This document shows positions 1 to 64,000 of a DNA stretch of 64,000 nucleotides, one piece after another. Source of the stretch: Hyaloraphidium curvatum SAG 235-1 (lineage: Eukaryota > Fungi > Monoblepharomycota); the NCBI GenBank assembly GCA_025558095.1, contig JAIVFI010000023.1, positions 372,001 through 436,000 of the forward strand, read 5' to 3'. The position numbers and the translations under genes are program-made. Positions within the stretch are counted from its first letter, which is position 1; every line of letters begins with the position of its first letter. The notes under the pieces are model-generated. The model was not told where the DNA came from. It did not search any database and saw only the letters and a list, made by a program, of their open reading frames with translations.

Positions 1-951
1 GCCTCTTCTTCGACACGCAGTCCTTCGGCCGCCGCCGCCGCCGGCGGCGGCTCCTCATGCTCGACGCCGAGCTCGAAATGCCCTTCGAAGCAGCGCGGGG
101 CTTCCGCGACACGGTTGAAGTCACGGTTTACGCGCGCGAAGTCGCGGGCGCGAACCCGTTCGCGAAGGATGCGCGCGTTCTGTCCGAGAACCGCCTCCAG
201 AAGCGCGGACCCATCACCATCCGCATCAACGCCGAAGTGCAGTCCGGTGGCGTGCAGGACATGCAGTCGGGATTCACGATCAACGCTTCCAACGCCGGGG
301 GCAGCTCCGTGCCGGTGGGCGCGATCGTCGGCGCCGTCGTCGGGTGGGTGCCAGCCTGTTGCATGCGGGGGATGCGCTGACCCGTCCCATTTCCTCAGCT
401 CCGTTGCTCTTGTCGGTGTTATCGCAGGCGTCACTGTCTGGGGCGTGCGCAGGAAGCGCACGAGGGACGCGGCTGCGACGGCCTCTGCCGATTCCGAGAA
501 AGGGGCACCCGGGGAAAAGCAGCCCCCTGTGGAGCTCGCCAAGACCAAGACTTCCTCCTCCGACGGCGCATCCGAGAGCACGCTGACGCTCGTGTCGGCG
601 GACGGGATCCCGGATGCCGTGCCCGTTGCCGCCGTCGCCGCTGCTGTTCCCGCGAAAGCGACCGACGCCGAAACGGCCCTTGCGATCGCGCAGATGGAGT
701 CGGCGCTCAAATCGGAGAAGCGGCGCAAGAAGAAGAAGGACGACGCCGGCGACGTGATCGCCATGTACTCCAAGTCGCGAACAGTGGCCGCTCCCGCGGC
801 TGGCGGTGCAGTTGCACCGGCCGTTTCCTCTCCCGAGGCGGCGCAGGCCGTCGCAGACCAGGAAGAGGAGCTCGAGGAGGTCGAGCAGTTGCAGGAATTC
901 CTGGACATGTACCAGGCTGAACGGGAGGGCAAGCAGAAGCAACGGGTGTAG
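1..951 (+). CDS. 3' part of a single-pass membrane protein (5' end outside the window)
   Basis: ORFs 57-380 and 115-951 join across intron 344-398 (GTGGGT...GCTGAC...CAG), giving TM helix VPVGAIVGAVVGSVALVGVIAGVTVWGV followed by RRKR and a charged tail. Confidence 0.6.
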   Translation, partial: ASSSTRSPSAAAAAGGGSSCSTPSSKCPSKQRGASATRLKSRFTRAKSRARTRSRRMRAFCPRTASRSADPSPSASTPKCSPVACRTCSRDSRSTLPTPGAAPCRWARSSAPSSGGCQPVACGGCADPSHFLSSVALVGVIAGVTVWGVRRKRTRDAAATASADSEKGAPGEKQPPVELAKTKTSSSDGASESTLTLVSADGIPDAVPVAAVAAAVPAKATDAETALAIAQMESALKSEKRRKKKKDDAGDVIAMYSKSRTVAAPAAGGAVAPAVSSPEAAQAVADQEEELEEVEQLQEFLDMYQAEREGKQKQRV

Positions 952-1005
952 ATGGGTAGATAGTGGCGCGCCGAAAGACTTGGACTCGGGAAATGGGGCA
1001 CATCT

Positions 1006-4000
1006 TTATGGCAAAGTTGGTGAATCAACATGCGTAAAGCTATGCGAGGCCACCGACCCCCCGGAACCAGTTGTCCGAGACGAGCGGTGGGGGAAGCGAG
1101 GCGTGACCCGTCATGCTTCCGGAGCCCTGCTGGTTGCGACATCAGTCAAAGGCTGACCGGACCTGCACAGCATCAACAAACCTTCTTCCTCAAGTCTATG
1201 GAAAGATGTTCCAACCTCTTGCGCATGTGCGCCAGGCATGCGCGCAAATCCAGGTCCTCCGCCTGAATTTCCTGCTCCGAGTATCCCGCGCGTCCGTCCT
1301 TTATCTGCGACCTCTCGAGGGCCGCGATGCGATCCAGTAGCTTCTGCGTCGCCGCAAGCTTTTCCGCCAGCGCCGCCGCTGTTGGCATTGGCGGCACGTT
1401 GAATGCGGTTGCTTGGAACGGCCGCAGTGCCCCGGGTGGAAGAGCGTCGCGTCCCAAGCCCGACGCACGTGATGGTTCCGGCTTGCGCGAAGGTTCGCCC
1501 GAAACAAGGTCCATGAAAGTCAAGAGCAGGTCCCCGCCCGTGCTCCAATCCTTGATCGAGCCGTGCTGCTTGAGCTCTACGAGCAGACGCTTCAGCAGAT
1601 CGTGGTCTCCTGGAGGAATTAATCACATCAGTCAACGTCCCGGCCAAGACTCTTGAATCCTCACCGTTCAGAATCATGCCAGGTGCTACGACTCTAACGA
1701 TCAGGCGGTGCGCTTCCACGTACTGCTGAGCGTCAATCAGGCTAGCAATTTCTTGTCGGAGATTGCCCTGGTAGCGAGATTTTAGCGCCTAGAAAATGCG
1801 ACAAAGTTAGTTTCCGGTCCCTTCAGCAACGATCTGTCCAAAAGCACCTTGGCTTCATGAATCCAGGCGGCGGGAATGTGCAGCTTCGTTGTCAGGAACT
1901 GCCACGCATCGCTCGCTGCCGGCTTCACGGAATCCGGGCTGCCAAAGATGAGCGTCATGACGCTCTCGCTGGCGTCGTCGAGAGGAAAGTTGCGGCACAG
2001 AAGCTCCCTGATAGCCTGGTGCCGGCTAGAACGGAGGCAGAAGTGAGCGCTTGGATCCGACAGCAATGCGACGAAGCTAACCTATCCGCCCCAGAAAGGA
2101 ACAAGCACGCGTAGATAGCCCACTGCCAAAGTCCACTGCGCTCCAGCTGAAACGCCAAGCTCATTGTCAGATTGTCCGCAGTCGTTCCGCCGACGGCTTG
2201 GAAACCGGCGTGCTGCTCGATCGCGTCTCCGTCCAAGGCCATCCCGTCCCGGTTCTCGAGAAAGACCGTATCGATCTTCGTATCCCGAAACTCCCGGAAC
2301 TTGTACGACCTCGAGATCATGCTGTACAATAGCCATGACAGCCGGTAATCGAGGATGTGGGGGCCGATGTTGAGGGGGTGCAGGGCGACCTCCAAAAGAT
2401 GCCTGTCCGAGACAGATAGCAACAGCAGGTGGAAGAGAACGTCAAGGTGCTCATCGGCGGATCCAGAGCCCGTGCGCTCGAGATACAACGGCAGCGGCTT
2501 CACAATGCCGGTGCCCCTTGTCGAGTACGCGGCAGAGTAGCTGCGCAGCACCTGCGCCAAGCTGCTGGAGCCGCCGTCTTCGTACCACAGGAACAGGCCA
2601 AATACTCGCTTCCAATCTCTCAGAGATCCCCCGACCAACTCGTTTGCGACGTTTCCCGCAGCGAGCTCCCAAATGCGGAGCCGCTTCGCATCAAAGAAGC
2701 GCGCAGGAGCCTTCCCGGCAGGTTCCCGCCAGACGCGTATCTGGTTCCTGAGCTGCATGAGGACGTTTTGCGGCAGCGAGTTGCTGCCGGGGACACCGTG
2801 ACCGAAACAGACGAGCGGTGCTCCCCGACCCTCAGCCGCGCGTGAACGGACGGCCCCGGGGGCCAACCCATTCCCGCCAAGTTGGCTCAATACCGTCGCG
2901 AGCCTGAAATCGCGGCTTGAAACCGCAAATAAGCACGCCTTGGGCACATTGCAGCACGATAGATGGGAAAAGATCACGTCCGCTGGATCGCGACCCTGAA
3001 CCCCAGCTTCCTCTTCCGCAGATTTGGCAACCGCACCCCGGAGCCAGCGGCTCACGGCCGCCTTGCGGTACATGCTCCTGGCTTGAGACTGCTGAGATTC
3101 ACTGAGGCCCGCGTCGTCGCATTCCGACGGAATGTCCAAGGGATCCATAAGCGCGCGTCCCAGTCGCCACGATTGTTTCTCCGTCTCTGAGAAGTGCGGC
3201 TTTCCGGAAGTAGTTTGAACGTAGTCCGCGAATTTGGACCCGGGACAAATGTACGCGCAAGGAGCGCCGCCTCGGGTCTCGACGATCGAGTGCCTGAAAT
3301 GCCTTTCCAAAGAGTCCTTACTCGCCGACGCAGCAGCGCCAGCTGCTGCATGAGGAAAGACATCCAAAGTCCTGACGACCACGGTGCCAAACTCCAGCAT
3401 TCCCTGCTTCATCCGGCCAGGCGACGCGAAGGTGCCATTGGGTCCCCATCCCACGCGGAAAGACCGGCCCATAGCAAATCCAGCATCGCGGAAGAGCGAT
3501 TCCTTTCCCGCAACCACAGATTTTGCCAAAGGGACAACAGCATCCAGCTCACGAGCCTTTCTAGGTGCCGCAGGGCGTTGAATTACGGCTTCGGGCTTAG
3601 CAAAAGATATCGCCGTCAGTGGCTTTGAACTATTGGCAATCTCTGGGGGCGGCTCACCGTCGAAATCGTGTCTCGTTGCTGTGCCGCGTCTTCTTCCAAA
3701 TCCATGGATCTGCTTTCGGCCCTGCCTGCCTCTCGCTCTAGCTCCGCAACCGCTTGAGGAACGGATTCATTGACGCGTGAGGGAGGAGGGCCCGATCCAA
3801 AAAAAGACCGGAGGCCAAAAGATGTGGCGGATGGCGCTTTCGCGCTTCCCGTCTTTTGTCCGAATAGGTCTGCCTTCATGGCATCTTGCAAGCTCGGGCG
3901 CACGAAATCTCCGCTCTGCTGCTGCTCCGGGGATGCGGCTGCTTCAAGGAAAACGCTCTCGTAGCCCCCTGCTGAATCGTCGCCGCCGGTATTCCAGTCC

Positions 4001-7000
4001 TCCGCAATCTGTGATTGCTGCCGCTCGAGCGCCGCATCGCCGCCCAACGGATCGTCCTCAGAGTCGTCCATGGCTTCGCCGTCGCGGTGCGTTATTTCCT
4101 CCACCAGATCATCCAGTTCTTCGTCCACTTCCTCCTCGATCCGTCTGACGAAGCGGCGCTGCGGTGCTTTCTTCGTGTACGCAAAAGAGTCTTCGACCAA
4201 CGACGAATCGCCCATCACGGAGTCGTCGTCGGCAAAACCGATGAGCCTCGTCCCGAACGGGGCGGGCTTCATGAAACCGTCTGAATCCTCCACCAGATCC
4301 TCCACGAGAACGTCTTCGTTGTCCACGCCACGCTGAAGCAGTCCGTACACCGTGAAGTGCTGAACTTCGAAAACCCACTTCCCGGTCTTAGGGTCAAAGT
4401 CGATGAACTTGGTGCCTTCCATCGTCTCAAGACGGTGCCGGTGGTTGTCCATTCTTTTCGACGCCGCGTCTTTGATCGGTTGCCGCGTGGACCGGTCCAG
4501 CGGCCAGCAGTCGAGCAGTTCGATTCGCGCCGGCACGTTGAGTCCCTGGCCCACGGGCGGTTTACCTTCCTCTCCTGGGTAAACCACGACCAGCTTGGGC
4601 TTGAAAACAACCACCCTGGCGGGGATCAAGGGTATTGTGCCCTTCGTGCCATCGGGCGCCGCCGAAAGTAGGTCGACGGGTTGCAGAAATGTGATCTTGC
4701 CAACATCCTTCAACGCAACCGAAAAGTTGGAAACCCTGCGCAGCTTCTCCTCGGACCAATCCAAAAGCTCGTGCATGGGAGGCTGGGTCACGTAATTGAT
4801 AGGGTCCGACCCGGAAGGCGAGCGCGGTGACAGCCGAACGGAGCTGGCTTCTGGTGCGCTGTCCGCTGCTGAACTTTTTGGTGTCTCTGGCGGGATAGAT
4901 TGCCGATGTTGCCGAGACTCCGCGATGTCGTCGAGCTGAGGATAGATTCCGTTTGCGGAAGGACTCTCTGAAGCAGGCCCTGGCTTCGGTGGCGCGACAC
5001 TTGCGCCCTCGGAAGGAGGTGTCCCAACGGGAACTTGCTCCTTGGCCGGTGCATCGTCGCCCCAGGTAATCTCCTTCCTCGTTTCCTTGGGTCTCGCGTC
5101 CGCCATTCCCATGCCCACCGAGCTGGATAGAATATCCGCGTTGCTCAAAGTGAGCTTCTTGACGTTCTTCCGGGGGTTGAACTTCTCCGGGCTGATGATC
5201 GAGTCCAAGGAATCGATTGCTCCCAATTCCGACGAAGCCACAGACGTCCCTCCGATAGAGCTGCCAAAGTTTTTGAGCTTCAGCCTCGTCTGCAGCCTCG
5301 GCGTGACCTTGAACTGCGGCAGGGGCACGGGCTTCCGAGCTTGGTCAGACGCTGACGGCGACGCCCCGGCAGAAGAAGGCCCGTTGGCATTCGCTCCCGA
5401 CGCAGAGCCAACAGGAGTCGTCGCCGTCGACCTGGCCTGATCGAGCACAGGATTGATGCCGTACGGGTTTTGGTCGATCGTGGCGACCAAAGGCTGCTGA
5501 CCAGGAGGCAGCTGCGTGCCGAAGCCGACGTTTGCAGGGGCGGTAGATGCCCCAAACAAACTACCGCCGAGCGCAGGAGCCGGTGCCGCCTGGGTGCTGG
5601 CACCAAAGGGAGAAGGCTGGGCTGCGGGTTGACCAAACAGGCCGCCACCTGCTTGAGGGGTTGTCGTAGCCCCAAACAAGCCCTGCGCTGAAGTCTGCGC
5701 GGTAGCGGGCTGGCCAAGAGAAAAGGCTGGAGCCGCCGGTGCGGTTGCTCCGAACAGTCCGCCTCCTGTGGCCGCCGGCTGCCCGAAAGAGAAAGTGGAC
5801 GCCGCGGGCTGTGTTGTGGCCGGTGCACCAAAGAGTCCAGTGGCGGGCTTAGCGGCAGCCTGGCCGAACAGCCCGCCCGCAGCTGGCGCGGCCGTGGTGC
5901 CGAATAGTCCACCTTGCTGTGGTTGGGCCGCCGGAGCGCCGAACGAGAACCCGCCTGTCGCGGGTGCCTGCTGCTGTTGCTGCGCAGGTTGCGAGAAGCT
6001 AAACGTCGGCGCAGTTCCCGCCGTCGTCGTTGCCGTCGCACCGAAGGAGAAGCCACCAGCCGTTGCTGCATTGAAAGACGTTAGCGCATCATGTAGGCCT
6101 TCTGGAAAAGGACGTAGGCTCACCAGGTTTGGCTCCAAACAGGCCTGCCCCGGCCGCAGGGGCACTGGGAACCGTTGCGCCAAAGGAGAATGTGCTCGCT
6201 GGGGCCGCCGCCTGCGTAGTTGCTGTCCCGAACCCACCAAATCCGGTGGCTGCAGGGGCTGCAGGGGCAGTCGGCGTCGTTGCCTTTGCTCCGAACAGAG
6301 AAAAGCCAGTTTGCTGTTGCTGCTGCGCCGGTTGTGCGGTCTGACCGAATCCAAAAGGGCTCGTAGACGTTGCGGGCTGGGCAGCCGGCTGCCCAAAGCC
6401 ACCGAAACCAGTAGGAGCTGCAGGTGTCGTCGTTGCCGAGGTTGCTGTAGGAACGGTGTCACGGGCGGCCTGCACAGCAAGCCAGGGAAACGCACCGCCG
6501 AAACCAAAGGCAGGTTTCTGTTGCGATTGAGGTGTGCCGAATCCAAACCCAGCCCCAAAGCCGGTGGCGGCCGGCTGAGTAGTGGCAGGCTGCTGTGCAC
6601 CGAAGCCGGTCGTCGTGGCGCCGAACAATCCACCGGTCTGCTGGGGCTGGCCGAACGCCGTGGTTGCAGGCTGCTGTGCCTGCCCGAACCCCCCGAAACC
6701 CGTTGCAGGAGCGGCGGTCGTTGTGTTTTGCGCGCCGAAAAGGCCGGCACCAAGCGTTTGCTGCGGCTGCTGCTGAGGCTGCCCGAAACCCGAGGTCGCA
6801 CCTGGATCGCCGGTGAGAAGGATGCGGCATCAAGCATGGCATATGTGACATACTTGTGCTGCCAAACAGACCGCCAGTCGTCGGTGCGGTTTGGCCAAAT
6901 GCGCCCGTCTGGCCGAAGCCCGGTGCACCGGCCGTCGGTGCCTTCTTGCCCATGGCATAATCCTGCAGGCGGAGTTCCTGAAACAAAGGGCGACGTTTGC

Positions 7001-7868
7001 ACGGCGGCACCACAACGACGTCTGCGCGGCTGTCACAAACCTCCAGCGACCAGTTCTTGTAGTTGGCCATCGCAGTTATGCTCTGGAAAACATTGTTCGT
7101 GGGACCCGTTGCCGAGGTGTCGCGCTCGCTGTATGCTTGGAAAGGCGGGTTACCGGTTCCACAGTTTTGCTGCGGCGTGGTCTGGTTGGAAGCTCCAAAG
7201 CCGGTCGTTGCAGTCGCTCCGAATGCGGTGGTTTGAGGCTGTTGACCGAAAGCCGAAGTTGTGGTGCCCGCACCGAACGCGGGGGCGGCCGCCGGTTGAC
7301 CGAACCCCGTGGCCGTCCCGAAACCGGTCGGCTTTGCACCAAAAATACCTCCCGCCGGCTGTGCCGAGGTCGCTGCTGATGACAGATAGGGTGAGGTAGG
7401 CGCCCGCCGCGAAAGCGAGGGAACGCTGACCAGTCGTGTTGGATCCAAAGGTACCGAAACCGGTGGTGGGTGCCGCATTCTGGGTCTGCGTGCCGAAAAG
7501 ACTGGTAGACGTGGTCGGAGCGGCACCGAACGCGGGCCTGTTCTGAGTACCGAAACCGCCAAAAGTAGCTGGAGGAGAATGGGTCGTCAAGACGAGCGCC
7601 GCGTGGAATGACCGACGCACTTGTGGTGCCGCCGAAACCCGTTGCCGGTTGCTGGGCGGGCTGGCCGAAACCGGTCGCAGGTGCGCCGAAGGCTGATGTT
7701 GGCGCCGCCGCACCGAAACCTGGTAAGGCCTGGTTAGAGCAGGCACGGTGTGCCAACTGGAACCACGAGCCAACCCGTCTGAGCCGGCTGGCCGAAAAGA
7801 CCGCCCTGCGCGGGTTGCTGCTGCTGCTGCTGCTGCTGGCCGAATTGGAACGTGCTCGACCCGAACAT
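1006..7868 (-). CDS. NUP98: Nup98-Nup96 (Nup145/Nup189-type) nucleoporin precursor, multi-exon; 3' end approximate
   Basis: N-terminal FG/GLFG repeats; GLEBS motif FQSITAMANYKNWSLE-ELRLQDY; autoprotease domain ending WVFEVQHFTVYGL; Nup96 motifs MGRSFRVGWGPNG, DWKRVFGLFLWY and QLERSGLWQWAIY. Confidence 0.93.
7818..7838. repeat. (CTG)7 microsatellite encoding poly-Gln at the Nup98 N-terminus
   Basis: Seven tandem CTG copies read directly. Confidence 0.85.
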
Positions 7869-8518
7869 CGCGTCGAGCGTCGGACGCGTCGGCCGCTGTC
7901 CTATGCCCTAGGCCGGATCCACGGCGCCGCGCGCCCAAAGCTCAAAGGCTAGGCACTGTGGACCGTGCCCAGGCCTCGCATGCGGCGTTTGAGCGAGGTC
8001 CCGGCGCGCGAACGCGTCGATTTGTGGGGGACGTAAAGGTAGCCTACTGATCACCGCAAGGTCTGAGGCGTACCCCGCAACGGTGTCGCCCCGTGGACAA
8101 AACAAGCACCTGTTGGACGAAGTCATAAGGAAAGATGCGAGACATACTCTCTTCGTGAATTGCATGTGTTAGTAAGTTCAGGGTCAAGAGCCGATCGCGC
8201 ACTTTCGTGCCCCGCGGCAGTAACCTCTTTCTCCGAGCACAGAGATCGTTCGGTCATGTATTCCGCCGTGTTTTGCCCTACGTGTTGACAGGTCACGGTA
8301 CGGGACGGATCGCGTGCACGTCCGAGATCGGAGGCAGGAACGGAACGGCTGCAGCACAACTTCGCACCTTCGCCACCACCCGCAAACCACCGCGGCTCAT
8401 CCTGAATCTGCCCCACCTCTTGGGCACCTGCCTCTCATTCTCTCCCCCAAATCTTCTCTTCACCTCTCCCCCACCTTCTTCTCGACTTGACATCGCGCGG
8501 AACTGGCGAATTATCGCG

Positions 8519-9318
8519 ATGGCGACGAAATCCAACAAGCTGACACTGTTCTTTGACTGTGTGTCCCCGTATTCGTGGCTGGCGTTCGAAGTCTGCGGGA
8601 GATACGAGCCCGTGTGGCCCGACGTCGAATTCGAGTACATTCCGGTCTTCTTGGGGGGAATCAACCACGCGACGGGCAACAAGCCTCCGGGAAGCCTGCC
8701 CGCGAAAGCTCGCTACAACCAGCACGACATGGCGCGCCTGAAGGCCTTCTTCGACGTCCCGATCATGGATCAGAGTCCTTCAAAGTTCCCTGTTGTCAGC
8801 TTGAAGGCCCAGCGACTCCTCGTTGCGCTCCGGGAGCGCGATAAAGACAACACAAGGATGAAGAAGGCTGCGAGGGCGATCTGGGTAGGTTTCCGGCACC
8901 GATGCGGGTGCTGCACTGCCTCACAGACTCGTAGACAGAGTTCTGGGGACGCGACCGGAACTTGGAGGAGGACGGGACCCTGAAGGACGCCCTCCAAGCA
9001 GCTGGGATTGCGGACAAGGAAATCGGGGAGCTCATGCAGCTAGCCGGCACGGCAGCAGTGAAGGAAAAGCTCAATGCGAACACTGCGCTGGCGGTGGATA
9101 AGCGCGCTTTTGGCGCTCCGTGGCTTTGGGCCCAGAAAACCGATGCCAACGGTCAGCGCGTCGAGGCCTTCTTTTTCGGGAACGATCGATGGGAAGTCGT
9201 GGCACTCTTCCTTCAGGAAAACTGGATCGGGCCGGTTCCGGGCAGAAAACCCGTGTTTCGCGATCACGCTATCATCGGCTACCTCGGCACGGACATGCAG
9301 CTCTCTAGCAAGCTCTAG
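8519..9318 (+). CDS. Glutathione S-transferase kappa / DsbA-like HCCA isomerase family, peroxisomal
   Basis: LFFDCVSPYSWL, IPVFLGGI, AFGAPW and FFGNDRW motifs; intron 8885-8934; C-terminal SKL (PTS1). Confidence 0.88.
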
Positions 9319-9584
9319 CTTTCATCTCTCCCTTCAGTCAAGTCTTGACTCCCGTCAATCAATCCAGCCCGGCATCCGACTTTGTTGGAGGAACCCCTAG
9401 CCTATCGTTTGAACAGCCAAAAACACCTAACACGCCTTGTATCCCACAGGCTGGACAGTCTGATCACCGCGTATGTCATGGAATTGAAAAAGCATATTGG
9501 TAAAGACAACCGATCTGATTCAACCCGACCCAGCTTGCACTTGCAGCACGAGGTGCTTCTCATCCCACCCCTGCCCGCTGTTTT

Positions 9585-10650
9585 TCAGAGCCGGGGGCGG
9601 ATTGCGACACCGTACAGGCCCTCCACGCGTTCCACCCTCCTTGCCGCGAACCGAGCGCCAGAACGGATCAGGGGAGCACCGCAGTTGGAGCAGGCCGACC
9701 TGCGGGGGAGCGGGAGCACCGTGCATGAGCCGGAGAACGAGCCGCCGGACAGCTTCCCCGCCGGCGACCCACACAGATGATCCGCGTCCGTTCTCTTCTC
9801 CCTTCTCTTCCTCAGCTGTGACGACCCCGAGCTTGGAAACGTCGTACTTGCCGTCCCTGACGTCCGGGGCGGTCAGCCTCCACGCTCGGCGCGAACAGCG
9901 GTACAGCAAACCTGTAAGAGCATGCCCCGGGAACGGCTGCAGGTAGAGGGGGTTGGGTGCCGCAAGGTGAAGCTTGTCCAGGATGGCGCGCATGGCGGGG
10001 GTCACAGTGGGGATGTAGGCGGCCTTGGATGGGATGGCGACGGCGCAGATGCTGCCGGCGGGCACCGAGAAGGTCCAGGAAACTTGTTGAGCTCCGGCGG
10101 CCCGTCCTCGTCCGCAACCTCGGTCTCCGCCCCGTCCAGCTCGCAGCCCTCCAACACGGGCATCCCCCCGCTCGTTTCCGCGCCCTTCGACCGGTCCTCA
10201 CCGTTATCCAATGCCCGTCCTCGCGGCTCCTCGGCGTCCCTGCTCGCGCGTTGGGTGCGACGGGCTGAGAAGGCGACCGCCGTCCCGCCACCGCGCAGCC
10301 GCCCGCCCCCGCTCAGCCGCGCCCGCGCCGTCCAACTTGCCGTCCTCCATCGTGCCTACGCCGTCGCCGATGTTTTGGCCCTGCCGCGGAAGGAGGGAGG
10401 GTTCGGGGTGAGTTACCGCCGACGGGGCGTGGCGCCAGCCGGGGCGACCTCCCACCCGTCCCCGCGCTTCTCCGGCGCCCGCGCAGCCCACGCGGCACAC
10501 CGCAATACGTCCACCAAGCGGCGCTGCGGGGTCTGCGGGCGTCGGACGCGGTCGCTGGGGCGGTTCCGCGCGTCGTGGTTTTGGACGCGCGCCCCACCGC
10601 CGGCCCCGCCCCCGCGCAGCCCCGGATCCCCCAACCCATCCCGCCACTCG
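9585..10650 (-). CDS. Hypothetical spliced protein; exon structure unresolved, possible C-terminal CxxC (CSNCG)
   Basis: Coding-like segment SWTFSVPAGSICAVAIPSKAAYIPTVTPAMRAILDKLHL with splice-like signals; no family recognised. Confidence 0.3.
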
Positions 10651-10869
10651 TGCAAGCAGGGCAGAGTCCGTTTTTCACTTCAAAGAACGGATCCGGTCCC
10701 ATGATGCTACATTGGGCGCCCCGGGCCGCTCCGGCCGCTCCCGGCCGAGCACTGCGCGAGTCCCGGGATGCCAGCTACCAGCAGCGGCGGGGACGCGGAT
10801 CAGACTTCCGCAGCGCAAGTTAGAGTCAGTGTCTGTTCGCGCACCAATGTAGAGTCACAGCGGTGCCAG

Positions 10870-13440
10870 CTAGCGTTGCACACAGTACTTCTCAGCCGAA
10901 GCCACGCGGATGAAGTGGGATGCAAAGTTAGACCGACCGCAGATGTCTGTCGCGCCCAAGCGAATCTCGAAGAAAACGCAGTCCTCGTGTTCAATGAGCG
11001 TGTAGGAAAAGTCCCGACCGTAGCCGGTTGCGATCGCCGGATGCGCGTGACAGAGAGCGCCTTGGCAATGCCAGAGGTTCACGGTCCATTGAATGCTGAG
11101 GGGCCAACCGCGGGCGCTGAAAGCCCGCCCACGGAAAGTGACCACCGCCCCGACGTCGGAAATTTCCGGGGTCTGAAACTGCGGAAAGATGCGCACGGCG
11201 GGCAGGAAGGGCGACGTGGGACCACAGAGAAGTCGCGGCATGGCCCTGCAAGGACAGATCAGTGATGGGCGGCAGCTCAAAGGCAGATGACTTACCAGAT
11301 GAGGTTGGAGTTACGGAGTGCAACGGCACTAGCTCCCTGGTATTGGAACGGCACCGCACCCACTAGTCGCAGTGACGACACTCCCGTCACGTTGAGTGCG
11401 ATGGGGTGCGCCCCGTTCCTGTTCCTCAAGACTCCAATCTGCGCCGTCGTGTTGACCAGCAGCCGTCCGTCTCCAAAGACCAGGGCTTCGGCCCAACCGC
11501 GCCCGTTGCCCGAGTCATCGATCCCAACGAAAGCCTCGAATCTGGAGCAAAGACCTTTCAGGGGAATCACGACTGCGAATGGATGCCGTTGTATTCAGGA
11601 GCACTGTCAAAAATCGCTCGCAAGGCCACTCACTTTCCGAAGGCACCCTGGTGCCAAATCCTTTTGGAAAGCGATAGCCGCCGATGGTGATCGGGCGCCC
11701 GTCCATGGCATGCGCGCCGCCTACGTTGGAGTTGATCTCGATCGGCCCGAAGCCGTTCGATCGGAAATCGATATCGGCAAGCTCAGTTACGTCCTGCAGG
11801 ACGCTGAAGCCCGAATCCATCAGCTGGGGAATTACCGGCCCGCGTGTCGGGGAGCAGAAGGGATCGATTGTACGGGAAGCCCCGGTTGGAGCAACGCCTG
11901 CGGTGGTAGCGAACCCCAAGGAAGTCGTGCTTGTCTGTAGTCCGTTGCTCGAACGCTGCGCTGTCTGCAGGATTCGCGTGGTAGGCACAATGGGGCGCCT
12001 CGTGGTTGCAGAGGTCTTCGGCACCACTGAGGGGCCGGCAGAAATCCCGTTCCTGGTAGTCCGTCTCGTGGTACCGATCCGGCGCCCAGTTGTGGTCGGG
12101 ACGGCAACACGCGAGGAAACTGTCCCGGACGGAGGACTCCATGGTCCAATGCCGTCGCAGGCTGCCGCCGAATTCCACGAGAGCTGTCTGCAGCGAGATT
12201 ACGTGAGATCATGCCTCTTCGATGCTGAGCGACACCCACATCAGCCCCGAGTCAAGGCGCAACACATAGACCAGCCCGTCAGTACGACCTTTCTTGATGC
12301 GGGACACCCTCCTCATCGATCCGAAGCTTGTCGAATCCGCACTGGTGAACCCGCCACGCCAGGGTACGGTGCCGGACGTGCCTCTGACGTAGTCTGCAAA
12401 CAGGTAGCTGTTGCTGTACCGAGCTGGGAACTTGCTTCCGAAGAAGGTCCCGCCGCTGATGGAGGCACCGTTGCCGTTGTGCGGGTATTGGAACACAACA
12501 CGGGATGCGTCGAAGCCGGAGCAGCCATCCCTTCGTCGGCTGCGCCCTTCGAAGCACGGATAGCCGGCGTTTGTACCCCGGCTGACGTAGATGGCAGATT
12601 CAAAAGCACCGTCGCCCACGTGAAAGACGAGGAGGTCGCTTGTTCCGGGCACAAAGTCAAAAGTCCAAGGGTTGCGAAAGCCGTAGGCAAATACCCGGCA
12701 GCGGGGCGAATTCAGGGCGCCGCCGTTGCAGAATGGATTGTCGGCAAATCCCTGCCCGTTTGACCTGTTGATCCTCAGAATCTTGCCGGTGGATTGGTCG
12801 GACACATCTTGGGAAGCTGCGCCTCCAGTACTTTGATCGCCCGTCGCCACGAAGAGATTACCATCCGGGCCGAACCTTGACACGATCTAGGTCATCCACA
12901 AAAGATCTACGCAGCAAGCCGCGACACCACTTACTGCAGCGATACTGTCGTATGGAACTCCCTCGCCTGCGGCATGCACATGGACTGCCCGGCCGCGCAG
13001 TCTCCGACCAGCACAAGCTCCGACGAGCCGACGAAGCTGTTCCCGGAAACGTCGTACGTGAATCGCGACACCCGCTTCTGACCGGCAGCACCACCGCCGT
13101 TGGTAATGTAACCGAAGTAGACGTATGGCTGGGCCGGGAAGTCCGGGTCGACCGCGCACGACAGGAGGCCTCCTTCGCCATTGGCCCGGACTCTGCCCGA
13201 CACGTCCAGCACCCGCTTCTGGGCAACGGAGCCCGAAGTACCTATGAGCACGACGGTGCCTCTTTTCTCAACGACCAGAAGGCGCTCGTTGTCGAGCTGG
13301 CATATGTCGACGGGGTTGCTAAAGCCGCCCAGGTCGCGGGCCCGGAATCCGCATGGAAACTGCCCTCGAACGGGCGGAAACTGCTCAAAAAGAGCTAAAA
13401 TGAGCAGCAACTGCACGAGGAGGAATCGAAACGGGTCCAT
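10870..13440 (-). CDS. Secreted glucose/sorbosone (PQQ-type sugar) dehydrogenase beta-propeller + Thr/Pro linker + NPCBM/NEW2 module + C-terminal PKD-like domain
   Basis: Signal peptide MDPFRFLLVQLLLILALF; GSDH motifs LLVVEKRG, GEGGLL, FGPDGNLFVATGD, GKILRI and AYGFRNPW; NPCBM-like NGFGPIE..DGRPITIGG..KGFG..FEAFVGIDD; several GT-AG introns. Confidence 0.8.
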
Positions 13441-13793
13441 GGGGTGGCAGACCGGGGTCCCGGGGTCCGTTGATGAAACCCTTGTCGGACGGCGCTGAGG
13501 TCGCCAAGCCCGCGTCAGTCGCCAAGGAACGGCTCGCTTAGCCAAGGAAGCGACGTACCGAGGTTGATCACCTCCCTTCGGACGGTTCCCTGGTCGGCGG
13601 GTGTTCGGAATTGTAGGAGCAACGCGGGATTTGGTATGGTTGATCAAACTCCGACCGGAGTCCCCGAACGAAATCGGCATTTCGACTGCTACAATCGCGT
13701 TCAGCAACCAGTTGGAGCTTCTGAAAATGGCCCCTAAGGCTACGCCACTGACTTTCGCTCTGTATCGTACAGTCTGACCCCGACCCGCCGCGA

Positions 13794-15558
13794 TCATGAG
13801 TTGATGGTCTTGAAGATGTTGAAGCCATCCGCAGCCGTCGAAACCAGGAGACCTGGTATCTGCGGGTGCCAGTGCACCTCCTTCAGGTTGGTTTGACCCT
13901 ACGCAGGGGTCAGCTTCTTCGCGGTACCGGGAGCGAAAAGAACCCACCTGGTGAATGAACATGAGCTGCGGAGGCACATCGAGGCCGCCGAGAGCTTGCT
14001 GGCCGGTCCGTCCACCAAGCAGCTCCTTCTCTTCCTCGGGATCCCGCTCGACGGCCAGATCCCACAGCGTGACCTGGTCGTCGGCACCGCTGACGGCGAT
14101 CATCGAGTCTTCAAACGGATGCCACTCGACCGAAGTGACCTGCTCTTTGTGCCAACGGAACGAGGCGGCAGGCGTGGGCTTCGACGGAGTGGAAACAAAG
14201 GTCCGCATGTCCCAGACCGCGAAGCCGCCATCGTCCGCTCCCGAGGCCAGCAGGTAATCGACCGACCGGTTCCAGGAAATGGCGTTGATGTCCGACGAAT
14301 GCGCGCCGGCAACCGTAAGCTGCGCCTTTTTCCTGGTCCGCGTGTCCCAGATCCGAATCGACTGGTCAGCGGAGCACGAGGCGAACACCGTGGCCTCCGA
14401 CGGCGAAAACTGAATGTCCTCGACGGATGCGGTGTGTCCGACGTACGGCTGAGCATCGGTCGTGAAGGTCGGCGGGGTGGCCGTCGTCAGGTAGATCTTC
14501 GAAGCCGTGTCCCCCGTGAGCAGCTTGCCGATCTGGACCGGGCTCCAATCCATCGCGAAGCCCTCCGCGCCATGCTGTTTGACGGTGTTGACCAATTTGC
14601 CTTCGGCCTTCATGCCAGGTGTGTCCAGACTGGCAACCGTGTCGGAAAGATCCCAGATGTGGACCTTGCCCGTGTCCGCCCACGTCGCCACGATGTGCGA
14701 TGTAGGGTGGGCCATACGCCTGACCCTGTTCACGCCGCCGACGTGCGGAACGGCTTTGTACTCCAGGATGGGATCTTCATCCAGGTCTCCGTCGTCCGAC
14801 ATCTCATCTGCAGCGACATCACGTCAGCGAATTTGCCCAGGCCAACCAGTCGTGGATCCCCACCGTCGTCCTCTCCATCGTTCTCCTTATTACGGTGAAG
14901 CTGGGAAAGTTTCATGACATAAATCCGGTTGTCCTTGGCTTTGTCAGCCTGGGAGCCGGCAACCATGTACATCGAGACGGGGAACTGAAGCAGTGACCAC
15001 TGTAAGCACGGATTACAACGTTGCCGCGCCAAGCCATACCTGAGTCCTGGAAGCACCGAGGTTGTCCCTCAGAATATCAAAGCTCAGACACGGCCATTCG
15101 ACAGACAGAGGGTGCAGCATCACGTAGGTCGACATGTCGGCGACGAGCACCTCCCCCTCCCCGATTTCGCCGCCCGGCAAGAACGTTTCGGCATCCAAAT
15201 CCTGATCGTCGTCTTCGTCCTCCAAATCCGGGCGTTTCTTTTCCTTTCTAGGCTTCTTCTCCGTGCCTTTGCCCTCTGGGCGGGCGGGGTCGAGGTCCAT
15301 GGCCCCGGCGGGCTCCGCTCCGGCCTCGCTATCGTCCGACTCTTCATCATCCTCGTCGCTGCTGTCCTCGTCGATGACGACCTCCCCGGCATCTTGGTCC
15401 TCCTCGATAAAGTCCTCCCACGGGTCCTCATATTCCAGCTCGTCGGCCTCGTTGGCACTGACCGGACCCGGTGCCGCGGGGCCCTTTTTTGGGACATGGG
15501 CCTCAACGGCCTCTTCGGCATCGCCCTCGCCGTTCGACGTGCGTTTTTTGTTGCCCAT
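13794..15558 (-). CDS. RRB1: Ribosome biogenesis WD40 protein (RRB1/GRWD1)
   Basis: Acidic N-terminus; [45 protein letters not shown] and FNIFKTI. Confidence 0.93.
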
Positions 15559-15674
15559 TCTGCCGTCTCTGGGCGGCGGCCCGGAAGGTTGTTTTGTTTG
15601 CTTGGGCTACACACAATGAAATGGTGGTGTATACTGCCGCTCCTTGCCTTTCAACCGGCCAGATACAGGCCATC

Positions 15675-16574
15675 CTACTTCCGACCGCTTGTCTTCCGCC
15701 CCGTTGGACACAAGCCGGCCGCGTTCACTGGGCAATCGCCACATCGGGGTGAGATCGGCGAACAGATCGTCTGACCCAGCCCAACAAGGAGCGGGTTGAT
15801 CGGAGCCCAGCGATCGCGCGGAAGCCAGGATTCCAGCTCGAGCCGCGTGTCCTCAGGGGTGCTTTTGTCCGTGGTGTGCGTCCAGCCGAGGCGTCGGGCT
15901 ATCCTGTGAACATGGGTGTCGACGCCGATCCCGTGAGAAGATCCGAACGCACACTGCATGAACAAGTGTCCCATTTTGGGTCCGACGCCCGGGAACGCGA
16001 GAACGACGTCGAGGTCGTTGGGGATATCTGAGCAGTGCCGCTCGTGACAGATCCGCGCCACCTCTTTGATGAAGCGGGTCTTTCGATTGTGGAATCCGAC
16101 CTTCGATATGAGGGAATCAAGTTGCTGATCGCTCATAGCGAGTATGGCTTCCACGTCAAATGCACGGCCAGACTGAGAGCAGTGAGTCCTCAGGTTGGTC
16201 ATCGCCTGCGCCGTCACCGGGTCTTTCGTTTGCGACGATAGCATGAGTGCGACCAGAGTCTGGAATCTGAAGGCTTTTGGGTCGGCTGTAGAATCGCCAA
16301 GGCGCTCGCACCCCATCGAGTCGACGGGAGCGGGGTTCTCCTTCCGGAACTGGTCGATGATCGTCCACGTCTTTTCCCACAGAGGCGGAGGTTCCCGTGC
16401 TGCAGGAGGCAGCTTCGTTCGGGCCTTTTTGGCGGACCCGGGCGCCGAGATCGCTGGCTCAGGAGGTCCAGGAGCCGATTCCTGAGCCGTCGGACGCGTG
16501 TCGCCCTCGTACGCAATCGCGACGCTAGCCGTGGCGGACTTGCGTCCACGTTTCTTTCCCGCAACGGTCGCCAT
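15675..16574 (-). CDS. NTH1: Endonuclease III homologue (HhH-GPD DNA glycosylase with 4Fe-4S motif)
   Basis: APVDSMGCERL, LMLSSQTKD, HhH PGVGPKMG, GIGVDTHVHRI and C-terminal CSPISPRCGDCPVNAAGLCP; appears intronless. Confidence 0.95.
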   Translation of the reverse strand: MATVAGKKRGRKSATASVAIAYEGDTRPTAQESAPGPPEPAISAPGSAKKARTKLPPAAREPPPLWEKTWTIIDQFRKENPAPVDSMGCERLGDSTADPKAFRFQTLVALMLSSQTKDPVTAQAMTNLRTHCSQSGRAFDVEAILAMSDQQLDSLISKVGFHNRKTRFIKEVARICHERHCSDIPNDLDVVLAFPGVGPKMGHLFMQCAFGSSHGIGVDTHVHRIARRLGWTHTTDKSTPEDTRLELESWLPRDRWAPINPLLVGLGQTICSPISPRCGDCPVNAAGLCPTGRKTSGRK

Positions 16575-17141
16575 GGATGCTATTGATCCGGCTCGCTGGC
16601 GAAACATGCAGAGCACGCAGCGGCGCCGGCGCGTCGGCCGCGTCCGGGGGCCGCACCCATCACGCAGCGTCGTGCAAACAAAGAGGCCGAGGCAAAAGGC
16701 AGCCCCCAGGAACGCGCCGCGTCGCCCGCGCTGTCACGCATCGCGGCCAGCTCTGCTGACCTGCCACATCGTCGCCGCCGTGTTTGGGGTGCGGCGGCGA
16801 GCGGAGACGTGGGCCGCTGCATTGCCGTCCCTCCCGGCAAGCGCGCGACGCAGCGGATTCGCGCTGCCGATCGTTTCTGATCGTCGAAGTCGGGCTTTGG
16901 AGCTCTGATCCGCGAGTTCCGAGTGCCGCGAGGGCAGGGCGGCGCTCGAGGCGCGCGATCCGACTCGGAGTGCCTGTCGGCCTAGCGCTGGCTGCGTTCA
17001 TCACGCGCTGCGCCCAGCCGTGCAAGCTCAAACGTGCTGTAGCGGGTCAATCGTGTTTGGCTCCCGCGGGGACAGACGCTTTGGCATCGTGAATTGCGCT
17101 CTGGCCCGGCAGTTTTTCTTTTCTTCTACTTGAGGTCGACG

Positions 17142-20100
17142 ATGTCAAGGCCGGAGATCGTAGCTGTGGATGCCGAGCAGACGGGAGCTACGGCAACCAG
17201 CACGCCGCCAACTGCCGCCACGAACGGCAAAGCTTCAGGGGCGGCGGGGACTACCTGGGCCCAGCTCGCCAAAGGCGTCAAGCCAGCACCGGCCGCCGAG
17301 GGCAAAGCCGCTGGCTCGGTCGACGAAACCGCCCGGCCCTTGTCGCCGTTATCCCAAGATTCTACGAAGATTGCTAACGGAGTTGCCAATGGAGACGCCG
17401 GCAGGGCTGTCATCGTTGAAGACGCAGATGGTGGGCGTGTGTGACGCCACAAGCCCCTTTAGCGTTTGCCTGATCGATTTCTCAAGCTTCACCATCCGAC
17501 GGCAATGCATCGGCTTCGCCAAAGGCTGCTGGCCCCGCTCCTGCGTTTGTGCCGGCACCCCCGCCGGTAAATGTTTGGAAAGTGCGAATGCAACAGCAGC
17601 ACACTCCCGGGACTGTGCCTTCCGGGGAGGAAACGTCTCCTGGCTCTGCCCCGGTATCCTCTTTCCAGGAAGAGCTAGGAAGAGACGCGTTTTTTGGTCG
17701 CGCTTCGAAGTCGGATCCGTTGACGGTCTGGCCGGGCTTGGCAGATGCGGCGAGCTCCAACGGGCCCGCCCCATCTTCAGCTTCGGACCTCACGAGCAGT
17801 GTTTCCGTCGCGGCTTCAAAAGCTGTGGGTCTTTCGTTGGTTGTCTCACGGGAGCTACCCCCAATGACTCGTTCGACCACTCAGCTTCCCGGCTGGAAAG
17901 ACCCGTCTGCTTCGAAAAAGAAACAGTGGACACCGCTCGAAGTCGACATCAAGGTGAGAAACGCGTCTTATCCGTCGCAGGCATCGGATAATGTCATCAC
18001 CTTCCAGTACAAGGATCCCCCTGCTGCGGCGCAGTACAAGGATTCCCAAGTCAAGGGGAAAAGAACTGCCTCATTTGCCGTCTCCTCGCACTCGAGGCAG
18101 CGTTCCGAGAGCGGAGCACAGTCCGCCAATGCTGCGTCGGCCCTCTCCGACGGCGGATCGCAACCCGTCGCTGATCAATACGGCGAAGATCAGTATGCTT
18201 CCATGTCGAGGGCCCAAGCGGACGCCGGAATGCTTAATGACAGCACGATCACCGAGCACCATCACGTCGACGGCCACGAAGTCACCATCCGAAAGCTGGT
18301 CAGCCCTGCCGTGTTGGATGCAATCAGGGGCAACGGCGGATCACCTGGCGGTCAGGCCTCGGGGTCTTTCGAGGGGAGCAACGGTGAAGCTCTGTTGTCG
18401 TTTGCACGGAATTGTTCCTGATGGACGCGAATTGCAGACGGAGAAAGCCTCGATGAAGGGAATGAGATGAAGTTCCAGGCCACGGGCGACGGGTCTGCGG
18501 ATGTGAACCCCAACATCGGTTACTTCCACCGAGGCGGGCCGCAGTACCGAGGCAATCTCTTCCCTCCTCAACCTCCCCCGAACCATCGCGGTCGCACTTT
18601 CGCTCCCACTTTTTCGGCCAACCGTTCCGGAAGCAACCTCGGAGGCCCCGTACCCTCTGCCGCGTTTGGCGGCTCATCCTCCTCTTTTGGATCTCGGCGG
18701 AATCCGAACGGCCCCTTTGAAGGCGCTTCCAAGGGACAGTCTTCCAGCGCATTGCTTACGCCGGGACAGCCGACGAACCAGTCACGGCGGGCCGCTTCGC
18801 TGCCGCCGCGTTCCTCACCTGGAGGAGCTGCGCAGAACGGAGCAAAGGGAGCGGGCACAAACCCCAATCAAAGCATGACACCGGGCAGGAAGACCGCCGG
18901 GAACGGGAACTCGTCGTTCAGCCCCAGCGGTCGGGGCGGACAGTTCTCGGGGGCGGCGGGATCCGCCCCGTCCTCTCCCCAAGGATCCCCGAGCGCTCAG
19001 TTCTACAACACCTACAACAACTACTACTACCAGAACTCTTACGGCTACGGGGGATATCCGTACGGACAGGATTTCGCCGCGGCGTCCGCGTCGACGTACT
19101 TGGCCGATCCGAGCTGGTACTCGACGGCCGCGCTCACGTCGCAGCATGTGCTCATGTTCCTGAAGGCCCAGATCGAGTGGTATTTTTCTGTGGAGAATCT
19201 CGTGAAGGATCTGTATCTGCGCCGGAACATGGACGCCGCTGGCTGGATCGACGCCAAAGTCATCGGTCAGTTTCGGCGCATCGTGGGCTGGATGGAGCAC
19301 CTGCTAGTTCTCGAAAACCATCTCGAAGGACCAGCCGACGACCCGTGGACCCTTGACCGCCTCGTCGAATCGGTGGAGGGTAGCGAATTCGTCGAGGTCC
19401 TTGTGCGGGACGAGGATTCGGGATCCGGCCCGAAGTTCCGAAAGCGAGAGGATTGGGACAAGTGGCTTTTGCCTCAGCCTGCCGCGTCGACCGCAGAGTC
19501 TGACTACACGTTGACGAATCCGGAAGATGGCGCAGCCGACACGGGATCAGCGGCTCTGTCGGACGCAGCTGATGTTGCAATGCAGGAGGAGGCACCCGTC
19601 GCCTCGGATGAAGCCGTGCTGGCAACCCGTGGCGATTCAGGTCTCGGTGCCGCCGAAACGGGCGCTGATCTGGTGGTCAATGTGGAAGAAGCTGAGGCAC
19701 AAGTGCTCGTGGAGGAGGTGGCCTTTGTGTCGAAGGATCCGGGCCCGGCAGATGGTCGGCCGGTGGCGGCGAATGAGTCAGCAAAGGTGGCCGAAGAGGT
19801 CTTCCAGTCGAGCCTCGAGAACGCGTTCGTCGATCACGATACAGATGGCAAGCAACATGGTCGCGCTGATGCGGAGTTTGGAGGCGCGACGGACGGGCAG
19901 AGCATGCCGGATCAGGAAACACTGACGCCGAGAGAGCGGAAACTGGATGGCCCCGAGGCTACATCCGATGTCGTCGATGAGGGTGCTGAGGAGGGTTTTG
20001 CGTTCAACGGAGACAAGGGCGATCAGCCACCAGCCGACAAGGCGAGAACGAGCTGGGCTGCCGCCGTGTCAGCCAAACCAGCGGCAGAGGCTGCTGGTGT

Positions 20101-20506
20101 GCCGCCGACGGAGTTCTCGCCCTTGGAGCCAGTTTCGCCTTCTCCGGATGAGGGCGAAAAGACGCCGATCGAATCCGCAACGGATGCGAACGCAAACGGG
20201 ACGGCCGAATCGACGGCGGAGAACAGCGAGGACGAAGGGTGGCAAACGGTGAACACGAAGAAGACGAAAAAGGTCGAGAAAGGTTACAGCTCTTACCGCG
20301 GGAAACGGGGATCTGGATTTGGAATCAGGAGAGGCGGAAGCCGTCCTGCACCCCAAGTGGACACCACGGTTGCTGAGGACGACGATCGTTTCGAATGGAG
20401 GAAGCGCGGGACGCAAAAACGAAGGTCGCAGCAGCAGAGCCCACGGACTCTCGAAGCGTCGGCAAACGGATCCGACCTCGGCGATGTGGCGGCGCAGGAT
20501 GCGTGA
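17142..20506 (+). CDS. La-motif RNA-binding protein (LARP1/Sro9/Slf1-like)
   Basis: La motif LKAQIEWYFSVENLVKDLYLRRNMDAAGWI; PAPPPVNVWK and WTPLEV segments; two introns near 17431 and 18384. Confidence 0.85.
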
Positions 20507-20602
20507 GCGGGGTGGGGATTGCAACGGACCGTGCGACGGAGCTTTGCGCAGGGCGGAAGGTGGAACGTAGACTCAGCTCTTTCGGTCGGCATTTGTACAT
20601 CA

Positions 20603-23443
20603 TCAATCATCATCTACAATCGGATCCCCGTCATCACCGCCGTGTCCGAGTGACGCAAAGCTGTCTGCCGGCAATAGCGACACGGCCCCGACGCCCATCG
20701 GCAACCCACTCCCAGGCACGGCCGGCTCCTCAACCGATGCGGCTTCGGTACTTCCATCGACGCAACCAGCGTCATTGGCCATCTCGCGCTCATTGATAGC
20801 TTCGCCGGCTTTGACCCTCAGACCAAGCGAGAAGGTCGAGAAGGCTTCCATGAGATCACCCACGTCTGTGGACAGACTAGAGTGAGAACCAAAAATACGG
20901 AGCTCCAGCCTACTCACTCCTGAGATCGGGCCTAAAAGACTTATGCTGAGGCCGATGGGCCTGACTTTGGCCACGGGCAAGGATGCAGCAGTACGGAAGC
21001 ACTTCCAGCGCAAGTTCCATCTCCCTGCCCGGCCGCGCGACCACGTCGAAGCTTCTCCCCGCCGCAGTCACTGGCGCGTTCGTCCGCGCAAGTGTGGCGA
21101 GTAGCTCGGTTCGGTCCTTCAGATCGCGGGTCTTTTGCCAGAATTCCGGCTTGTGTAGAGTCCGTTGCCGATTCACGCCAACGAGTTCGGGAGGTGCGGG
21201 AGGTACAGGGACCTCGTGCGACCACATGAGCCCGCGCGTGGCGACAATACTGCCGTACACCCCCGCGACATCGGCATGGGCCCACTCCATGCGAAGAAAG
21301 CCATCCGCGTCCGAGAGGTAATCCGCTGCAGAAGAAAACTCCTCCGGCCCCTCGAAGAACGAAGGGTAGTTCTGCGACAGGTACAGGATCAAGCCGCTCG
21401 CAGGCAGACCCGAAGAGTCGATGACGTCTTCCGGAACGAAGGACATTTCCGCCATGCGAGGTGCTTGCGGGGGCGTTCCTGTTGCATTGGCATCGTCGGT
21501 TTTCCCTGGCAGATCGGGCATCAGATCATGTGAGCAGCGCCCGCGACCGCGCACGCACTTTTGTTGTAGAGAATCTTTCCCAAGGCGTGGAATAGGGGCA
21601 GCGTCGCTTCCCTTCCGGCCCCCACCTTGCCGCTGACGATCGATTCTGCTTCCTTTATCCGGTCTTCCTGCTTGCGGCGCGCGGTACCCTTGACCATTGC
21701 ATGTCGCGGGACACCGGAATCAAGCAAAGTCATGAACTGCAGCGCGTTGATCGCGCAACGGAGATCGCCCCCAGCCCGATTTGCCAGGGCATCGTACTCG
21801 ACGTCCTGAATGGTCCGCTTGATCCGCATTTTCTCCGACTCCGCCAAGCTCTTCAGCAGCTTGACGAGCAGGGTGTGCGCGACCGGGTTGAAATGGATCT
21901 CGGTGACGCAATCGCGAGGCAGCTGCATCCTCAGCTGGGGGGGCAGCACCGTGCGTGGCGTAATGACCGGGTCGCGATCGGAATCGTCCCAGCCGCTGCC
22001 GACGTCACTTGCGATGAGGATGATCGGAAAGCGAGATCTCGGGCTGGAAGCATAGTCCCGAAGGGCGCCGTAGAACGCGTCCCGCAGCTTCTTCGATGCC
22101 GCTATGTTGGGAAAATCCTCGATGATGATCACCTTCTTGGCGCCCGTACCTCCCGCGCCTTGGACCGTGCGTGGTGCTGCTTCAGCAGCATCCGTCCCAA
22201 AGAAAAGTGGAGCAAGCTCGTATTTGGCTGCCTGGCGAACAAACTCGGCAAAGCGAGATGCGAGCGATTCCGCCTCCGCGCTCCGAGCATCATCGACGAG
22301 CCCAGCGAAGAGCTGCCACTCGTTCTCGGGGTTGACCCATTCAGCAAGTGAGACCCCAAGCTGGTTGCAGAGCGCCCTGACAGTGGCCGTCTTGCCCGAC
22401 CCAGACGGGCCGGTGAGGAACAAAATGCGAGGCTTCTGTGCGGGCAAAACTTAGCGAGGGCGGACGGCACAGCGCACGAGGTCGCTCACCCTGCCGCTCT
22501 TGCCGATGCCGGACGTGGCTTCTTGCAGCCATGATTCGACATCCTCCACCTTCTTTTTGTTGACCGCAAGCGAAGCGGTGCTCAAAGGTCGATGCTTATC
22601 GACCCAAAGCTCCGTTTCCGGCGGCAAAGCCGGGCAGTCTACTTGGCTCCCCTGAGAGGATGCTATTCGAGCTGCACCCTGGGACAGGGGAACCAGAAAA
22701 GAGGAGATGTTCATGCTCTTCTTGCTGCCCTGCGTGGAACCAGAGCCGGATGCCGCCAGCTCCGCCGCCGTCCGAGAACTTTCCTTCTTGGCGGCAACGG
22801 GAGGGCGGGGCAGTAGACGTTTCGCCATCGTACCGCCGTCCGCGTCGGAAGAAAAGTCAAGCACCTCATCCGGAACGTCCAGCATGTCGTGCGACGGCTT
22901 CGCTCGCTTTCGCGACGCGCGGTCCTTTGCGTCCTTTGGAGCAGGCGACTTCGTCGACTGCTTCGGAAGCAATTTCCTCCGCTGACGTTTCTTCGTCCCC
23001 CCTTCATCGCCTGTCTCCGACGACGACGAATCCACGGGGATGACGTTGGTCGCCACGTCCGCCGTTCGTCCGGAGGAGGATGTCCGGCCGGCAGAGACAG
23101 CTTTCCGCCCGCTCTCCAAGTTCCGGTCGATGGTGGCCGACTGCCTCGGCTTGCTGGAGCGGCGATCGACGTGCACGTCGTCCGCGGATTCGTCGGATGA
23201 GGACAGCTCAAAGACAGACTTCCGTCGCGGCTTCTTGTTCGGGCGGTCTTCAAAGGTTGGGTCGTCCTCCGAATCGTCGATGAGTCGCCGCGCCGGGCGT
23301 GCTCCCCGGCTTGCTGCAGGTTTCGCATCGCCATCGTCCGATTCATCGGTCGAGTGAGCCCGCTTCTTTGTCGGCCTCTTCAACCTCCGAGGTGGTGAAC
23401 CGCCAGAGTCTGCCGCTTTGCCTCGGGGTTGACGCGGTCCCAT
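20603..23443 (-). CDS. RAD17: Checkpoint clamp loader Rad17/Rad24 (AAA+)
   Basis: LWVDKHRP..LAVNKKKV, Walker A GPSGSGKT, IIIEDFPN, GDLRCAINALQF and LFHALGKILYNK. Confidence 0.92.
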
Positions 23444-23594
23444 GGTGCGAAGGCGCGCACGCGCCGATGCCCTTCCAAGGCTCGGAACGCGGGCAAGCCT
23501 ACGCGTCCACCTGCGGCATCGCGCGGGAACAACGTACTGTCTGGATGGGGACCGCCGTACCGCGATCAAAACGTAACGCTGGCGGCGTTCGTTC

Positions 23595-25476
23595 ATGGAG
23601 TCTCACCCGGCTGATGCCTCGGATTCCGAGCCGCCGCCGACTTATGGGGAAGCAGACCGAGCATGGGAACTGGACGCCGCCCTCCAGTTGGCTCCGGGAG
23701 TGCCGCGCGGGGACGAAATATGGACCGCGTCGGTCCGCGATGCAGGAACGGTCGGTGATCTCGAACCAGGTCTGGCATCCGCTGAAGCTTCCTGCCAGGC
23801 GAACGATGGCTCGACTCCCTTGTCCATCGTCACAATCTCGCCTCGGGGTCTGACAGGTGTCCTGGTGGGGTTCGAGAGCGTGGACCTCGGCTCGCCCGTC
23901 AGCGTCGCGGACAGATTGCTTGCCATTCTTTGCCGAGCCATAGTCTTTCCCATGTCTCGGAGGACTCCTTTGAGGCCTTGGAAGGTCGTCGTCTCCGACG
24001 CATCGCTCCTGGACCCTGCCATGGTGGAGGCGAAGCTCGGGATCATCGTTGAAGCGGAGGGAGCCGCGAACCCCGCGTTGACTCCCATTCTCGACGACCA
24101 TGCGTGCCACGTTTGCGGGAACATGATGCTCAAAGTGTTCCGGTGCGGAAAGTGCCGAGCCGTAAAGTATTGCGGCACCAAATGTGAGCGAATCGCTCGC
24201 CATGCCAGGCCGCCTCCCCAACTAGCTTGCGGCAGGCCAAACTCTGGATTGGCCACGTCACAAAGCTATCTGCAAAGCGCTTGCGGAAGCCACGAAGGGC
24301 GCCGGCCCCGAGCCGTTGCAAGGGCCCTTCGAGTTCTCTTCCGGATATGGGCCTAGCGAAGCCCAAATCGAGCGCACCGCCTCGCAGATCCTGGCTGCCT
24401 CCAAGTTGGATGGTGTCGGCCTGTACCGAGCTCCCATCGTGGCCCAATCTTTCTCCTTCACGGACCGTCTCGCCCAGCTGGACACGGCAGTTGGATTGAC
24501 GGACGGCTTCCCCGAACCCTTGACCGAACCGCGTGATCCATTCGGCCAACAGCGCACTGGATTTTCCGAAGCGCCGGCGACAATTGCGTCCTGGGCGGAT
24601 TTTCTCGCCGCATGCGGACTGGTGGCTCCGTCTTCTCACCCTTTCCCTCTGCTGCTCTCTTTCCCGCTGACGGTGTGGCACACTCTCAGCCACGTAGTCG
24701 CGGACATGGAACGGTCTTATGCAGGATACCCCCTGAAGCGTTCCAAGCTCGCTCTCAGGAACGGAGCGCACTACGTGATCCACGTCGTCGCCGCAGATCA
24801 GTGGCAGGTGGAGCTCGCTCCGCTGGCCGAGTTCATCGTCCCACTGCTGCGCGGCGTAACTCTGGACATCTTTCTCGTTGGGCCGCAGATTGTCGTGGAG
24901 CCGATGGCCAAAGGCGGGGGCACGGCTCCGGTTCCGATCGCCGAGAAAGGCGCGGAAGAGAAACAACAACCTGCGACGGGAGATGCCGTTGCATCGGCAA
25001 AAGAAACGCCAGTCGAGAGCATGACTGCGCCGCAGAGGGCGATGCTTCGCCGGACGCAGAGCTCGGTCGAGCTCAAGTCGGACAAGTACGAGTCGTGCGT
25101 CCGGGTCCACGTGGCTCGAAGCCCGTACATGTACCCTCCCGAGTCCAGCTCCTTCCCGATTGACAAGTACCCTCCGGATCTTGTGATGACCTTTGGATCG
25201 GTGCCGAACCCGGGCGAGGAACGGGCTCTCGATGCGACCAGGCTAATGCTTCGGACTTGCGACTTTCCCGCGCGCTTCGTCGTCAACGTCGACGTGAACT
25301 GGCTCGCCGCTCTCGAGTCACGCGAGGCCGTGGAAGTCAAGCGGCCGAAAGGTCGCCAGTTCTTGAAACCATGGGGACCTGTGGAGAACCCGTTCCGCCA
25401 GCCGTGGAGGCGTTCGCAACGTGACGCTGAGGTTCCGGTTTACGGAAACGGCGTGCTTTGGGGATGGGCATGTTGA
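23595..25476 (+). CDS. MYND zinc-finger protein with an MSS51-like C-terminal domain
   Basis: CHVC...CGKCRAVKYCGTKC|..DWPRHKAIC across an intron starting near 24185; LSFPLTV and NPFRQPW motifs. Confidence 0.75.
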
Positions 25477-25690
25477 ACCGGGACGAATAGATGGCGGACC
25501 GACCGGATCTATTGTTGACGCTGATTGTGCAGACACGGCAACGGGTCGTACCTGAGGAACCTGCATCCTCGTCCGCTTCGTCAAATCCCCGACCATCGCC
25601 TCAATTTCCGCGATCTACAAATTGCCTCTGCTCGGCAGTTCCGCTACAACCCTACCGGATGACTGGAAGCGCAAGCGTCAGTGAGAAAAT

Positions 25691-26722
25691 TCAGTACCCG
25701 GAGGGCCCGCCAGCGTAGTCGCCGCCGCCTCCGTCTGGGAACCACAGAGTTGTCAAGGAACGTCCCCAGAAAGTCGAAATGTTCGAAACTCACATCCGCC
25801 GGCGCCGCCTTCCGGGCCTCCGCCGTAGCCGCCCCGAGATCCTTCCTTTTTCTCCCGGCCCACGTCCCAGTCGAGGCGCATCGAACGCCCGTCGAGTTTC
25901 TGCTCGCGCATGCGTCAGGAATACCGTTTCGGACATGGATCATGCGCATGCAACCCACGTAGCCATCGTACTTGTCAAAGGCGTCCTCAGCATCCTTCCG
26001 CTCCTCGAACTCGACAAAGGCGAATCTGCGCAGCCATGTCAGGCAGAAACCGCGACGGCCAGGCACTCAAACCAACCCCTTGTTCCGAGACCCGGTGCGA
26101 TCCATCGGCACGGTCACGCGCACGAGGGGCCCGTACTTTTCGAACATCTCGCGGATGTCCTGCTCGGTGCTCGAGTAGGGAAGGTTGCCGACCCAGATGT
26201 TGGTCGAGGTCTTCCGCTCCTCCTCGGAGCCGCTAATTGAATGGATAGAGTCGTCAGAAACGGGCGACGCTGCGCACGATGGGCAACCCACCGGGCGGGC
26301 GGGCCCCTCGGCCGCCTGGGCGGGCTCCTGCCCCGGTAGCCCCCTCCCGGCCCCCCCCATCCGCTGCCGCCCCACCCGCCGTATCCTCCCCACCCTCCTC
26401 CGCCGTAGTAGCTGTCATAGGGCGGGTACCCGCCGCCTCCGTAGCCATAGGGCGGCGGACCGTACCAATCGTCGCGGCGCCGGTATCCGCCCCCATAATA
26501 GTCGTCTCCGCGCCGGTCGTAGAAGTCGCGCGGGCCGCCCCTGCCGCCGTACGATTCGCGGCCGTATCCCTCGCGCCCATACCCGCCGCCGCCGCCGGAT
26601 GCCGCGCGCGAGCCGCCCGCGCCGGGCGACCGGGAGCGGCCGCGCCCGCCCGGCGACGCGCTGCGCTTGCGGCTCTCGTCGCCGCCGTACTCGTCGCGCT
26701 CCTCGCGGTGCGCCTCAGACAT
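25691..26722 (-). CDS. SR-like single-RRM RNA-binding protein (RS- and RGG/GY-rich)
   Basis: RSRSP repeats; RNP2 IWVGNLPY; RNP1 NKG|FAFVEF; LDGRSMRLDWD; four introns. Confidence 0.85.
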
Positions 26723-26924
26723 CGTGACAAGGATGGGGGAAGAAAAGACAAGAACGCGAGCCCGTCGCGCGGCGATCATCACACGCGCAGCATACTGTCA
26801 CGCGGTGACGAGCTCGGACTGCTCAGCTCATAGCTTGCCTTTTCTTGAAGAGCGTCGCGTCGACGCCGCGTTGACACCGCGTGACACTGGCATTGCGGAG
26901 GTTGTTCAACCGTGTACTGGTGGC

Positions 26925-27861
26925 ATGTTCCTAAAGCCGGAGGAGCTGCACCAGTTTGCCGAGGAGGGATACACGGTCCGCGAGGGTTTCCTGACTCCGG
27001 AAGAATGCGCGGAGCTGCGAGACGAGATCAGGCACCTGATTGCGACGAGGCTCGACCTGAACACCCACCCCGGGACGAGCTTCTCAACCGGAGCCGGCCA
27101 GAGCAGTGACGAATACTTCTTGAGCTCGGGCGACAAGATCCGGTTTGTACTAGTCCCACTGCTGCTAGCGGATGGCCCAGTAATCCCCCTACTGGTACTG
27201 ATTCAGGTTCTTCCTCGAAAAGGGTGCCGTGGTCGACGGGAAGCTCTCCGTTTCGAAGATTGAGGACTCGGTGAACAAAATTGGACATGCGCTCGCTCAG
27301 CTGGATCCGGTTTTTCGAAAGGTCACGTCTCGACCCGAGCTGAAAGAGCTTGCCAAGCAGGTCGGGTTCTCGGACGACGTCGTGGTGGTGCAAAGCATGG
27401 CCATTCTGAAGCCGCCGCGGATCGGCGGGGAAGTGGTGCCGCACCAGGACTCTACATTTTTGTACACCGATCCTCCGAGCGCTGTCGGCGTCTGGATTCC
27501 CCTCGAGGACTGCACGCAGCAGAACGGCTGCCTCTGGTTCGCACCCTGCACGCACAAAACCCACCGCGTTTCGAAGCGCTTCGTCAGGGACCCGACAAAG
27601 ATCGGGACCATCTTCGTGGACATTGACGAGCCCAATCCCGAGGTGCCAAACGAAGCGTACATTCCCGTGGAGTGCAAAGCGGGCAGCCTGGTGCTGATAC
27701 ACGGCTCGGCGGTCCACAAATCGGAGCACAACTACTCGGACAAAACTCGCTATGCCTACACGTTTCACTTGCTGGAGGGGAAGAACGCGTACCCGAAGGA
27801 CAACTGGCTGCAGAACGAGGGCGGTGCGCCCTTCACAAGGCTTCTCCAGCTGACGGCATGA
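26925..27861 (+). CDS. Phytanoyl-CoA dioxygenase family protein (PHYHD1-like)
   Basis: YFLSSGDKIR|FFLE, NKIGHAL, QSMAILKPPRIGGEVVPHQDSTFL (HxD) and VHKSEHNYSDKTR; intron ~27143-27207. Confidence 0.92.
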
Positions 27862-27993
27862 CGCGCTACCGCATAGCCGGGCCCGACGGTGTTCCAGTGA
27901 AAGGTCCATTAGTTGAATGACAAAGCCACGTAACATCTTGAGAACTCCTCGACCATGTCCGTCGCAACGCGTCAAGCTCCCGCACTGCATGCA

Positions 27994-28458
27994 CTACCTC
28001 CGTAAGAGAAAGTACGCCACCAAAGACCCCGCAGCCAGCCAAGGCACGGCAAAGACGAAGCCGACCACCACACACGCCGCCAGCAACCAAAAGAGAGCGA
28101 GAACGAGCGGGGAAAAGACCACGCCGACGGCCGCAAGCCAGAAAATGAGGATCCACCGCGCTACCATGCCCACGAGCACGCCGAGCGACACCGCGGGTCC
28201 CTGCGGAACGCCCCTATCGTTGTCTGGGGAGAACTCGAGCAGCGACGGGTGCCTGTACCCCCTCACGGCTCCCGAGACGAAGGGCGGCGGCTCCCCGACC
28301 ATCAGACGCGACAGGAAGCCCAGTACCGGCCGGGGGGAGGTGGGGGACAGCTTTGGAGGCGGGAGCGGGGCGGCCCAGACGCGTTCCGGCGAGCCGGATA
28401 CAGGCGTCGCGATCGTGGGAGGGGTCCAGGGCGGCGTACGCGCCGAAGAAGGCTCCAT
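27994..28458 (-). CDS. Small protein with a long hydrophobic hairpin (membrane or lipid-droplet-like); 3' end may be spliced
   Basis: About 65 nearly uninterrupted hydrophobic residues after a Pro-rich N-terminus. Confidence 0.5.
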   Translation of the reverse strand: MEPSSARTPPWTPPTIATPVSGSPERVWAAPLPPPKLSPTSPRPVLGFLSRLMVGEPPPFVSGAVRGYRHPSLLEFSPDNDRGVPQGPAVSLGVLVGMVARWILIFWLAAVGVVFSPLVLALFWLLAACVVVGFVFAVPWLAAGSLVAYFLLRR

Positions 28459-28671
28459 GCTCCGTGTTTGTTTCCTTCAATCAGCAGGCACGAAGAATCG
28501 TGGCGTTGAAAGTGCAAATCGCGACGCGGTTTGTTCGGCGGCGCGATCGCATATATCAGGAGGGTCCGACGCGCCATTTAACTCACTCAAGCCAGGCGAG
28601 GCTCGGCAGCATCGTTTCTGTGTTGTCCTTCATTGTTCTATTCGTGTGCCATTAGGCCCTTGTTCGTGACG

Positions 28672-29151
28672 ATGCGGACGACTGCGGTGTTTGCCGTTGC
28701 TCTGCTCGCCCTCGCGGCGACCGGTCTTGTCTCTGCCCAGGAGCTTGGCAACGGTTGGGGCGCGAGCTACGACTGGCAGCCGAACATGGAGGCAGCACGG
28801 GCCGCGGCGGTTGAGAGCAATAAGCCGATCATGGCCGTCCTCTGGAGCACGGGATGCGGGGCGTGTAAGGCGCTCAAGCCACAGTTTGCCGCGTCAAAGG
28901 ACATTGCCGAGGCGTCGCGGAACGTGGTCATGGTTGAAGTCTCCGTGGACGGCGGCCAATCGGATGATAGCCTCGCTCCGGACGGCCACTACGTGCCACG
29001 GATCGTTTTCATGGGCCCCAGCGGCAACCTGCTGGACGTCACATCGGGCCATCCAAAGTTCAAGCATTGGTGGAACGATCCGACGAAGATTGCCGAGGGG
29101 ATGAGGTCAGCGGGCGCTGCGGTGACTTCCGGCGTGCGGGAGGAGCTCTAG
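28672..29151 (+). CDS. ER thioredoxin-domain protein (ERp18/TXNDC12-like)
   Basis: Signal peptide; LGNGWG; CGACKALKP; PDGHYVPRIVF; C-terminal REEL retention-like signal. Confidence 0.88.
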   Translation: MRTTAVFAVALLALAATGLVSAQELGNGWGASYDWQPNMEAARAAAVESNKPIMAVLWSTGCGACKALKPQFAASKDIAEASRNVVMVEVSVDGGQSDDSLAPDGHYVPRIVFMGPSGNLLDVTSGHPKFKHWWNDPTKIAEGMRSAGAAVTSGVREEL

Positions 29152-29341
29152 ACGGCGGTTCTAAGAGGGAATCCGTCTCTGGACGGCCATCAAGCGCTGT
29201 ACATGCTCGAGGAATGACGCGCATTGAAACTAGCTAGCTCGATCTGCCTCACTTTCTCACCCCGGCTTTGAAGGCTGTTGGGGGCAAGCGAGCGGGCTTG
29301 CTCGAATCCCCCAAACAGACTGGTCCAACTCCGCACTCGCG

Positions 29342-31162
29342 ATGCATCGCCTCCGCGCGCTATTCGCCTCCGCGGCCGCTACGGACGGCGATAATGGGGT
29401 TGCTGCGGGCGGGCGGCGCGGCACCCGCAAGCGGCGGCGCCGCGATGGTGTGCCGGAGCCAGCGGGGCCCAGCGGGGAGAACGGGGCGAGCGAGGGCCGT
29501 GCGGCCGCGGGGCTCGGCGGGCTGCCGCCGGAGGTGCAGCTGTGCCTTGGTGCGTGGCTGTCGCTGGCCGACTTGTGCCGGCTTGCGGCGACGTCGCGCG
29601 CGATGAGGTCGGCGCTGGCCGCGGCATTCGGCCCCGCGCGGCTCGCGGACGTCGACCCGCTGGGCGCGCTGCGGCGGGACTTGTCAGAGTCGATCGCCTC
29701 GCGCCGCGGCTGGCGCGCCCTATGCACCGCGCTGGCGGCGCGGCGCTGCGTCTCGTGCGGGACCCCGACCCTCAACTTCCTCGCGATCGCTACCGTTCGC
29801 CTGTGCACGTCGTGCTTCACCGCCGGCACCTGCGGGCCCGACTGCCCGGAGAGCAGGGTGGTGACGGACACGCAGCCGGCTGCAGAAGTCCCTGGCGACG
29901 GCGCGACAGACGGAGAATCGGACAGGGCGTCCCCGGCCCCGCACCGTCCGCAGCCGGACGCGCTGACCGGCCTGCTCCACCGCGCCCGGACACACAAGTT
30001 CGACGTCGTCGAGAAGTCGGTGGCTTTATCCGCCTTCCTGCTCGATGACGGGGACCTTGCCGCCGCGTCCGAGATCTGCCTCGGGTTGAGCACCTGGATC
30101 CCCAGCCAAGAGGCTTTCGCAGCGATGCAGGCCCGATGGGGCAGCGCGGACGGTCTGCGCAGTGAATTGGTGCGGCGTCGCATGTCTCGGCACGGCCAAT
30201 CAGAGTTCCCGATCCTTGGGAGGGATGCTCGGGTCGACGCGGAGCTGGGCTACGTGGTCGTCATGAACCAGTTTTCGTTCCGGAACGGACCCGACATTGT
30301 GGTCGTTCCGCCGGACGCCGACCCCGTCGCTCCCGAGGACTTTGGCGGAGCGTCGGTCGTCGCCTCGCTGTGTGACACCTTGGACCAAGCGGTTGCCTTG
30401 GCCGCCGCAGGGAGCACGATTCTGATCCCTAGAGGCGTCTACCTGGAGGTTGCGGACCCCGTCGAGCTTTGGCGAAGTGGTCTGCGGGTCAAGGGCGAGA
30501 CCAAAGCCGAGTACCGCACGCGAATGTCGCGGACGGCGGTGCGAAAGGAAGCGGTCAGCCCAAAGACCTTGAGGTCCCGCATTCCGTCGTTCCTGGCCAA
30601 GATTTTTGGAGCCGGCTCGGCGGCAGCACCGTCTCAACAGGTTCTCTGGATGCCCCCGCCCGCGCACCTTCATTGCGCCCAGAACGCAGCAATCGTGGTG
30701 ACTGCCCCATGCGCTCTTGAGAACCTCGTGGTCTCTTCCGGGGGCGTAGTCACCCTCGGGATTCCGGCCGTCGACGATCCGTCGTCGGACAGGGAAGACT
30801 TTGCCGCGCACTACCCCGCAATCCTTCGCCAGCGCGCCGGGGACGAGGGCTTAGAGGAATACTTTTCCGCAGCCACCGTCGATTCCGTCGCCTCGATCCG
30901 CGAGTGCCGGTTCACCGCGGACCGCGGATCCTGCCTGGTGGCGCGCAAGGGCGCCCAGCTGGACGTGGCCTCTTGCGAGTTCGTCAACGGTCGATGCGCG
31001 GGGGTGTGCATCACCGGAACCGGGAGGTTGGCCCGGTTTGCAGGCAACCGGCTGGTGGGAAACGGAACCTGGGCGATCCAGGCGGCCAGGGCGATCGACC
31101 AGGCGGCAATCCTTGCGCAGAACGTGGTTGCGGGGAATCAATTAGGAGCATTCTACATGTAG
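29342..31162 (+). CDS. F-box protein with a CxxC..CxxC module and a C-terminal right-handed beta-helix
   Basis: F-box LGGLPPEVQLCLGAWLSLADLCRLAATSR; TLDQAVALAAAGSTILIPRGVY and beta-helix repeats; 606-aa uninterrupted ORF. Confidence 0.7.
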   Translation: MHRLRALFASAAATDGDNGVAAGGRRGTRKRRRRDGVPEPAGPSGENGASEGRAAAGLGGLPPEVQLCLGAWLSLADLCRLAATSRAMRSALAAAFGPARLADVDPLGALRRDLSESIASRRGWRALCTALAARRCVSCGTPTLNFLAIATVRLCTSCFTAGTCGPDCPESRVVTDTQPAAEVPGDGATDGESDRASPAPHRPQPDALTGLLHRARTHKFDVVEKSVALSAFLLDDGDLAAASEICLGLSTWIPSQEAFAAMQARWGSADGLRSELVRRRMSRHGQSEFPILGRDARVDAELGYVVVMNQFSFRNGPDIVVVPPDADPVAPEDFGGASVVASLCDTLDQAVALAAAGSTILIPRGVYLEVADPVELWRSGLRVKGETKAEYRTRMSRTAVRKEAVSPKTLRSRIPSFLAKIFGAGSAAAPSQQVLWMPPPAHLHCAQNAAIVVTAPCALENLVVSSGGVVTLGIPAVDDPSSDREDFAAHYPAILRQRAGDEGLEEYFSAATVDSVASIRECRFTADRGSCLVARKGAQLDVASCEFVNGRCAGVCITGTGRLARFAGNRLVGNGTWAIQAARAIDQAAILAQNVVAGNQLGAFYM

Positions 31163-31194
31163 GTCACCATGCGCAAGCTTTCAACGTCATCGAA

Positions 31195-34100
31195 CTACAG
31201 CGAGTCCACCGAGGTCGCCGATCCCGTCTTGCCGTGCTGGGCGATGGAGCCGGCGCTGCCCAGCGACGACATCGGGCTGTTGGGCACTGAGTAGGTCGGA
31301 GGCGAGGGGCTCTCCGCCGAAAGCCCCGCGGACACCGACGAGGTTGTCGACCGCGAGTGGCCGCGGCGTGCTGGTTCTTCGGCAGGCTCGCCGCGAAGGT
31401 GCCGTCCGATCAGCTCGTCCGCCAGCACGAGACGGTCCTCTGAGTCCATGACCGGAGACTCGCTCTCCGATATCTCCAGCTTCTGGAAGTCGGCATTGAC
31501 CAGATCCACGAGCGAAACGTCGTTGGCGATCTCCGAAGTCCCCAGGATGGGGGTGCTTGGGTGCGGGCCGTCCTGAACATCGCCTTCCGGGGGCGCGTCG
31601 AGGGCGACGAGGGCCATGGCGACGGCGGCCACGTTCGCCTTGGTCACGTGCGCGAGGGCTTCGAAACCGCCGTCGCTGTCAAATGCGTTCACCCCAGAAC
31701 TAGATCGAACAACGTCGGAGCTCGGCGTCCGCCCGAAGTCGCCAAAGAGGGTGAGGTTGCCAGCGTCCGGTTCCGTCCGATCATGGCGCGCCAGTTCGGC
31801 GAGGACCTCAATCGCGAGATCACTGCACTCCCCCCGCGCAGCCCTGTAAAGCGGGGCAAGAGTGTGATCTAGTGCGATCCCCGCCGTGTGCTCTTTCATG
31901 TTTACGCATGCAACCAGGCCCTTGAGCGTCTGCAGCACGGCGGTGCGGTACTTGACATCCGGGAGCTGTAGCAGAGACAGCAGGAACGTGAGGCTCTCCC
32001 ACACGAAAGAAGGGTACGTCTGAAACAGGACAGGAAGCAGGTTCTTCAGGAAATCCTCCTTGGAGCGGAAATAGCGCGGCTTCAAGCAGCTTTCGACTAG
32101 CTGTGCCGCTAGATCCTGCCGATGCGCCCTCAAGGCAGCTGCAAGGCGGACATGTGTGCTCTTCTCATCGCCTTTGGCCGTGCTCTGGAACCCAGCGGAC
32201 GTGCGAGGGCCGGCAACAGGATTCATCGCCATCACGAGGGACGGCAAGTTCGCCAGCACGGTGAACAGCATGCGTCCTTGAGACAGATCAACTAAGGCGT
32301 CCATTTTGATGTTCATGAGCGAGTTAAGAAGTTCCAGGGCGTCGGTGGAGACACGGGGCAATCGCAGACCGCGCAACAACAAGGGCTGCAGACCTGAGAA
32401 GCTGCCACTCCAGCCGTTGGGTAGGGCCTGGTATATAAGATCCTGGATCTTCGGGTCCTCGATGTCCATGAAGGATAGGATGCGCTGGAGAGCCTTGAGA
32501 CCCTGGCCGAACTCCCAGTCGTGCGGGCTCGAAAGCACTGCTACCGCGACCCAGAAAAAGTGCGGTTGTTGAAGGAACTGGTCGCGATCGAGGGCATCGA
32601 ACAGGACGTTGAACGTGAGCAATGCCTCGAGCGAAAAGCCCTGAGCTTCGGCCCTAGTGTCCGCGATGGCACGAGAAAGCCGTACGAGGAGATCGCCCAA
32701 CCGGGAGGCCCGCGTGGGAGCTAGCAACGTCCGAAAAACCTGCAAGGATCGGCAAGCGGCGTGACGAACGGGGCAGAGCAGGCTCCAATTGAGGGCCAGA
32801 TCTCCCCAGCGCGCCAGCAAAGACGGATCCGCAACTCCAAACACGTCCATGATGAGCAAAACGAGGGTCGCCATGTGTTGTGAACTAGGGATGACCTCGT
32901 TGTCCGGAGAGGCATCCTCGTAAGCCCAAAACCGGCTGCGTTCGAGGGAAGCCTCGAGCTCGGCGATTCCGGCAACGTTCTTTGCAGATGCAAATACGAT
33001 GCGGACCAAAGCGAGAAGAGCCCGTCGATGCTCGTCTCCGAGATACGTCGATATCTGATCGAGATGAAGAACGCTGATGTGGAGAACATCGGGAAGGATC
33101 TCCAATACGGTGTCCACGTCGATGTCAACCAGTGCCTCGGCCAACAGGATTGATGCCAGTTGGGCGACCGAAGCAAGGACGCCATTGGCCACGGGGGGGA
33201 ATATTTTGGCGAGATCTGCCACATGCAAGGATGATGCCGCAACAGGTGCAGGTGCAAGGCCCTGCGGCTCCACACTCTGAGCCTTCGACGGAGCACCGGC
33301 AGTGTCCAGTGCTATCCCTTGATCTGAGACGAGCTGTCCGGGTATCATGTTTGCCGGTGCAATTGCCGATGAAAGGGAGCGGATTGTCGCAGCACATGCA
33401 GAGCTCCGGCACAGCGCCACGACGACCCGCTTCGCGGCATGAATCCACAATGGATTCCTATTCTCGATCCCCGAAGCGAGCAAGAAACTGCATATGGCCG
33501 ACGCGTTGTCCCGAATAGCTTCCGGAGACGGCCCATCGCCGGGTTCGAAACCTGAGTCGACGTCGACCGCCCCGGCTAGCGTGGCCCACAGTCGCTGCAC
33601 CAAGGGACCGCAGCTGTCTCCATGCTTGTGGGTGAGGTACAACAGATTCGACATCAACGTCTGTGCGGGCTTGTGCTCCTTGCTCGTCAGCGTCCCATCG
33701 AACGCAGCGTTCTTGACCCAAGGGAGAAGAATAGTGAAGAGATCCGGCACGCAATCGCGGTCCCCAGATCCATGCATTGCGGAGATCGGATCGCTCCAAA
33801 AGACGATTTCACAGATCACCTGTAGCCAGGATGACATGAGAACGTGGAGAATGCACCGACCGAGCAAGTCACCTTTCGGGTCAGATCGCCGTACAAGGAA
33901 GCCATGGCGGTCGAAACCATGGCCTGCGCAAACAGAAAGGTTTGCGGCACTTCGCTAGTGCTCGCCACAGGCAGGAAGTTGTTCAGGAGCTCTCGAACGG
34001 GCGCCTCCGATGCAAACGGCGCCAAAGTAGCAAGTCGGTCAAGAAGCGTCAGAGCCTCGCGACGAACCAGCGGATCGGAGTCCCCGATCTTGACCAACGC

Positions 34101-37100
34101 GAGCGCGATGAAGCGGGCAACGCCACCGGGAAACACCGTCGCCCGCGAATACACGCGTGCCAGCGCGAGAAAGTATCCGCGTGCACTATGAGGAGATCGT
34201 TGGGAGTACGCTTGACGCACAGCTTTGTCGACGAGCGAGAAATTGGCCTGGTTCGCCGACAGAAGTCCCTCCAAGGCACCGATCGCAATTGAAGGGTACC
34301 TCTCGTCTGAAGCTACGAAGGAGGCGTCGACGAACTGCAGCAAAGAGTCGATGTCGAAAGGGAGGATCTGTCCGTTCACCTGGATGCCAAGGACACCGGC
34401 CAACATCTTGAGCTCATCCACGACCGAAGGCTCCATCAGCACCTTGGCAACCCGTTGCCCTGAATCCGATTCAGCAGGGAGGGGCTCCGCAGCGATGGCG
34501 CCGCGGCACAGCGCACAGAGCGCGCGGCTAGAAGCGAACTCCAATGCCTTTTTCTGCTCTTCGATCGCGGAAGAAAGTGATCCACGCTCCTTGGGATCCT
34601 TGAGAGAATCCAAGATGCCAGCGATGGTCCGCGACTGCTTGTCGCGAAAGACAAGAGAGGGGACCCCGTATCCACACCAACTCTCGACGAGCTTGAACAA
34701 TACGTGCCGAATCTCGTACGACATCATTCGCCTAACGAGCTCGGCAGCTTTGTTCGCTCGCGGATCATGCTCACGCTGCAAGACAGCGATCAGGGGGCAG
34801 CATGGTGCGATGCATGCACCACGTTACCTTCACGTTCGGAGCTGCATCCGTTCCAACGGGAGATGTTGCGTGCCGCGCTATCAGACCTTCCCGATTGGTC
34901 ACAGTTAGGGTCTCGTACAGCTTCTGTACGAAGGATGCAAAGTAGTATCGCAGCATCTGGTGATCCCATTCAGCTTGTATGGTGGGATCGACCAAGAAAC
35001 GCGCCGTTTCGACAAGGTACTGCAAGAGCCCCTGCAGCAAGAAGGCGTCGTTGCCACACTCTTCGTATCGCAGGAGCCCGATGGTACTCGCGAAGAGCTG
35101 AGCAACTTCGGCCCGCAGCCGGTCGGCTTTGCGTCCGACGATGTTGGAGCCAAGCATGCCACCAAACAGGTTGGACGCCGAGAAGCTGAAGCTCCGCCGA
35201 GGAGACGTGAGAGAGAGGGACCGCACAGATCCCATAGCGTCCAGATGAGAGGCCACGCGCGAAAGGCCCTCGTCGAGCACTGTCCGGAGCAGGGGCTGTG
35301 CCTCTTGGAAGAGGATTCCGAACACATTGGGGTGCACACTCCCGAGAGCAGTAACAGCCGCAAGACGAATGGACGGGCGTTCGGCAGCCAAAAGCGGTAG
35401 CAGCAGCTGAAAAAGCTGCCGCGGGCCATACACGACGCTCCGAGCTTGTCCCGAGTCTCGCGTAGCACGCATGTTTGGACTCGTGGCCGACGGCGACGTG
35501 CTATCGACCTGGCAGCACGCAAAAGTGATATAGCATCGCCATTGAGAGACGATCTCGTCCGTCGCAGGCAGAACGGGCAAGACTGAGACAGAAGACCGGC
35601 TCCCTGGCAAGAAATTGCGGTAGGAAGAAAAGGTAGAGGATCCCGCGGTCGTGGAAACGCCAAGCTCGGCTGCGGCGTTGATGCCGGGTTGCAGCTGCGC
35701 TATCCTGCGAGAGAAAGTCTCGAGCGTTGCTGACAGCAGCGTTGACGATGCCTTCGCAAACAGCTCCCTGGCAATGTCCGGAAAGAGCCGCAGCCACAGA
35801 GCCTGGGCCTCCGGAGCCGAACTGCAAGCAAGCGAGCACAGATCATTTGAATCTCCGGCCGAAACAACATCGTGCGCGGCCAAAATGCGACAGCTAGCTT
35901 CTCGCAAAATGTCGAAAACCCGCGAGTGACGACGCGCACTGCGAGGTGCTCCGCCTTGGGGTTCCGCACCAGGGGTCACAAATGTCGGGTTGGTCAGCTT
36001 TAGTAGTCGAACGCCGTAGCGGCGAACTCCAAAGCTCGAGCTGGACAGCAGAGAGACGCCCCACTGATCAATCTCATCCAGCGCATGATCTATGGCATCA
36101 GATGCCGAAGCTTGCTGCTGCCCAAGCTCAGCGCACCATTCCTGGGCCAGCTCGACAATGAACATGAGCAAGCCGCCAACGCCGTAGCCGCTGCTACTAG
36201 ACTCGAGCTCATCTCCGGATCGCATGATCACGAAGTCCCCAATCCGTTCGTTCGAAGTCCAGGAGAGCGCGTCGACAAAGATTCGGGCGATTCGCGCTGA
36301 CAGACACAAGGGGATGCTGGTAGGGCTTGGGGAACCCTCGCTGCCCTCCTGACCGAGCCACCATCTCCTTTCCGTTGGGTCCGACGTCCTGAGAATGCGG
36401 CGGAGTGCTTCCAGGCTGGCGCGGCGCAGGCCGTCGTCGGCATGCATCGTGTACTTTGTGAGCATTTCCAGCACCTTGGTCGACGAGAAGCTCCGGTGGA
36501 CACAACGCGGAATCCCGTCGATACACGTCCTCAGCAAATCGATCAACAAGGCCTTGTTGCGCGGCAAGTCGCGACCCGTAACCTCCGATTCCTCGGCGGA
36601 GCCTGCCGACGCGAGGGAAACCTGCGACGTGCCGCGACGAAGACTACCGGGCAGCAGACTGCTCGTGGCACTCAAGACAGCCGAAGACAGCGACTGCCTT
36701 TCCGACGTGACCGAGGCTGTGCTGCTTTGCGCCGATAGAGCAGGAGCGCTGTCACGCAGGACTCCCGCATCTCCCGTCATGAGCAGCGATCCCACGAGCT
36801 GATCCAACATCGAGAGCAGCCTTCCGAGGACGGTCGTAACCTTCTCGTAACCATCCTTGAGGTGCTGGCCGGCCTTTGCCCAGAACTGGGGCGGCAAAGC
36901 CACGTTCGCGGCCGATATGTTGTCGCGGTAGAAATCTCCCGTCATGCTCCGAGTCCGGTAACGCTCCGTGTGCTTCGGCAAAGCCGACGCGCTGTTGGTT
37001 TCCAACGTCGCCACCGAAGCCGAAGCCCGCCGCAAGAAGTCCCATTCTCCGCTCACGGATTTGCCCTGACTAGTCATGCTGACGTCCACCAACAGCGGCA

Positions 37101-39372
37101 TTGACGGGGTGGGGATGGAAGGCAGAACCGCCATGGGGAGCCTGGAGCTGTCGGCCGCACCTCTGTGCACAGAGCGGGTCACTGCGTGGCCCGACTGACT
37201 GCTGCTACTAAGGGCTTGTTCCAACTCGGCCAAAAGCCAATAGAATGCTCTCAAGCTGATGCTCTGGCGTTCAGGCGAGAGGAAGGGTTCGTACGTCGAC
37301 AGCAACTTGTCGAACGTATTGTCTGCTTCGCCGCCGACGATCAGAGACGCTGCCGAGCCGCTGGCGGGGCTCGACAGGGATCCGTGCACGCCTCCGGAGC
37401 CCGAGAACGTGTTCAGGCCGCTGATCCACGTCGCGCTAGCAACGAGCAGGTTCGAGTTCGCGATCGAATCGTAGTTGAGGAGAGGAAGAACGAGGCCGTC
37501 AATCGCATAATCCCAGTAACGTGATCCGACGTAGACGATGAGCTTAGAAAGGGAGTCCGCGGCACCGATGGTATCGGGCGGAACGATTCCGCGGCCTCGC
37601 GCGGGAAATAGTGTGCGAAACGTCGTGTCCAAGCGTTTGTTGACTGACGTTACCGCGGCATCGGGGCACCGGAAGATGTACAGCCACAGCAAACGCACCC
37701 AACACGAGAGTGCCAGGCGCCGAATCGGCATAGAGCGTTCCTTTAGCTTTGGGACGATTAGGTCGACCAGCGAACCCCAGTGGTTCAGGAAGAACGCTTT
37801 TGGGGCGACGGAGAGCAGAGTTGTGAGCAGCGGGATGGCGACATGGAAGTGGCGGGGCTTCTGCGCCATCTTGAAGGTCCTGGGGTACAGCATGTCCACC
37901 GTTTTGGTCCACGACGGGAAGGTAGCGTCCGCGGAGGCAACCTGCAGATGACGTCGCGTCAGCAGTGCTCTGGACGCCTCATGCTTCGAACAGACCACAG
38001 CAACTGGTTCCAGAAGCTCGATTAGAACCTCTGCAAATGCGTGCTTCGTCCGAGTTGTGTGCGCGTTTTGAAAGCTGACTGCAACGGCTTGCAAGAAGTC
38101 GGCAGTGGCCTCCAACGCATCCATGGGGTATATCTTGTGAGTGCAACGTGTCAGTTCCACGGACAGGAAGGAAGCATTGGCGGTGAGGAGAACCTTGAAG
38201 CGCAGAAACCGCATGCAGCGGGTTACTTGCTCGATCTTCAAATCTCGGGTTGCGCTGATCCGATTGAGCTCAGCGATGAAACGGTCGCCCACAGAGATGA
38301 ACCGGATCAGCGACAGCGGCCCCGTGAGCTCAGCGAACATGTCGATGTTGGCCATGCGACTCGCTGATTTGGCGATTACCTCACTGGCAATCGAATCAGG
38401 CACGGTGCCAATCCCGGGAGAACGCCGGAGAACCCACGGATCCGAGTTTCTGATCTGGGCGAATATCATATCCTCGATCTTGCTCGCCAGGTCTTCGGGT
38501 AAAGAAAGGTCCGGGTCCGCTCCGCGGTAGCCTTGGAGTACTTCGTACATCAGCCGACAGACGAGGAAGTTGGCCATTAGCTGCGCGCATAGAGAGTTAG
38601 CGTGGCGGCTTGCTTTGCCATGCTTGGCTAACGAAGCCCACCGACTTGCGCTCCCGGAGGACTTCTCTGGACCTGAGATCGAGCGTGCCGCCCTTGAAAG
38701 CCGCCTCAAATTGATCCCCTTTGTACTTCCTCCACGCAATCAGAGAGTCGATTAGGGAACGCGGGGCAAACTTGCCGAGCGAACCCAGAGCCAGACACAG
38801 GCGGTCGAAAGACGGTTCGGCGCCCGGCCTGATAGACGACGACAGATCCAATTCGCGATCCTACGTGCGAATGAAGTTCAGGGTGAATGCCGGCGACTCC
38901 GCTGCTTGGGCAGACGAACCAGCGACATGCTGCCTACAGCCCCAATCTTCGTCTCTGCCGCCGCCACAAACTCCGCAAAAAGGTCCTGCAAAGCAATCGA
39001 GGTGGGACTCAGGGGTCCGAACGACGGCTGGGAGAAGCTTCCGGGGCTTGGGTAGGTTGACGATGGCGACGAACCTCTCCCCGGGAAAACCGGCGCCGTC
39101 GGGGGTTTGGCCGCGCCGATATCAATGACATGTGAGACGAATGAGCCCGTGTGTCCTTGGTCCGGTCTAAGGAGTTCCAAAGCCACCTCCGGAGACGACG
39201 ACGCGCGCTCTCGCTGCTCCCGTGGGAGACGCGACCCTTCCTCAAACGATAGTGTACGCGTCTGCGGTGCCGCCGTGGCAGAAAGGGTAGGTCCCGATGG
39301 GCTGGAAGCCGGCGTCCCTATATTGCCCGGCCGTCGCGCCGGGATCACGATAGCGGGAGGTTGGGACTGCAT
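31195..39372 (-). CDS. TAO3: RAM/MOR network scaffold Tao3/Mor2/Furry (cell morphogenesis protein)
   Basis: QDLFAEFVAAAETKI, LIDSLIAWRK, FISVGDRF, RFLRFK|IYPMDALE, ALNWSLLCPVRHAACRSLQVFR and FSGLQPLLLRGL; multi-exon. Confidence 0.92.
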
Positions 39373-39647
39373 CTCGTTCGGGGGCGCTCCTCTCGAAGCT
39401 AATAGGCCCGATGTCCAGGGCTCGACCAGCTGCTAAGCGTAGCTCGATCGACTTCCGAAGCTTGTGATGCTCTCCGCTTCGTACATGCTGCCATCGAGAG
39501 ACGAGTCGCCCGCCACGCGAAGCGACTTTGGGGGATGCTGGCGGCCGCGCGCGCCGCGCCCGCGTTGGCGGGGAGAGAGTGACAAACACCGCCACCCCGA
39601 AGCAAAGAGCCGGAGGATGGATCTCCTGCCGCTGCGACCATTGAAAC

Positions 39648-42156
39648 ATGTCTGATAGGAGCTCTTACTCGGGATCCGCTGGAAACGATTCGCTCGGGAT
39701 GTCGCGCTCCCCGCCGTCGCCTTCCCAACGAGGTGTTTACGCGAGCACGGGACCTTCGGAGAATGCCGACGCGGACAAACTTGGCCCGCCGGCGTCTTCT
39801 TTACATGAGCGGAGGCGGAGCTCCCGGTGGTCCAGCGCGGACGACGGCGCGATGGACCCTCCGGAGAATGTGGACGCGGACAGATTGGCACCGCCGGTCT
39901 CGTCTCCACATGTGCGGAAACGGAGCTTTGGCTCGATCAGCGTGACCAGTGGTGTGGTAGAGCCTGGCGTTCCGACGCCAACAGGAAGCCGGGTCCCGAC
40001 GCCAGTGCCGGAGCTGCTCGTTCCCGCTGCGGATGTTTCCGAAGAGGTCGCTGGACTTCCCGGAGTGCTGGTTTCCTCGTCCGATCCTGGTTTCCTGGGT
40101 TACTTGCGCTCGGCTCTGGGCCATTGCGGAGCAGCCCTGCTTATATGCGTTGGATACTTTGATCCGGGAAACTGGGCCACCGATCTTGCTGTGAGTCGTC
40201 TTCGGACTTCGTTCCGTCGCCGTGGCGCGAAACACTGATGCGCATCTGTGCGCCCCATACAGGCTGGCGCTGCCTTCCGCTACGAGCTGCTGTCTGTGAT
40301 TCTACTTTCGAGCTTCATGGCGATTCTTCTCCAGTCACTCAGTGTAAAGCTGGGCCTCGTGACGGGCAAGGATCTCGCGCAGCACTGTGCGAGCGCGTTC
40401 CCGCTAGTTCCGCGAATCCTGCTATGGTGCCTGGCGGAGTTTGCAATCATTGCTACGGATCTCGCCGAAGTGATCGGTTCTGCAATCGCGTTGAACCTCC
40501 TCTTTGCCCTGCCTCTGCCCTGGGGCATCTGCGTCACCTCCTTGGACACCCTCTTGCTCCTCATCGTCTGGAAGAAGACCACGCAACGCATTTTTGAACT
40601 GGGAATCGCGGTCCTCGTCGTCATTGTTGCATCATGCTTCGTAGCCTTGCTGTCCTTCGCGACACCGCAATGGAACGAGGTGTTCGCGGGCTTTCTGCCA
40701 ACCGGATCGATTTTCACAAACGGCGATAAGCTGTACATCGCTATCGGCATCGTCGGGGCCACGTGAGTTTCGTTACTGATCCACCGGAAGACTTGCATAG
40801 TGACATAGTGATCCTACGTCGCACGTCACACGACGACGGATGCAGGATAATGCCCCACTCCCTATTTCTTCATTCGCACCTCGTGATTCGTCGTACTGCG
40901 ACGAGCCTCTCGAGTTCCATGACACAGATTCGCAAATCGGGTTCCACGCTGTGGTGCTGCCGTCGCAAAGAGCGTCGAACATCCACGACTGAGGATGCCT
41001 TGACGATCGAGGTCCCAACTGCGATTGGCAAGCAGCCGCACGGGGGTCACAAATTCAGCCTCCTGGGGACGCTCCGTCTCTACTACTTTGACACGGGCGG
41101 TGCACTCAGCCTCTCCTTTTGGTAAGTTAGGCGGCATGCCTTCTAGCCGGAGCTTACGGTCCACGCCCCTCGCCCCACAGCATCAACTCGGCGATCCTCA
41201 TTGTTTCCGCCGCGACGTTTGCCAGCAACGGCATCGAGATATCAAGCATCCAGGATGCTTTTTTCTACATGAAGCAAAAGCTGGGCGCGGGTGCGGCGTA
41301 CACCTTTGCCGTCGCCCTGTTGCTCTCGGGACACAGCGCGCTTATTGCGGGTACCATGGCCGGTCAGGTGGTCGCAAATGGATTCCTCGGCCCAGAGTCA
41401 CGGTTGCTTCGTCTTTTGAAGCCTTGGATCCGACGGCTCCTCACACGCATGCTGGCAATCGTACCGGCCATGGCCGCGGCCCTGATCGGGGGTGAGCAGG
41501 CCATCAATAAGCTGCTCGTAGGATCGCAGGTCGCACTCTCCATCCAGCTCCCCTTCTGTGTCTGGCCATTGCTCTTCTTCACTTCGAGTCGGAACGTCAT
41601 GAAAACGTGGTTGGATGCTTCGGGCAAAGTATGGAAGCGGATTCCGCGGGACATGCCGAGCCCGGCGAGTAGCAGATCCACACCGGACGAGGACGACCTG
41701 CTGAAAGACGAATGGGACTCTCATTCACTGTTCCAGTTCGAGTTCACGGCGCGCCAGCGGTCTCCAAACCCGACGCTGGTTGGAGGAACTGATGCCGGTG
41801 GTCAGGATCCAGCTCCGACCTCGGCCGCGGTGTTGACAGGAGACGATCGGACTCTGACGGTGGAGCTTGGAACCGACGGCCGTGCTGGGGATACCTCACC
41901 GTCCGGAGCATCTTCATCCCCTCCTCCTTCTCGGGACAACGAATCTGGAGTCAGCCCAGTGCCCACCCGTCTCGCACAGGAAGAGTTGAAGCGCGAATGG
42001 GACCTGGCCGTTACCGTGCCACCGCAAAACTGGACCGTCGACTACACGTTCGTAAACTCGTGGCCCACCATCATTATTGGATCTCTGGTTGCAGCGATTC
42101 TCAGCGGCCTGAACGTCTGGCTTGTCGTCCAGCTGGGACTGGGTAAAGTGGGCTAG
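39648..42156 (+). CDS. NRAMP-family divalent metal (Mn/Fe) transporter, SMF-like
   Basis: GYFDPGNWATDL, EFAIIATDLAEVIGSAIALNLLF, IVGAT|IMPHSLFLHS, GTMAGQVV and SQVALSIQLPF. Confidence 0.95.
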
Positions 42157-42193
42157 AGTGGCCTCGATTTGATTGCTCGTTCCAAGTAATGTA

Positions 42194-43423
42194 TCAACGA
42201 CTCGGAGGTCGTTCCGGTACATAGTCGGAGCTTGCAGGAGACTCGTTCCCGCGCGATCCATGGTCCTCGTCGCCGGCTATCCGTCGGCCATCGTGATCCC
42301 TTCCATGCGATCGCGGCCTCGGCTGCGAACTCTGACTCCTATTCATCTTGGAACCGCGGTCCCGATCGCGGTCCCGATCACCCGAGCGCCGGCGCTGGCT
42401 AGAATGTCGATCACCATCGTCGCGGCTCCGCCGGCGAGAACGACTGCGGTCACGTTCTCTAGATCGGTGGCGCTTTTCGCCGACGCGGTCATTGCCCTCC
42501 TCCGTATCTGAAGAACGCCTGCCGCTGCGGTGCTGGCTGTGTCCCTTGCTCTTCCGATCTTTGCTTCTGTCACGATGCTTCCGAGACTTGTGCTTCTTCC
42601 GGCTCGAATACCGGTCCTCTTCAGGTGCTGCATCCAGTCTTCCATGCGTGGCAACGAGCTCCTCAGCATCGAAAACAAAGTCGTGTCCGCTCTCCCTCCC
42701 TTTGCTGCCGCCGGCGTTCGCGGGGTCATCCTTCGGCGCAGCATCCTCTTTGACCTCTCTGTAGCCGGTGTCGCGCAAGATCGTGTCCAGGTACTTTTTG
42801 GCGTTCGGATGGTCCGGGTCCAGCTTCAGGGCTTTCTTCAGGTCCGCCACGCCTTCGGCAAACTTGCCGTGGTTCGCGTGGGCGCAGCCCCGGGCAACGT
42901 AGGCATCGGCGGAATCAGGGCAGATATCGATGGCCTGATTGTAGGCGCGGATCGCCTTTTCAAAGTCCTTTTGCCGGAGGTGCTTGTTCCCCGCCTGGAT
43001 GCTGGTGTTGCCCGTCGGCGGTCACCCAGAGTTGTTGAGGCTTCAGCAGACCCAACTCACGTGTCTCGTGCCCACTGCGTGTTCTGACGTTTGCGGAGAG
43101 ACAGATAGTCTTCCCCGGCTTCGCGTGCCCTGCTGGGTCACGCCAGAGGTCCAGTCGTTGTTGCACGCGGCTCCAGCGTCCGCAGCCTTCTATACTCGCC
43201 TGGCAAATGCCTCTGATCCAACGCAGAGCTGATCCGAGCTGCTGATTTCCCATGCCGCAGTCCACGAGTCAACGGCGTACGGGTTCTCGACGTCAAAGGA
43301 CGACGGGTCCATCGACGGCAACGTCCCCGGTCTGCTGTCCGCGAGCTGCTCCGCCAGATGAGCCCATCGTAACCGGCTCGGCACGTCTTCTCGCGCTCGC
43401 CAAGCGGCGATTTCGGCCTCCAT
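42194..43423 (-). CDS. TPR protein, TTC14-like, with an Arg/Ser-rich C-terminus; start uncertain
   Basis: TPR DAYVARGCAHANHGKFAEGVADLKKALKLDPDHPNAKKYL followed by an RS/RD-rich tail. Confidence 0.7.
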
Positions 43424-43567
43424 CTACAGTTTCTGGCTTCTTTGCTGGGGCGGGCAGCTTCTGAGACGGCTTCGGGAGGCGGCCGGCCGGCGGCGGAGGC
43501 AACGCCGCGGATGGACGAAATCTCTAGTTTTTCTCGTCTCTGCGTACAGCTCGAGGACGATGCGGAT

Positions 43568-44551
43568 CTACTCGTACTGTGATTTGCGCCAGGTAAGCCC
43601 GGTACGCGGAAGCCCGGCGATGCTCCACTCACGATGAGCGAGTCGACGCTGCGCTTGTACTCGGTCACGCCCTCGGGGAACCACTGAAGCATTCGCATGT
43701 GAGCAACAAGAGCACGGATCACGCGTCCAGGCCGACGCACCAGGGCAATCTCCTTCTCCGCGGACTCCACGGAGTCGGAGCCGTGAACGATGTTCTGAAC
43801 AAGAACGGGTCACTCTTAGTCTCATCGACAAGCGAGCAAGACATCCTCCCACCTTGCCAACGTCAATGCAGTAGTCCCCGCGGATCGAGCCGGGGGGAGA
43901 GTCCAGGGGGTTGGTCTGTGACCGTCGGAGGCCCGCGTCAATGACTACCGCGAGCCACTGCGCTGTCAGTGAAACTGACGGTGCCAAGCATGAAGCGGCC
44001 GGTCTTGACGGCGGCCTTGCCCTGCCAAACCATGCCGACAACGGGGCCCGACGACTGCGGTAAGCGGTAGACGGTAAGCACCTCGACCACAGGCACGGCA
44101 GTGCCTTTCCGCACCATGTAGTTGATGAGTTTGGGGAAGAAGGGCTTCGACGACAGGTCGCCGTAGTGCTCCTTCAGCAGGTCCTCGTTCGCCTTCACCA
44201 TCTTGATGGCGAGGAGCTTGTAGCCGCGCTGGAGACCCGCAGAGGGTCAGTGCGCGTCCGTCGACGTGCCACGAAAGTCCAACCTGCTCGAAGCGCTTGA
44301 CAATCTCCCCAACGAGGCCGCGCTCGACACCGTCGGGCTGCGGTCGCAGTGGTCAGCGACGTGCCCCAGTCGGCCACGGAACGGCCTGCCCACCTTGACC
44401 ATGATGTCTGGGGCATCGATTCAATCGAACACGTGCCAAAATCGCGGGAGCCGAGCGGTGGGAGCCGGGATTCGGGCAGTCAGGGTCCGCAAGAAAACGC
44501 GGTGGCGTCCGCCCGGACGACCGTACAGGTGCGCTCGGCGTTCCCGGCCAT
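43568..44551 (-). CDS. NDK1: Nucleoside diphosphate kinase (9 exons)
   Basis: Spliced product [31 protein letters not shown]...SGPVVGMVWQG...[22 protein letters not shown]...WF...IYE. Confidence 0.96.
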
Positions 44552-44931
44552 TTCGACGTAGGGTGCGGCTGTGAAGGCTTGCTGAATGGACGAGATGCGA
44601 GGCTCGGCGCGGTCGATGACCGTTGTTGATGAGAGGTAGAGCACGAGAGAGGTGAGGACGAAAAACAGAGGAACAAGCATCGATGCGTTTCACTCGAGCG
44701 CCACCCCTAGCGCATCCCGTACAATCCCGCCCAGACGATCGAGCTTCTCAATGAGACAACAGAAAAGAACATTGATATGCTGCCATTTGCCTGCTGTCCT
44801 GTCCTTCCATCTTCACGCACTGCCGGAGCAGACGACCGTTGTACTGTCCACTCTGCTGAAGCCAAAGCATTGAAGGAACAGTCAAGAGGGATCCTCGACA
44901 TCCTTGACTTTTCATCTTTGATTGTCTGGCC

Positions 44932-46377
44932 TTGCTGGTCCAATTACGCTCCCAGCTGGGTGCAACGGGCTCGCCGCAGCAGCTTTGCTGGCTGGCTGAC
45001 GACACAGCAGCGCCTCGCCTCCCTCCAACTCGGGCATCGCCAGAGCACAGACGAAGCAGCCGGACGACGTCTAGCGCAGATCCCAATATGCCGCGACCGG
45101 GCACCGGCACCGTGCGCTCCCTGCGGCGTAATGCCACCCGACCCTCGCGGAAGTTTCTCAGGTCCTACGAGGCCATGGTCCAAAAAGCAGCCCTCCTGGG
45201 CGCAGGCGGCGACCTGGACTGCCAGGCGCTCGAAGCGGAAGGCGAAGAGCTCGGCCGTACCGTCGCCGTTTCTCTCGATGACGTGCTAAGCCGACTGGAG
45301 CTTGTCGCCGTCTCGCGGGCGGTCCCCCGTCCAAATACGGACTCGGCGCCCCTCGACAAGGAGCACGGCTCGGATCCCAACCCGACGGACTCGGATCAGA
45401 CTTGCGAGTGGCACTCGGACGGCGAGGGCACTTGCGAATCCCCGGCCAGCGCCCATACGAATTACGATGACGCCACACCGTCTACGCCTGCGGATTGCCC
45501 TCCCTTGCAGGCGGAACTGCAAGACGAACCGGTCCCAATTCCTCTCCCTCGCAGCCTGCCCGCCAACGTCGGTCAGCCCCGGCTTTCGTCCCTGAGCCGC
45601 AAACCCTCCGCGCATGGAAAGGCCAAGGAAACCGACCTGCCACCACGCAATAGCAGCCTGGGCCGGAGAAGGTCGCGCAAGGACTCGGGCATCGCTTCCA
45701 GCACGGCGCAGTCGCCGCCCGGCACCCCCGTGGATGGCGCGATCTCGGTCATCTTGGTACCGCCGAGCCCGGTGATCTCTGTAGCTGCACCCGACGAGCC
45801 CTATGAGTGGTCGGCTCCCGTCGAGATAGCTCGCATGTCCAGAAAGTCTAGCGCGAGATCGAGGGGCGAGAATTCCTCCATCAGCTCCAAGCGAAGCATG
45901 GGATCGCGCAGGAGCCGCGGTAGCGTTCGCGCACGGTCGCTCAGGATCGTCACCATGCCAACGGCCGCACCGACCCTGGAGGTCATCGAAGAGGAAAACA
46001 CGGCGAGCGACGATGCTAGAGGCACATGGCAGAGCCCAATCGGTTCGGCCGAGGAGCTCCAGGTCGCTTCGGCCCCTTTGGTTCTGGTGGTGCCTCCGCG
46101 CACCGTCTCGACCGGCCTCGTGCGTCGGCCCGCCGTTGTTGTGCACCGCACCACGCCGTCGGGCTCGTCGATCGGGCTGCAGGCCGGCTCGATCCCGCAG
46201 CTTCCTGAGGGCACCCTTTGGTACGATATCCCGTCACCGGTTCCAGATCGGGAAAAGTTTTCTTTCGACGACCCAAGAGAGAGAAAGGTCGCGAAGGAGG
46301 TGACCTGGCCCAACTCCGGAAAGGAGCAACGTTCGCTGTTTGCTTTCAAGGTGAACATCAAGCGGCGCCTCTTTTGA
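44932..46377 (+). CDS. Hypothetical, largely disordered Ser/Pro/Arg-rich protein; start uncertain
   Basis: 481-aa ORF in a gene-sized slot followed by an AT-richer 3'UTR-like stretch; no domain recognised. Confidence 0.55.
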   Translation: MLVQLRSQLGATGSPQQLCWLADDTAAPRLPPTRASPEHRRSSRTTSSADPNMPRPGTGTVRSLRRNATRPSRKFLRSYEAMVQKAALLGAGGDLDCQALEAEGEELGRTVAVSLDDVLSRLELVAVSRAVPRPNTDSAPLDKEHGSDPNPTDSDQTCEWHSDGEGTCESPASAHTNYDDATPSTPADCPPLQAELQDEPVPIPLPRSLPANVGQPRLSSLSRKPSAHGKAKETDLPPRNSSLGRRRSRKDSGIASSTAQSPPGTPVDGAISVILVPPSPVISVAAPDEPYEWSAPVEIARMSRKSSARSRGENSSISSKRSMGSRRSRGSVRARSLRIVTMPTAAPTLEVIEEENTASDDARGTWQSPIGSAEELQVASAPLVLVVPPRTVSTGLVRRPAVVVHRTTPSGSSIGLQAGSIPQLPEGTLWYDIPSPVPDREKFSFDDPRERKVAKEVTWPNSGKEQRSLFAFKVNIKRRLF

Positions 46378-46589
46378 AGTCGCCCCCCCTTTTGTTAGGA
46401 ACCCGATGATTGATATCGCTGTGGTGCTGGCTATTGTTGCCAGCTCGTATGTGTACATATTGTGTGGAATGTGTGTAGATTTATGGTGTGATGGAAAGCG
46501 AGGCTTTTGACGACGCAGGATTTTACGACGCAGGACGTCGGGAATCGTGTTTGAAGGGTGAATGACAGAGAACGCTCTAAGTGCACCAG

Positions 46590-48108
46590 TCAGCTAATGG
46601 AGGAATCCGACCCTTTGGTCACCCTGTCCAGGATCGCCTTTGTGAAAGACGTCGTCGACTCGAAGATCGACCGCCCCGTCTTTCCCGCCGGCGTATTGGG
46701 CGGCGCCCCCATGGCCGGCACCGACGCCGCCCTGATCGACGCCACCGACGGGGACGTCGCGCCCCCGACAGCGGAAACGGGCTGCCGCATCCTCCCCGCG
46801 ATCAGCCGGATCCCGTCCAGGAGCCGCGGCCACGTCCTCGCGAACCTGTGCCTGGCCTGCTGCGGCACCGCGGCAGACTGGGCCAGCGCGTCCCTCAGGC
46901 ACGCGAAAAAGCAGTCCGCGTCCGCCGGGGTCCAGCCGACGGCCACGCAGGGTTCCACGATCCGTTCCAGCACGTTGATCGGGAGCTCGCGGAGCTCCTT
47001 GGCCGAGCCCAGGCCGATCCCGATGGAAAGGGCGGATTTGATCATGGCGCGGAAGAAGTTGGGCCCGGATTTGGGGTCCAGCATGGTTGTGCCAGACCGT
47101 TCCAAGACCAGCGCCGCCGGGTACACGGCCGGCGCCGGCGCCGGCGCTGCCCCTTCCGCCACGGAAATCTGGGCGGCGGACGGGCTGGCCGTCAAGGGAG
47201 GCGTGGTCGATGCCGACCCGGCAGGCGGCTTGGCCGGTTGCCCGGCGACTTGCGCCGCAGCCCAGGCGGCCGTCATGGCCGCGCCCACCCTGCCCCTCAG
47301 CTCGTCGAACACGTCACCCTTGAAGGAATTGAAGAGGTTCTTCATTTCCCGGCAGTCCTGCGTGATCACGGGGTCCAGCGCGCCCCACGCGAGGTCCAGG
47401 TTGGAGGACGAGCCCGAGTCGGCGCTCGGCGTCCACAGGCGGGACATGACCGAGGCCACGTACTCGTAGTCCGCGAGCTTCAGGTACTGCAGCTTCTTTT
47501 TGGACGTGTCCAGGCGCAGCTCGTTGATGAAGAGCACGTTTGCGTACTGGCTGCGGGCGGGCACGAGGTTGAGCTCGACCAATTCGACCCCGGGGAGGCC
47601 ACTACCAGGAAACCCACGTCGCCATCTCCTGCGGCATCATGTAGATCCGCGTAATGTGCTCCGCCATGTCCCCGCCCAGGTCCTCGACGCGCCGCGTGAT
47701 GCGCTTGACGTTGTCGAAGGTGCGCCTCCCGGCGTGCGGCGGCAGCCTCGACCGCGCGCAGTAGTCCTCCACGGCCTTTCGCGTGCGGCTGTTGAGCTTC
47801 TTGCCCAGCATCTCGCGCACGATGCCGGGGTCGAAGCGGTAGTACCGCTCGACGAGCACCGCGCGCAGCTCGGGCGGCAGCGGCCACACGCCCTGCTCGC
47901 GCAGCGTCTCGGGCTCCTCGAGGAACGGTTCCAGCGCGTCGAACAGCCGGTAGTTGTCGGTCAGCCACGCGCGCAGGTGGCGGCGCGGCGCCGACGCGTG
48001 CCGCCGTTCGAGCGACTCGGCCGCCGCGTCGACCGGCAGCCCGAACAGCCAGAAGTTGAACGCCCCCATGTCGAGCACGGGCGTCGCGGATACCATGGTG
48101 GAGAACAT
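46590..48108 (-). CDS. FIBP: Acidic FGF intracellular-binding protein (FIBP) family
   Basis: YYRFDPGIVREMLGKKLNSRTRK, RRTFDNVKRI and LFINELRLDTSKKKLQYL; one intron with donor at 47617. Confidence 0.85.
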
Positions 48109-48334
48109 GGCCGTCCCACCGCGACTCAAAACCCGGCGACAATCGCCAAAACCGCAGTTAAGGGCTCGAACTGCTCGTTGGTAGGCGGGGCCCCGTTTTA
48201 GTGACGCGAAAACGATCTGACCCCTCCACTCCTGGACAGCACCAAGCAGCAATAAAGAGAGGCCGCTTGCAAGACAGCGAATAACCGGCAGTAAGTATAA
48301 GCCGCAGACACAGCGATCGCCGCCAGCAGCGACG

Positions 48335-49300
48335 CTAGAATCCCAACCGCATGGCCCGCTCCCTCGCCGCCCGCATCCTCTCCGCCCTCTCCTCCGGCGC
48401 CTCCCGCGACCACGACCCGAAGCACGTCCCGCAAAACAGCTCCCTGCGGAACCCCAGCTCCCGGCAGAAGCGGTTGTCCGCCACCTGCCAGACCACGTGG
48501 ATCGCCGCGAGTCCCAGCACCGCGGCCAGCGCGTCCGCGTACAGCAGGTAGCCTAGCCACGGCTGCGGCGTCGTGGCGGTCGTGACCAGCGCGACCAGGA
48601 AGCACGAGGCCGGGAGGACGAGGTTGCAGGCGACGGCGATGCAGCACGCGGCGGTGAAGGGCCGGTGGGAGGGGAAGAGGGGGGCCGGGTCCCGCGGCGC
48701 TTTGCGGAAGACGGTGTGCAGGACGCCCGCGGTCGGCGTCATCTGGAAGCAGGGAAGGATGACCAGCAGGGCGACGAAGATCTGCACGGAAGGCTGGTTG
48801 GGGTACGAAACGACCGCAGATCTTCCGTTGATGAAGGTCGTGAGAAGCACTATGAGGAAGCTGGCCCAACCGAGCGCGTAGAAGCGTCGTGAGCGCTGTC
48901 GGGCCGCATAGAGGTCCGCGAGGTTCCGGCCCTCGGGCCGCGAAGAAGCGGGCGAGGCCATCGCCCCGACGACGGCCTCCAAGTCGATCTCGACCATGGG
49001 CCGCGACATCCCGGGGAACATCTCCGGAAACTCCTCGACGCCGGGACTGCCCACGCCGGGCTGCCTGCCGACGATGAGTCGCGCCGCCGGCTTCGGGGGT
49101 TCGTAGGGAGGCGGATCTTCCGGGTTGAATTCGTTGGCGAGATGCTCCAGATCCAGAGGGTGCGCCCGGGACGGGCCGGCCGGCGGGGGCTCCGGTGAGC
49201 CTGGTTCACTGGGTCCGGGGGACGTTGCGGCTCCGGAGCCCCCGGTCGCCGCCGAGTACGATGGGGGCTCGGAGCTGCCATGCGGCGCGCTCCCGGCCAT
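48335..49300 (-). CDS. Hypothetical ~4-TM membrane protein with N-terminal PY motifs
   Basis: PPSY and PPPY in the cytosolic N-terminus; four hydrophobic segments. Confidence 0.6.
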   Translation of the reverse strand: MAGSAPHGSSEPPSYSAATGGSGAATSPGPSEPGSPEPPPAGPSRAHPLDLEHLANEFNPEDPPPYEPPKPAARLIVGRQPGVGSPGVEEFPEMFPGMSRPMVEIDLEAVVGAMASPASSRPEGRNLADLYAARQRSRRFYALGWASFLIVLLTTFINGRSAVVSYPNQPSVQIFVALLVILPCFQMTPTAGVLHTVFRKAPRDPAPLFPSHRPFTAACCIAVACNLVLPASCFLVALVTTATTPQPWLGYLLYADALAAVLGLAAIHVVWQVADNRFCRELGFRRELFCGTCFGSWSREAPEERAERMRAARERAMRLGF

Positions 49301-49476
49301 TCCGGAAGCGTCCTCTGTACTATTATATGGGCACAGCACTGTCGGGCATGTGCGCGCGAGAGACGCCACCTGGCCGCCCCCAAGGGCTTTGCCGAGGGAG
49401 GAGAGGCCTACCAGCACTTTCCGGCACCCTCCTGGTACGGGCGGCGCCGCGACACGTCACCGGGTGTTGGCGAAGA

Positions 49477-50524
49477 ATGCAGCCGCGGCGGCAGCCCGCG
49501 AGGACGGCGCGCCCCGCGGCGGGCAGCCCCGTCGTGCCGTTCCCGGGCTTCGACCTCGCCGCGGCGTTCAACGGCGGGCCGCACGCGCCGGCCGGCCCGC
49601 CGCTGACGATGGACCCGCGCGCGCTGCTCGGCTTCTTCCCCACGCTCGGCGACGCCGGCGACCCGCGCATCAAGCAGGAGGACGACAGGGACATCCTCGA
49701 CGAGCTCGACCCGTTCGCGCTCTCGATGGAGGACGAGCCGCTCGCGCCCCGGAACCCGCAGATGCTGGCTGCCCCGCTCGCGGAGCGCTCGTCGACCGCG
49801 TCGGACAACGAGGGCGACTCGCCCGCCTACCCCACCTCGCCGCCGGAAACGGGCGCCTTCGCAGCCGAACGCGCGATCGGCATCGCGCCGCTGTCGGTGT
49901 CGCCCGCGTCGCTGCCGATAAACATCGGCCGGACAGCCTACTCGGCATCCATGCCCACGGCGATCTCGGGCACAGCGCGCGCAAAGCCCATCGCCTTCCC
50001 CTCCGTGCACCGCGCCTCGTTCGCCAGCAGCGTGCCCAGCGGGTCGTACGGCAGCCTGGGGGATTTCGACGAGGGCGGATCCAGCCTGGAGCGCGGCACG
50101 TCGTCGACCAAGTGGGTACCCGGGCGCGGCATGCGGGACGTCCCCTCACCGCGCCTCCCCTTTGCCTCACAGGAAAAACGACAGCGCCTCCAAGCGCCGC
50201 CGCCGCGAGTCCCACAACGCCGTCGAGCGCCGCCGCCGCGACACCATCAACCTGCAGATCCAGGAGCTCTGCGACCTCCTCCCCCTGGACCTCGTGCCCA
50301 CCGTCGGCCCCGGCCAGGCGCCCGGGAGCAAGCCCAACAAGGGTGCCGTGCTGCGCAGGGGGGTGGACTACATCCGCATGCTGCAGGGGGACAAGCGGAG
50401 GCTGGAGGAGAGGTGCAGGGAGCTCGAGGAGAGGCTGGCGGAGCTGGGGGTCTCTTCGGCCGCGGGGGAAGGGGATACCGAGATGGGTGATGGCGAGGAG
50501 GACAAGGGCAGGGGGAACGGGTGA
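49477..50524 (+). CDS. bHLH-leucine zipper transcription factor (Rtg3/MiTF-TFE/USF-like)
   Basis: RRRESHNAVERRRRDTINLQIQEL...PNKGAVLRRGVDYIRML plus zipper; intron 50112-50172. Confidence 0.9.
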
Positions 50525-50961
50525 GATCGGTCGGGGTTTCGGGTGTCGTGGCGTTGGGCTAGAATGGTGGTGGGGAGACGTCGTGGTTTGCGTGGGCCGC
50601 TTCTATGTAGTCATTCTTCCGATTCCGGGGCAGTTCGCCTCCGCACTTGTACAGTATCAGGCGATGAATGATATCTGATTGCTTTTCCGCCGGTTGCGTC
50701 CCCTCCGGTGATCGGGCTGTGTTCAAGTGTTCAGGTGGTGACGTCCTTCGTCGCCAAGCTGCTCCCTCAAACTACTCACCCCGACCTCGCGCGCGACCCA
50801 GCGGACGTGGTGCCGCAACGAAACAGTTCTCCGCTTCTTCTCCCTTCCCCCGCGGCGAGGGGGGCGCCCTCCCCGCGCGCACCCCGCGAATCCCGCCCGG
50901 CATGCTCCCCCGTCCCTCGATGCCTTCGTGAACCGCGACCCGAGTCCAATCGAGGCGCGAG

Positions 50962-53900
50962 ATGGAGCAGCCTCCGTCTGGGGACGGCGGCGCGGACCCG
51001 CTCTTCTACACCATCTATGTCTACGCCATCGTAATCACCTCGGCCGTATGCCTGGCCTCGGCGGCGTTCGCCTTCATCAACCGAGGCTCCAACCCGGGGA
51101 GCATCTCGTTCGGCATCATGATGGCCGGTGGGTAGACGAAACCCTCCGTTCGTTGGAGGCGGACTTCCCACCGTCCACCCCGCAGGCGTGTCGGCGTGGC
51201 AGCTCCCCATCATCCCGTTCCTGCAGGCCAAAACGGTCGAGGGAAAGATATTCTGGAGCCAAGTCGAGTACATCGGAGTGACGGCAGTTCCCTCGGCCTT
51301 CATCACCTTTGCGCTGCAGCAAACGGGGCGCAAGGAGCTGCTCTCGCGGAGGAACCTGGCTCTCATCTACGGCGGAGGGGTGGCCATTTTTCTGCTGGCT
51401 CTGACGAACGACTGGCACCACACTATTTGGATCTCTGCCGAGCTGCTGTCGCCTGACGCGACTTATGGGGGATGGAAGGCCAACTACGGGGTGGGCGGCT
51501 TCCCAGGGCTCCCGCTGGCTCCGCACTCACCTCTCCCTATCCGTCGGCACGGCACTTACATCCCCCGGTTCATGGCTGCTCAGTATTCATTTTGGATGAT
51601 GAACATCTGGGCCTACACGTTTCTCATCGGTGGGACGGTGATCATGCTCATGACAGTCTTCCGCTCGGACCAGTCGTCAGTTTTCCGGAGGCAGGCCGTC
51701 GCAATCGTCGTTTCGGTGCTGCTACCGATGGTTGCCAACGTTGCATATAACATTGGCATGTCTCCGCTGCCTGGAGTCGAGATGGTGCCCCTAGCTTTCA
51801 GCGTTTCGGGGGTGCTGCTTTCTTGGGGCCTGTTCGGACTGCGCTTTCTCGATCTCGTCCCCGTCGCTCGGGACTCGGTGTTCGAGTCGATGTCGGACTC
51901 GGTGATCGTGCTGGACCCGCTGAACAGGATCGTGGACCTGAACATGGCGGCGACCAAGATCATTGGCGGGGGCCGGGCGCGCTCGGAGCTCATTGCAAAG
52001 GAGCTTTCTACGATCCTTTCCGCGCGGGTCAAGCACCCCGTCGGCAGGCTCATGGACCCCCTGGTGCTCAACGCGAGCGAGGACGTGGAGATTCCGGAGA
52101 CCGGGGGCGACAATCGCACGTTCCACATCCGGATCACGCCGCTGGAAGACGGCACGAAGAAACGGGCGCCGGGAGCCGTTCCGAGGGGCCGTCTCGTCGT
52201 GCTCAGAGACATCACCGCGATGAAGAAGCAGGAAGCGGACCTTATCAAGGCCAGGCAGGCGGCGGACCTTGCGAACCAGGCCAAGTCGGCGTTCCTCGCT
52301 ACGAGTGGGTGGACCCCGAGGCCGCTCGGGAACGATCTGACGTCTCCTATTTGCTATAGTGTCGCACGAGATCCGCACTCCGATGAACGGAGTCATTGGC
52401 ATGGTGTGTTTTGGTCGCATCCCGGCTGTCGATGGATCGAGCTTGATGATCTTGCTCCACAGACCCAAATCCTGCTCGAGACGGACCTCTCGCCGCAGCA
52501 GCGCGAGTTTGCCAACATCATTCGGACGAGCGGGGACGCGCTCATGAAGATCCTGGACGAGATTCTCGGTGGGTTCGATTCACGTGCTAACACCGTTTCG
52601 AAATCTCACCTGCATCCTGGTTTAGACTTTACCAAGATCGAGGCTGGACAGCTGCAGCTGGAATCGCTCGACTTCCACGTTCGTGACTGCGTCGAGGATG
52701 CGCTTGATGGAGTTGCCACAAAGGCAGCGGAGAAGAACCTCTACCTTGCTTTCCTGGCCGAATCCGACGTGCCGTACGCCATTGTCGGCGACCAGGGCCG
52801 CCTGCGCCAGATCCTTCTCAATCTTTTGAACAATGCCTTGAAGTTCACCTTCCAGGGAGAAGTGGTTGTGCGGGTCTCTGTGGAACCGCTTGTTGCCGCT
52901 GGAGCAAACGGGCATGCGCCCGAGGGGGCTGGGCCTGCTGCTTCCGATCGGACAGAGCAAAAGGCCGGCGATAAGCCGGATGATGCACCTGGCGCTCCTG
53001 CGCTTGCCGTTGTCAAGGCGGAGCCCGGTCCCATGAAGCAGAAGCTTCACTTTGTTGTTTCGGACACGGGGATCGGGATCCCGGCGGACAAGCTGGACCG
53101 CCTTTTCCGCTCGTTTTCGCAGGTCGAAGCCAGCCACGCGCGCCGGTTCGGGGGTTCGGGCCTTGGCCTGGCCATCTCAAAGCGGCTCGCCGAAGCCATG
53201 GGCGGCGAGATGTGGGTCGAGTCGAAGGAGGGCGTCGGATCGGCTTTCCACTTTACGATCGTGGCGGAGACGAGCTCGAAGATCCAGGTGCCCCTGCGTA
53301 ACCGCAATCTGCTTGCCAAGAAGCGGATCCTGATTGTTGATGGTGGGTCCCTTCGTGCACCATTTGCTTTCCGAACGCGCTGAATGGCATTTTCAGACCA
53401 CAAAGCTCACAACGACTTGCTCGTGGAGCTGCTCCGGAATGCCGGGGTCAAAGCCACCGCCCTGTCTTCGGAGGAATTTCAGCAGCGTGCACTGGCAGGG
53501 TTCGAGTGGGAAGCTCTGATTCTTGATTCGGAGGACAACTTGCACCTGACGCAGCCGCTCGCTGTGCCGACACTTCTCCTGACCCCTCTGGGCAAGTCCA
53601 CCTCTAACCTCTCGGACTCCGGTGACGGTGGGGTGATTCGAATCTCGAAACCCATCAAGCAAAACAAGCTCGAGGTCTCGCTCGTCAACCTGTTGAATCT
53701 CGCAGCGCCGCAAAACTTTGATTTCTACCTGGCCAAAACGCTTTCGGCCGACTTTGCGCCGCACGCGGCATGGAGCAATCTGGGTCGAGGAGATGCGAAC
53801 CATCTGCAGGTGCCTGACGGGGCATTGGTGCACGGCAGCGTGCCCCATGAGCCGGAATCGGCGCATGCGCAGGGGTCGACGGCCTTCCAGCCGGTGCCGT

Positions 53901-54497
53901 CTGCGACGGGACAGCGTTTCGCGGTTGGGGAGGCTGCAGACAAGCCGCTGCGGATCCTGCTGGTCGAGGACAACGCAATCAACCAGCAGATTGCCCTCCG
54001 GATCATGAAGAAGGGCGGGTTCGCGGCCGACGTGGCCAACAACGGCCTAGAAGGGGTCAACGCCATCACAGAGAGGGTGTACGACTGCGTGCTCATGGAC
54101 GTGCAGATGCGTGAGTCCCATACCGTCACATGTCTTGTGATCATAACTCACCCTGCATTTTGCCGCACCAGCGATTCTGGACGGCTTCGAAGCCACGAAG
54201 CGGATCCGGGAGGAGATTCCGCAGGAGCGGCAGCCGACCATAATCGCGCTGACGGCAAATGCCCTCTTAAACGAGCGCGAAGCGTGCTTGCAGGCCGGGA
54301 TGGACAGCTACCTTTCAAAACCCGTCGATGCGAAGCATCTGATCGCTTCGATAAAGGCCTGCCGGCGTTTGGCGGCCGAAGCGGTCGTGGACGGTGTAGA
54401 CCAGGGCCTGGTCGCCGCGGGCGATTCCGAAACCACGCTCAATTCCGGCGTGCCTGATGAGCGGACAGCATTAATCACCCCGGAAAAGGCGGAATGA
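50962..54497 (+). CDS. Hybrid sensor histidine kinase: 7TM sensor (HisKA_7TM-like) - PAS - HisKA - HATPase - degenerate REC - REC
   Basis: Introns 51128-51185, 51491-51583, 52305-52359, 52404-52462, 52569-52625, 53343-53396 and 54111-54171 restore FLATMSHEIRTPMNGVIGM and ILDFTKIEAG; also NLLNNALKFT, DTGIGI, GGSGLGLAI, ILLVEDN and LMDVQMPILDG. Confidence 0.92.
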
Positions 54498-54619
54498 TGG
54501 CGGAAGGATGGAAAGGGAGCTAGCTCGCGCATACCAGCAATACCCGACTATGGCCTGTAGAAACTATGGCACTTAATTCTGTGTCTTGAACAAAGCTTCA
54601 GATGAAACAAAATTCAATG

Positions 54620-54758
54620 GCCCCCCGCTGCCGGGAACCGAGGCACCGTGTGCGTCAGCCGCGCCTGTAAGCCCGCCCCGAAGGGCACCCGGGCCTCGCG
54701 AGAGTTTTGTCCAGGCTGGGCTTCATGACGGGCCTCGGAACCGCGGCAACGGACGGGC
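54620..54758 (-). promoter_or_regulatory. Putative non-canonical SECIS element in the 3'UTR of the SelU-like gene
   Basis: Long hairpin with AUGAA (54726-54722) opposite UGAC (54657-54654); unpaired AAAA (54708-54705); helix CCGAGGC/GCCUCGG; apical C(UUCG)G hairpin (54686-54675). Confidence 0.72.
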
Positions 54759-54765
54759 GGGTATG

Positions 54766-55839
54766 CTACCGGTCGACATCCATGGCGTCCATCTCCATCG
54801 GCTCGCACCCGGGGCAGAAATCGTCCGCGGGCGTCACGGGCGAGGCCGGCTGCTCCGCCGCCGTCGCAGAGGACGGCGTCGGCGCCAACGAGCTGCCGGT
54901 CGCCGAGCGCGCCTTGAGTTTCTCGAGCATCTTCTGACCCTCGGCGCGCGCGTCGTCCAGGGTCTTGGGCCGCTTCACGCCGATCGGGATCGCGCCGGGG
55001 GGAAGAGCGCGGCGTGCGGGGGCCGCGGCCGCGGCGACGGCGGCGGTGCGGGCATACTCGAAGGAGAGCGAGGAAAAGTCCGTGCCGGGAGGCGCCAAAG
55101 ACTTGATGACTTCGACGACCTCTGCGGAATGGGATGCCACGTCAGCATGGGAACGGAGGAGCACCCCGCGTTCGACCCACCCTCAACAGACGCGTGGTCA
55201 CCGCTGGTCCTCTCCGGATACTCGTAGTGTATGCCCTTCATCGACACGATAAAGAGACCGCCGAGGATCCTGCGCAGGGCGCGGAGGGAGTTGAATGCGA
55301 GGCTCTGCGTGCCCCCGAGGCTGCTCCCCACCTGCCCTCCCCCGCACTGTCGCCCGCGTAGCCCTTGGATGACGCCCGGTAGTAGTTGGAGTAGATTGCC
55401 CTGCCGAGGAAGTTGGACAGGCCGACCTTGTTGAGCTTGCCGCTGAACATGGCCTTGTAGAGCGCCGTGTCCTCGTCGAGGAAGATCTCGTCCGACCTCC
55501 AGAAGGTCTCCGCGAACGCCGCAACGCCCAGCGACTCCTTGACCACGGCGGCCATGCGGACGCCGCAGGCGTGGATAGCGTCGCGGATGGAGGCCAGCTC
55601 GGACGCCTCCTCGCGGCACATCAATCAGCCTTTCAAGTGGGGACATCAGATATCAGACATATCCAGTGGTGATTCGGCGTCGCATCCGCACCTGGCCGGC
55701 GGACCAGCAGCAGCAGACACGGCTGGGAGGCCCACAGCTGCACGGCCGGAAAGGGTTCGCCGGGTTCGGGCAGCGCCCGCCGCAGCGTCGCCGCATTCAG
55801 CGCCGCCAGAGACGCGCGCGGCGGGTCGTTCGCCGGCAT
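54766..55839 (-). CDS. Peroxiredoxin-like 2A / Selenoprotein U family (AhpC-TSA-like) with UxxC; probable selenoprotein, 296 aa
   Basis: Exons 55839-55692, 55629-55332, 55269-55181 and 55121-54766 total 891 nt; reads LW..LLLLVRRPG-[TGA 55627-55625]-LMCREEASEL...IFLDED...GEGRILGGLFIV..GIHYEYPE..GDHA, matching the FAM213A/PRXL2A pattern RRPGCxxCREEA. Confidence 0.88.
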
Positions 55840-56007
55840 CGCGCCGGGCGTGCCGGGGACCCCGCCGGATGCGGCCGTTCGGGGGAGCCGGGGAGCGGGG
55901 GACGCGGGCCGTGCGGAAGCGTGGACGACCACTTCGCACCGCACTCCGCCAGCGAGGAGACTGACAATCGCGTCCATGACCGCCCGTTGGCCTTAGGAGC
56001 AGGCGCA

Positions 56008-57036
56008 ATGGCGACAAAGGCCGCCTACAAGGTGGCCACGCCGTGCTCGGCCCCCACCGCCGTCCAACCGCGCCTCCACCACCGCAGCGGCTCACGAAAG
56101 AGTACAAGTCGCTGCAGGACAACCCCCCTCCCTTCATCCTCGCGAGGCCCCTCGAGTCCAACATCCTCGAATGGCACTACGTGATCCGCGGCCCGCCCGA
56201 CTCGCCCTACGCCGGGGGCGAGTACCACGGCAAGCTCATCTTCCCCTCCGACTACCCGTTCAAGCCGCCGGCGATCAAGATGCTGACGCCTAGCGGACGG
56301 TTCCAGATCGACTTTAGGGTACGATTCGTACCTGCTGCGGGAATTCGTCGGTCTGACCCCGTCGGACCCCTCCCGCCGTCTTTGTTCCACGCTCTTGTCG
56401 TTCTTCTTTCGACGTTCATTCCCTGGAAACTCTTCAGCTATGTCTGACCATGTCCGACTACCACCCGAACACGTGGAACCCGGCGTGGTCTGTGGCGACG
56501 ATCCTGACGGGGCTGCTGAGCTTCATGGTCTGTCGCCGTCTCCCGGAGCCCCCTCCGCCTCTCATGTCCTTTCTCGACAGCTTGAAGACACTCCGACGAC
56601 GGGCAGCATCACCACGACCGCCGCCGAGAAGCGCGTGCTGGCCCAGCGCTCTCACGCCTGGAACCTGCAGAGCGCAAAGTTCAGGGACGTCTTCCCGGAG
56701 CTCGCCACGCCCGAGATGGTACCGCTGGAAAAGTGCATGCCCGGCAGCGTGTCAAAAATGGAGGCCAAGTCAGAGGAGGCCAAGCCCGCGAAGCAGCCGA
56801 GCGCGCCGGCGGTCGGGAACGCGCCCGAGAAGACGGACGGACAGGCGCTCCCGAACGGACGATCCGCTCCCGTGCCCGCGGAAGCCGGTGCCGGGGCACA
56901 TCCGGCGCAGCCGATGCGTCCGCTGCAGGAGCGCGAAAGGGGGACATCCTGGGCGAGCTACCTCACCTACGTGCTCGTCGCCATCCTTGGGGTCGTCACG
57001 TACCGTGTCGTCGCGCGGTTGCGGGAGGAGCTCTAG
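56008..57036 (+). CDS. UBC6: Tail-anchored ER ubiquitin-conjugating enzyme (Ubc6/UBE2J2)
   Basis: RLTKEY, NILEWHYVIRGPPDSPYAGGEYHG, YPFKPPAIKMLTPSGRF, SDYHPNTWNPAWSVATILTGLLSFM and a C-terminal TM. Confidence 0.95.
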
Positions 57037-57233
57037 CGGGCTCGACGGCGCCGCGGTTGCGATTGAGAAAGGGGTTCTAGCGCGCTCGACGGCGCCGCGG
57101 GCCGCGCCGTTCCTTTGGACGTGGACCAACTGAGCGTTGATGAGATGTGGGCTGAGGGAGAGATGTGCCAGATGTGCTATGTCTGAATTGATTTGATCAC
57201 GAGAAGCATTGTCAATCGCCGAAGATTCCAGCT

Positions 57234-57799
57234 CTACCACTCCTTGTCGACGTCCCAGTGAAGCGACTTCCCTCCGTCCTTGATCATCCCCAGGTGGGTG
57301 TGCGCGAAGGCATCAGGGAACTTCAGCCCGAAGCCAAAGAATCTGCAAGCCAGGCAAAAAGTCAGAGGTGTTTCTTCGACGAGCCACGCAACGTTCCGTA
57401 CCTGTCCATCGCGATATGGCACGCCCACACGATCCCGGCCGTCACGAGGCCGACCTTGTTGTTGTGAAGGAGGGGCACGGTCGGCGGTGCAAAGAGCCCG
57501 GCGAGGAGCAGTGCGACAGGAACTGTCGTAGTATGCCCGAAGTTGTCTGTGGGCGAACCCGCAATCAATGAGGAGGGGGGTGGGAATCGGGCGGTGGGCC
57601 ACGAACAGGTAATGGCGCCAATCCGCGTCGATTTCGCGTATCCCGCCATGAAGAGGTCCGGTAGGAACACGGTCGCCAGGAAGAAACCCCAGCCGCGGCC
57701 CGATGTGGGCCTATAGGCGGCGTAAACCGCCGTCCCAAGGACAAGCTCGGAGAGGCCCTCCATGCGCAGAATAGCCAGCGGCTTGGTGAGCCAGGACAT
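57234..57799 (-). CDS. DUF4260-like small membrane protein
   Basis: LRMEGL, FLPDLFMAGY, RIGAITYNFGHT and WACHIAMDR|FFGFGLKFPDAFAHTHLG; two introns. Confidence 0.8.
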
Positions 57800-58054
57800 C
57801 TTCGTCGATGGTAGGACAGAAAGAGCGGTCGCTACGCGCAAGTGGCGGTGAAAGGTGGGAAGTTGGCGGTGGCGTTGGAGATTTGGAGTGGGTGCAGCGG
57901 CGGCCACGCTGCTAGAAGTAAGCGCCGGGTCATTGCTGAAATTCCGGATGGTCTTCCTTCGTTCCATCGCGAAGTTCCGCAGGCCAGAAGACCCTTCTTT
58001 TATTCCTACTCAGTTCGGCGAAGTTTTACCGGCCAGGAGGCCCTTCTATGGCTC

Positions 58055-59029
58055 CTACTTCGTCTTCGCGCGGTTCTTGAGCATCCGCTCGTACTCCTTC
58101 TCAGACATTTGGCGGGGAGCCGTCCCGCCCTGGAGCATCGAGTCCATCCCGCCTTTCCACGGCCGCCTCAGATCGCCCTCCGCCTTCTCGCCCAGCACAT
58201 GCACCCGGAAGATCGGCAGGTTGAAGTACTGCCGCCACGGAACGAAGATCTGGAGGATGAGGGGCTGGACGTAGCCCCATCGGAAGTGCGCAAAGAGGGT
58301 GAGGAGCGCGGGGAAGAGGAAGGCGCGGAAGGCCTCGGTGAGCTTCTCCCGGTCGTATTCCTCGTTGGTCGTGTTGACGAGCTTGTCGTCGCTTTAGGAC
58401 GGCACGTGAGCGGAGCTGCGGGAGATCTGGCGTGGGGCAAGAGCAATCCCACATTTGCATCCAGGAATTGCCAGGCAAGAAGTACGTCAGAGTCTTGAAA
58501 TCTGGCAATGGTAACGAAAGAGGGGTGGAGTTCCGGTTCGAAGTCGACGACGGCCGTCAGCATATCCAGACGTTGTGCCGCAGAGCCACCCCACCTTTTT
58601 GCCGGAAGATGGAGCTGTGCATCTTCCACATGACATAGACCTGGGCGAGCATGGACACCAAGTACAGTACCCGCGCCACGAGGATGTAGGTCGGGTTGGT
58701 CCAGTCCAGGTTGTTGACGAACCTCATGAAGAGGATCGTCGCGGGCGCCTGGAACCACTGGGGTCGGCGCGGGCCGGGGAGGGTTGGAGGTGCGCAGGGC
58801 GGGGGAAGTGCGGTTCGGACGCGTTCCGACAGCAGGCAGGAGGCAAGGGCGCCATCCGATGGTGTTCCCGTCAACGTGCATTTGTTGACGACAACAATTG
58901 AGGAAGGAGGGGGGCATAGCCGGTTGGCATCGGCGTCGGGCAAGGGGGAACGCGGGGGGCACGCACGAACGAGCTGAGGAACCGCTTGATCCTCTTCGCC
59001 GGGGTGTCCGGGCCATCGTCGTCCGCCAT
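58055..59029 (-). CDS. PHO88/SND3-family ER membrane protein
   Basis: TTNEEYDREKL..AHFRWGYVQPLILQ..FRVHVLGEKAEGDLRRPWK. Confidence 0.78.
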
Positions 59030-59212
59030 GTTTCACCTGCGCCGCTCCGGCACGAAAGACAGCGGCAGAGGTGTGGGCCAAGCGAGTAGGTGCGCGATGT
59101 TTGCACCGCCGGCGGCGAGGCCGCGCGTTTTGGCGGCATCTCGCGGAGTCGATCATGCAAGTCTTTAGTTTCTTTCATCTCTGGGTCGCCAGCTGCGTTC
59201 TATAGACTCTCA

Positions 59213-60146
59213 TTAGATCTTCGACTTGGCTGCTGCGGCGGCCTTGGCATCCGCGATCGCGCCTTTCGCCACGTTCTCCTGCAACCGCTTCATCTGCTCG
59301 GGGGTCGGCCGCGCCGACGGCGTCATCTGGAGCAGCTCTCGCTTGGCGTCCGAGTACTGCGAGATATACGAGGGTCAGCCGCTAGTGCGAGGCCAATCGA
59401 CCGTACAGGGCCCACCATCTCGTTCTTTAGCAGGCCCATGATCATGCCCGCGCGGGCCTTGGTCGCCCACTTCCTCCCGAGCTCCTTGCCCAGCTCGATC
59501 GTCTCGGCCGGTCCCTTGCCCACGGCGTCGACGATCCCGCGCTCGTGCGCCTCGGGGGCCGTGAGCCGATTGCCGTACAGCATGACATCCCGGAAATCCC
59601 GCGGTCCCAGCTTCGCCTTCAGGATGCCGAGCAAGCCCTGCGACATTGGAGCAGGCATGTCTATCTCGGGCATGCAGACCCAGCCGCGGTCGCCGCGGAA
59701 AGTGCGGTAGTCGTGCGCGAGCGCCAGGAGGAAGCCACCGGCCTGTACCAAACGGGATGAGCAAAACGCTGGCGACCGGGTCCGGTACTGCAACTCACGA
59801 AGGCGTGGCCGTTCATAGCGGCGACGGTTGCCATCGGGAAGGTCAGGAACTTCTCAAGGACCCCCTGGAACTCCTTGATGTAGTCCTGGCCGCGCGCACC
59901 GACTTCCGTGAGATCTAATCCGTTGCTCCAGATACGATCCTCGCTCGACACAGTGACCACGGCCGCGGGGGGGTTGCCCTCGGCTTCGTGCTCCAAGCGG
60001 ATCTTTTCGAGGGCCGCGACGAGGCTCTTCATGAACGGTCCCGTGAATCGGTTCTCCTTTTCGTGCATCGTCAAGACGTAGAGCGGTCCCTCGCGGGAAA
60101 CGCGGACTAGGGGCCCTTTGGCGCCAAACTCAGGCCCGAAATCCAT
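59213..60146 (-). CDS. Crotonase-fold enoyl-CoA delta-isomerase-like protein, probably peroxisomal
   Basis: ENRF, IWSNGLDL, FPMATVAAMNGHAF|AGGFLLALAHDYR and CMPEID; ends SKI (PTS1-like). Confidence 0.88.
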
Positions 60147-60562
60147 CTGGTGTCAGGAAGAAGGAGAGGGGATGGAAGGTCCGACTCTGCCGATGGCAGA
60201 GAAAGGGCTTTGACGGAAAACAAAGGAAGAAGGGGAGAGGATGGATTCCGGGGCCCGACACTTCCTTTGGGGGTGGAATCGGGAGATGTTTCGGCCCGGG
60301 CGCGTCGCGTCTCCCGGATGGGGGGGGACGCCGTGGTCCGATCACAACCATCTGAAATGGCCGAATCGTCCTTCTATCGTTGATAGATAATTAGAACGGA
60401 TGGGTTTCAAAGTTCCCTGAGCAGAACCGGCCGCGATTGGTCTGTTTGCGGCCTTGTCCTCGATCTGTCGTGTCGCGAGAGACTCGCTTCGTCGAATCTA
60501 CTTTGCGCGGGAGGCTCCAACGAAACACCCGACCGGCGCCTCGGCGGCGTGCCGCGCCATGA

Positions 60563-61705
60563 ATGCCGCGCTGCGGGCTCCTCCGGCCGCCTGCGGCGCG
60601 TGCCCTCGCCCTGCTGCTCTGCGCCGCGCTGCTGCTTCCGCTCCTCCGCCCCGCCCCGCCGCCGCCGTTCCACCTCGCGATCGTCACCATCGCCACGCAG
60701 AACGCGTCCGCCGAGCCGTGGGTGCGCGCGTCGCTCGCGGACAAGTGGGCGTACGCACGGCGGCACGACGGCACGCGCGCGCCGCACTCCGGGACGCTGC
60801 AGAGCGTGCGGTTCCGCCCCGTGCTGCGGAACGTGGCTGGGAAAAAGTGGCACCCCGTGTGGGCCAAGTGGGTCGCCGCGTACCGCGTGCTGGCGGAGCT
60901 GGAGACCGCGCCGCCCGCCCCGGCCGAGGCGTGGGTGTGGTTGCTGGACCTCGACACGGTGCTGACGAACCATGACGTGGGTTACCCGCACTGTTGCCGT
61001 CGTATGGCACCGCTGACGCCCGCCCGACATCTGCAGGTTGCTCCCGCGGACCTTCTCCGTCGCCTCGCCCCTCCACCGGCCGGCCACCCCGGCCCGACCG
61101 ACCCCCGCATCCGCCTCATCGCCTCGCGCGACTGCAACTCCCTCAACGCCGGCTCCCTCCTCCTCCGCCTCCTCCCCTCCTCCCCTTCCTCCAAAACCCT
61201 CCTGGAGCACCTCTTTGCCCAGCGCGCGCGGGAGCGCCTCCCCTACCGCGAGCAGGAGGGCCTCCGCGCCCTTCTGCACCCGTCCACCGTGCCGCCGGGG
61301 GCCATCGACCTGTCGGGGGCGGCGGCGATGGTGCGGCAGGAGGAGATGAACGCGTACCCGCCCCCAAACGCGTGCGTGGGGGTGGGGAGCAGGGGGTGGG
61401 AGAGGGGGGATCCCGTGGCGCACTTTCCGGCGTGCGCGGTGGAGGGGGATCCGCCGGCCGAGGGGGCGGGGGGGAGGTACAAGGAGCGGTTGCGGTGGAA
61501 GTGCGGGGATTGGGCGGAGTACCTGATGGGGCAGACGGTGGGGAGGAGGGGACGGGAGGTGGGGGCGGGGGAGGAGCCGTGGGTCGCGGACGCGGTGGGG
61601 GACCTGCCCGGGGCGGCAAGGAAGCTGGGGTTCGTGGACATGGGCGACGAGGACGACGGGGACTGGGTCGAGAGGCAGAAGAAGTGGGAGGAGGAGGGGG
61701 ATTAA
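60563..61705 (+). CDS. Glycosyltransferase family 34 (GMA12/MNN10-like), type II membrane
   Basis: N-terminal TM; KWAYARRH, WAK, WVWLLDLDTVLTN (DxD), LNAGSLLLR, EQEGL and GDPVAHFPAC; probable in-frame intron 60977-61036. Confidence 0.85.
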   Translation: MPRCGLLRPPAARALALLLCAALLLPLLRPAPPPPFHLAIVTIATQNASAEPWVRASLADKWAYARRHDGTRAPHSGTLQSVRFRPVLRNVAGKKWHPVWAKWVAAYRVLAELETAPPAPAEAWVWLLDLDTVLTNHDVGYPHCCRRMAPLTPARHLQVAPADLLRRLAPPPAGHPGPTDPRIRLIASRDCNSLNAGSLLLRLLPSSPSSKTLLEHLFAQRARERLPYREQEGLRALLHPSTVPPGAIDLSGAAAMVRQEEMNAYPPPNACVGVGSRGWERGDPVAHFPACAVEGDPPAEGAGGRYKERLRWKCGDWAEYLMGQTVGRRGREVGAGEEPWVADAVGDLPGAARKLGFVDMGDEDDGDWVERQKKWEEEGD

Positions 61706-61880
61706 GTCATGTTTATCCATCGAATGTCAACTGAATCATCTGGATTGGTTGTTGGTGACGAAGCGAGTCGATGCAACGAATAGGAGAGGGTATCGCGTGT
61801 CCGGGTATCGGATGTCTGCACTCTGCTGTCTCTGCTGTCTGCTTGTCCGTTGCCTTGCCGTCCGGTCTGCCCCGCTTGCC

Positions 61881-63238
61881 TCAGGTGCACCCCTCCGGGA
61901 AGATCGCGCTCGCCAGGTCGTCCTCCGCCGCCACCGTCGTCCCCCTGTCCCCCGTCCCCTCGGTCTCCGCCGGCCCGCTTGCCTCGGACGCCGGCCGGTC
62001 GCCACCCGCGGGCGGGTCCGAGAGGCCATCGGCCGCGCTGGTGCCGTCGGGAGGGTCGAGGAGGAGGATCTCGCAGTGCAGCTCATCGGCGGCGTCCTTC
62101 CACTCTCTGGCCTCGCGGATGGAGATCTGGAGGAGGGAGGGAAAGGTCAGATCCCGCGGCTGCGCCGAACATAGGGGAAGGGGACCTCTTTGATCGCGGA
62201 CATCCGCTCGAGCTCCGCCGCCATGCCGCGGATCCGCTCCATGGCACCTGCGAGCAAGTCCAACGCTGCATATGGCACCTGAAAGTCAGCACGGTAAGGC
62301 AGCAGCCACCCGGATCGGCCCACCGTTGGCCATCCTGCCCTTCCTCGCCTGCGCCCTGGCCTCCTCGCCTTCCCAGCGCGCGCGGTGCGCGGCGCGGCGG
62401 GCTGCGGTTTCGGCGCGGTAGGCATCGAGGGCAGCACGGGAGGTGGCGTCGGCGGGGAGGGAGGAGAGGAGGTGCACGAGGGAGGGGCTGTCGGCGATCG
62501 CGACGATCTAAGGAGCAGGCACATGAGCGAAAGTTGAAGGCAGACGAGCGAGGTCACGCTCACCATCTGGTCGGAGGCGGCTGGCAAGGCGGCAATCTGC
62601 ATCCCGTAGTCCGCGGGGCGAGGCTCGGGCGCGGCGCGGGCGACCGGGTTCCCATCCGATGCGGCTGAGGCGACCGAGACCACCGATCCGGCGTCGTCCT
62701 CGCGCTCCTCGCGCTGCGCGCGCCGGGGCTTGGGCGGCGGCGCAAAGGCGGGGAAGAGCGGCTGCTGCCTGCGCGGGGACTTTTGGCGCTGCGGCGTGGG
62801 CGGGGCCGGGAGCGCTGGCGCGGGGTGCGAAGCGGCGTCGTCGGGGGGCTGGCCGCGATCCTCGGCAATCTGCGGCTGCCCGGCATCCTCCGGTGCGGTC
62901 TCGGCTTGCGGGGCGTCGGCGGGGTCGGGCGCGTCGGGGTCGGGCGCCTCGGCGTGCGGCTGCGGGAGCACCAGCCTCTGCGAGATCTGCGGCAGGCCCG
63001 ACCTCGCGAACGGCGCCGCGAACGCGCGCGCGCCGGCGACCGGCCCTCCCGGTGCGCCGCCCGCGTGGCCGCCGATCGCGCCGAACGCGTGCGGGCGCGC
63101 CGCCGCGGCGGGGGCTCCGAGCGCGAACGCGCTGGCAGGCGCACGGGTCGGCGGCGCCCCGATTTTGAACCGCCGCGACGTCGACGACTGGCCGAACGAC
63201 GGCTCGGGCGACGGGGCGCCAGCGGTGTCCGCGCTCAT
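61881..63238 (-). CDS. Hypothetical Pro/Ala-rich protein, spliced
   Basis: Long ORF from MSADTAG with GTGAGC/GTTCGG-type donors and a helical C-terminal exon; no family recognised. Confidence 0.55.
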
Positions 63239-64000
63239 GGTTTCGCACGCAGAGTTTGTGAACGACGTTTTCTTCGAACCACGCGCAAACGACGCACCCC
63301 ACCACCACCCCGTCACGGAATCGTATTACGGCCACTGTCTAGCGCCAGCAGCTTGATACATCAGCGCTTCCAACCTTCATCCGTCCCGTGCTAAGCAGCC
63401 TCCGTCTTCGCGAGTGAGGCCTGCCAAGCGCAACGCCACCCCGGCGATCCTTTGCCACAGGGCTGGTGGTCCTCCCACTTCCGCAGCCGTTGTTCGAGCG
63501 GGGGGTGCTGAGGAAAGTGGTGGCTGCCCTATGATGGCCAGTGCGGCGATGCGGGAGTGAGGGGGCGAAGGAGGCGGGGATCTCTTTTCGAGGGCCAGCT
63601 AGCTGGAAGTCGGCTGTGGTTCCCGCCGAACCGCCCCGAACGATTCCCGCCGTTATTCGTCTCCAGGGCCGTCAATTCTGAGCTACGTGGAGGATTGATG
63701 CTCTGAAGGTGGATGCTCTCGCGCAGTTCGAGGGGAAAGCCCGCAGGTGGGGCTTCACTCCAGCGGAGTTTGGGGTTTACGGCAAAATCGAAGGGCCGAA
63801 AACTTCACTCCCGGGAGAAAAACGGGAGTCCCGTCCCGATCAGCGGCTCATCGCCACCCAACGGATATCGAACGATCAGGAGAGTAATTCGGAGCTGGTT
63901 GCGCCCGAAATGCGAGGGCCGTTCCTCCTCCTTTCAGTCCCAACCAGGTGGGTGGGCTGCCCTTGCGGCCGGCCGGTCAAGACGGTGCCATCGAAGTTCA

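Follow-up and report, generated by a model that had tools for sequence, protein, structure and literature searches.

SBP2 binds the kink-turn core of SECIS elements, and the AAA motif has to lie about one helix above this core. SECIS of types I and II are distinguished by one mini-stem, and a SECIS must lie more than about 51–111 nt from its Sec UGA (PMC3753652). The spacings allowed by SECISearch are 10–13 nt from NUGA to AA and 15–39 nt from AA to GA (PMC2375036). Over-long apical loops are thrown out by SECISearch3 (PMC3753652), and candidates with a Y shape have long been filtered out by SECIS finders as false hits (PMC3753652, PMC2375036, PMC1802603). Enlarged apices on an intact core are known in Ostreococcus, Chlamydomonas and Dictyostelium (DI-like), whose long-mini-stem SECIS are described as single long stems (PMC2375036). 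In the fungal survey of Mariotti et al., SECIS were found in 5 of 16 genes and undetected variants were suggested (bioRxiv 10.1101/314781).

Here we describe a hairpin from the early-branching fungus Hyaloraphidium curvatum that in all probability serves a SelU/PRXL2A selenoprotein gene as its SECIS. It lies in the window (the whole 64-kb stretch of DNA that was analysed, positions 372001–436000 of contig C23) and shares with type II SECIS (RF00031; SECISearch, PMC3753652) the presumed location in the 3′ UTR, helix I, the internal loop, the AUGA/NGA tandem G.A core, helix II, the unpaired AAA and a mini-stem after the AAA. It differs from them in a second apical hairpin, with which the apex is predicted to form a three-way junction. 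With the long-mini-stem elements it has the enlarged apex and the intact core in common, whereas two separate hairpins are predicted in place of their single long stem. Like the fungi studied by Mariotti et al., Hyaloraphidium is early-branching, uses Sec and has SelU among its selenoproteins; it is not one of the five species of that preprint (bioRxiv 10.1101/314781).

The SelU gene and its in-frame UGA

The gene that precedes the hairpin has four exons and a coding sequence of 891 nt, which specifies 296 amino acids (Table 1). It corresponds to P0012 (KAI9016090.1, Hyaloraphidium curvatum), for which the public annotation begins only at the Met after the in-frame UGA. In an RNA contig (from a probable RNA run, unstranded) all three SelU introns are spliced out, including that at 55630–55691, the UGA is present in the spliced RNA without a base change, and the sequence is continuous from 55121 to 54172. 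With its AhpC-TSA_2 domain, its UxxC redox motif and its nearest named relatives (PRXL2A/FAM213A/selenoprotein U, for exon 2), the gene has the features that mark a SelU/PRXL2A selenoprotein. The database searches used individual exons or proteins already on record, and the frame of the joined model, read through the UGA, was confirmed by translation. The UxxC falls at the same position as the CxxC of Cys homologues. The UGA is retained in the orthologues L015, L019 and L020 and in three paralogues, and the N terminus encoded by exon 1 is the same in these three orthologues.

The protein shares the thioredoxin-fold AhpC-TSA_2 domain (PF13911) and the RRPG-U-xx-CREEA motif with selenoprotein U/PRXL2A (FAM213A), to which it adds a C-terminal extension of ~110 amino acids that ends in a CxxC shared by two orthologues. 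This CxxC reads CPGC in the window (54820–54766, minus strand) and CVDC in L019 (4720–4759) and L020 (4660–4708). It is followed by an acidic tail of the form M-D/E-V/I-D-R/K; the orthologous P0116 has the tail without the CxxC. Introns 2 (55331–55270) and 3 (55180–55122) are missing in L019 and L020. Intron 2 is common to the window and L015, and intron 3 to the window and the paralogue L004, which suggests that L019 and L020 have lost introns. Neither L019 nor L020 retains, in equivalent form, the stem-loop directly after the Sec UGA (55627–55570, minus strand), and a Sec redefinition element is therefore unsupported.

SelU converges with a HisKA_7TM hybrid histidine kinase gene, an arrangement that is syntenic in L019 and L020. 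The two stops are 268 nt apart (54498–54765), and half of this interval is taken up by the SECIS. The RNA contig joins SelU with the kinase transcript (kinase stop 54495–54497), so that the two transcripts apparently overlap. The site of the hairpin is transcribed without a gap, as read from this unstranded, fused contig. Because of the fusion, neither the strand nor the poly(A) site can be read from it; the 3′ arm of the hairpin presumably lies within the SelU mRNA.

Table 1 Features of the SelU gene and of the hairpin downstream (positions in the window)
Feature	Position	Strand	Evidence or remark
SelU/PRXL2A-like gene, exon 1	55692–55839	−	ATG at 55839; RRPG motif at exon end
Exon 2, AhpC-TSA_2 domain	55332–55629	−	Pfam PF13911, E = 1.9e-9
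In-frame UGA (Sec, residue 51)	55625–55627	−	In RRPG-U-LMCREEA
Exon 3	55181–55269	−	RNA contig joints
Exon 4	54766–55121	−	To TAG 54768–54766; RNA contig
Putative SECIS helix I, 5′ arm	54728–54758	−	27 predicted bp; pair probabilities mostly >0.9
Helix I, 3′ arm	54620–54649	−	Pair probabilities
Putative SECIS core, 5′ half, AUGAA	54722–54726	−	AUGA invariant in both orthologues
Putative SECIS core, 3′ half, UGAC	54654–54657	−	Tandem G.A with UGAA; UGA invariant
Helix II, 5′ strand	54712–54721	−	3 bp, 2×2 loop, 5 bp
Helix II, 3′ strand	54658–54667	−	Helix II alignment of three sequences
Unpaired apical adenines, AAAA	54705–54708	−	13 nt above core
Predicted apical hairpin A	54695–54704	−	3 bp, UCGC loop; position of type II mini-stem (helix III)
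Predicted extra apical hairpin B	54671–54694	−	24 nt; 4 bp, GGGU bulge, 4 bp, UUCG loop
U-rich stretch	54598–54619	−	Just 3′ of hairpin; partly conserved in L020

Fold and core of the hairpin

The hairpin spans 54758–54620 of the minus strand and begins at the eighth base after the TAG. Its sequence, coordinates, start relative to the stop and spacing are as given in an earlier, sequence-only reading of this DNA. The stable fold that this reading expected is also obtained (−82.3 kcal/mol, z = −3.74, with 0 of 200 shuffles as stable). Helix I, for which about 25 bp had been claimed, has 27 predicted pairs, and the UGAA/UGAC core, the 64 nt between the core halves and the unpaired As 13 nt above the core were all drawn correctly. 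Helix I supplies most of the stability, the core-to-core part alone being no more stable than its shuffles (z = −0.23). The last base of the 3′ core half is C in the window, which is not an exact KGAW, and A in both syntenic orthologues (UGAA).

Counted along the spliced RNA, 777 nt separate the Sec UGA from the AUGA downstream of it, more than the minimum of about 51–111 nt. The hairpin is the sole SECIS-like candidate in the SelU 3′ UTR. A loose scan of the two strands of the whole window for enlarged SECIS-like folds returned it together with one match at 34768, which sits inside another, unrelated gene and was rejected as a chance match. The U-rich stretch that follows the hairpin is a possible 3′-end signal.

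Conservation in syntenic orthologues

Two orthologous loci, L019 and L020, are syntenic with the window; the locus of the further orthologue L015 ends before the 3′ UTR. Protein identity is 63% between the window and L019, 63% between L019 and L020, and 57% between the window and L020. In both L019 and L020, an AUGA, a helix II, an AAA and a UGAA are located 53–67 nt after the stop. Core conservation in orthologues, which the sequence-only reading had proposed as a check, is thus observed: the AUGA, the AAA and the UGA are invariant in the three species, with the AAA 12 nt above the core in L019 and L020. In the alignment of the three sequences, 95.8% of the cells in the 8 helix II pairs are paired; two changes are compensatory and two are one-sided. 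The helix II register is the best among all slid registers, although with n = 3 sequences the shuffle comparison (59 of 500) is not significant. The conserved core and the compensatory changes agree with the proposal of a SECIS that has an intact core and an expanded apex.

Between the window and L020, identity at four-fold sites is 41%, and over 6 kb the only non-coding blastn match is the 5′ half of the element (32 of 35 nt). L020 also has a long helix I (z = −4.4), the sequence of which is unrelated to that of the window.

These comparisons bear on a reading in which no SECIS works at this site, the UGA is a true stop and the site is a G+C-rich hairpin or a DNA palindrome between convergent genes, for example a 3′-end structure of the kinase mRNA. 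Such a reading would account for the good fold of the reverse strand (z = −2.7) and for the palindrome CTCGCGAG within hairpin A, and the RNA contig, being unstranded, agrees with it. It would not account for the strand-specific AUGA, AAA and UGA, which are invariant while the flanks diverge, nor for the conservation of the UGA across species at the catalytic position. Moreover, the window shows no enrichment of CTCGCGAG (2 occurrences versus 3.9 expected), and the SelU gene would be left without any other SECIS candidate. We consider this reading highly improbable; taken together, the readings in which the hairpin is a SECIS are very probable.

A metagenome scan returned only distant SelU genes. 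The more distant Sec-SelU loci have canonical SECIS, and two have long unbranched candidates: one in L017 (596–675, plus strand) with an apex of 71 nt, and one in L070 (1512–1566, plus strand) with an apex of 46 nt, both with CC instead of AA. Two genes of the SelU type occur in JGI sample 3300059473 (orthologous loci P0013/P0113; P0028): one is a close relative (61%), and the other, SelU-like, probably comes from another Sec-using microbial eukaryote.

A predicted fork at the apex

In the minimum free energy (MFE) structures of the window and L020 elements, the AAA is followed by hairpin A, hairpin B and the 3′ strand of helix II, in that order. This fork is both the MFE and the centroid structure of the two elements. 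With helix II closed, the sampled probability of a branched apex is 0.90 for the window and 0.79 for L020, and none of the 13 further SECIS examined (L019 and 12 of the genome) exceeds 0.05. Pairing probabilities are 0.7–0.97 in hairpin B and about 0.6 in hairpin A, which is identical in the two carriers and, being invariant there, shows no covariation. On this modelling the window apex is probably best represented as Y-shaped, with a three-way junction, and the same fork is predicted in two distant species. Taking out hairpin B leaves 40 nt of apex, the size of a canonical type II element, with hairpin A as its mini-stem.

The expanded apex of the sequence-only reading is supported, whereas its single apical stem and its drawing of CUCUCGCG as unpaired are not, the MFE fold and L020 both giving two hairpins. 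The C(UUCG)G cap to which it had drawn attention is no distinguishing feature: it is absent in L020, which has UUGC, and a UUCG cap is also found on the canonical SPS SECIS of the genome.

Hairpin B of L020 is 14 nt long and begins 11 nt after the AAA. It has three foot base pairs in common with that of the window, and its top is rebuilt. Outside this top the two elements are about 90% identical, loop UCGC and junction bases included. L019 lacks hairpin B and is unbranched, with one 6-bp mini-stem, a large loop and 47 nt between the core halves. In the SelU tree the three species (window, L019 and L020) are not resolved, and the two carriers of the fork are the most distant pair, so that gain of hairpin B in two lines and its loss in L019 both fit.

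The fork has to be weighed against a functional SECIS in which the apex, as in the earlier drawing, is a single long and irregular mini-stem with a large unpaired stretch above it. The element would then be extreme among type II SECIS of the long-mini-stem kind already known. Hairpin A is no longer than 3 bp, with probabilities of 0.55–0.63, and unbranched folds of the apex lie within 1–2 kcal/mol of the fork. Long unbranched apices occur in L019 (47 nt), in L032 (49 nt) and in the L017 candidate (71 nt), and long mini-stems have been published for Ostreococcus, Chlamydomonas and Dictyostelium (PMC2375036). Nevertheless, MFE and centroid agree on the fork in both carriers, and the closed 14-nt hairpin B of L020 follows the AAA after 11 nt that are identical in the window. 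We hold a single mini-stem to be unlikely.

A 24-nt micro-intron at 54688–54665 (GT...AG) was also considered, the removal of which would leave a canonical type II SECIS. The stretch has GT and CTTACAG at its ends, and its removal does give a canonical type II fold, but the RNA contig is unbroken there, all seven neighbouring introns (53–119 nt) are spliced, and the L020 apex has no GT. Since the RNA contig shows no splicing within the apex, we rejected the micro-intron; RNA contigs can hide minor spliced forms, and the chance that it is real seems very slim indeed.

The degree of conservation raises a further alternative, namely a functional SECIS in which hairpin A and the junction together constitute a module of their own, either a protein-binding site or a tertiary fold, by which Sec insertion or the stability of the mRNA is tuned specifically in this SelU paralogue. 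The identity of about 90% outside the top of hairpin B would be in keeping with this at a protein identity of only 57%, the loop UCGC and the junction bases are conserved beyond the needs of base pairing, and the arrangement is unique among the four SelU paralogues. Helix II, however, is as invariant as the junction between the window and L020, and slow change of the whole element would suffice as an explanation; L019, in addition, does without the module. We regard it as a doubtful proposition.

Sec machinery and SECIS elements of the genome

The genome searched was the H. curvatum assembly of 31.9 Mb in 55 contigs. It contains a tRNA-Sec (78 bits), a Sec-containing SPS gene and an L7Ae-domain gene that, by comparison with human SBP2, we take to be SBP2-like. 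There are at least 13 selenoprotein genes, the window SelU included. The 12 other UGA-containing genes found comprise three SelU, two PRXL2C/AhpC-like, one DI-like, one SelK, two SelW-like, one SelH, the SPS gene and an animal-type thioredoxin reductase that ends in GCUG (loci L004, L035, L036, L005, L032, L006, L007, L008, L039, L009, L011 and L026, on contigs C20, C27, C43, C30, C29, C3, C41, C22, C2 and C15). SelK and SelW-like lie outside the seven families of the fungal preprint (bioRxiv 10.1101/314781). Cys forms are present for MsrA, for the GPx genes inspected and for one Rdx gene.

A recognisable SECIS is present in all 13 Sec genes examined, and only one is branched. The 12 others are unbranched, with 32–49 nt between the core halves, 12–13 nt from NUGA to AA and 20–36 nt from AA to GA, and all are inside the published limits. 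L019 and the paralogous elements L032 and L036 fit the long-mini-stem kind (PMC2375036). Helix I is much extended (20–30 bp) in several SECIS (L005, L008, L009, L004 and the window hairpin at 54758–54620), and the long lower stem is therefore a genome-wide habit. Since only the SelU gene of the window is branched and the more distant loci are not, the fork is particular to one gene and one lineage. The earlier suggestion of an undescribed fungal SECIS class finds no support in these data, the 12 other genes being unbranched and within limits and one of the two orthologues being unbranched as well.

Search models and published limits

The distances from NUGA to AA and from AA to GA are 14 and 50 nt in the window, 13 and 40 nt in L020, and 13 and 34 nt in L019. 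The window and L020 elements thus lie outside the limits for type II SECIS (10–13 and 15–39 nt), L020 by its AA-to-GA distance. As modelled, both would be excluded by the published SECISearch limits together with the Y-shape filter. The Rfam SECIS_1 model (RF00031) gives no match at E ≤ 10 for the window, L020 or L019, and Rfam scans of the element return no relevant family. The prediction that searches would miss this element is in line with the missing SECIS_1 match and the broken SECISearch limits. The Rfam genome search recovered 5 of the 13 SECIS and also missed 7 unbranched ones, so that this search is insensitive and missing SECIS can also reflect weak models.

A model built from four canonical SECIS (R1) matched only its own inputs in the genome. 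A model of the branched form (R2) found no second copy there and did not recover L019; the covariance-model scan for further copies proposed in the sequence-only reading thus came back empty. Loose pattern matching across the whole genome was unselective, with about 3000 matches. No description of a branched SECIS was found in the literature searched, the coverage of which is incomplete.

Discussion

With a probability of roughly 0.6, we favour a functional type II SECIS to which hairpin B has been added as a tolerated or stabilising side arm, working through the ordinary recoding mechanism. In this model, SBP2 would bind the tandem G.A kink-turn core of the SelU SECIS, helix II would keep the unpaired AAA near its usual distance (13 nt versus 11–12 nt in others), and eEFSec/Sec-tRNA would read the UGA 777 nt upstream as selenocysteine. 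In vivo, hairpin B would follow the mini-stem (hairpin A) and precede the 3′ strand of helix II, turning the apex into a three-way junction. The RNA beyond the AAA would be free to grow, and the side arm would call for no new recoding mechanism. Ordinary recoding with an added side arm is favoured because the kink-turn core and the AAA spacing are kept. Against it stand the sequence conservation of the junction, which is higher than a merely tolerated arm needs, the presence of the fork in two sequences only, the window and L020, and not in L019, the NUGA-to-AA distance of 14 nt, which exceeds the published maximum by one, and the departure of the 3′ core from KGAW.

The window element would work like a type II SECIS but lies outside the published limits, and we therefore class it as a variant eukaryotic SECIS. 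A much wider reading, which we put forward only as a long shot, is that the fork is a third eukaryotic SECIS architecture with a selected, functional junction, and that related branched elements, lost to the Y-shape filter, explain why some selenoprotein genes of fungi and other lineages seem to have no SECIS. If a Y-shaped SECIS is natural and conserved, the Y-shape filter throws away true elements. The apices of 47, 53 and 64 nt on a single gene form a natural size series with which to gauge the length of RNA past the AAA that the complex of SBP2, eEFSec and the ribosome can accommodate. The element may also give a concrete starting point for explaining why SECIS went undetected in most fungal selenoprotein genes.

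Follow-up and report, generated by a model that had tools for sequence, protein, structure and literature searches.

Hyaloraphidium curvatum, an early-diverging aquatic fungus outside Dikarya that we take to be a member of the Monoblepharidomycetes, carries a gene whose reading frame is interrupted by a single TGA. The question raised by this locus is whether that TGA ends translation or is read as selenocysteine (Sec). Until 2018 fungi were held to make no use of Sec, and to our knowledge the species in which it is now documented, all of them early-diverging, number only about a dozen. Fungal SelenoU selenoproteins are reported in a preprint by Mariotti et al., which was followed by a paper in Nat Microbiol in 2019. 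We have examined the gene within a window of 64 kb (the whole stretch of DNA analysed), together with its relatives, its transcript and the genome in which it lies. We conclude that the locus is, very probably, a genuine selenoprotein gene, mis-annotated in the public record and of a kind already known in a few other early fungi.

The reading frame and its public annotation

Read from the sequence, the gene runs on the minus strand from an ATG at 55839 to a TAG at 54768-54766 and comprises 296 sense codons (Table 1). Its joined frame has a GC3 of 0.89 and contains one internal TGA, at codon 51. Intron 1 is bounded by the donor G/GTGCGG (55692/55691) and the acceptor ..GAAAG/GC (55630/55629). 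Without 55691-55630 the message reads CCA G/GC TGA TTG ATG TGC CGC GAG GAG, or P-G-U-L-M-C-R-E-E, and the residues around codon 51 are ..LLLLVRRPG-U-LMC-REEASELAS. If either of the next two AGs downstream of the used acceptor were chosen, 20 or 23 nt would be lost and the frame would shift. The preliminary description of the locus had given the same coordinates, codon number, intron borders and frameshifts, and had considered the remaining codons intact; our reading agrees with it throughout. Exons were joined by script for the frame check alone, while the searches used single exons, the window ORF at 55241-55624 or the public truncated protein.

That public protein was found in a full HMMER pass with exon 2 as the query against 1.84 billion representative proteins. 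It has 244 residues (P0032), matches the query with 100% identity and, by an exact look-up, is GenBank KAI9016090.1, a hypothetical protein of H. curvatum encoded on a 699-kb contig. KAI9016090.1 begins MCREEA.. at Met53, two codons past the TGA, and is therefore devoid of Sec and of the 50 residues on its N-terminal side. Truncation by public annotation, which the preliminary description had predicted, has indeed occurred.

Table 1. Features of the H. curvatum gene, with positions in the window and the observations that bear on each.
Feature	Positions	Strand	Evidence or comment
5' UTR	55840..55882	-	Reach of the X1 transcript contig, which starts at 55882; true transcription start not fixed by the contig
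Exon 1, coding: Met1 to first base of Gly50 (..LWASQPCLLLLVRRPG)	55692..55839	-	Aligned to N-termini of Cys and Sec homologues
Intron 1, 62 nt, GT..AG	55630..55691	-	Spliced out in X1 contig; no counterpart in L020 orthologue
Sec codon TGA, codon 51, first position of U-L-M-C	55625..55627	-	Aligned with Cys of RRPGCxxC and with TGA of L020/L041/L042/L057; by register Cys44 of PDB 9us9
Exon 2, AhpC-TSA_2 core	55332..55629	-	Pfam PF13911, E 1.9e-9; PRXL2A relatives
Candidate hairpin a few nt 3' of UGA (GGAGGC..GCCUCC)	55578..55619	-	z only -0.2 to -1.0
Intron 2, 62 nt, GT..AG	55270..55331	-	X1 contig; position and phase as in L020
Exon 3 (ILGGLFIV..GDHASVE)	55181..55269	-	X1 contig; same as P0032
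Intron 3, 59 nt, GT..AG	55122..55180	-	X1 contig
Exon 4, coding: domain end, Ala/Pro-rich extension (~110 residues, ending ..FCPGCEPMEMDAMDVDR) and TAG stop	54766..55121	-	No Pfam match
SECIS-like element, 3' UTR	54640..54736	-	Minimum-energy fold and pattern scan; inside X1 contig; no Rfam SECIS_1 report

Family membership and the position of the TGA

The gene had been proposed to encode a PRXL2A/SelenoU homologue, and the searches bear this out. Exon 2 alone matched Pfam AhpC-TSA_2 (PF13911) with 38.4 bits against a gathering cut-off of 27, and P0032 matched the same model with 58.1 bits (E 1.4e-15). A word-index search returned 31 matches, every one of which was a vertebrate PRXL2A, FAM213A or selenoprotein U with 36-42% identity over exon 2. 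Assignment to PRXL2A/SelenoU rather than to PRXL2B or PRXL2C follows the names of the nearest relatives, namely these 31 matches and the UniRef name 'Peroxiredoxin-like 2A' given to the fungal ones. The solved structure nearest to P0032 is a prostamide/PGF synthase (PRXL2B, PDB 9us9; E 2.5e-10, ~30% identity). Cys54, which is Cys2 of P0032, aligned to Cys47 of this structure, and Sec51 is thereby placed at position 44 by register. Cys44 is the first Cys of the CxxC in prostamide/PGF synthase. The CxxC of PRXL2B stands in the same register; however, PRXL2B is a Cys protein of another subfamily, and the likeness noted here concerns sequence register and has no bearing on prostaglandin chemistry.

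The redox motif RRPG-U-LMC-REEA is found at the domain start, where Cys homologues have RRPGCxxCREEA; full-length Cys homologues read ..LW..QP.L..VVRRPGCxxCREEA.. across this region. The TGA thus occupies the position of the first Cys of CxxC, as the preliminary description had it. When exon 1 was compared with the N-termini of homologues, L35, P40, R47, R48 and P49 were invariant. The vertebrate SelenoU/PRXL2A/FAM213A proteins (for example, fish and bird SelenoU1) have in common with the H. curvatum protein the AhpC-TSA_2 domain and three motifs, RRPG-[U/C]-x-x-C-REEA, GEG..GG and GDH, with Sec in place of the first Cys of the pair. In contrast, the Ala/Pro-rich extension ending in CPGC is present in the H. 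curvatum protein and absent from the vertebrate ones, and the H. curvatum gene structure is fungal, with three introns of ~60 nt.

Among early fungi, the proteins named 'peroxiredoxin-like 2A' are Cys forms that share the motif context of the H. curvatum protein, but have Cys where it has UGA/Sec. Several of them also possess C-terminal Cys-pair tails, and 15 of the 101 family representatives have a C-x(2-7)-C tail. The closest named relatives are Cys forms of the chytrids Entophlyctis, Homolaphlyctis, Gorgonomyces and Terramyces, of the Zoopagomycota (Dimargaris and Tieghemiomyces), and of Diversispora and Mortierella. The closest relatives overall, at 61% identity, are P0033 and P0133 from a JGI metagenome (3300059473). 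We built a maximum-likelihood tree from 50 domain sequences, leaving out rows shorter than 125 residues and rows with no recognisable motif (P0033 and P0034 among them); in it the H. curvatum protein was sister to the chytrid Cys clade with support of 91/91. This position argues, on the sequence evidence, that the gene is a resident fungal gene that was vertically inherited. A Sec form beside chytrid Cys forms would be compatible with Cys having replaced Sec in lineages that gave up the Sec trait.

KAI9016090.1 has company in the databases. Among the 101 representatives, 39 have RR[PA]GCxxC, and 29 start at M/L-C-R/K, so that the resolving Cys is their second residue. DNA was examined for every such truncated protein with an obtainable contig, all of them environmental homologues. 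An in-frame TGA was present in all four independent homologues (five contigs: L020, L041, L042/L043 and L057, where L042 and L043 are two contigs of one homologue), located two codons 5' of the called start and preceded by a conserved open frame, ..LW..QP....RRPG. The homologue on L020 reads ..QPCIILLLRRPG-TGA-LMCREEAS and is 53% identical over exon 2. Its N-terminus (MPPNNPPKA..) is similar in style to the MPANDPPRA.. of H. curvatum, and the position and phase of intron 2 are common to both genes. Judged from these alignments, the pairing of the TGA with the first Cys of Cys homologues and with the TGAs of other homologues is more than chance. The Sec/Cys pairing that was proposed as a check on the gene is seen with Cys homologues, and four further homologues have TGA at the position.

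These data bear directly on a rival explanation, in which translation simply stops at UGA51, exon 1 amounts to no more than a short upstream frame, and the true product has 244 residues and starts at Met53. This is how KAI9016090.1 is annotated, and TGA does serve as an ordinary stop elsewhere in the genome: of ten long open frames with high GC3 in the window, five end in TGA, that of the neighbouring gene among them. However, such a product would have neither the first redox residue nor the first strand, which is conserved, and the residues encoded by exon 1 are shared with Cys and Sec homologues alike, through the RRPG directly 5' of the TGA. Further, the position of the TGA is kept in four independent homologues, and the genome offers both a SECIS-like element and Sec machinery, as described below. 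We therefore regard a plain stop as very improbable. Since TGA serves as an ordinary stop in other frames of the window, the code is standard and the recoding would be specific to the gene.

The SECIS-like element and the Sec machinery

A selenoprotein gene of a eukaryote would be expected to carry a SECIS element, and a candidate lies 40 nt 3' of the TAG stop, where the minimum-energy fold has the SECIS shape. Helix I has 9 bp and is followed by an internal loop that bears AUGA (54726-54723) on the 5' side and GA (54656-54655) on the 3' side. In helix II a 2x2 internal loop separates 4 bp from 5 bp, and beyond it lies an unpaired ..ACAAAA.. stretch, with AAAA at 54708-54705. The apex is formed by two small GC-rich stems, with 37 nt from AAAA to the 3' strand of helix II, and is bigger than in other SECIS elements of this genome. 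The folding energy is no better than that of shuffled sequences (z -0.75). The flanks of the element are similar to those of Rfam-detected SECIS elements at L011, L012 and L013 of the same genome, and also to those of a SECIS-like element behind a UGA-containing, PRXL2C-like paralogue on L016. The common pattern of these elements is C-AUGA-(A/C)G ... AAA ... (C/U)GA. The L016 element is likewise bigger than usual and is absent from the genome-wide Rfam matches. SECIS-like hairpins are also found ~45 and ~100 nt 3' of the stops in L041 and L042, respectively. In MAFFT alignments of known SECIS elements, the 3' strand of helix II was out of register.

The Rfam SECIS_1 model did not report the element in 54000-56000 or in 54630-54765 at E<=10; the matches in these two regions were chance matches to purD, mir-1545, mir-431 and SNORD88. 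At gathering scores, Rfam reported nothing in the entire 64-kb window. In comparison with vertebrate SelenoU, the SECIS-like element of H. curvatum has an enlarged apex and is missed by a model trained mostly on animals. We also scanned for a pattern composed of ATGA, at least 9 of 12 helix II pairs, suitably spaced AA, GA, and at least 4 bp in helix I. The scan recovered all four positive controls, the elements at L011, L012, L013 and L016, together with the candidate. Background consisted of one other site in 128 kb of window strands, four in random genome strands totalling 400 kb and two in ~118 kb of other loci, which amounts to ~7 in 646 kb or ~1 per 100 kb of strand. The chance of a right-strand match in the ~620-nt 3' UTR would be <1%, a figure based on criteria and thresholds that were set post hoc, with the candidate already seen. 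The other site in the window, at 19608-19689 (+), lies inside a 679-residue La-domain-like reading frame and was therefore dismissed as chance.

The preliminary description reasoned that reading UGA as Sec implies a genome with tRNA-Sec, EFSec, PSTK, SecS and SPS. We searched for these in the same 31.9-Mb assembly and found most of them, with PSTK represented by a weak match only. A tRNA-Sec scored 78.2 bits against a gathering score of 47, and ARAGORN called it SeC with anticodon TCA. SepSecS scored 198.9 bits over three exons. SelD/SPS reached 169.8 bits summed and has a TGA of its own in ..ELKG-U-GCKV.., which we take to be the canonical Sec site of this protein. Domain III of EFSec scored 54.5 bits with a eukaryote-specific model that matched none of 14 control prokaryotes. 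The PSTK-like candidate at C2:720 kb is a P-loop kinase, the second one of KTI12 type; its best families are the two PSTK equivalogs TIGR03575/TIGR03574, with weak scores of 22-32 bits that are far below the curated cut-offs because exon pieces alone were scored. PF08433 (KTI12) was discarded as a route to PSTK; it gave one locus only, which is probably KTI12 itself. SBP2 was not identified among the inspected L7Ae-domain matches, which were the ribosomal proteins L7a/eL8 and L30.

With this inventory in mind, we considered whether a standard tRNA that is near-cognate (for Trp, Cys or Arg), and not Sec-tRNA, reads through UGA51. That no SBP2 was found and that the SECIS is atypical and without an Rfam match would be in line with this reading. 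Against it, tRNA-Sec, SepSecS, SPS and EFSec have all been kept in the genome, SPS has a TGA at its own Sec site, and the TGA of our gene is aligned with a redox Cys in the classic Sec/Cys pair. Near-cognate decoding is thus hard to credit, to about the same degree as a plain stop.

A second candidate signal is the hairpin that follows the UGA. Hairpins of differing sequence that start ~8-14 nt 3' of the UGA were present in all five Sec-form homologues examined, and also in one of two Cys forms. Their strength is weak in H. curvatum, strong in L020 (z about -5) and moderate in the three other Sec forms. We suggest, tentatively and as something more doubtful than probable, that the recoding signals of this gene are a variant unseen by standard tools, with the SECIS apex forming a small three-way junction and a recurrent post-UGA hairpin, and that, separately, the CPGC tail, together with the C-x(2-7)-C tails of other representatives, is a mobile second redox centre. 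If both elements were functional, they would go some way towards explaining why the 2018 survey detected no SECIS for 11 of 16 fungal selenoprotein genes, and SelenoU would join the small number of genes known to have a Sec redefinition element.

Transcript support, proposed mechanism and meaning

Four public runs with the locus were found and compared over 54500-56100. The 1554-nt contig from run X1 matches the window in four minus-strand pieces with 0 mismatches, lacks all three predicted introns (CT..AC on the plus strand and hence GT..AG on the gene strand) and keeps the TGA. It extends from 55882 to 354 nt past 54500 and covers the SECIS region; its far end may represent a merge with the transcript of the convergent neighbour. 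That X1 is an RNA run is our guess, which the exact removal of all three introns favours. Transcription is shown by this spliced contig, and as it has no mismatch, UGA51 is part of the mature mRNA. Contigs of this kind speak for presence alone and are silent on expression level, transcript ends and minor isoforms.

Two further contigs are of DNA origin or from the environment. The X2 contig (unspliced DNA under the same organism label, from a different study) is identical over 55523-55698, including the TGA. The X4 contig, from a wastewater metagenome, is ~98% identical and retains the TGA. It has five differences: two substitutions and two single-base indels within intron 1, and a synonymous change at 55523 (V85, GTT to GTG). 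Reads with TGY in place of TGA had been named as a possible refutation; the contigs from X1, X2 and X4 all have TGA.

These observations leave little of the proposal that the TGA arose through faulty assembly, or through a recent nonsense mutation as the gene decayed into a pseudogene. Nothing specific favours it, beyond the fact that a single-base change from TGY to TGA would do. On the other side, the TGA is the same in a transcript contig, a second DNA run and a diverged metagenome strain, the rest of the frame is intact with its high GC3, the sole exon variant is synonymous, and homologues have TGA at the same position. We consider this explanation close to negligible. Equally remote is another, dominant splice form that removes the TGA: contigs do drop rare or alternative forms, but the only transcript contig uses the 55692/55629 junction, precisely as had been predicted, the following two acceptor AGs shift the frame, and splicing as a means to avoid the TGA was rejected on finding that the L020 orthologue has its TGA within an uninterrupted exon with no intron 1.

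Based on these observations, we propose that this is, very probably, a functional selenoprotein gene that encodes a 296-residue, SelenoU-type thiol/selenol oxidoreductase of thioredoxin fold, with Sec51-Leu-Met-Cys54 as its redox centre; Sec insertion is the inferred step. The SECIS element in the 3' UTR would recruit SBP2, EFSec and Sec-tRNA[Ser]Sec, and UGA51 would then be decoded as selenocysteine and not as a stop. By analogy with the family, Sec51 would attack and Cys54 would resolve, such that the U-x-x-C pair runs a selenenylsulfide redox cycle on the thioredoxin fold, like other oxidoreductases of the U-x-x-C type. More speculatively, the CPGC at the end of the low-complexity tail could act as a mobile second redox pair that serves the U-x-x-C site.

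How does this gene relate to what is known of fungal Sec? SelenoU has been reported as a selenoprotein in some Sec-using early fungi and as missing in Gonapodya prolifera, the sole monoblepharid studied; SECIS elements were found for only 5 of 16 genes, and Hyaloraphidium is neither included nor mentioned in that survey (bioRxiv 10.1101/314781). Likened by description and not by sequence, the fungal SelenoU reported there and the present gene agree in family and in the use of Sec by a non-Dikarya fungus with eukaryotic machinery (bioRxiv 10.1101/314781). Later, Amses et al. mapped Sec use across 137 early-diverging fungi, with 11 genomes that encode Sec (PMC9457484). Our full-text literature search returned no paper that ties Hyaloraphidium to a selenoprotein catalogue, the identities of the 11 genomes in PMC9457484 not being visible to it.

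The present analysis adds a transcript-supported SelenoU for H. curvatum, which is of the same class as Gonapodya. It also exposes a clear annotation failure, in that the GenBank protein is without its catalytic residue. Truncation of the N-terminus recurs in the family: 29 of the 101 representatives start immediately before the resolving Cys, and all four independent homologues that were checked conceal an upstream TGA. Finally, the SECIS-like element, invisible to Rfam, provides useful material for better detection of fungal SECIS elements.

Transcripts and genes flanking the SelenoU gene

The SelenoU gene lies next to a divergent, ubiquitin-conjugating E2-like gene. Judged from the ends of their transcript contigs, a stretch of only ~60 nt would serve both genes as their divergent promoter region. 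Downstream, the SelenoU transcript contig continues for 354 nt beyond 54500, into the 3′ end of a convergent hybrid histidine-kinase gene that encodes a receiver domain. This run reflects either overlapping 3′ UTRs or two convergent transcripts that were merged by the assembler. Besides the SelenoU candidate, the SECIS pattern scan returned a sole match in the window. This match falls within a reading frame of 679 residues that has a La-type motif, so it was rejected as a SECIS and is most likely due to chance.

Features located in this part of the analysis
Feature	Position	Strand	Remark
E2-like gene	intron after 56031	+	transcript contig starts at 55944 (contig end, not true start)
SelenoU transcript contig, upper end	55882	-	contig end, not true start
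SelenoU C-terminal extension	54766-55090	-	FCPGCEP
SelenoU transcript contig past 54500	54146-54500	-	
Histidine-kinase ORF stop	54495-54497		TGA
Second SECIS scan match	19608-19689	+	rejected
PRXL2C/AAED1-like paralogue (locus L016)	G000:C29:387520-390822, about 2040-1185	-	..GRNLL-TGA-YVC..
SelD/SPS (locus L006)	G000:C2:991466-991939	-	..ELKG-U-GCKV..

Other UGA-containing genes in the genome

Elsewhere in the H. curvatum genome, a PRXL2C/AAED1-like paralogue carries an in-frame TGA, and a SECIS-like element (AUGA..AAA..GA) is found ~40 nt past its TAG stop. Like the SelenoU element, it has an apex larger than usual; it is absent among the Rfam SECIS_1 matches in the genome. The gene for selenophosphate synthetase (SelD/SPS) also contains an in-frame TGA, which makes this enzyme itself a selenoprotein.

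Protein termini and truncated homologues

The C-terminus of the SelenoU protein is a low-complexity extension that includes a pair of Cys residues. In 15 of the 101 family representatives (P0039, P0042, P0043, P0045, P0048, P0064, P0071, P0081 and others), the final ~20 residues likewise contain a C-x(2-7)-C pair. Such a terminal pair may constitute a mobile second redox centre. The closest relatives of the protein, P0033 and P0133 from JGI metagenome 3300059473, share 61% identity with it. Their N-terminus reads M-[F/L]-E-K-E-E, with Glu at the expected site of the resolving Cys.

Among the representative homologues matched in the library (P0032-P0132), 29/101 start with M/L-C-R/K, exactly one residue ahead of the resolving Cys. 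All four independent homologues checked, which lie on five environmental DNA contigs (L020, L041, L042, L043 and L057), have an in-frame TGA upstream of such a start, and the reading frame there is conserved. Judged from sequence, gene callers appear to systematically truncate the Sec forms of the PRXL2A/SelenoU family.
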